Shown here in pieces: positions 1 through 32,606 of a stretch of DNA of 32,606 bases. Both the position numbers and the translations under genes were made by a program. This DNA comes from Candidatus Rifleibacteriota bacterium. Its GTDB lineage: Bacteria; Muiribacteriota; Ozemobacteria; Ozemobacterales; Ozemobacteraceae. Location: assembly GCA_051747585.1 (NCBI GenBank), contig JBNJGH010000028.1, positions 1 through 32,606 of the forward strand, read 5' to 3'. Position 1 is the first letter of the stretch. Every line of letters starts with the position of its first letter. The notes beneath the pieces were generated by a model. It did no database searches and was not told the origin of the DNA. It saw nothing but the letters and a program-made list of their open reading frames with translations.

Positions 1-6
1 GTTCTC

Positions 7-1344
7 CTATTTTACGTTTATTTCGCTGACGCGAACAAATGGCCCACCAAAGCTTACGGGAAGCGGAAACTGTTCCATTTTGCCGCAGCCTCCACCAACA
101 AAGCTCAATATTTCGACTTTATCTGAAATGGCATCAATTTTATTGAGAGTTTTCATAACATTGCCTGTAATTACTGAAAACTTGACCGGTTTGGTAATTT
201 TTCCATTTTCAATTAGATATGCCATTGAGGGTGCAAGGGTAAAGGTAGACATTCCTGAACCGTGTTTTACAGTATCGATGAATATTCCTTTTTCTATGTT
301 GGAAAAAACCTCTTCTTTGCTTTTTTTGCCTTCATCTATGTAAGTACAGGTCATTCTAACTATAGGCTCGAATTCAAAACCTACAGATCTTGCATTTCCT
401 GTGGATTGTTCGCTGAGTTCTGCAGCAGTTGAAGCGCTATGCAACCTTCCTTCCAGCTTTCCCTGGCTTATAAGCATTGTCTTTTGTGCTTTTGTGCCTT
501 CATCATCATAGGGGCAGAAACCGCTGCTTTTAATTTCGCCATTGTCGACAATGGCAAGAATATCAGCTGCAACCTTTTTGCCCAGCTTCCATTCATTGAT
601 CATCGTCTCGTCGCCAACCATGAAATCTGCTTCTGATTTATGGCCAAAACTTTCGTGGGCAAATATTCCAGCAGCCATTGGTGACAAAACAACAGTGTAG
701 TTGCCGCCATCGATTTGCTGTGCATTTTTATAAAAATCTCTTGCCTGTTCTATATATTTTTTCGCTATATCCTGCAGGTTTCTTAATTCATCAAAAGTTG
801 TTGCAGCCTTGCTCCATGACTCACTGAAAACATTCTTGCCGCTGCCAAATCTTACGCCAAGGCGCAGACCTGCGATCTGAGTGTCAAACTTCAAGTTGGC
901 GCCAAGACTGGAATAAATCTCTTTATAAGTATGATTGTCTGTATAAACGGCACTGTGATGGCTTATTTCTTTATCGCCTTCTATAAGAGCTCTGTAGCTG
1001 TCTAGAAGCATTCGTTTTTCTTTAAGGTTTATTTTCTCTACTTCATTACTTTCATAACTATAAAAAACACCTTTATTAGACTGCATTTTTTTAATTATTG
1101 GATTTTCAAGAATTTTGTCGTTTGCTTGCGCCAGTTTTGCCAGCTTTTCTATTTCATGCTGGATATTTTCAATATCCGTTGTTGATGCATAATACCAACG
1201 GTTCCCATCAAACATTCTAATGAATGCTCCTGTATCGTCTTTCTCTTTGATTTCTTCAAGTTTTCCCATTTCGAAACTTAATAAAGATCTTTTTATTGTT
1301 TCGATTCTTACATCACAAAATAGATTGGATGGAAATGAATACAT
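7..1344 (-). CDS. tldD: TldD/PmbA family metalloprotease (TldD-type subunit)
   Basis: 445 aa; HExxxH motif (HESFGH), YDDEG, GNARS...PIVRMTCTYI and C-terminal GGCGK with the conserved Cys. RBS AGGAG upstream. A GGAG at the window's left edge suggests the next gene (possibly the PmbA/TldE partner) follows outside the window. Confidence 0.88.
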   Translation of the reverse strand: MYSFPSNLFCDVRIETIKRSLLSFEMGKLEEIKEKDDTGAFIRMFDGNRWYYASTTDIENIQHEIEKLAKLAQANDKILENPIIKKMQSNKGVFYSYESNEVEKINLKEKRMLLDSYRALIEGDKEISHHSAVYTDNHTYKEIYSSLGANLKFDTQIAGLRLGVRFGSGKNVFSESWSKAATTFDELRNLQDIAKKYIEQARDFYKNAQQIDGGNYTVVLSPMAAGIFAHESFGHKSEADFMVGDETMINEWKLGKKVAADILAIVDNGEIKSSGFCPYDDEGTKAQKTMLISQGKLEGRLHSASTAAELSEQSTGNARSVGFEFEPIVRMTCTYIDEGKKSKEEVFSNIEKGIFIDTVKHGSGMSTFTLAPSMAYLIENGKITKPVKFSVITGNVMKTLNKIDAISDKVEILSFVGGGCGKMEQFPLPVSFGGPFVRVSEINVK

Positions 1345-1547
1345 ATTTTACTCCTGTTGCTTGCTAATTTGTTAAAGGGTAAAGATGGCGGTTAGTCGAT
1401 TAAATAAAGAAGCGGTATAATCTTTAATGCATTGTTTGCAGGCTGGACATTTTTTATTTTTTTTTACAAGAGCTACAACTATACATCAGAAGAAAAATAT
1501 CACACTTTAGCGGCTCTTAACAAATAAACAAAACAATAGCTGTGCAA

Positions 1548-1895
1548 TTATTGAATTTTTCTGAAATAATTGATGCTTTTAAGCATGATTATATAAGTAG
1601 AAGATGTTAGAAATACCGAGATAATAAACGAAACGGCAAAATGGATGTTCTTTTTTAACAAGATGGGAAACACCAGAAAAAAAACAAGAGAAGGAATTAC
1701 CATCCAGAAAATATCCTGGCAGAGACCTATAATTACCTGGTGCTCCGAACCTTCAAATTTAAGCCATAAAATGGCAATAAGGCTTGTTATGGGCAGCGAA
1801 GCAAGTATGGCACCGGCAATCTGACTTTTTTTAGACAATTCGGTAATTGCTATGATTAAAATGAGGACAATAAAAACTTTAATAAGATATTGCAT
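1548..1895 (-). CDS. DUF3147-like small integral membrane protein
   Basis: 115 aa, about 4 hydrophobic helices; pattern ELSKKS..GAILASLPITSL..LWL...IFWMVIPSL.FF recalled for DUF3147; RBS AAAGGT. Confidence 0.7.
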   Translation of the reverse strand: MQYLIKVFIVLILIIAITELSKKSQIAGAILASLPITSLIAILWLKFEGSEHQVIIGLCQDIFWMVIPSLVFFLVFPILLKKNIHFAVSFIISVFLTSSTYIIMLKSINYFRKIQ

Positions 1896-2026
1896 CTTTT
1901 ACCTTTAAATTGAAGTTGGTTGTAAATAACACTGAATTTATATCATAATTCGAAAAATCCAGCAAACAAGACTGGTAGTGACAGATATTTCTATTCCGAT
2001 AGCGATTCCGACACCCGAAATAAAAA

Positions 2027-2971
2027 TTAAAGGATTTGCGATTCTTTTAAGGCCTGATCAAACTCTTGTGGAGTAAGTTCCCGCGGGAAATTATAAAACT
2101 TCTGGCCGGGCTTTTCGTTGTAATAAGGGCGGTTACAATTCCCACAGCCTGAAGTTCTAAAACAATTGCCTTCATCTAACATTTTGAGCAGCTCTTCATC
2201 AGAAAAGGCAGTGCCGAAGAGTTTTCCATTTTTGAAATTAAACTTATCAATCGATACATGATGTTGTTCGCAAAGATAACGAAATATCTGAACTCTTCTG
2301 TATTCATCAATAGGCGGTTGAACTCCTGAATTCAAAGGCGTCAGGGCAAAGAGAGAAATTTTTCCGCCGGCTTTAACAATTTCTTCTATTTTAGTGCAGA
2401 AAGTTTCTTCTGTATCACCAAGACCATAAATCAGATGAACTTCAATTTTTCCTGCTGCCGCTTTAACAAGTTTCATAAGAGAAGGCCAGTCTTTATTCCA
2501 GTTTTTTCTTTTGTGTTTGGAATAGCTCTTTGCTGACGCAGCATCCAGGCCTATTCCTATGTGATCAGCGCCAGCATCTAGTAGTCTTAAAGCCAACGGA
2601 GTTTGAGATGGGCTGAGGGTAATACTGGTAATAAAACCATGGTTAATAATACTCATGGCAACTTCAAAAAGTTCTGTTTCTTTCGCCGGATTGAAGCCTG
2701 TCTGCAAACAAACTCTTTTAAAAGGTCTCGGGGTTTGATCTAATAGATTGATTACCTGGTGAAATTCAAATTCCGGCCATATAATTCGGGAAAGTTTTTT
2801 GTCTTTTTGATTGCCGTTGGCGCGAGGACAAAATGAACATGAGCCAATACAGCCTTTATCCCAGAGAAGATATGCGGTTGTTGGCGCTACATCTTGTCGA
2901 GCTTTGATCAAACCAAGAACTATACCTGTCCCATAAGAAACTCTTATTTTACAATTAGATGCATTATTCAT
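2027..2971 (-). CDS. lipS2: Radical SAM protein, LipS2 subunit of the LipS1/LipS2 lipoyl synthase
   Basis: CxxxCxxC (CIGSCSFC) after TAYL; C-terminal TSGCGNCNRPYYNEKP matches the LipS2 TxGCPxC(N/D)RP motif with P changed to G. Start moved to ATG 2971, which overlaps the lipS1 TGA (ATGA). Confidence 0.8.
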   Translation of the reverse strand: MNNASNCKIRVSYGTGIVLGLIKARQDVAPTTAYLLWDKGCIGSCSFCPRANGNQKDKKLSRIIWPEFEFHQVINLLDQTPRPFKRVCLQTGFNPAKETELFEVAMSIINHGFITSITLSPSQTPLALRLLDAGADHIGIGLDAASAKSYSKHKRKNWNKDWPSLMKLVKAAAGKIEVHLIYGLGDTEETFCTKIEEIVKAGGKISLFALTPLNSGVQPPIDEYRRVQIFRYLCEQHHVSIDKFNFKNGKLFGTAFSDEELLKMLDEGNCFRTSGCGNCNRPYYNEKPGQKFYNFPRELTPQEFDQALKESQIL

Positions 2972-3861
2972 AGGCAGCAACATTCTGTGTGTTGAATAAT
3001 TTCAGCATTGTTCTTTTTTAAAATATTAACCAAAGTTTTATCGGGCATTACAAAATGTTGAATTCCTGCAAGCCATGCAAGAATATCGAAGTTCTTTCTA
3101 TGGCTTCCGGCTGGCCTCATACAACCTACCAGAATTTTTCCATCTAGTTTTTTTCGGGCGTAAGATATTATTTTTATTGCAGACTTTATATCTGGAAGCT
3201 TTTCATGGGCCATTTCAGTTCCCGGAGTTGGCCTGAAAAGAATGAAAACTGTTTTTACCGGCTGGTGCAAAGCCAGAAAATCAATAAGGTCTTTTTCGCT
3301 TGTTGCGGCATTTTTATCGAGCCCAAGGTTTATATGGGGAATAGTGGTAAAATGTTTCTGATATTCAAGATAAAGTTGTCGGTAATCTTCAATGTCATAG
3401 GGAAGTCGGAAAATCTGTCGTATAACTTTGTTGCTTACCGGGAGATCAAGTGAGACGACAGCCTTTCTCTTTTTTAAAAGCAGAAGGTTCTCAGGACTTT
3501 GAAAACCGGGATGAATATTAAAAGTAAGCTGTTCAGGAAGTTCGAGTAACTTTTTTTTTAAAGCTGAAATATTTAATGAACCGTCTTTATTGCTTCCTCC
3601 ACTAACCAAGATAGAATCGTAATTGCTAAGCTCTATTTCCGGTAATCTTTCTACAGGAGTCATAGATTTGAGATAGTGACCTTGACAGTGAGAGCAGTTT
3701 TGCTCGCAATGATCAGCTGTGACAGATACCGAAAGAGTTCGTTGTGGTTTTATTTGATGAAGTAAGGGGGGCTGGAAGTTACAATTGGAAAACAGGTCAT
3801 GGGCAAGCTTATGAAAATCGAGATGCAGCTCATTTTGCAGTTGGCTGTAAAGCTGCCTCAT
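2968..3861 (-). CDS. lipS1: Radical SAM protein, LipS1 subunit of the LipS1/LipS2 lipoyl synthase
   Basis: SVT..CEQNCSHC (CxxxCxxC), LVSGGS, PTPGTEM, GCMRP and C-terminal ECCC match the GC(M/A)R and CC motifs of LipS1. Confidence 0.8.
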   Translation of the reverse strand: MRQLYSQLQNELHLDFHKLAHDLFSNCNFQPPLLHQIKPQRTLSVSVTADHCEQNCSHCQGHYLKSMTPVERLPEIELSNYDSILVSGGSNKDGSLNISALKKKLLELPEQLTFNIHPGFQSPENLLLLKKRKAVVSLDLPVSNKVIRQIFRLPYDIEDYRQLYLEYQKHFTTIPHINLGLDKNAATSEKDLIDFLALHQPVKTVFILFRPTPGTEMAHEKLPDIKSAIKIISYARKKLDGKILVGCMRPAGSHRKNFDILAWLAGIQHFVMPDKTLVNILKKNNAEIIQHTECCCL

Positions 3862-3862
3862 A

Positions 3863-5626
3863 TTAAATTTCGTCGTCGGCTGAAACTCTTATAACTTCCG
3901 AAAGGGTGGTTATGCCACGTAAAACTTTTGCTAAACCGTCCTGACGAAGAGTTCGCATGCCCTGTTTCATTGATTCATTTTTTATAACACTGGTGGCGGC
4001 TTTTTCTACCACAAGCTCTTTAATTCTTTCAGTTGGAATAAGTAATTCCGTAATGGTGGTTCGTCCTCTATAACCTGTGTTATTACAGGCTTCACAGCCT
4101 ACGCCTCTGAATACCTGAGTCTTGCCTGACTGATAAAGCAGCTTGGATCTTTTTATTACGGCTGCAGCTGGCACATACTCTTCTTTACACTCTTTACAGA
4201 TAGTTCTTACCAGGCGCTGTGCCATAATTCCTATAATAGAGCTGGCTACCAGAAATGGTTCTACCCCCATGTCGATAAGCCTGGTCATGGCTCCGGCAGA
4301 GTCATTTGTATGCAAAGTAGAAAGAACAAGGTGGCCGGTAAGGGCCGCTCTTATTGCAACTTCGGCAGTGTCATAATCGCGAATCTCCCCAACCATTATA
4401 ACGTCGGGATCCTGGCGGAGAATTGATCTTAGCCCGCCGGCAAAGGTAAACCCTGCTTTAGGATTGATTTGTCCCTGGTTTATATTAGACAGTTGATACT
4501 CGACCGGGTCTTCAATTGTAACTATGTTTATAGTAGGGTCTTTTATTCTTTGCAGCGAAGCATACAGAGTTGAAGTTTTACCACTGCCGGTTGGGCCGGT
4601 AACCAGAATAATTCCATTAGGTTTTTTGATAAGAGTGGCAAAATTTTTAAGGGTATCGTCGGGAAAACCAAGTTCTTCAAGGCCGAATAGCACCTGACTT
4701 TTATCAAGTATACGCATAACAACTTTTTCTCCCCGCAGTGTGGGGTAAGTCGATACACGTAAGTCTACCTCGCGGTTATTTAACTGCAGCTGGATTCTAC
4801 CATCTTGAGGGATTCTTTTTTCAGCAATATCAAGTTCGGCCATAACCTTGCACCTGGAAATTGCTGCGGCTTCAAAGGCCTTAGGAAGAGCCATAACCTC
4901 CTGGAGCATGCCGTCAATACGAAACCGTGTTCTTAGCAGGTTTTCATCAGGCTCAATATGTATATCTGAGGCTTTTTCTTTAATCGCACGCATAATTATC
5001 AGGTTTATCAACTGAATAATGCTTTGTTTGTCACCAACATTAATTTGTCCCAGGTCTATGGCAGAGCCACCAAGTTTCTGCTCAGACATACCCTGAACTT
5101 TTTTGGCAAATTCTTCGATTGTAGATTGAGCTTGTACCCGGGTTGCTGGTGTTTTAGAGTCTTTTTTGCCAGGTATATGGGCAGTTGCATCTTCTCGATA
5201 AAACTCGTCGATTGCAGCCTGGATTTCGCTCATGCTTGAGACCAGAGGTTTTATTTTACAGGCTGTGGTATATTCCAGATTATCCAGAAGAAAACTGTCG
5301 AGTGGATCGAGCATGGCAACAGTTAAAGCGCCCTTAACACGTAGAATTGCAATACAATGATATTTACGGGCAATATTTTCTGGAATAAGCTTTACAACTT
5401 TTGGATCTATAACATAGTTTCTAAGGTTTGCATGACTGAAATTCAGCTTTGTCACCAGAAACTCGATGAGCTTGTGCTCGGTTACCAGTTTAAGCCTGAC
5501 CAGAGTGTATCCAAGGGTGTCACTTGTTCTTTTTTGTTCGCTTAATGCTTGTTTTAATTGTTCGGGGGTTACAAGACCTTCTGAAACAAGGGATTGTCCA
5601 AGTAACTTTTTTTCAATTCTCGCCAT
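3863..5626 (-). CDS. pilB: Type IV pilus / T2SS assembly ATPase (PilB/GspE) with N-terminal MshEN-like domain
   Basis: ASDIHIEP, PQDGR, Walker A GPTGSGKT, TIEDPVE, LRQDPDVIMVGEIRD, His box TGHLVLSTLHTN, tetra-Cys Zn site CKEC...CEAC. Confidence 0.9.
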   Translation of the reverse strand: MARIEKKLLGQSLVSEGLVTPEQLKQALSEQKRTSDTLGYTLVRLKLVTEHKLIEFLVTKLNFSHANLRNYVIDPKVVKLIPENIARKYHCIAILRVKGALTVAMLDPLDSFLLDNLEYTTACKIKPLVSSMSEIQAAIDEFYREDATAHIPGKKDSKTPATRVQAQSTIEEFAKKVQGMSEQKLGGSAIDLGQINVGDKQSIIQLINLIIMRAIKEKASDIHIEPDENLLRTRFRIDGMLQEVMALPKAFEAAAISRCKVMAELDIAEKRIPQDGRIQLQLNNREVDLRVSTYPTLRGEKVVMRILDKSQVLFGLEELGFPDDTLKNFATLIKKPNGIILVTGPTGSGKTSTLYASLQRIKDPTINIVTIEDPVEYQLSNINQGQINPKAGFTFAGGLRSILRQDPDVIMVGEIRDYDTAEVAIRAALTGHLVLSTLHTNDSAGAMTRLIDMGVEPFLVASSIIGIMAQRLVRTICKECKEEYVPAAAVIKRSKLLYQSGKTQVFRGVGCEACNNTGYRGRTTITELLIPTERIKELVVEKAATSVIKNESMKQGMRTLRQDGLAKVLRGITTLSEVIRVSADDEI

Positions 5627-5632
5627 TTACAA

Positions 5633-7351
5633 TTACTCTGCTATACCAAGATTTTGTTCGAATTGTTTTTGTGCATCCATAACAAATTCCACAATGGTTT
5701 TTTCGTGCTCAGGTGAGATATTGTTAAAGGAAATAATACATTCGTGAACTTCTTTGGTCGCAGCTGATGGAAGGTCTTCCGGAGAAGCAGTGCCGGCACC
5801 GAGTTTAAGTCGCACGAGTCGCCCCTGAACACCTTGGATAAAATTGCTGCCAATCTGAAAGGCAAGAATAATGTATTTACCCTGTTCGACGTCTTCGCTG
5901 GTTTCAACAACACAACCCCCGGCAGAAAGGTTGGTAATGACCCCTCGCATTTCAAAATCACTGCCTGAAATACTACCGTCAATTAACTCACCTGAAAGCA
6001 GAACTTTGAATTTACATGGAATCCTCGTTTCGGTTCTGATTGCTGATCTTTTATTGGTTCCTTCAACTTCAAAGTCAAACGGAACAAGGGCATTCTGGAA
6101 AACATCGGACAGAGTTCTAAGCTCTTTTGCGCTACTGCTTGTCTGATCGACAATAACGGTTTTACTTAAAGCGGTATTGGCAATATTTTGAATCTGTAGA
6201 GATATGTCGTCAGTAATCTGAGAAATTGTATTAACTTTCTGGTACATAACATCGGCTGTCTGGCTTTGGCGTTCAGCAGATTGACTTATATCTTTTATAA
6301 TATCGTTAAGCTGGTTAGTTGTTTGTACCATCGAGCCAAGACTGGATTCAACCGTGCTGATAACTTCCATACCCTGATTAACCTGCGAAGTATTGTTCTG
6401 CATCATTTCAGCTGCATTTTCGGTTTTCTGCAAAATATCGTTAATCAGGTTATTAATTTTTTTTGAGGATTCGGCGGAACCACGGGCAAGCTTTCTAACT
6501 TCTTCTGCAACAACGGCGAAGCCTCGTCCCTGTTCGCCGGCTCTGGCAGCCTCAATCGCAGCATTAAGAGCCAACAGGTTTGTTTTTTCGGCAATATTAG
6601 CTATTTCAGTAAGAATTGTTCCGATCTGTTTACTGCGGTCATTCAGATCATTAACCAGAGTTGCAGAGCCATCCGTTAATTCCTTGATTTTAAGCATTTT
6701 CTGAACAGATTCTTTAACCGACATCTGAGTTGATTTTGCTCTTTCAGATACGCTTTGGCTGTCGTCTTTGGCAATTATCAGTTTGGAACTTACATCTTTT
6801 GATAAGCTGAAGCTGCTTTCGAGGGAAGAAATTGTTTCTCTCAGATTCGCAGCGTTGTCCAATGCTTTATCATTGGTTTCACCGACACCATCAACAATTT
6901 CTTTAATTACCTGCGAACTGATCTGAGCCGTTCGGTCCAGATCAATCGAGGCTTCTTCAAGTTTGAAAGAAATAATTAGAACTCGTTTCAAAACTGACAT
7001 GACCATTCTAAACATCTGGTCAAAAACTTCGAGCTCTTTACTAAGACCCTTTTTATCTGATGAAAAGGCTTCAGGCTTAAGACCGACAGTGTTGGTCAAA
7101 TCCTTGGAAATTGCTGAAACTATACCTCTTAAAACCGATCTGCCAAACCAGCCGATAATTACACCGCAAACCAGGCCAAGCATAATTGAGGCGGCAATAA
7201 AAACAGAACGGACAGAGCTGGGAACCTTGGCAATTGTCATTCCCAGACCGGCGCAACATGCACCAAATATTAATCCAATCAGCAGAGCAAAGAACCATAA
7301 ACTTTTTTGCGATTTTGTTTTATTATTAATTAATAGTGAATGAAGAGCCAT
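5633..7351 (-). CDS. Methyl-accepting chemotaxis protein with C-terminal PilZ domain
   Basis: Two N-terminal TM helices; MCP hairpin [38 protein letters not shown]-terminal RSAIR (RxxxR) and NLSAGG ((D/N)xSxxG) PilZ motifs. Confidence 0.88.
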
Positions 7352-7365
7352 TTTAAATATTCGAT

Positions 7366-8106
7366 TCAGACAATTTCAGTTTGTTTATCATCAATTTTTT
7401 TGTTCTTATCAGCTTTTTTTTGCTTTGGGGGTACATTCTTATCAAGAATATGCTCTTTACGGATTCTGTCAAGAATTCCGTTAACAAATTCATAACTTCG
7501 TTCTGCAGAGTATTTCTTGGCAAGCTCTATGGCTTCATTTATGCTTGCGTTAACAGGAATATCAGGAAAAAACAAAAGCTCGCAGGCAGCAGATCTTAAA
7601 ATACATCTGTCTATGGCTCCCATTCTGCCAAGGGACCAATTCTTAGCAGTTTCCTCGAGAATTTTATCTATCTTTTTCTTGTTTTCGCTTGTAGCGGAAA
7701 TAATTTCAGAAGAAAATTTCAAAACAGGACGAGTCTTTTTCAGTTTCCGTAAAATCTTATCTTCAAGTTTGTTAATAGCTGAATTAGCAAGACTATTAGA
7801 GGTCAAGCCGGAAAAATGTTTTTCAAGTGATTCTTGAATTTTGGCGTTCAAGTCATTTTTTCCATTGAGAAAACTTATGGAAATAGACTCGGAGAAGTCG
7901 GGGATAAACTCCTCGACTTCTCCTGAGAGTATTTCCTGAAAATCAGAAGTCTTAATAAACTCCCGGGCAATTGGCTCGATAACAGGCAAAACCAAAACTT
8001 CAGCTAATACCAGCTTTAGAGTTTCGCTTAAATCTTCGCCGGTAATTTCAGACTGATAAAGCGTTTTAAGTGCCATTTCTCGGGCCCGTCGCCTGGGAGA
8101 GATCAT
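7366..8106 (-). CDS. nusB: Transcription antitermination factor NusB with internal insertion
   Basis: N-terminal [15 protein letters not shown]-terminal [16 protein letters not shown]...[11 protein letters not shown]...FVNGILD; 246 aa versus about 140 aa typical. Confidence 0.9.
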
Positions 8107-8121
8107 TTATTTTATCCTTTT

Positions 8122-10905
8122 TTATGCTTCTGATGCTTTTGCTCTGACTGGAGTGTGATTTTGAGTTTTAAGGCTTTTTTCCCGGTCTTCAGCATATTTG
8201 AGGGTCGCGTGAGCTGCTGCAAGTCTTGCTATCGGAACACGGAAAGGTGAGCAACTTACATAGTCGAAGCCGAGTTTATGGCAGAACATTACAGATTCTG
8301 GTTCGCCACCATGTTCACCACAAATGCCGATTTTAAGATCGGGTCTTGTAGTTCTTCCTTTGGTAACTCCCCATTCCATAAGAACGCCAACGCCTTCTTG
8401 ATCAATGCTCTGGAAAGGATCATGCTTGAGGATTTTCTTGTCGTAATATTCCTGCAGGAATTTTCCGGCATCATCGCGGCTGTAGCCAAAGGTCATCTGA
8501 GTAAGGTCGTTAGTTCCGAAGCTAAAGAATTCGGCTTCAGTGGCGACTTTATCAGCAGTGATAGCGGCACGTGGAATTTCAATCATTGTGCCAATCAAAT
8601 ATTTAAGTTTGCCTTCGACACCATGTTCTTTAATAGTGGTTTCAGCAACTTCTCTTACGAGTACTTTTTGATTTTTGAGCTCTTCAACAGTTCCGATAAG
8701 AGGAATCATAACTTCCGGGAAAACTTCAATACCTTCTTTGGTGAGGCGGCAGGCAGCTTCAAAGATTGCTTTAGCCTGCATTTCCGTGATTTCCGGATAG
8801 GTTACGCCAAGTCGGCAACCGCGATGACCGAGCATTGGATTGAATTCATGCAGAGAATCAACTTTGGCCTGGATTTTTTCCAGTGGAATACCCATTTCAT
8901 CGGCCATTTCTTTCTGATTCTTTTCTTCGTGAGGAATGAATTCATGCAGTGGAGGATCGAGAGTTCTAATAGTTACAGGATAGCCTTCCATTGCTTTGAG
9001 AATGCCATAGAAATCATCGGTCTGAAATTCTAGAAGTTTTTTGAGGGCTTTGCGACGACCAGTTTCATCATCTGAAAGAATCATTTCGCGCATGTGCCTG
9101 ATTCTTGTACCTTCAAAGAACATGTGTTCTGTTCTGCACAGACCAATACCCTGGGCGCCGAATTTTCGCGCTACAGTTGAGTCTTTTGGAGAATCAGCGT
9201 TAGTGCGAACATCGAGAGATCTAATTTCGTCAGCCCACTTCATTATGGTGCCAAAATTGCCTGAAAGACTGGGTTCGATAGTTGTTACTTTACCAAGCAT
9301 TACTTCGCCGGTAGTTCCATCAAGACTGATCCATTCGCCTTCTTTGACAGTCTGGTCTTTTACCGTCATTGTGCGAGCCTGATATTTGATTTTTATGTCG
9401 CTGCAACCTGCAACACAGCATTTACCCCAACCGCGGGCAACAACTGCCGCGTGAGAAGTCATGCCGCCACGTGCAGTTAGAATGCCTGCAGCAGCATCCA
9501 TGCCACCAACATCTTCGGGGCTTGTTTCGATGCGTACCAGAATTACCTTTTCGCCACGAGCAGCCCATTCTTCGGCGTCTTCAGCATTAAAAACAACACG
9601 TCCGGTGCTGGCACCTGGTGATGCTGGAAGACCCTTGGTAATAACGTTCTTTTCGGCAGAAGGATCAAAAACCGGGTGAAGCAGCTGGTCAAGATCTGCA
9701 GGTTTAACTCTGAGAAGAGCCTGTTGCTTGGTAACGAGTTTTTCTTCAACCATGTCAACAGCAATTTGTACTGCAGCAGCAGCGGTACGTTTGCCGGTTC
9801 TTGTCTGCAGCATCCAGAGTTTACCATTTTGAATGGTGAACTCGATATCCTGCATATCTTTGTAATGTCCTTCGAGTTTGCGGTATACATCTACCAGTTG
9901 TTTGTAAACATCAGGCATTGATTCTTCAAGAGAAGGAAATTTATTAGCTCTTGTTTCTTCGTCAATGTTATTTTCTTTTGCCCAGGCAAGAGAACCCTCT
10001 TTGGTTATCTGCTGGGGAGTTCTGGTTCCGGCAACAACGTCTTCGCCCTGAGCATTGATAAGATATTCGCCGTAGAAAATGTTTTCACCGGTTGCAGGGT
10101 TTCTGGTAAAAGCAACGCCGGTAGCACAGTCGTTACCCATATTACCATATACCATTGCTTGAACGTTTACTGCAGTTCCCCAGTCGTCAGAGAAGCCTTC
10201 TCTTTTACGATAGGTAATCGCACGTTCACTGTTCCATGAACCAAATACGGCGTCAATTGCGCCCCAGAGCTGTTCTTCGGCGTCTGTGGGGAATTCTTTG
10301 CCAAGCTTGTCTTTGATAAGCTTTTTGTAGCGCTGAGTAAGCTCTTCAAGCATTTCAGCAGTCATCTGGGCATCAGTTTCAATATTATTTTCTTTTTTGA
10401 GACCTTCCATTACTGTTTCAAAAGGATCTTCATCATCTTTTGATTCAGGTCGCAGGCCCATGACAACATCGCCATACATGTGAACAAAACGACGATAGGA
10501 ATCCCAGCCAAAGCGAGGATTATCTGTTTGCTTAATTATGCCCTGGACAGTTTCGTCATTAAGACCAAGGTTTAATACTGTATCCATCATACCTGGCATT
10601 GAAACTCTAGCACCAGATCTGACTGATACCAGCAAAGGGTTTTCTTTGTCGCCAAATTTGGCGTCCATTATTTTTTCAATATGCTGCAAACCCTCTTTAA
10701 CCTGAGTTTTTAACTCAGGTGGATAATTGCGATTGTTTTTATAATACACATCACACATTTCTGTGGAAATAGTCATGCCAGCTGGAACCGGCAGACCAAT
10801 TGTGTTCATTTCAGCCAGGTTTGCGCCTTTGCCGCCGAGCAGGTCTTTCATAGTCCCGTTGCCGTCGGCTTTTCCCGCGCCGAATAAGTAAACAAATTTT
10901 GTCAT
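8122..10905 (-). CDS. ppdK: Pyruvate, phosphate dikinase
   Basis: LLGGKGANLAEM, SVRSGA..SMPGMMDT, phospho-His motif GGMTSHAAVVARG, GIGLCRTEHMF, FSFGTNDLTQ, GICGEHGG. Start set at ATG 10905 (MTKFVY) after RBS AGGAGG, not the track's 10950. Confidence 0.97.
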   Translation of the reverse strand: MTKFVYLFGAGKADGNGTMKDLLGGKGANLAEMNTIGLPVPAGMTISTEMCDVYYKNNRNYPPELKTQVKEGLQHIEKIMDAKFGDKENPLLVSVRSGARVSMPGMMDTVLNLGLNDETVQGIIKQTDNPRFGWDSYRRFVHMYGDVVMGLRPESKDDEDPFETVMEGLKKENNIETDAQMTAEMLEELTQRYKKLIKDKLGKEFPTDAEEQLWGAIDAVFGSWNSERAITYRKREGFSDDWGTAVNVQAMVYGNMGNDCATGVAFTRNPATGENIFYGEYLINAQGEDVVAGTRTPQQITKEGSLAWAKENNIDEETRANKFPSLEESMPDVYKQLVDVYRKLEGHYKDMQDIEFTIQNGKLWMLQTRTGKRTAAAAVQIAVDMVEEKLVTKQQALLRVKPADLDQLLHPVFDPSAEKNVITKGLPASPGASTGRVVFNAEDAEEWAARGEKVILVRIETSPEDVGGMDAAAGILTARGGMTSHAAVVARGWGKCCVAGCSDIKIKYQARTMTVKDQTVKEGEWISLDGTTGEVMLGKVTTIEPSLSGNFGTIMKWADEIRSLDVRTNADSPKDSTVARKFGAQGIGLCRTEHMFFEGTRIRHMREMILSDDETGRRKALKKLLEFQTDDFYGILKAMEGYPVTIRTLDPPLHEFIPHEEKNQKEMADEMGIPLEKIQAKVDSLHEFNPMLGHRGCRLGVTYPEITEMQAKAIFEAACRLTKEGIEVFPEVMIPLIGTVEELKNQKVLVREVAETTIKEHGVEGKLKYLIGTMIEIPRAAITADKVATEAEFFSFGTNDLTQMTFGYSRDDAGKFLQEYYDKKILKHDPFQSIDQEGVGVLMEWGVTKGRTTRPDLKIGICGEHGGEPESVMFCHKLGFDYVSCSPFRVPIARLAAAHATLKYAEDREKSLKTQNHTPVRAKASEA

Positions 10906-10963
10906 TGGTGCCTCCTGAAAGTTTTGTAAATTTATAGTGAGCCCTACCACTCTTTACCGTGGC

Positions 10964-10993
10964 AGAATAGCATAATCAGAGAAATATTTGCAA
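10964..10993 (-). promoter_or_regulatory. Putative sigma-70 promoter for the ppdK operon
   Basis: Minus strand TTGCAA-N18-TATTCT with a TG extended -10 element. Confidence 0.4.
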
Positions 10994-11012
10994 GGTAATA
11001 ATGGTTGCCAGG

Positions 11013-11396
11013 TTAAGGTTTGTGTACAAGTTTTTCAATTTCAGCAATAACAACCTGTGGGTCAAAGGGTTTGAAAATAAAACCATCTGCACCACTTTCA
11101 ATTCCTTTTTTCTTATCTTGAATCAGAGCTAGAGCAGTAACCATTAAAACGGGAATAGAACTGGTTTCTTCACATTCTTTCAGCTGTCGGCAAATTTGGT
11201 AACCATCTATTTCAGGCATTGCGATATCTAAAATAACAAGATGGGGTTGTTGTAATTTTGCAATGTCAAAAGCTTTTGCCGGATCAAGACAGGCTATGCT
11301 CTTATAATTAAAAACTCCGAGAATTGTCTCTAATAAAGCTATTATAGCTTCTTCATCATCTACTATGAGAATTACTTTTTCGTCTGTTTTATTCAT
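11013..11396 (-). CDS. Single-domain response regulator (receiver only)
   Basis: ILIVDDE, LVILDIAMPEIDG (phospho-Asp), MVTA, FIFKPF; likely start ATG 11396 (MNKTDE) after AAAGGG. Confidence 0.9.
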   Translation of the reverse strand: MNKTDEKVILIVDDEEAIIALLETILGVFNYKSIACLDPAKAFDIAKLQQPHLVILDIAMPEIDGYQICRQLKECEETSSIPVLMVTALALIQDKKKGIESGADGFIFKPFDPQVVIAEIEKLVHKP

Positions 11397-11564
11397 GGCT
11401 TTCCCTTTGTTTTCAGTAATTCTAATGAAAATTTCGAATTTTATCAACTGAAAACCTGCACTTACTTTTTCAATCAAACTTTACTTTTGTAATTAAGGTT
11501 TATCCTGCCAAAGCTTATGCTTTATTGACCAAAGTTAATTAGAAGTGATATAAAATAAATAGAT

Positions 11565-11996
11565 ATGTATAGAAAAATTTTATTTGCAGTGCTTATTATC
11601 GGTGTATGTTTAGCGGGATTCTGGTTGGGTTTAAGGATATCCCGGAATAATCAACGAAAAATCGAAACCGATCGCATGGAATTATGCCTTGAGCTTTATC
11701 GTGAATACAGACAGGCGCAAAATCAGCAGCAGCTGGCAGCAGAGCTCGAAAAAATCGGTTTTACTCCACAGGATTTTCAGATGATAATTGATCGATTTAT
11801 TTACTATCGAACACAGAAATCTTCTATGGATCAAGCTTTCAGGTTGATGCAAGCTTTTAAATCCGGATACAATGTGCAACCGGCAAGAGTTGTAAAGGTA
11901 TCTGGTTTTGCTTCCGATTCTTTTAAATTAGATGCAGAAATACTGGCTGTTTTTGAAAATCAGCCTGACCTTATTGAAAAAGCCTTCGAGGGATAA
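11565..11996 (+). CDS. Hypothetical protein with N-terminal membrane anchor
   Basis: 143 aa ORF, hydrophobic residues 5-23; first of three tightly spaced plus-strand genes; TTGACC...TATAAA promoter-like sequence upstream. Confidence 0.7.
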   Translation: MYRKILFAVLIIGVCLAGFWLGLRISRNNQRKIETDRMELCLELYREYRQAQNQQQLAAELEKIGFTPQDFQMIIDRFIYYRTQKSSMDQAFRLMQAFKSGYNVQPARVVKVSGFASDSFKLDAEILAVFENQPDLIEKAFEG

Positions 11997-11997
11997 A

Positions 11998-12729
11998 ATG
12001 GAAAAAGAAGAAAAGGATGTTATGGATTTAGAAAATCAAAAGAAATCAGACGCAATCAATGATGTCTCTGCTGAACAAGATGCAAGCTCAGAGGAAACAA
12101 AAGAAAGCAAAAAAACTGAAGTTTCTGAAAAAAAGCCTAATTTCTTTGTTCGCTTTATCAAATGGATATGGAATGGCCTGGTAATCCGGCAGTTTTTTCA
12201 AAAGATTTTTTCTTTGTTTTTTGCATTAGCGGTTTTTGGTTTTATTTACATGCACATGACCGCCCACAGAAGCATTCTAACCTATATGGGCACAATGCTT
12301 CTTATGGTAATTGTCTATGCCGAGATACTTGTAATCAGAGATCATTTATGGGTTATAGAGGGCAGCATGCGTGAATCGAGAAGATGGCGAGAAGTTTTTT
12401 TCAATCAAAGTAATCTTCGCCGGCAAAAAATCAGAAAGCTTATAGTAATGATTTTCGCACTTGGAATTTTTTCATACGTTTACATGAGAACTATTGAGAA
12501 ATTTGCTAGAAGTGCTAGTTTATTGTCGTTTCTTGGGTTGATCCTTATGATAACTATTCTATATTATGAAATCTTAACCATTAGAGATGAAGTCAGTATT
12601 ATGCTGAGCGCGGTAGAAGATGCTGAAAAAAACAAAGAAGAAAAACTTAAGCGTGACGAGCAATACGAAAAATTTATCAAAGCCGAAAAGTCTGAAGATG
12701 CAGACCAAAACTCTTCAAATGAAGTATGA
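11998..12729 (+). CDS. Hypothetical 4-TM membrane protein with internal duplication
   Basis: ATG 11998 lies 1 nt after the upstream stop; two similar two-helix units each end in YxEILxIRD; charged termini. Confidence 0.7.
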   Translation: MEKEEKDVMDLENQKKSDAINDVSAEQDASSEETKESKKTEVSEKKPNFFVRFIKWIWNGLVIRQFFQKIFSLFFALAVFGFIYMHMTAHRSILTYMGTMLLMVIVYAEILVIRDHLWVIEGSMRESRRWREVFFNQSNLRRQKIRKLIVMIFALGIFSYVYMRTIEKFARSASLLSFLGLILMITILYYEILTIRDEVSIMLSAVEDAEKNKEEKLKRDEQYEKFIKAEKSEDADQNSSNEV

Positions 12730-13447
12730 GCGCTATATTTTAATTCTATTTTTCTTCCTGTTCCTCAGCTTTTGCGCTAATGCAGAAGAAAAACCGGAGC
12801 CAGATATCTGTCGTATTTATTTTCAAGATCTTGGGGAAGTGGGCTTTTCTAAGATTGAATCAAAAAGAGATATTCTTCTGGCTGATGGGATTTATATGTC
12901 AGAGCCCAGATTAAAATCTCCTCTTGCCACAGATACTGCTTTAAATATTTCAAGTCATACGGTTACTTTGTTTCCGGGAGCAGTTATCAAAAAGGCGGAA
13001 AATAATTTAATGGTTTTGAGTGGTCGAATAATGGTTGAGTCAGTTGATAAAAATCTCAAACCAATTATTTTCAGAGGAAAACGGTATTTGTGTCATTACA
13101 ATTACGGCAAATTGTTAATTGAAACAACACCGTTAAAAAACACATGGTTTTTGATGAAAAATAATGGATCTGCCTGGATAAAAACCTTTTCTCGTAAGAT
13201 TATTGATTTACAGGCTGGCACTGAGGTTGAGGTCCCCTTGTTTGGGGCTGTTAATGTCGATGAACGTCCGGGTTCCAGATGGAATTTCGCTCCTGAAAAT
13301 GCTGTAGTAAAAGATGTAAAAGCAGTTTTTTCTCCGAATCCAGAACCAGAACAAATAAACGGGTCTTCAAGCGAAGAAATTGAGCCCGAAGAAGAAATCG
13401 CCACCACTACACAGCTTGCAACTGACACAAATTCAGAAATTAAATAG
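12719..13447 (+). CDS. Exported hypothetical protein (beta-rich, weakly FecR-like)
   Basis: Start at ATG 12719 gives signal peptide MKYERYILILFFFLFLSFCANA; acidic Pro/Glu/Thr tail. The FecR resemblance is by eye only. Confidence 0.65.
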   Translation: MKYERYILILFFFLFLSFCANAEEKPEPDICRIYFQDLGEVGFSKIESKRDILLADGIYMSEPRLKSPLATDTALNISSHTVTLFPGAVIKKAENNLMVLSGRIMVESVDKNLKPIIFRGKRYLCHYNYGKLLIETTPLKNTWFLMKNNGSAWIKTFSRKIIDLQAGTEVEVPLFGAVNVDERPGSRWNFAPENAVVKDVKAVFSPNPEPEQINGSSSEEIEPEEEIATTTQLATDTNSEIK

Positions 13448-13463
13448 TTTTTTTCTATAAATT

Positions 13464-13491
13464 TCAATTTGTTTTAACCTTATGCCGATAA
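13464..13491 (+). promoter_or_regulatory. Sigma-28 (FliA/SigD)-like promoter
   Basis: TCAATTTG-N12-GCCGATAA versus consensus TAAAGTTT-N11/12-GCCGATAA; perfect -10 octamer about 30 nt upstream of an RBS and ATG. Confidence 0.5.
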
Positions 13492-13523
13492 TACTACCAT
13501 TAAGCAAATTTTGAGGTAGCCGA

Positions 13524-13592
13524 ATGCTATTTTTTTGGATTCTAATGGTAATTACCCTGATTGTATTGGTAAAGGAGGCGTTTAATGGTTAA
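13524..13592 (+). CDS. 22-aa hydrophobic micropeptide (MLFFWILMVITLIVLVKEAFNG), not in the ORF track
   Basis: RBS GAGGT at 13513-13517, ATG 13524, TAA 13590-13592; one TM-like stretch. Confidence 0.5.
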   Translation: MLFFWILMVITLIVLVKEAFNG

Positions 13593-13656
13593 GCGAACAG
13601 TATTATTTTTACTGGTAACTATATTCTGGACTTTTGCTCTTGCCGGCTGTGTTTAA
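13585..13656 (+). CDS. 23-aa micropeptide = lipoprotein signal peptide with lipobox (MVKRTVLFLLVTIFWTFALAGCV), not in the ORF track
   Basis: RBS AAGGAGG at 13572-13578, 6 nt before ATG 13585; KR n-region, hydrophobic h-region, LAGC lipobox; TAA 13654-13656. Confidence 0.6.
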   Translation: MVKRTVLFLLVTIFWTFALAGCV

Positions 13657-13675
13657 GCAATAAAAAGCGTAGATT

Positions 13676-13717
13676 AAAAAACCGCGAACCATAATAAAAA
13701 TTGTTCGCGGTTTTTTT
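13676..13717. terminator. Bidirectional intrinsic terminator
   Basis: AAAAAACCGCGAAC-13-nt loop-GTTCGCGGTTTTTTT between the converging micropeptide unit and deoC. Confidence 0.85.
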
Positions 13718-13722
13718 AGTTT

Positions 13723-15243
13723 CTAATAACCTTTGCCTGTATCTTTTTCTTCTCGAACAATAGCGACAGATGCGCTTGCGCCAATTCTTGTCGCTCCCAT
13801 TTGTATCATTTGCCGGGCAGTTTCAGTATCACGTATTCCGCCACTGGCTTTAACGCCCATATCGGGGCCAACGACCTGGCGCATAAGGCAGACATCTTCG
13901 AGGGTTGCTCCGCCGCTGCTGAATCCGGTCGAGGTTTTTACAAAGTCAGCTCCTGCAAGTTTAGAAAGTTCACAGGCTTTCGTTTTTTCTTCATCGTTAA
14001 GCAGAGCGGTTTCAAGTATTACTTTAACAGTGTTGCCGTTGGCAGCTTCTACTACGCGGGCAATATCATTTTTTACAAGCTCATAATCTTTTGATTTTAA
14101 AGCGCCAACATTGATTACCATGTCGATTTCCGTAGCGCCATTTGCAACTGCGTCTCGTGTTTCCATGGCTTTTACAAAGGTCGAGGTTGCTCCAAGGGGG
14201 AAGCCGATAACGGTGCATACTTTAACCGGAGTTCCTCTGAGCATCTGGGCAGCCAGTGCCACGTTGGCAGGATTCACGCAAACCGATGCAAAGCCGTTTT
14301 GTTGTGCTTCCTGGCAAAGCTTAACTATTTGGTCTTTGGTAACATTGGGCTTTAATAAAGTGTGGTCAATGTATTTTGCCAGTTCCTTGCCGGGCAGTGG
14401 AGCATCCAAACCTTTATCTATTCTGTTTGCTCCAGCTTCAATCACTTCTTTTACTTTGTTTTGACAATAAGTTACGCAACTGCCATAAGATTTTGTGCAG
14501 TCTTCAGCACAATCATTCGTAGGAGTTGTGGAATTACCGCTTGAGCTTTGGGAGAATGTGGGCGTATTTGCCGCAGGCAATGAGGCAGGGGCTTGACTAC
14601 AGGTCGTGCAGGAAGCGCAATTTCCGGCTGCACAATCTGAGCATTTGAAGGTAGGGGTAACATGCATGCCCGGAATTTTATGGAAAATTACACCCATAGA
14701 TTCGAGTTCGCGACGATAATTGTCAATTTTCTTTGCTACACCGGCTGGGTAATATCTATTTGAATCAATTATTGCTTCGTCGGCTATGGTAATTTTTATA
14801 CCGTCCATGAGGGCTTGAGTAAGAACTATAGTTGCAAAGCTGTCTGCTATTAGAGCAGCTGATTTTGCCAGACTGTTGATTGACATCGAAGGAATAATGA
14901 GGTGTTGGACATCTGCCAACGCGAGGTGGGCAGCGGTATTGTCGGCATGAATCAAATTGAAGTCGCTTTGTAAAGCAGGAGCGTTAAAGTTTCTATAAAC
15001 ATAAGAAGAAACAATTACCTTGCTGCTGGTCGGAATAATACTTTTTATCTGGCCAACGACCTGATCGATAACTTTAAGATTTGCGGTTAAAAGGACAGCA
15101 GTTTTTTCAGTTAAAAGTTTGCTGTCCGGAAGCGCTGAAACTTGACGCTGAGGAGGTGGAGAATAGGCAGAACCACGATTGGCTGATTCTGACTTGAGTT
15201 TCAACATTACTTCTTTGGCAATTTGTTCAACAATAGCTTCCAT
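13723..15243 (-). CDS. deoC: Deoxyribose-phosphate aldolase fused to an N-terminal encapsulation-like peptide, a flavoprotein-like domain and Cys-rich linkers
   Basis: Residues about 288-506: [41 protein letters not shown] (Schiff-base Lys), [16 protein letters not shown]. About 290 extra N-terminal residues. Confidence 0.92.
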
Positions 15244-15245
15244 TA

Positions 15246-15566
15246 TTAGCCTCCTGCCTGAGCTGATTCAAAACTGGATTTTTCAAAAATAATTTTATTT
15301 TTAAGATCTATGGTATCAATAATTCCTATAATAGCGGCATCTGCCGGTGCTTTGCTTGTTCCGAGAAGATCGTTAACCGAGCTGCCTTCTTTAACTACCA
15401 GCACGAGCTCGTCAATGTCTGCTCCCATAAAATCAATTGTCAGTAGTTCTTCGCCTTTAGCTTTAAGCTGCAGGTCAACAGGTTGCACCAGCAATAGAGG
15501 TTTTTTGTCAAAAGTACTGTTTTTAACAGTAGAAACAACCTTTTTTATAACTTTTCCTATAACCAT
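15246..15566 (-). CDS. Bacterial microcompartment vertex protein (BMC-P, EutN/CcmL family)
   Basis: [15 protein letters not shown]...LLLVQP...[14 protein letters not shown]...[13 protein letters not shown] follows the EutN/CcmL pattern. Confidence 0.9.
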
Positions 15567-15568
15567 TT

Positions 15569-15829
15569 TCAGCTTTCAATTTTGTCGACGATGCCAAGAA
15601 TTGTAGCATCGGAAGGCGGTCTTGTACTAAAGGGGAAAGAAGCTTCAGAGCCTCCGCAAAGAAAAACGGTTTCACCATTGCCTGCTCCTACTGAGTCACA
15701 AGCAACAAAAGGTCTTCCTTTCGGCTTGCCGGCTGCATTGATTTTGGTTACAAGCAGAAGCTTCAAACCTTCAAGCTGTCTATCTTTACAGGTGCAGACG
15801 GCGTTGCCTAAAACTTTTCCCAGATACAT
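15569..15829 (-). CDS. Bacterial microcompartment vertex protein (BMC-P, EutN/CcmL family)
   Basis: MYLGKVLGNAVCTCKD..LEGLKLLLV...VACDSVGAGNGETV...GSEA...PSDATILGIVD follows the EutN/CcmL pattern. Confidence 0.92.
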   Translation of the reverse strand: MYLGKVLGNAVCTCKDRQLEGLKLLLVTKINAAGKPKGRPFVACDSVGAGNGETVFLCGGSEASFPFSTRPPSDATILGIVDKIES

Positions 15830-15859
15830 TTTCGCTCTTTTCCGGTAAATTACCTAGAA

Positions 15860-15888
15860 AATCTATCAGAATTTGCTTTGGTATGCAA
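15860..15888 (-). promoter_or_regulatory. Putative sigma-70 promoter of the BMC-P/BMC-P/deoC operon
   Basis: Minus strand TTGCAT-N17-TAGATT with a TG extension, 30 nt upstream of the first ATG. Confidence 0.5.
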
Positions 15889-16115
15889 CAATTGCTTCGG
15901 GAGGCAGGGCGAGCGAAAACTTTATTGCATAATTTGAAAACGTTATGAAGAAGCTTCAAACAAAGCCTCTAAGACCAAAAAAAGATAAGGGTAAAAAATA
16001 TTTTTTGAGCCGGTCGAAGTTTTTTTTCTTTAGGCCGCGTGTTATAGTGTCGTCTGGACAACTATTTCCTGAATGCTGACAGCGATTAATTTACAGAACA
16101 ATTTGGAGCCGAATA

Positions 16116-16766
16116 ATGAAAAATTACCGTTATGTAATTTGGGACTGGAACGGAACTTTATTGAACGATGTTAATGAATGCATTGACATAATAAATACCA
16201 GTCTGAGTAAAAGAAATATTAAACCACTTGATAAATCGAAATATCTTGAGAAATTTCAATTCCCCGTAAAAAAATATTACCAGGAAATAGGCTTTGATTT
16301 CAGCAAAGAATCTTTTGAAGAGGCGGGACAGGAATACATTGATGCCTATGCCAAAAAGATGCTTGAGTGCCAATTACAAACTCAGAGTATAGAGCTCCTT
16401 AAATTGCTTAAAAATTCAGGGGTTGATCAATATATTTTGTCTGCTCTAAACCATGACGCACTTGAAAAATGTATAGACAATTATGAGCTGGCAGAATTTT
16501 TTACAAAAGTCAGAGGACTTGATGACTACTATGCCCACAGCAAAGTAGAATTAGGGCGAGCCCTGTTGAGAGAAGAAAATATTCCGGCAGATAAAGCTGT
16601 TCTCATCGGCGATACGGTTCATGATTATGAAACAGCTGAAGCTATGGGAGTAGACTGCATTCTAGTTGCCGATGGACATAATTCAGGCGAGCGCCTTAAA
16701 GCTTGTTCAGTTCCTGTGTTTGAAGACTTGAGAGAACTCAAGGCAAATTTTGAACAAAAATATTAA
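16116..16766 (+). CDS. HAD-superfamily phosphatase (phosphoglycolate-phosphatase-like)
   Basis: Motif I variant WDWNGTL, ILSA, HSK, motif IV IGDTVHD; RBS GGAG. Confidence 0.85.
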   Translation: MKNYRYVIWDWNGTLLNDVNECIDIINTSLSKRNIKPLDKSKYLEKFQFPVKKYYQEIGFDFSKESFEEAGQEYIDAYAKKMLECQLQTQSIELLKLLKNSGVDQYILSALNHDALEKCIDNYELAEFFTKVRGLDDYYAHSKVELGRALLREENIPADKAVLIGDTVHDYETAEAMGVDCILVADGHNSGERLKACSVPVFEDLRELKANFEQKY

Positions 16767-16769
16767 CAA

Positions 16770-16955
16770 TCAGGCGTAAACGTCTATTCTTGTCCCTAGA
16801 GTTTTAACGGCAGGCTCGGGTTTGCGAGCCCTGCTACGTTGTCTTTGCTCATTTGGATCAAGTTTATCGTAAGATCGTGCCTGTTCATTTCTTTGTGGGT
16901 TGTGAGGTTCCCGGGCGTAAGCTTGTTGAACTCTTGAACTGGAAACTCTTTCCAT
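16770..16955 (-). CDS. 61-aa hydrophilic small protein with a YjfB-like C-terminus
   Basis: RBS AAGGTGG 7 nt before ATG; ends LGTRIDVYA, resembling the G-x-x-I-D-x-x-A termini of YjfB/putative motility proteins. Confidence 0.55.
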   Translation of the reverse strand: MERVSSSRVQQAYAREPHNPQRNEQARSYDKLDPNEQRQRSRARKPEPAVKTLGTRIDVYA

Positions 16956-16990
16956 AAATTCGCCACCTTATTATTATCTATACTATCAAT

Positions 16991-17166
16991 GAATACCACT
17001 AAGTTAAGGAGATATTTAAAGCACAGATAATTTATTCGTGCTCAGCGAAGCGGTGCTAGTAATCAGCGAGATCTTAATCGCAAAATCAATTTTTAAATCG
17101 ATTACGATTAGGATTACGATCACGAGCACGATTCGCAGATTTTTACTTCTTAACTTAGTGCCATTC
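16991..17166. mobile_element. 176-bp MITE with IS4-subgroup-like terminal inverted repeats
   Basis: 18-bp TIRs GAATACCACTAAGTTAAG (16991-17008) and CTTAACTTAGTGCCATTC (17149-17166), 16/18 identical; flanking direct repeats TATACTATCAAT (16979-16990) and TATACTATTAAT (17167-17178); no transposase ORF. Confidence 0.8.
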
Positions 17167-17303
17167 TATACTATTAATATAAAAATCTTTTGAGGAAAAA
17201 GCAAATTTTGCTGGTTTAGTAATTTTTAGTATTGCGCTATGATATTTGGCGAACCAATTTTGTAATGGGTTTAAAAGATGCCAATAAGAATCTGGAGGGT
17301 ATT

Positions 17304-19001
17304 ATGAATTTATATAATTCAAAGATAGATAAAGAAGTAGCAAAAGGTCTTAAGCTTACAGAAACTGAAGAGTGGAAAAAGCTGCAAGAGGATTTCAAAC
17401 AGGTAAATAACCTCGAAATGAAAGAGCTTTTTGCTCAGAACCCCGATAGATTTGCTGAATTTCATATAGAGTTTGAAGACTTTCTTATAGATTTTTCAAA
17501 ACATAGAATTACCAAAGATACTTTAAAGTATCTGCTTGATCTGGCAAAAGCTTCGGGGGTAAAAGAGGCGGCAAAAATGATGTTTTCGGGCGAACACATT
17601 AACTGGACAGAAGACCGTGCTGTTCTGCACTCTGCTTTGCGAAACTGCACGAATAAGCCTGTTTTTGTTGATGGTAAAGATGTAATGCCTCAGGTTTACA
17701 ATGTCCTGGAAAAAATGAAAAATTTCTGCCAAGACCTGCATGATGGCACCTGGAAAGGATACAGCGGCAAAAAAATTAAACATGTTGTTAATATAGGCAT
17801 TGGAGGGTCTGACCTCGGTCCGGCAATGATTACCGAAGCATTAAAGCATTATGCCCATGGACCCGAGGTTCATTTTGTGTCAAATGTTGATGGAACCGAT
17901 TTTGTCGAAAAATGTAAGGGCCTTTCTCCCGAAGAGACCTTGTTTATAATAGCTTCAAAAACTTTTACAACTCAGGAAACAATGACCAATGCCCTTACTG
18001 CAAGAAAATGGCTGTTAGAGGCTTCCGAAGATGAAGAATCCGTAGCGAAGCACTTTGTTGCTTTATCGACCAATAAAGAAGCGGTAGAGGCTTTTGGCAT
18101 TAATTCAGAAAACATGTTCGAATTCTGGAACTGGGTTGGAGGAAGATATTCTTCATGGTCTGCCATAGGTCTTTCCATTGCGGTTTCTATTGGTTTTGAA
18201 CGGTTTGAGGAACTACTGGAAGGTGCTCATGCTCTTGATAAACATTTTATTGAAGCTCCATTGGAAAAAAATGCACCTGTAATTATGGCGATGCTTGGTA
18301 TCTGGTACAATAATTTCTTTGAAGCAGAAACTAACGCTATTTTACCATACGATCAATACCTTCACAGATTTGCCGCTTATTTCCAACAGGGTGATATGGA
18401 AAGTAACGGCAAATATATTGATCGGGAGGGAAACCAGGTAGATTACCAGACCGGACCAATAATCTGGGGTGAACCGGGTACCAACGGCCAGCATGCTTTT
18501 TATCAGCTGATACACCAGGGAACAAAGCTTATTCCCACTGATTTTATTGGTTTTGTTAACTCGCTGAATCCGGTGGGCGATCATCATATAAAGCTGATGG
18601 CAAATTTCTTTGCACAAACCGAAGCTCTGATGAAGGGCAAGACGGAGCAAGAAGTAAGAACCGACCTGGAACAAACAGGGTTGTCGGAAGATCAGATAAA
18701 TAAACTTCTCCCTCATAAGGTTTTTAAAGGTAACCGGCCTTCAACCTCTATTTTGATCAAGAAATTAACACCTTACAACCTTGGTAAGCTTATCGCTCTT
18801 TATGAAATGAAAATCTTTGTCCAGGGTGTTGTATGGAGAATCAACAGTTTCGATCAATGGGGAGTCGAGCTGGGTAAAGTATTGGCAAAAACAATATTAA
18901 AAGAAGAAGCAGACCTGATTAAAGGTGAGCAGGTTGATCTTAGTCACCATGATTCTTCAACTGCCGGCCTTTTAAAACATTTTGCCAGAAATCAATTTTA
19001 A
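17304..19001 (+). CDS. pgi: Glucose-6-phosphate isomerase
   Basis: [71 protein letters not shown]. Start set at ATG 17304 after GGAGGG. Confidence 0.97.
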
Positions 19002-19136
19002 GTGGATTAACTTCTGATTCTGTTTAGCCTTTAATAAAGAGGCTTGTGACTATAAATGCCAGTTCCTTGAAAATGTGCTATACTTTCAGGCTGGTTATTT
19101 TTGAAAATGCTAATTATTGCAGTTAAGGAGTAGTAA

Positions 19137-20030
19137 ATGCAAAAGATAGTTGCTGCAGCCGTACAGTTCTCGATTGAACCAATGGCAGTAGAAAGAAATA
19201 TGAATAGAGCCTATGAACTTATCTCTGAATGTCATAAAGCCTCTAAAGCCAATCTTATTGTTTTACCCGAAAGTGTGACTACCGGTTTTACCCCTAAGGG
19301 CAAGGCAGAAGACTTGTGGAATGTGGTAGATACAATTCCGGGCAAACAAACTGACAGAGTGGCAGCCTGGGCAAAGGAATTTAATTGTTATATTTGTTTT
19401 CCTACCTACGAGCGGGGTGACAAAAAAGGAGTCGTCTACAACAGCGCTGCATTGATAGGCCCAGAGGGCATAGTCGGAGTTTATCGCAAAACTCATCCGT
19501 TTCCTACTGAACGCCTTGAGGGTGGTGGCTGGACAACTCCCGGCTCTCAATCAGCCTGTTTTGATACACCAATTGGAAAAATCGGCATAGTGATCTGCTA
19601 TGATGGCGATTTTCCTGAATTGGCAAGAGTTACCGCTCTGAAAGGTGCTGAAGTTATTTGTCGGCCATCTGCGTTTATGCGCACTTACGATCACTGGGAA
19701 CTGACTAATAGAGCCCGTGCTTATGATAATCATGTTTACTGGGTTGCTACTAACAGTGTTGGACCGGATGCCAGCGGAGCTTATTTCTTTGGCTCTTCAA
19801 TGATAGTTCATCCATCAGGTGTAAAGCTTTCTCAGGCAAGATCCTGTGATGAGTATGTGTGGGCTTCGCTTGATCCTGATCCTATCAGAACTGTTATGCC
19901 GAATGCATCGGCACCTCAATGTTTCGATCATATCGAAGACCGCAATGTAACTTCCTATAGTGGCATTCTCGATCATGGAAAAAGTACTTTCGAACCTGCC
20001 AGAAGAATTCCTTACACACGTTGGAGATAA
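19137..20030 (+). CDS. Carbon-nitrogen hydrolase (nitrilase/amidase superfamily)
   Basis: Glu-Lys-Cys triad motifs VLPES, YRKTH, ICYDGDFPE; RBS AAGGAG. Confidence 0.92.
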   Translation: MQKIVAAAVQFSIEPMAVERNMNRAYELISECHKASKANLIVLPESVTTGFTPKGKAEDLWNVVDTIPGKQTDRVAAWAKEFNCYICFPTYERGDKKGVVYNSAALIGPEGIVGVYRKTHPFPTERLEGGGWTTPGSQSACFDTPIGKIGIVICYDGDFPELARVTALKGAEVICRPSAFMRTYDHWELTNRARAYDNHVYWVATNSVGPDASGAYFFGSSMIVHPSGVKLSQARSCDEYVWASLDPDPIRTVMPNASAPQCFDHIEDRNVTSYSGILDHGKSTFEPARRIPYTRWR

Positions 20031-20036
20031 TTTGAA

Positions 20037-21218
20037 ATGGGTCCTTTAGATGATATTGTGGTAATTGATTTGACAAGAGTGCTTGCCGGCCCATTTTGTA
20101 CAATGACTCTGGCTGACATGGGGGCAGAGGTAATAAAGATAGAAAGGCCCGAAACCGGTGATGATTCAAGGGCTTTCGGTCCACATCAAAACGGTGAAAG
20201 CGCTTATTTTATGAGCATCAACCGGGGTAAGAAAAGCCTTACTCTTAATCTGAAATCTAAACAGGGCAAAGATATTTTTCTTCGTTTAATTCAGAAAGCT
20301 GATGTATTGGTAGAAAATTTCAAGCCTGGCGTGATGAAAAAACTGGGACTTGATTATGAAAAGCTTGCTGAGGTTAATCCAAAATTGATCTATTGTGCCT
20401 CTTCAGGATTCGGACACAGCGGCCCTTATAGTAAAAGGCCTGCTTATGACCTGATCATTCAGGGTATGGGCGGACTTATGAGTATAACTGGTCCCGAGGC
20501 GAACAGTCCCACAAAGGTTGGCAGTTCGATTGCGGATATCTTTGCAGGAGTATTTTCTGCCATTGGTATTCTCGGGGCAATTCACAATAGAGAAAAAACG
20601 GGCAAAGGTCAGATGGTTGATGTAGCCATGCTAGATTGTATGGTTTCCATACTGGAGAATGCGGTAGCTCGCTATACCACCACCGGGCAAGATCCTGTGC
20701 CAATTGGTAACACACACCCTTCAATCGCTCCCTTTACTTCTGTAAAAACCTCAGATGGGTTTGTAAACATTGCTTGTGGTAATGATCTCTTATGGCAAAA
20801 CCTTTGTAAAGTTCTCGAAATACAAGAGCTTGCACAGGACGAGCGTTTTGTTACCAATCCTTTGCGATGCGAAAACATGGCTGAGCTGATCCCAATTTTA
20901 AGTGAAAAGATGGAAAAAAATTCTACCGATTTCTGGCTCAAGAAGCTTGAAGAAGCACATGTGCCAGCCGGTCCGATAAACAAAATCAGTGATGTATTAA
21001 AAGATCCGCAGGTCATTGCCCGTGATATGTTGGTAGAGCTTATGCACCCGGTTGCCGGAAAAGTCCAGGTGCCCGGTACTCCAATAAAATATTCTGAAAC
21101 AAAAAATGAAATAGACAAGGCTGCGCCAACTCTTGGGCAAAATAATAACGAAATTTTATCTGACTTGGGATATTCACATCGGGAAATTGAAAATCTTTTA
21201 AAAACAAAAGTGATTTAA
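20037..21218 (+). CDS. Family III CoA-transferase (CaiB/BaiF/Frc)
   Basis: DLTRVLAGPFCTMTLADMGAEVIKIE, NRGKKS, ADVLVENFKPG, catalytic Asp in IADIFAG, APTLGQ. Confidence 0.93.
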   Translation: MGPLDDIVVIDLTRVLAGPFCTMTLADMGAEVIKIERPETGDDSRAFGPHQNGESAYFMSINRGKKSLTLNLKSKQGKDIFLRLIQKADVLVENFKPGVMKKLGLDYEKLAEVNPKLIYCASSGFGHSGPYSKRPAYDLIIQGMGGLMSITGPEANSPTKVGSSIADIFAGVFSAIGILGAIHNREKTGKGQMVDVAMLDCMVSILENAVARYTTTGQDPVPIGNTHPSIAPFTSVKTSDGFVNIACGNDLLWQNLCKVLEIQELAQDERFVTNPLRCENMAELIPILSEKMEKNSTDFWLKKLEEAHVPAGPINKISDVLKDPQVIARDMLVELMHPVAGKVQVPGTPIKYSETKNEIDKAAPTLGQNNNEILSDLGYSHREIENLLKTKVI

Positions 21219-21231
21219 GTTTTTAAAGTTG

Positions 21232-21260
21232 TTGCAAAAGGCTGTGCTATCTGATAAAAT
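21232..21260 (+). promoter_or_regulatory. Sigma-70 promoter of tRNA-Pro
   Basis: TTGCAA-N17-TAAAAT with a TG extension, followed by a GC-rich discriminator (ACGCGCAGC). Confidence 0.7.
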
Positions 21261-21292
21261 ACGCGCAGCTTAGTTGCTTTTTAAGCAACAAT

Positions 21293-21365
21293 CGGGGCGT
21301 AGCGCAGTTGGTAGCGTACCGCAATGGGGTTGCGGTGGTCGCTGGTTCGAGTCCAGTCGCCCCGA
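21293..21365 (+). tRNA. tRNA-Pro (anticodon GGG), CCA not encoded
   Basis: Acceptor stem CGGGGCG/CGCCCCG, D-arm GCGC-AGTTGGTA-GCGT, anticodon arm CCGCA-ATGGGGT-TGCGG, T-arm GCTGG-TTCGAGT-CCAGT, discriminator A. Confidence 0.96.
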
Positions 21366-21368
21366 CGG

Positions 21369-21402
21369 AAAAGGGCTGTCACTATAGAGTGGCAGCCTTT
21401 TT
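21369..21402 (+). terminator. Intrinsic terminator after the tRNA
   Basis: AAAAGGGCTGTCACT-ATAG-AGTGGCAGCCTTTTT hairpin with a U tract. Confidence 0.8.
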
Positions 21403-21512
21403 GCTTTAAAGCAAAAAGTAAGTTGTAATATTCAGTAATACATTTTTTCTGGACAAAATTAACCATTAAGCCTATTATGACAAAAAATTAAATGGGCGAA
21501 AGGAGCTAATTA

Positions 21513-22697
21513 ATGAAGCATTCTGACGTAAAATTTGACACTGCCTGTATTCATGCCGGCCAGGAACCAGATAAACAATTTGGTGGGGTCAGTGTACCTA
21601 TTTATCAATCTTCGACCTTTGCTTTTGAAGATTCACAACAGGGAGCAGCAAGATTTTCGGGAAAAGATAACGGATATAAATATACCAGAATCGGCAACCC
21701 AACTACTGCTGCTCTTGAGAGTTCGCTGGCTGAACTTGAACATGGCAAGGCTGCTCTGGCTACGGCTACCGGTATGGCAGCAATTTCAACTATTTTTATG
21801 ACATTTCTCGGAGCCGGTAAACATGCGATTTCTACCGGTTCAGTTTATGGACCAACCAGAACTTTACTTGAAAAAGAACTGGTAAGGTTTGGGGTTCAGT
21901 CCAGCTTTGTCGACACTTCGAATCCGGAAAACATCAAGAATGCTTTAAAACCTGAAACAGCAGTTGTTTATATTGAAACACCGGCCAACCCGACTTTAAG
22001 TATTTCTGATATAAAAGCTTGTGCAGACGTAGCTCATGAAGCCGGTGCCATTCTTGTTGTAGATAATACATTTTGCAGCCCCTATCTGCAAAAGCCTCTC
22101 GATCTTGGAGCAGATATAGTTTTGCACAGCATGACCAAATTCGTTAACGGGCACAGTGACGTAGTAGCAGGTATGCTTGTAGGAAAAGATCCGGCTTTAG
22201 TGAAAAAAATGCATGGTGTTTTATGTCAGATGGGCGGAACAATTGATCCACATCAGGCATGGCTTGTTTTGCGTGGAGTCAAAACTCTCGCATTGAGAGT
22301 TAAAGCAGCCCAGGAAAATGCAGGAAAGCTGGCCGCAGAACTGGAAAAACATGAAAAAATTGAATGGGTTAAATATCCGGGGTTACCTTCTCACCCTCAA
22401 CATGAACTTGCAAAGAAGCAAATGTCGGGATTCGGCGCAATGATTTCTTTTGGTTTAAAAGGCGGCGTTGAAGCAGGAAGTAAAGTTATGGATTCAGTAG
22501 GTGTTTGTACTCTGGCCGTTTCGCTGGGTGGCATTGAATCTCTTATTCAGCATCCAGCCAGCATGACTCACGCAGGCCTTACCCCGGAAGCCCGCAAACA
22601 GGCCGGAATTGGTGATGGACTTGTCAGGCTGTCAGTTGGTTGCGAAGATTACGAAGATATTAAAGCTGATATTTGGCAGGCATTAGATAAAATTTAG
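21513..22697 (+). CDS. PLP-dependent trans-sulfuration lyase (methionine gamma-lyase / cystathionine gamma-lyase family)
   Basis: PIYQSSTF, YTRIGNPT, IETPANP, VVDNTF, PLP-Lys HSMTKFVNGHSD, SLGGIESLIQHPASMTH, RLSVG.E; RBS AAGGAG. Confidence 0.92.
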   Translation: MKHSDVKFDTACIHAGQEPDKQFGGVSVPIYQSSTFAFEDSQQGAARFSGKDNGYKYTRIGNPTTAALESSLAELEHGKAALATATGMAAISTIFMTFLGAGKHAISTGSVYGPTRTLLEKELVRFGVQSSFVDTSNPENIKNALKPETAVVYIETPANPTLSISDIKACADVAHEAGAILVVDNTFCSPYLQKPLDLGADIVLHSMTKFVNGHSDVVAGMLVGKDPALVKKMHGVLCQMGGTIDPHQAWLVLRGVKTLALRVKAAQENAGKLAAELEKHEKIEWVKYPGLPSHPQHELAKKQMSGFGAMISFGLKGGVEAGSKVMDSVGVCTLAVSLGGIESLIQHPASMTHAGLTPEARKQAGIGDGLVRLSVGCEDYEDIKADIWQALDKI

Positions 22698-22722
22698 CTC
22701 CAGATAGTATTTAAAAAATACT

Positions 22723-22762
22723 AAAAAAACTCCCGGTTTCTAAATGAAGCCGGGAGTTTTTT
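22723..22762. terminator. Intrinsic terminator hairpin
   Basis: AAAAAAACTCCCGGTTTC-TAAAT-GAAGCCGGGAGTTTTTT. Confidence 0.8.
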
Positions 22763-22785
22763 ATAGTCTAAATCTGGAGACAAAT

Positions 22786-22822
22786 AAAAAAGCGCAACCT
22801 CTGCTGAGGCTGCGCTTTTTTT
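22786..22822. terminator. Second intrinsic terminator hairpin (pilC side)
   Basis: AAAAAAGCGCAACCTC-TGCT-GAGGCTGCGCTTTTTTT. Confidence 0.8.
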
Positions 22823-22836
22823 CTTTTCGTTTTATA

Positions 22837-24042
22837 TCAGGTTGCGTTAACCAGTTTAAGCATAGGCATAAACACGGCAAGAACGATTCCGCCGATAACG
22901 ATACCCATGAAAACGATAACGAGCGGTTCGATGATCGAGGTTAAACCTTTAACTGCAGTGTCTACTTCTGAGTCATAGAAATCTGCAATTTTTGAAAGCA
23001 TTTTATCAAGCTCACCGGTTTCTTCTCCGACCGCAATCATTTGCACAACCATGGGCGGAAAAACTCCGGAGGTTTTAAGAGGGTCAGCGATTGATTCACC
23101 TTCACGAATTGAAACACGAGTTTTGTCAACCGCTTCGGCAATAACCACATTACCTGCTGTCTGGGCCGTAACTTCGAGGGCCTGAAGAATAGGAACACCT
23201 GAGGCAATTAGAGTCCCAAGCGTTCTGGTGAATTTGGCAACCGCAACTTTTCTCATCATCATACCAATTGCGGGCATTCGTAGAATGTTGGTGTCAAAAA
23301 TCCTTGAGCCGGTTTTAGTTTGAAAAAAGTTATAAAGGAGAATTGGCACCGCAAACATGGCAGGAATAATAATAAACCACCAGGCAACCATAAAGTCTGA
23401 AGTTGCCAGAAGCATTTTGGTTACAGTAGGCAATTCGACATTCATACCCAGAAAAATTTCTTTGAACTGTGGCAGAACAAACATAACCAGGGCGATAACA
23501 ACAAGGATCGCGATACCGAAAACAACTACCGGATAGGTAAGTGCACCCTTTACTTTTCCTTTAAGTTCTTCTGAATTTTCAAGGTAGTCGGCAAGTCTTT
23601 CGAGAATCTGGTCTAAAATACCGCCGATTTCGCCAGCTTTAACCAGAGAACAGAAAAGATCACTGAAAATCTTAGGATGCTTTTCCAGAGCTTTTGAAAA
23701 AGTAGAACCACTTTCTACATCACTTCTGATCTGAGAAATAACTTTTTTGAAAGTAGGGTTTTCAGCCTGTGCCTGAAGAATCGTCAGACATCTTACAAGT
23801 GGAACACCTGAACCGATCATAGTTGCAAACTGACGAGCAAAAATACTTACTTCCGAAGAAGAAACACCTCTTTGAAAGATTGAAAGCTGTATGCCTCCAG
23901 AACCTTTTTTTTCTTTTATACTGGTTACAAAATAACCTTTTTCACGCAACTTGGCGATACATACTTCTTTGCTTTCGCCTTCCATATCAGCGGAAACAAT
24001 CTTTCCATCCCAGTTTCGCGCTTTGTAGGTGAAGGTTGCCAT
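22837..24042 (-). CDS. pilC: Type IV pilus inner-membrane platform protein (PilC/GspF)
   Basis: MATFTYKAR, FARQFATMIGSGVPL, AGEIGG.LD.IL.RLADY.E, ALTYP, FTRTLGTLIASGVPIL, MIAVGEETGELD.ML, IEP; RBS AAGGAGG. Confidence 0.93.
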   Translation of the reverse strand: MATFTYKARNWDGKIVSADMEGESKEVCIAKLREKGYFVTSIKEKKGSGGIQLSIFQRGVSSSEVSIFARQFATMIGSGVPLVRCLTILQAQAENPTFKKVISQIRSDVESGSTFSKALEKHPKIFSDLFCSLVKAGEIGGILDQILERLADYLENSEELKGKVKGALTYPVVVFGIAILVVIALVMFVLPQFKEIFLGMNVELPTVTKMLLATSDFMVAWWFIIIPAMFAVPILLYNFFQTKTGSRIFDTNILRMPAIGMMMRKVAVAKFTRTLGTLIASGVPILQALEVTAQTAGNVVIAEAVDKTRVSIREGESIADPLKTSGVFPPMVVQMIAVGEETGELDKMLSKIADFYDSEVDTAVKGLTSIIEPLVIVFMGIVIGGIVLAVFMPMLKLVNAT

Positions 24043-24245
24043 TAATAACCCTCCTTAGAATGACTGGCTGTTAAAGGGAAAATAATACTAAATTCCAGCT
24101 AAAATAAACAACATTTTACTAACTATATTATAAAACGAATCGGATTGCATCCGCAAATTATTAATCTTTATGTAAAAAAAATATGAAATTTTGTTGATGC
24201 TTCTCTTTTCTGGACATAGCAAAAAACCTAATGTAGCATATTCCC

Positions 24246-26417
24246 ATGAAAATTCTGGTATTTGCGGAAAAGCCTTCGGTAGGTCGAGATATTGCAAGAA
24301 TTCTTAAGGCTTCCTCTAGGGGGCGCGGTTTCCTTGAGGGTAATGGCTACATAGTTACCTGGGGATTCGGTCATTTAGTTTGTCTGGCTACTCCCGAGGC
24401 ACAGAACCCTTCGTGGAAAAGATGGTCGTTAGATACGTTACCAATGTTGCCCGAAACCTGGAATCTGGCTGTAATACCTTCTGCCAGAGAACAATTTGAA
24501 ATGGTTGCTGAACTTATGAATCGGGAAGATGTTGGTGAAATTGTTAATGCAGCTGATGCCGGTAGAGAAGGGGAGCTAATTTTCAGACTGGTTTATCAAC
24601 ATTCAAAATGTAAAAAGCCGTTCAAAAGACTGTGGATCTCGAGTATGACGGATGAGGCAATAAAAGCCGGTTTTGAAAAACTGCAACCGGGCGAAAAATA
24701 CAATGATCTGGCCATGGCGGCCCAGGGAAGAAGTCGGGCTGACTGGCTTGTAGGAATGAATTTTACCAGAGCCTACACTAAAAAATTTAGAGAAATGCTA
24801 ACCCTGGGTAGGGTACAGACGCCGACTTTGGCCCTTGTTGTTGAAAGACACCTTGAAATAATAAACTTTGTTGCAAAAGATTATTGGGAAATTTCTGCTG
24901 ATTTTGGTGACTTCAGTGCTTTATGGTTTAATCCTGACGAAAAAGAAAATCCAACCAGAATTGATGAGCATGAGCATGCGCAAAAGCTTTCCGACAAGCT
25001 CCCAGGATGCACAGCCAAAGTAAAATCGGTAAAAAAGACAAAAAAGAAACAACAACCTCCATATTTGTATGACTTAACAACTTTGCAGCGCGATGCCAAC
25101 AGTCGCTATGGAATGACTGCAGCTCAAAGTCTTTCGGTATTGCAAACTCTTTATGAGAAGAAAAAAGTCGTAACCTATCCAAGAACCGACAGTCGGTTTC
25201 TTTCCAATGATATATTTCCTACTATTAATAAGCGGCTTGCTTCGCTTCCGGGGCAGTATAATGAGTATCTCGAATACCTCAGAGATAACAGGCCTAAAAA
25301 AAATAAAAGGGTATTTAATGATAAAAAGGTTTCCGATCATCATGCGGTTATTCCGACCGAGAAAAAGGTTGTAGACACTTCGAGCTGGACAAGGCAGGAA
25401 CAGAATATTTATGACCTGGTAGTTAGAAGGTTTCTTGCTGTTTTTTATCCGGACCACCAGTATTTGTCTACCAGAATTATAATGCAGGCCGATAAAGAAC
25501 AATTTAAAACTACCGGTAAAGTGGTTACCGAAGAGGGCTGGCGTTGTCTTTACCCCTCGCGTAAAAGCAAAAATACTGAAAAAGACAGCAAAAGTCAGAA
25601 AAAAGCTAATGATAAAGATGAAAATGAACAATCTTTGCCTGATCTAAAAAAGGGCGATGAGCGCGTAATTCAGCAAGCAGAGCTCTTGAGCAAAAAAACC
25701 AAACCACCTTCTGCTTATACTGAATCGACTCTTTTGCAGGCAATGGAAACCGCAGGAAAACTGGTAGAAGATGAAGAGTTGAAAGAAGCCATGAAAGACT
25801 GTGGCCTGGGAACCCCGGCTACCAGAGCAGAAATAATTGAAAAACTCATTAGAGTCGGTTATATGGTTAGAGACAAAAAGAAACTTGTTCCCACAGAAAA
25901 GGGTATGCACCTCATTGGTCTTGCGGAAGCAGAAATCAAGAGCCCCGAATTAACCGGTAACTGGGAAAAACGTCTGGCCGAAATTGCTCGCGGAAAAGAC
26001 AGCGAAGAAGATTTTATTAAAGACATAAGTAATTTTATTGTTAATAATATTGCCAGAATTAAGCAGGCAAGGGTTGGGGCAAAAAATCCGGTAAGAGCAA
26101 CAAAGAAGAAAAGTCTTGACGCCATTTTGGCAAGTAAGCCTTCTTTTGGCGATTGTCCCGTATGTGGTGAAGGTAAAATCATAGAGGGCAAAAAGGGCTT
26201 TGGATGCAGCAGATTTCGGGAAGGTTGCCATTACGTTGTCTGGAAGGTTTTTTATGACAAAAAGCTCAGTCAAAAAGCTATCGATCAATTGATCGAAGGC
26301 AAGACAACCAGAACATTGAAGGGGTTCAAGCTTGAAGATGGGCGAAAAGTTGCAGGAAAAGTTGCAATGAACAAAGAAAAAGGTATTATTGAATTACTTA
26401 TAGAGGAAGAAAAATAG
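24246..26417 (+). CDS. topB: DNA topoisomerase III (type IA)
   Basis: AEKPSVG, DAGREGELIF, RLWISS, DWLVGMNFTR, GRVQTPTL, catalytic TYPRTDS, DHHAVIPT, GLGTPATRA, SPELTG.WE, C-terminal Zn ribbon CPVC...C...C. Confidence 0.93.
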   Translation: MKILVFAEKPSVGRDIARILKASSRGRGFLEGNGYIVTWGFGHLVCLATPEAQNPSWKRWSLDTLPMLPETWNLAVIPSAREQFEMVAELMNREDVGEIVNAADAGREGELIFRLVYQHSKCKKPFKRLWISSMTDEAIKAGFEKLQPGEKYNDLAMAAQGRSRADWLVGMNFTRAYTKKFREMLTLGRVQTPTLALVVERHLEIINFVAKDYWEISADFGDFSALWFNPDEKENPTRIDEHEHAQKLSDKLPGCTAKVKSVKKTKKKQQPPYLYDLTTLQRDANSRYGMTAAQSLSVLQTLYEKKKVVTYPRTDSRFLSNDIFPTINKRLASLPGQYNEYLEYLRDNRPKKNKRVFNDKKVSDHHAVIPTEKKVVDTSSWTRQEQNIYDLVVRRFLAVFYPDHQYLSTRIIMQADKEQFKTTGKVVTEEGWRCLYPSRKSKNTEKDSKSQKKANDKDENEQSLPDLKKGDERVIQQAELLSKKTKPPSAYTESTLLQAMETAGKLVEDEELKEAMKDCGLGTPATRAEIIEKLIRVGYMVRDKKKLVPTEKGMHLIGLAEAEIKSPELTGNWEKRLAEIARGKDSEEDFIKDISNFIVNNIARIKQARVGAKNPVRATKKKSLDAILASKPSFGDCPVCGEGKIIEGKKGFGCSRFREGCHYVVWKVFYDKKLSQKAIDQLIEGKTTRTLKGFKLEDGRKVAGKVAMNKEKGIIELLIEEEK

Positions 26418-26447
26418 CTTTTTAAAATTTCTTCAAAAGAATAATAC

Positions 26448-28634
26448 ATGGAAATAGCTTACAGATTAATTTTATACATAATAATGGCCAACCTTGGTTA
26501 CATGATATTCAGCCTTTATAGAAAAGGTTATTCTCATTATGCCGGATATATTTCACAACTGTTTTTTCTTTTATGTTTGATTATTCTTATGGTTGCAAAA
26601 AATGTCTCTGGTGTGTTTTCTGTTTCTACTTCACTTTGCGGAATATTTGTCGTTGTTGTTCTGCCAATGTTTTTGCAAAAACAAATAGATGTTTTGATGG
26701 CGGAAAATCGTCTCGACGAGATTGAGCCGCTTGCTCGCTGGAAAGCCAATCTTGCCTGGAGTGAACTAAACGTTCATCTTCATAAACTGGCACGAATTGC
26801 CAGAGATTTCAAAGACGATTCTGTTCAACTCGAACAGAATATCAGGCAACTGCTTGATCGAGGTGAACCTTATGACTCGATGACCCGTGTCTTCATCGGC
26901 TTGATTCATTTTAACAACCGTAATTTCGAAGGAATGATCAGAGACCTCGTCGTAGAAGGCAAGGAACTGCGCGATTATAGCTTCGAAGAGTTGCTTTATC
27001 TGGTAAGAGCCTATCTGGAAACGACAAGATATGAAGAAGCTATTTCGGCACAAATTGCGCTGGAAGAAAAATTATCCGACCCCGAAGACTTCAGTTTGGA
27101 AAAGCAGATTAACCTTGTTATCAGCAGAATGATATTTTTTGCTTTTCTGGGTTGGAAAAAAGATTTTGAAAATTTGATGGATAAAAAAGAAGAGGCTATA
27201 GAGCGCTTGCCAAGGCAAATTATAGAATTCTGGCGGGGTATGTGTTACTTCAATTCGGGTGAATTTTCTCTGGGTGAGCAGCTTATGGGTAAGGCAATGA
27301 GAGATTCAGAGCAGTTTGAGCAGTCAGAAAACTGGTTGCCTTTTATGCGAAAAAGATTTTTTGGCCTGGTGGAAAACAAAGAGTTTATAGCGGGCAGGCT
27401 TTTATTAAAGCTAAAAGAATTTGAGAAGCAGTATAGCCCGGTGATAAATGAAATTATAAGTAAAGAAGAAAGGATTGTTAAAGGACCGGAAACCCGCCAT
27501 AGAGTCACTGATATTCTTGTCTATACAATTATGGTTGTTTCAACCATTCTTATTTTAACAGTTGAAATCGAAGATCTTGTTGTTCTTATCCAAATGGGAG
27601 CAAACAGTTCTTTTCTGGTTCAGCACGGAGAATATTTTAGAATCTTCAGCTGCCTGTTTATACATATTGGCTGGTTGCATCTTTTTATGAATCTTATTGC
27701 TTTGAAGTTTTTCGGGCCACTTGTTGAGACACTGGTTGGCTGGCCGATTTTTCTTGGTATCTACTTCTTTTCAGGCGTAATGGCTGGGGTTGCGGCAGTT
27801 TATAATGGACAAATTCTGTCGGCAGGAGCTTCCGGAGCTGTTCTGGGCTTGCTTTCTTCTGCCATTGTTTTTCAGTTTTTTAAAGTCAAGGGTGTAGAAA
27901 GCCTGTCGCGTAACAACAATTTTTCTACCTTGATATTTATAATGGTTATAAATTTGCTTGTCGGAGCGGTAGAGCAGGTGGTCGATAATAGCGCTCATAT
28001 AGGAGGAATGCTCGGAGGGGCCTTGATAAGCTTGATTCTTGTGCCTGTTTTGAAGCGTGAAAAATTAAAGAAGTTTGCATCTGTTTTATCAATAATTTTT
28101 GTATTGGCATTTGCGGGCTTTTCTTCGTATCAGATGTTTGTTGATAACAAAGAGGGAAGATACCCCCAAAAAGTATACGGATATAAAAGCATTGAAAATG
28201 CTTCTCAGACTATCAGGCTTGAATTACCCCAATCCTGGAAACTGGATACAGAACTCACAGATTTTCGTGAACTTGTTGCCTTTGGACCTTTTAAAGAAAG
28301 ATTTACTGCTTTGGTAAGTATTAATGATACAACCCAAAAGAACGTTATTAAGGAGCATATTAATCAAAGAACAAAGGAACTGGAACAAACAGAAGGTTTG
28401 AATCTGGTGAGCCGCAAGGGACCAGATAAAACAATTTCAGGTAATAAAGAAATTTATAAAATTATCTGGCTTATTTCTTCAGGTGGTAGCCCGATTTCCG
28501 TAACCGATTATCTTGTTTTTGATCGGCAGGTTTTATATTTATTGAGATTTTTTGTTGGCAGCAATAAACACGAGGCTTATAAAAATATTTTTAAGCACGC
28601 TTTAAATAGTTTTAACTCTCCAGTTTTTGATTAG
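26448..28634 (+). CDS. Multidomain rhomboid intramembrane serine protease
   Basis: EYFRIFS..FIHIGWLHLFMN, catalytic GASGA and DNSAHIGG; long N-terminal TM plus helical region and C-terminal soluble domain. Confidence 0.88.
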   Translation: MEIAYRLILYIIMANLGYMIFSLYRKGYSHYAGYISQLFFLLCLIILMVAKNVSGVFSVSTSLCGIFVVVVLPMFLQKQIDVLMAENRLDEIEPLARWKANLAWSELNVHLHKLARIARDFKDDSVQLEQNIRQLLDRGEPYDSMTRVFIGLIHFNNRNFEGMIRDLVVEGKELRDYSFEELLYLVRAYLETTRYEEAISAQIALEEKLSDPEDFSLEKQINLVISRMIFFAFLGWKKDFENLMDKKEEAIERLPRQIIEFWRGMCYFNSGEFSLGEQLMGKAMRDSEQFEQSENWLPFMRKRFFGLVENKEFIAGRLLLKLKEFEKQYSPVINEIISKEERIVKGPETRHRVTDILVYTIMVVSTILILTVEIEDLVVLIQMGANSSFLVQHGEYFRIFSCLFIHIGWLHLFMNLIALKFFGPLVETLVGWPIFLGIYFFSGVMAGVAAVYNGQILSAGASGAVLGLLSSAIVFQFFKVKGVESLSRNNNFSTLIFIMVINLLVGAVEQVVDNSAHIGGMLGGALISLILVPVLKREKLKKFASVLSIIFVLAFAGFSSYQMFVDNKEGRYPQKVYGYKSIENASQTIRLELPQSWKLDTELTDFRELVAFGPFKERFTALVSINDTTQKNVIKEHINQRTKELEQTEGLNLVSRKGPDKTISGNKEIYKIIWLISSGGSPISVTDYLVFDRQVLYLLRFFVGSNKHEAYKNIFKHALNSFNSPVFD

Positions 28635-28740
28635 TTGAAAAAAAATTGCTTTAAGATTAAAAAGACTCTTGAAATTGTTTGTAGAAAGGTTTAAATTCCA
28701 GAGGATAGTAATCTATATATTTACAGGGGGCTTTATCCGA

Positions 28741-29496
28741 ATGAGGAAAAGACTTTTTAGTTTTGTTATTATTCTTGCGTTTCTCTCGTTTCCCTGCGGT
28801 GCTTTTGCCGGTAAATGGACAGACTGGTGGAAGCCGAATGAATGGTTCGGACGAAAACGCAGATCTACAACTGTAACCGGAACTGTGTCGAGTGTGGTCG
28901 GCGACAAGGTTATGTTTGAAACCCTCGATGGTCAAACCCTGCAGCTTACTGGCCAAAAAGCTGCAAAAGTTGGTGAGAACCGCGCAGTAAAAATAAGGGT
29001 TTTTGGGAATGTGCATAAGCCAGATCAAAAATATCCTTCGGGAGCTATTCAAGTAAGAAACTATCGAGTTCTTGAGGATGCCAAGGTGCCCACAACCGAT
29101 ATTACTGTTGGCGATGAAGAAATGGTTGTAACTACCCCTGAGCCGGAACCATATCTTGAGCCTGAGCCTTATCTTGAGCCCGAACCTTATATGGAACCAG
29201 AACCTGTTCCAGAACCTGTAGCTACTCCCGAGCCCGTTGATGATGAACCCGCTCCGGAACCTTATGTTGAGGACCCTTCTCCAAGGGCTGTTCCGGCTGA
29301 CAGCTCTGAGGAAGTTGAAGAGCCCGAGTCAGAATTTACTGAATACGTAGTTGTTTCAGGTGACACTCTTGGAAAAATCAGCAAAAAAGTTTTTGGAACT
29401 ACGGCCAAGTGGAAAAAAATTGCTGAATTTAACGGTATTACAAATCCAAAATTGCTTAAAGTTGGCATGACTCTGCGTATTCCGAAGGATTTATAA
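28741..29496 (+). CDS. Exported LysM peptidoglycan-binding protein with Pro/Glu repeat linker
   Basis: Start ATG 28741 gives signal MRKRLFSFVIILAFLSFPCGAFA; (EPEPYL)2-EPEPYM linker; C-terminal YVVVSGDTLGKIS...WKKIAEFNGI.NP..LKVGMTLRIP. Confidence 0.9.
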   Translation: MRKRLFSFVIILAFLSFPCGAFAGKWTDWWKPNEWFGRKRRSTTVTGTVSSVVGDKVMFETLDGQTLQLTGQKAAKVGENRAVKIRVFGNVHKPDQKYPSGAIQVRNYRVLEDAKVPTTDITVGDEEMVVTTPEPEPYLEPEPYLEPEPYMEPEPVPEPVATPEPVDDEPAPEPYVEDPSPRAVPADSSEEVEEPESEFTEYVVVSGDTLGKISKKVFGTTAKWKKIAEFNGITNPKLLKVGMTLRIPKDL

Positions 29497-29598
29497 GGTA
29501 AATTTTGCACATAATGTAGAAAATACTGGAATTTAGAGTGTAATTTATGATAATCTTGCTTGATTTTAAATCAGGTGTGAATTTTACAGGAGGAACAA

Positions 29599-29775
29599 AT
29601 GAAAAACGTTGATTTAAACGTAGAAGGCAACATTCTTACAATAAAAGTTGATTTAACCAAAGATTATGGCCCATCTTCTTCTGGTAAATCTATAATAATT
29701 GCTACCACGGAAGGTAACTATGCTCTCCCGGGTAGAGAAGAAAAACTCGGCGTAAACGTTTATCGTAAAAAATAA
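29599..29775 (+). CDS. 58-aa hypothetical protein (MKNVDLNVEGNILTIKVDLTKDYGPSSSGKSIIIATTEGNYALPGREEKLGVNVYRKK), below the ORF-track cutoff
   Basis: RBS AGGAGG at 29588-29593, ATG 29599, TAA 29773-29775; followed by a hairpin. Confidence 0.85.
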   Translation: MKNVDLNVEGNILTIKVDLTKDYGPSSSGKSIIIATTEGNYALPGREEKLGVNVYRKK

Positions 29776-29802
29776 ACTGTTTTTGTTTTGAAAATTAAAT
29801 TT

Positions 29803-29828
29803 GCGGCGCTGCATATTATGCACGCCGC
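29803..29828 (+). terminator. Hairpin / probable terminator after the 58-aa gene
   Basis: GCGGCG-C-TGCATA-T-TATGCA-CGCCGC followed by TTCATTTTT. Confidence 0.55.
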
Positions 29829-29837
29829 TTCATTTTT

Positions 29838-30482
29838 ATGAAGCGTAAATATTTTTTTATAATTTGTATCTTTTTACTGGTATCTTATCAAGCTCTTTTT
29901 GCTGCAAATTCCATTTGCCAAAAGTTTGACGATGTTTCTGGTTCGGGAAAATATCCCTTTAATTTTAGAGCTATCGATAATAGACTTTTTGCCGGTGGAT
30001 TTCTTTTTAATCCCATCAATAAAGATAATTCCGATCAAAAAGTTCGACAATTTCTAAAATTATTAGCCGAATTCAACGTAAAGACTTTAATTTTGCTTCA
30101 TGTTCCTGCAGGTGAAGATCCTTTTACCACCAGGCTTGAAGCTCTTTGTCGCCTTGAAAACCTGAATTTAATGAAAATGAGGATGAATGCTGTTGAAGTG
30201 CCTGATGAAATAGAAACCAGAAAAATTATGCAGGCAGTTGATAACGGGGCTTATGTTCATTGCATGTGGGGATGTGACCGAACCGGTGCAATTATTGGGC
30301 GTTATCTTGTCGATCGCATGAAATATGAGCCTGAAGATGCCTATCGAGCTATTATTAAAAGTGGTTCTCATTCAGGCAAAAAAGGTGGTTTTAAAGAAAT
30401 TAAGGGAAATCAAAAATTATTGCTTTATTTTTGGCCTGAAGTGGCTGAACAGTCGCCTGAGATCTGGCAAAAGTTTAAGTAA
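29838..30482 (+). CDS. Exported protein-tyrosine/dual-specificity phosphatase family protein
   Basis: Signal peptide MKRKYFFIICIFLLVSYQALFA; NFRAID..LFAGG; P-loop VHCMWGCDRTG (HCxxGxDRT). Confidence 0.8.
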   Translation: MKRKYFFIICIFLLVSYQALFAANSICQKFDDVSGSGKYPFNFRAIDNRLFAGGFLFNPINKDNSDQKVRQFLKLLAEFNVKTLILLHVPAGEDPFTTRLEALCRLENLNLMKMRMNAVEVPDEIETRKIMQAVDNGAYVHCMWGCDRTGAIIGRYLVDRMKYEPEDAYRAIIKSGSHSGKKGGFKEIKGNQKLLLYFWPEVAEQSPEIWQKFK

Positions 30483-30590
30483 GAACTAAACTTTTTCGGG
30501 CTTTGTGTCAGTAATTATCCATTTAGTGATACTAGCGAGTTTTAAGACATTTTTGTATTTTTTGTTATGTACTAAGTTTGAGCATATCAA

Positions 30591-30748
30591 AGATTGCTTC
30601 GTCGCTCCGCTCCTCGCAATGACAAGTAATTAGCTTAATCACCTTCCTTTCTCTTTCTCCTAAAGCTTATCGGAAAAAGAAAAACCTTACATAATCCAAT
30701 ATACGATGACAATTTGTGGCTGTCATTGCGAGCGAAGCGAAGCAATCT
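30591..30748. repeat. Pair of inverted REP-like repeat halves
   Basis: AGATTGCTTCG...CTCGCAATGACA (30591-30624) is inverted relative to TGTCATTGCGAG...CGAAGCAATCT (30721-30748); 11-nt and 12-nt perfect blocks are shared. Confidence 0.7.
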
Positions 30749-30898
30749 AAATGTCTTGAAACGGTTTCTACAAACAAATGGATAATTACCGGGCTTTGTG
30801 TGAGACACATTTTTTTTGGGAAAAACAGGCTGATAATTGTTGATGGAGAAACCCTGGGATAAAGTGTCACCCTGTTCGACTCCGCTCAAAAATCCGAT

Positions 30899-32605
30899 TT
30901 ATTTTTTACCGGTGTCTGTCTCTTTGCCGTCATCATCTTCTTCATCGTCTTCGTCGTCAGACTCCTCGTCGTCCTCTTCTTCTTCATTGTCTTCGTCGTC
31001 AGACTCCTCGTCATCCTCTTCTTCTTCATCGTCTTCGTCGTCAGACTCCTCGTCATCTTCTTCTTCTTCATCGTCGTCGTCAGACTCCTCGTCGTCCTCT
31101 TCTTCGTCGTCGTCTTCGTCGTCAGACTCCTCGTCGTCCTCTTCTTCGTCGTCGTCTTCGTCGTCAGACTCCTCGTCGTCCTCTTCTTCGTCGTCGTCTT
31201 CGTCGTCAGACTCCTCGTCATCTTCTTCTTCTTCATCGTCTTCGTCGTCAGACTCCTCGTTCTCTTCTTCTTCTTCTGCTGCTTCTTCGTCAGGCTCCTC
31301 AGCTTTTTTGCTCTTTTCCTGATCTGAATTTTCGTTGCTGGTATCTTCTTCTTCAGAATCCGGGTCTTCTTTGGCTTCTTCTAGTTTTATATCTTCAGTT
31401 TTATTTTTTTTCTTTTTAATTTTATCGATAATGGGCTTTAATTTGTTTGTAAGAAGTTCTAGTTTTGCACTAACTAAACTTTTTAATTTTCCCAGTTTGC
31501 CAGAGTCAGATGCGATTGGTTCTTTTTCTTTATCTTCTTCTGATTTTGTGGGTTCATCTTTGTTGTCTGGAGCAGTTTCAGCCTTATCCTCAGTTTTTTC
31601 CGGAGCATCAGCCTTTTTCTTTTTACGCAGATAATCAATGCCTCCGATAATACCTGCAATAACAATGACCAGACCAAGCCAGAATTTTTTAAGCATAGTT
31701 ATCCAGTAAAGTTTTGATGCACCTGCGGGGGGATTTTTCGCTTTTAAAGCTATATTCAGATGGCTGGAGGCTTTCTTTGGGTTTGGTCGTTTGGCATTGT
31801 AATAATAAAGAGCCATAGCATAATTTGCCAGAGGGTGTCGGCGATTATCTTTAATCAGTGAGCTTGCAAGTCTTCTTGCTCCATAATAATTAGGTTTATC
31901 CGAATTAATTTCTGCTTCTATACGGTATTCGAGGCCTTCCTGAGTTTCACCAGCCTCTTGGTTATCTTGAAATAACCTTGCAAGAGCTTTCCAGTTTTCT
32001 TTTTTTCTAAGAACTTTTGCCTTTGCAAAAACGGAATCGAATTTTCCGGTTAATTCTTCTTCTGGTTGCGCTTCTTTTTCTGCTTTATCTTTATCCTTTT
32101 CTTTTTGTTTCTGCTGAAATTTCTGACTTTGTTCTATAACCTCTGTTACAAGATTCAGGTTCTCATAGATTTGTTTGTTTAAGTTATCATCAACAATATT
32201 TTTGAAAGCAAGAAAACCTTCATAAACATCCAGATCTTTTTCTACAACTTTAATTTTGCTTTTATCTATTTTGGGAGGGGCTTTAAAATTAATTTCTTTA
32301 CTCTGGCCTGCATTCTGACTTTGAGATTTTTTTGCGGGATCTGTAAGGTGATCAACCAGACTTGAGAGGCTTTTTACCGTTTTATTGTTCGTTAGATCTT
32401 CAACAATATCTGCTCCGGGAAATTCTTTCTGAACCTTTGATGGTATTTCGTTTACTGCTTTTTTTACAGGGTATTGAATTGCTTTTTTTTGTGGTGTAGC
32501 AGGTTCCGGATAAGAATTAACCGGCGCTTTTTGGTATTTAACTTCTGGGGCGGGCAGATTTTCGAGAATAGACGAGACATCCTCTGCCTGGGTCGCGACT
32601 GGCAG
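30899..32605 (-). CDS. Single-pass membrane protein with hyperacidic C-terminal tail (5' end outside the window, at least 568 aa)
   Basis: The frame of the track's 305-aa ORF has no stop up to the window end (begins LPVATQAEDVSSILENLP, probably the end of a signal peptide); TM FWLGLVIVIAGIIGGI followed by RKKKK; D/E tail. Confidence 0.85.
   Translation of the reverse strand: MPVATQAEDVSSILENLPAPEVKYQKAPVNSYPEPATPQKKAIQYPVKKAVNEIPSKVQKEFPGADIVEDLTNNKTVKSLSSLVDHLTDPAKKSQSQNAGQSKEINFKAPPKIDKSKIKVVEKDLDVYEGFLAFKNIVDDNLNKQIYENLNLVTEVIEQSQKFQQKQKEKDKDKAEKEAQPEEELTGKFDSVFAKAKVLRKKENWKALARLFQDNQEAGETQEGLEYRIEAEINSDKPNYYGARRLASSLIKDNRRHPLANYAMALYYYNAKRPNPKKASSHLNIALKAKNPPAGASKLYWITMLKKFWLGLVIVIAGIIGGIDYLRKKKKADAPEKTEDKAETAPDNKDEPTKSEEDKEKEPIASDSGKLGKLKSLVSAKLELLTNKLKPIIDKIKKKKNKTEDIKLEEAKEDPDSEEEDTSNENSDQEKSKKAEEPDEEAAEEEEENEESDDEDDEEEEDDEESDDEDDDEEEDDEESDDEDDDEEEDDEESDDEDDDEEEDDEESDDDDEEEEDDEESDDEDDEEEEDDEESDDEDNEEEEDDEESDDEDDEEDDDGKETDTGKK
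30931..31275. repeat. Coding tandem repeat, 8 x about 42 nt (EESDDEDDEEEEDD)
   Basis: CAGACTCCTC anchors at 30958, 31000, 31042, 31081, 31123, 31165, 31207 and 31249 (period 42, one 39-nt unit). Confidence 0.95.
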
Positions 32606-32606
32606 A

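Follow-up and report, generated by a model that had tools for sequence, protein, structure and literature searches.

How does the single deoC gene of a genome come to encode a 506-residue protein in which the aldolase barrel takes up only the C-terminal part, and what is the long N-terminal arm for? We addressed this question in contig JBNJGH010000028.1 of a Candidatus Rifleibacteriota bacterium (GCA_051747585.1), the 32,606-nt forward strand of which is hereafter called the window; its features are collected in Table 1. The fusion gene is the third in a tight operon, behind two pentamer genes of a bacterial microcompartment (BMC), the second of which stops 2 nt ahead of the fusion's ATG. Our translation confirms the open reading frame, which lies on the minus strand, as well as the motifs that the initial annotation had quoted from the N-terminal helix and from residues 46–190. 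The two Cys clusters and the two adjacent upstream BMC-P genes were absent from that first reading.

Table 1. Features of the fusion gene and its operon, with one protein from related loci. Coordinates refer to the window unless a locus handle precedes them.
Feature	Residues	Coordinates	Strand	Basis or remark
BMC-P shell vertex protein, 86 aa; satellite operon gene 1		15569..15829	minus	PF03319, 91 bits
BMC-P shell vertex protein, 106 aa; operon gene 2		15246..15566	minus	PF03319, 82 bits
Ribosome-binding site AGGAGG of fusion gene		15250..15255	minus	read from sequence; 6 nt before ATG
Fusion gene, 506 aa		13723..15243	minus	helix, HFCD-fold domain, two Cys clusters, DeoC barrel
Encapsulation-peptide-like helix	1–20	15184..15243	minus	modelled helix 2–20, pLDDT about 90
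Pro/Ser-rich flexible linker	21–45	15109..15183	minus	low pLDDT
HFCD fold (PF02441-like, eut_hyp-related), without PXMNXXMW	46–190	14674..15108	minus	model and profiles
First Cys cluster C-x2-C-x4-C-x2-C (C201–C212)	196–216	14596..14658	minus	putative metal site
Second Cys cluster C-x3-C-x6-C-x3-C (C245–C260) and helix	243–285	14389..14517	minus	putative metal site
DeoC/DERA barrel with D374, K436, K465	286–506	13723..14388	minus	TIGR00126
Hairpin with flanking A and T runs, likely bidirectional terminator, operon end		13676..13717	.	read from sequence
694–771-aa protein		L140:3958-6123, L141:7319-9478, L143:3754-5838, L146:5181-7481, L151:5093-7408, L152:4594-6888		

The long frame is not an assembly error, since 38 of 40 matches to residues 1–285 span nearly the whole of that segment and the barrel is present in all 38; a frameshift or an assembly chimera was rejected on these grounds. 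The terminator scanner, whose loop limit is 8 nt, did not list the hairpin at the operon end, a promoter scan returned sites no more numerous than in shuffled sequences, and from four metatranscriptome runs only short scattered pieces of the contig were obtained. Two other genes of the window deserve mention. One (5633-7351, minus strand) combines a methyl-accepting chemotaxis signalling domain with a C-terminal PilZ domain and adjoins a PilB/GspE-type ATPase. The other (30899-32605, minus strand) is cut by the contig end; its product has a stretch resembling a transmembrane segment and a long tail of acidic repeats, and a family profile search gave no family above cut-off for it.

The C-terminal part of the protein is the most readily understood. 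A complete DeoC barrel had been proposed, and this was borne out by a TIGR00126 match over residues 287–496 that scores 295 bits against the equivalog cut-off of 117.3. Its three catalytic residues are kept in 29/29 close orthologs and are spaced by 62 and 29 residues, as compared with 64 and 29 for D165, K229 and K258 of the assayed SPU6 enzyme from a sugar-phosphate-utilisation (SPU) microcompartment. Cleavage of deoxyribose 5-phosphate has been shown for the SPU6 enzyme only, and SPU DERA barrels are described as dimers (both PMC11585597).

The link to an SPU microcompartment, likewise suggested at the outset, is supported by another contig of the same genome, C8, which carries the main locus: a TPI-like gene, PTAC, BMC-H, BMC-P, AldDH, PduS, BMC-T, RpiB and DeoB, with no alcohol dehydrogenase. 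A lone BMC-H lies on contig C44, so that hexamer genes, on whose presence in the genome the proposal depended, are found in two places. In the published SPU7 type the main locus comprises AldDH, PTAC, RpiB, PduS/T, BMC-H and BMC-P (PMC8217296, supplement), a satellite consists of a pfam01791 gene and two BMC-P genes, BMC-P make up a triplet in all, a GrpU-type BMC-H lies elsewhere, and the hosts are Riflebacteria, Wallbacteria and their kin (PMC8217296). The main-locus gene set, the satellite, the BMC-P triplet and the lone BMC-H are all present here, and gene content and lineage assign the locus to this catalogued type; a homolog of 72% identity bears the label Ca. Rifleibacteriota. The fusion is part of a single complete locus in G001 and G002, two genomes from another family; their BMC-P genes at L042:8799-9365 and L149:8815-9342 have a C-terminal extension of about 90–100 residues, and archaeal pentamers with disordered tails have been reported (PMC12747264).

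What, then, precedes the barrel? A PF02441/HFCD fold had been predicted for residues 46–190, and the fold part of this prediction stands. Residues 1–198 were modelled with a mean pLDDT of 88.5, and in a structure search against 48,161 chains the 11 best matches are all HFCD proteins (Z 11.4–15.1), among them the redox protein DmrB at Z 15.1; the first unrelated fold follows at 8.3. A profile built from ten aligned domains is in good agreement with this, with HFCD proteins making up 14 of 15 PDB matches. The family part did not hold for the query itself, which has no PF02441 match in Pfam; three of the ten aligned domains pass the PF02441 cut-off and three more score just below it. With the single sequence, the PDB returned only MacA (E 0.03), which we take as chance, and the Atlas search returned leads under 0.9. 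The domain is under purifying selection, with a dN/dS of 0.046 as against 0.028 for the barrel (seven independent pairs). In the full-length model the arm's domain and the barrel fold separately, joined by a low-confidence linker and without a fixed contact (pTM 0.48).

Strongly kept in the domain is the motif P-x-x-S/T-x-N-S/T-x-x-K...D, with S/T121 in 49/49 and N123 in 44/49 fused rows, together with the Ser/Thr that ends strand 2 (S/T79, 49/49 fused rows). We take the kept residues P118, S121, N123, K127, D134 and S79 to correspond to FMN-phosphate contacts and the trimer interface in HFCD structures; the domain has a PASANT-like motif in common with HFCD flavoenzymes. Since these presumed FMN-phosphate residues are so strongly kept, a cofactor or ligand site may survive, with FMN as the putative ligand. 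The first loop reads T-A-N in the fusion's own family as opposed to T-G-G in 66–69 of 80 further fusions, and Tyr/Val stand in place of small residues at positions 81–82 in the same family.

Beyond the fold and the PASANT-like motif the likeness to the HFCD flavoenzymes CoaC, EpiD, UbiX, DmrB and DpaB ends, as PXMNXXMW, the invariant His and the C-terminal flap with the catalytic Cys are all wanting. When aligned to the genome's own CoaC, every fused and free-standing row has PXMNXXMW replaced, and the flap is missing from the domain; the His near position 106 is not conserved (22/29 close orthologs; mostly E/W/R/D in 80 further fusions). Decarboxylation requires PXMNXXMW, the catalytic His and the flap with its Cys (PMC9604783). 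Because this motif and the flap are missing and the His is not conserved, we rejected an active cysteine decarboxylase.

Ahead of the domain, residues 2–20 were modelled as a free helix, the pattern of which resembles the N-termini of the genome's AldDH and PTAC and of E. coli PduM. The initial annotation had called it encapsulation-like. Its pattern, its conservation (dN/dS 0.058 for residues 1–29) and the modelled helix agree with this, but its hydrophobic moment does not add to the case, being unremarkable (reached by 18% of shuffles) and hence discarded as proof. From pattern and conservation we infer an encapsulation-type targeting peptide. The linker evolves faster, with a dN/dS of 0.32 for residues 30–45 and 0.28–0.32 for linkers overall (seven independent pairs throughout).

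Between the domain and the barrel lie the two Cys clusters (dN/dS 0.075 and 0.060, the same seven pairs). The first is found in 29/29 close orthologs and 33/38 homologs, mainly in the fusion's own family, and is missing from four distant fusions that we aligned; the second is found in 28–29 of 29 close orthologs. At least four Cys precede the barrel in 76/80 further fusions, while P0049 and P0107 have none and family f10 also lacks the clusters. The Cys region has no Atlas match and was modelled at a pLDDT under 50. Compared by eye, the second cluster and its helix match an extension of the ordinary SPU6 DERA (PMC11585597, supplement). The HFCD domain thus lies between the targeting-type helix and this usual SPU extension.

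Among free-standing proteins, those closest to the domain are eut_hyp-like: TIGR02536 is matched by 32 of 33, and the profile match reaches 99.9%. They are proteins of 240–290 residues made of a helix, the domain and a short C-terminal module. The fusion shares the helix and the same domain with them but differs in what follows, as the relatives end in the module of about 40 residues and the fusion continues with Cys clusters and DeoC; the module is present in 119/150 matches and in 0/17 fused representatives. TIGR02536 scores only 18–20 bits on the query over residues 107–189, below its cut-off of 152.6. The fusion domain is thus related to eut_hyp, not a member of it. A separate eut_hyp gene with an encapsulation peptide is part of SPU4 loci (PMC8217296, supplement).

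Gene order ties these relatives to PduM. In Ilyobacter and Rahnella an eut_hyp-like gene lies between pduL and a pentamer gene, and in E. coli and Kosakonia pduM occupies the same place. Salmonella PduM has a structural role, joining core to shell, and carries a working targeting helix; with HHpred, a likeness of PduM to flavin-binding Rossmann folds was reported (PduM preprints). PduM therefore resembles the fusion's arm in its targeting helix, in the gene position of the free-standing domain relatives and in this reported Rossmann/flavoprotein likeness. Differences are the weak sequence match and the C-terminal module, which the PduM HMMs match and the fusion lacks. Comparing the domain with the PduM core (from two named sequences, E. 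coli and Kosakonia) gave 18% probability, E 0.0013 and a score of 24.1, where 30 shuffles reach 15.7. The query has no match to TIGR04493/PF15953, the relatives match these HMMs only through the C-terminal module, and direct membership of the PduM family was rejected for want of an HMM match to the query. No PduM turned up when 5 and 27 other genomes were searched.

The first gene of the main BMC locus (G000:C8:42828-43916; L008:8829-9917, plus strand) is TPI-like, and in 30/30 family orthologs its NWK, HSERR and YEP catalytic motifs are missing. Its first 130 residues resemble the fusion's flavoprotein-like domain (87.6% in hhalign, against no more than 2% in 20 shuffles) and are followed by a short module common to PduM and EutQ. 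An ordinary TPI is encoded on contig C255, and G001 and G002 have an intact TPI with the short module only. The TPI-like gene is likely a second pseudo-enzyme scaffold. RpiB (L008:14595-15059, on C8) has Asp at the position of the catalytic Cys, which is reported for all SPU RpiB and linked to negligible activity (Dwyer 2024, PMC11585597). A lone 231-aa eut_hyp-like gene on contig C13 (G000:C13:13115-13810, minus strand) encodes the flavoprotein fold and the C-terminal module with no evident targeting helix. No shell genes lie nearby; similar genes occur in most genomes of the family, including genus g12, and none was found in the shell-less genus g14. Possibly it is an unrecognised BMC accessory that could replace the domain lost in g12. 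Finally, in the 477-aa protein P0052, PTAC is fused to the same flavoprotein-like domain together with its C-terminal module.

The distribution of the arm shows what it goes with and what can do without it. Among 87 genomes of the phylum, 79 have one deoC; in 66 of the 79 it lies in an open frame of at least 450 residues, and the domain profile matches most of these 66. The long form is thus the usual form of deoC in the phylum. In genus g14, none of the 7 genomes (four with a completeness of 95% or more) contains a BMC domain or a match to the arm. In the three g14 loci fetched, the orthologous deoC encodes 223–241 aa with no pentamer genes beside it, and in two of the three the neighbours are as in the window and deoC is cut at the same position. 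The g14 genes group with the fused ones (95% SH-aLRT, in a barrel tree that missed 4 of 52 loci). The arm is lost in relatives without shell genes. One of the three g14 loci retains a helix vestige; at L139:4090-4815 (G040, a shell-less genome) it runs almost directly into the barrel of deoC.

Losses also occur where the compartment persists. The full BMC locus is kept in genus g12, from which the HFCD domain and the two Cys clusters have gone; in families f4 and f5, BMCs occur without the HFCD domain, and DeoC carries helix plus Cys or the helix only. The domain is therefore not needed for assembly. In families f5 and f11 we also noticed a 694–771-aa protein with a weakly DeoC-like N-terminus, encoded between deoC and deoB (Table 1). 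In a wider search, 17 fusions stand among the top 150 representatives (50% identity), and 80/80 new matches of the fusion profile carry the domain. When one distant fusion served as query, the 79 DeoC loci fetched contained three fusions, each beside shell genes. On a quick domain tree, which left out 19 near-duplicate rows, the origins of the fusions need six changes, of which strongly supported branches force only one.

How could such a protein work? DeoB would supply deoxyribose 5-phosphate, and cleavage of this substrate by the barrel inside the lumen would yield glyceraldehyde 3-phosphate and acetaldehyde, the latter to be processed by AldDH, PTAC and PduS/PduT. Contacts to the shell and to other cargo would be made by the N-terminal helix. 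The HFCD domain would form trimers like its solved relatives, and trimer and dimeric barrel together would yield a branched particle with many peptides, which would seed the core, with the Cys clusters binding a structural metal. HFCD proteins occur as trimers or dodecamers; CoaBC is a tetrahedron built from trimeric HFCD domains and dimeric partner domains (PMC7794376). We read the protein as the deoxyribose-5-phosphate aldolase of an SPU7 compartment, and consider it somewhat probable that its arm serves as a non-catalytic, PduM-like packing scaffold, gathering the aldolase and its targeting helices.

We lean towards this scaffold over a redox module, a ligand sensor and a neutral fusion because of the HFCD fold, the loss of the catalytic motif, the changed first loop, the gene position shared by eut_hyp-like genes and PduM, the HFCD trimers and the DERA dimers. 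That RpiB and the TPI-like gene, cargo of the same system, also look catalytically dead and that the arm is lost in g14, a genus without BMC domain, speaks for it as well. Against it count the retention of the presumed FMN-phosphate residues, the weakness of the direct PduM link, the compartments of g12, f4 and f5 that persist without the domain, and the missing interdomain contact in the full-length model. The first of these points speaks for a rival reading, in which the arm would be a working redox module, with FMN in the domain and Fe-S or another redox metal in the Cys clusters relaying electrons among AldDH-derived NADH, PduS and PduT. An electron-shuttle role has been suggested for BMC flavoproteins (Axen 2014, PMC4207490), the locus has PduS and BMC-T and no alcohol dehydrogenase, DmrB is among the top structural matches, and all eight Cys are kept in 28–29 of 29 close orthologs. 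We nevertheless regard a redox module as unlikely: it is in the fusion's very own family that the first loop has diverged most (to T-A-N), the Cys clusters are missing from P0049, P0107, family f10 and g12, the Cys region is poorly modelled and unmatched in the Atlas, and an aldolase needs no electrons.

A leftover phosphate pocket might instead bind a sugar phosphate, CoA or FMN and tune the aldolase or its packing. Presumed phosphate-binding residues kept while the catalytic motif has gone, along with strong purifying selection, are what such a ligand sensor would leave behind; however, no stable interface with the barrel is predicted across the long low-confidence linker, and the kept residues may serve no more than the stability of the fold or the trimer, which makes a sensor improbable. 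Less probable still, and in our view hardly credible, is a neutral read-through of eut_hyp-like and deoC neighbours, joined without function. The separate eut_hyp gene of SPU4 loci (PMC8217296, supplement) provides a possible starting point, BMC loci often fuse neighbours (RpiB-DERA, the PTAC-flavoprotein P0052), and the domain was lost at least once, in g12, with the BMC kept. Yet the long form makes up 66/79 of the phylum's deoC genes and recurs in at least 17 clusters at 50% identity and in archaea, and since the fused representatives are all without the C-terminal module (0/17), the junction points to remodelling rather than plain read-through. The packing scaffold can also be put in a bolder form, which we offer as speculation that may well prove wrong: the arm would be a natural C3-plus-C2 cage former, in which a trimerising pseudo-flavoprotein and a dimeric aldolase build a particle like the CoaBC tetrahedron or a core-seeding network, one of several dead-enzyme scaffolds next to the TPI-like gene, RpiB and the lone eut_hyp-like gene. 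If true, it would unite PduM, eut_hyp and the fusions as one metabolosome scaffold family, possibly gated by FMN or metal.

Few studies have dealt with SPU microcompartments, widespread as they are, and what flavoprotein-like genes do in BMC loci, where PF02441 has been noted (PMC4207490), has been a question since 2014. The gene described here bears on this question, as it offers a natural deletion series at one gene (full arm; helix only; helix plus Cys; nothing once the shell is gone), so that relatives provide ready-made constructs, and as gene order ties its domain to PduM.

Lastly, we compared the fusion with what has been described. The initial annotation had taken it to be undescribed, which does not hold: in most microcompartment operons of Hodarchaeales, DERA is fused to a flavoprotein domain, a combination called 'uncommon in BMC' (bioRxiv 2025.11.08.687404, PMC12747264). 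That report gives it one sentence and proposes no role; its table lists mostly 471–497-aa proteins with an N-terminal flavoprotein match of about 200 residues. Novelty is limited by this matching fusion of 2025; the locus type had been catalogued in 2021, and no new kind of system is involved. On the bacterial side, our literature searches returned no description of a flavoprotein-DERA fusion, though locus diagrams of PMC8217296 or some supplements may show one. In the passages of PMC8217296 available to us there is an RpiB-DERA fusion in SPU3 and the separate eut_hyp of SPU4, and no flavoprotein-DERA fusion; the text and five supplements of PMC11585597, as available, do not contain 'flavo' and give SPU7 DERA an N-terminal encapsulation peptide only. 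The protein in the window thus differs from the published SPU7 DERA in its flavoprotein-fold domain and Cys clusters, which the accessible parts of these two sources do not mention, and a fusion that is the usual DeoC across a bacterial phylum goes unmentioned in those descriptions of its locus type. Judged by description and table, the Hodarchaeales fusion shares with ours the order of domains, a similar size (about 470–500 aa there) and SPU-type loci with PduS/MNdh, BMC-T and PTAC. It differs in being archaeal, whereas the bacterial protein has a domain too diverged for Pfam, an extra Cys cluster and a satellite operon. Beyond the archaeal precedent, the present analysis shows that in SPU7 bacteria the fusion extends across a phylum, that relatives form a natural deletion series, that a further Cys cluster is present and that gene order links the domain to PduM.
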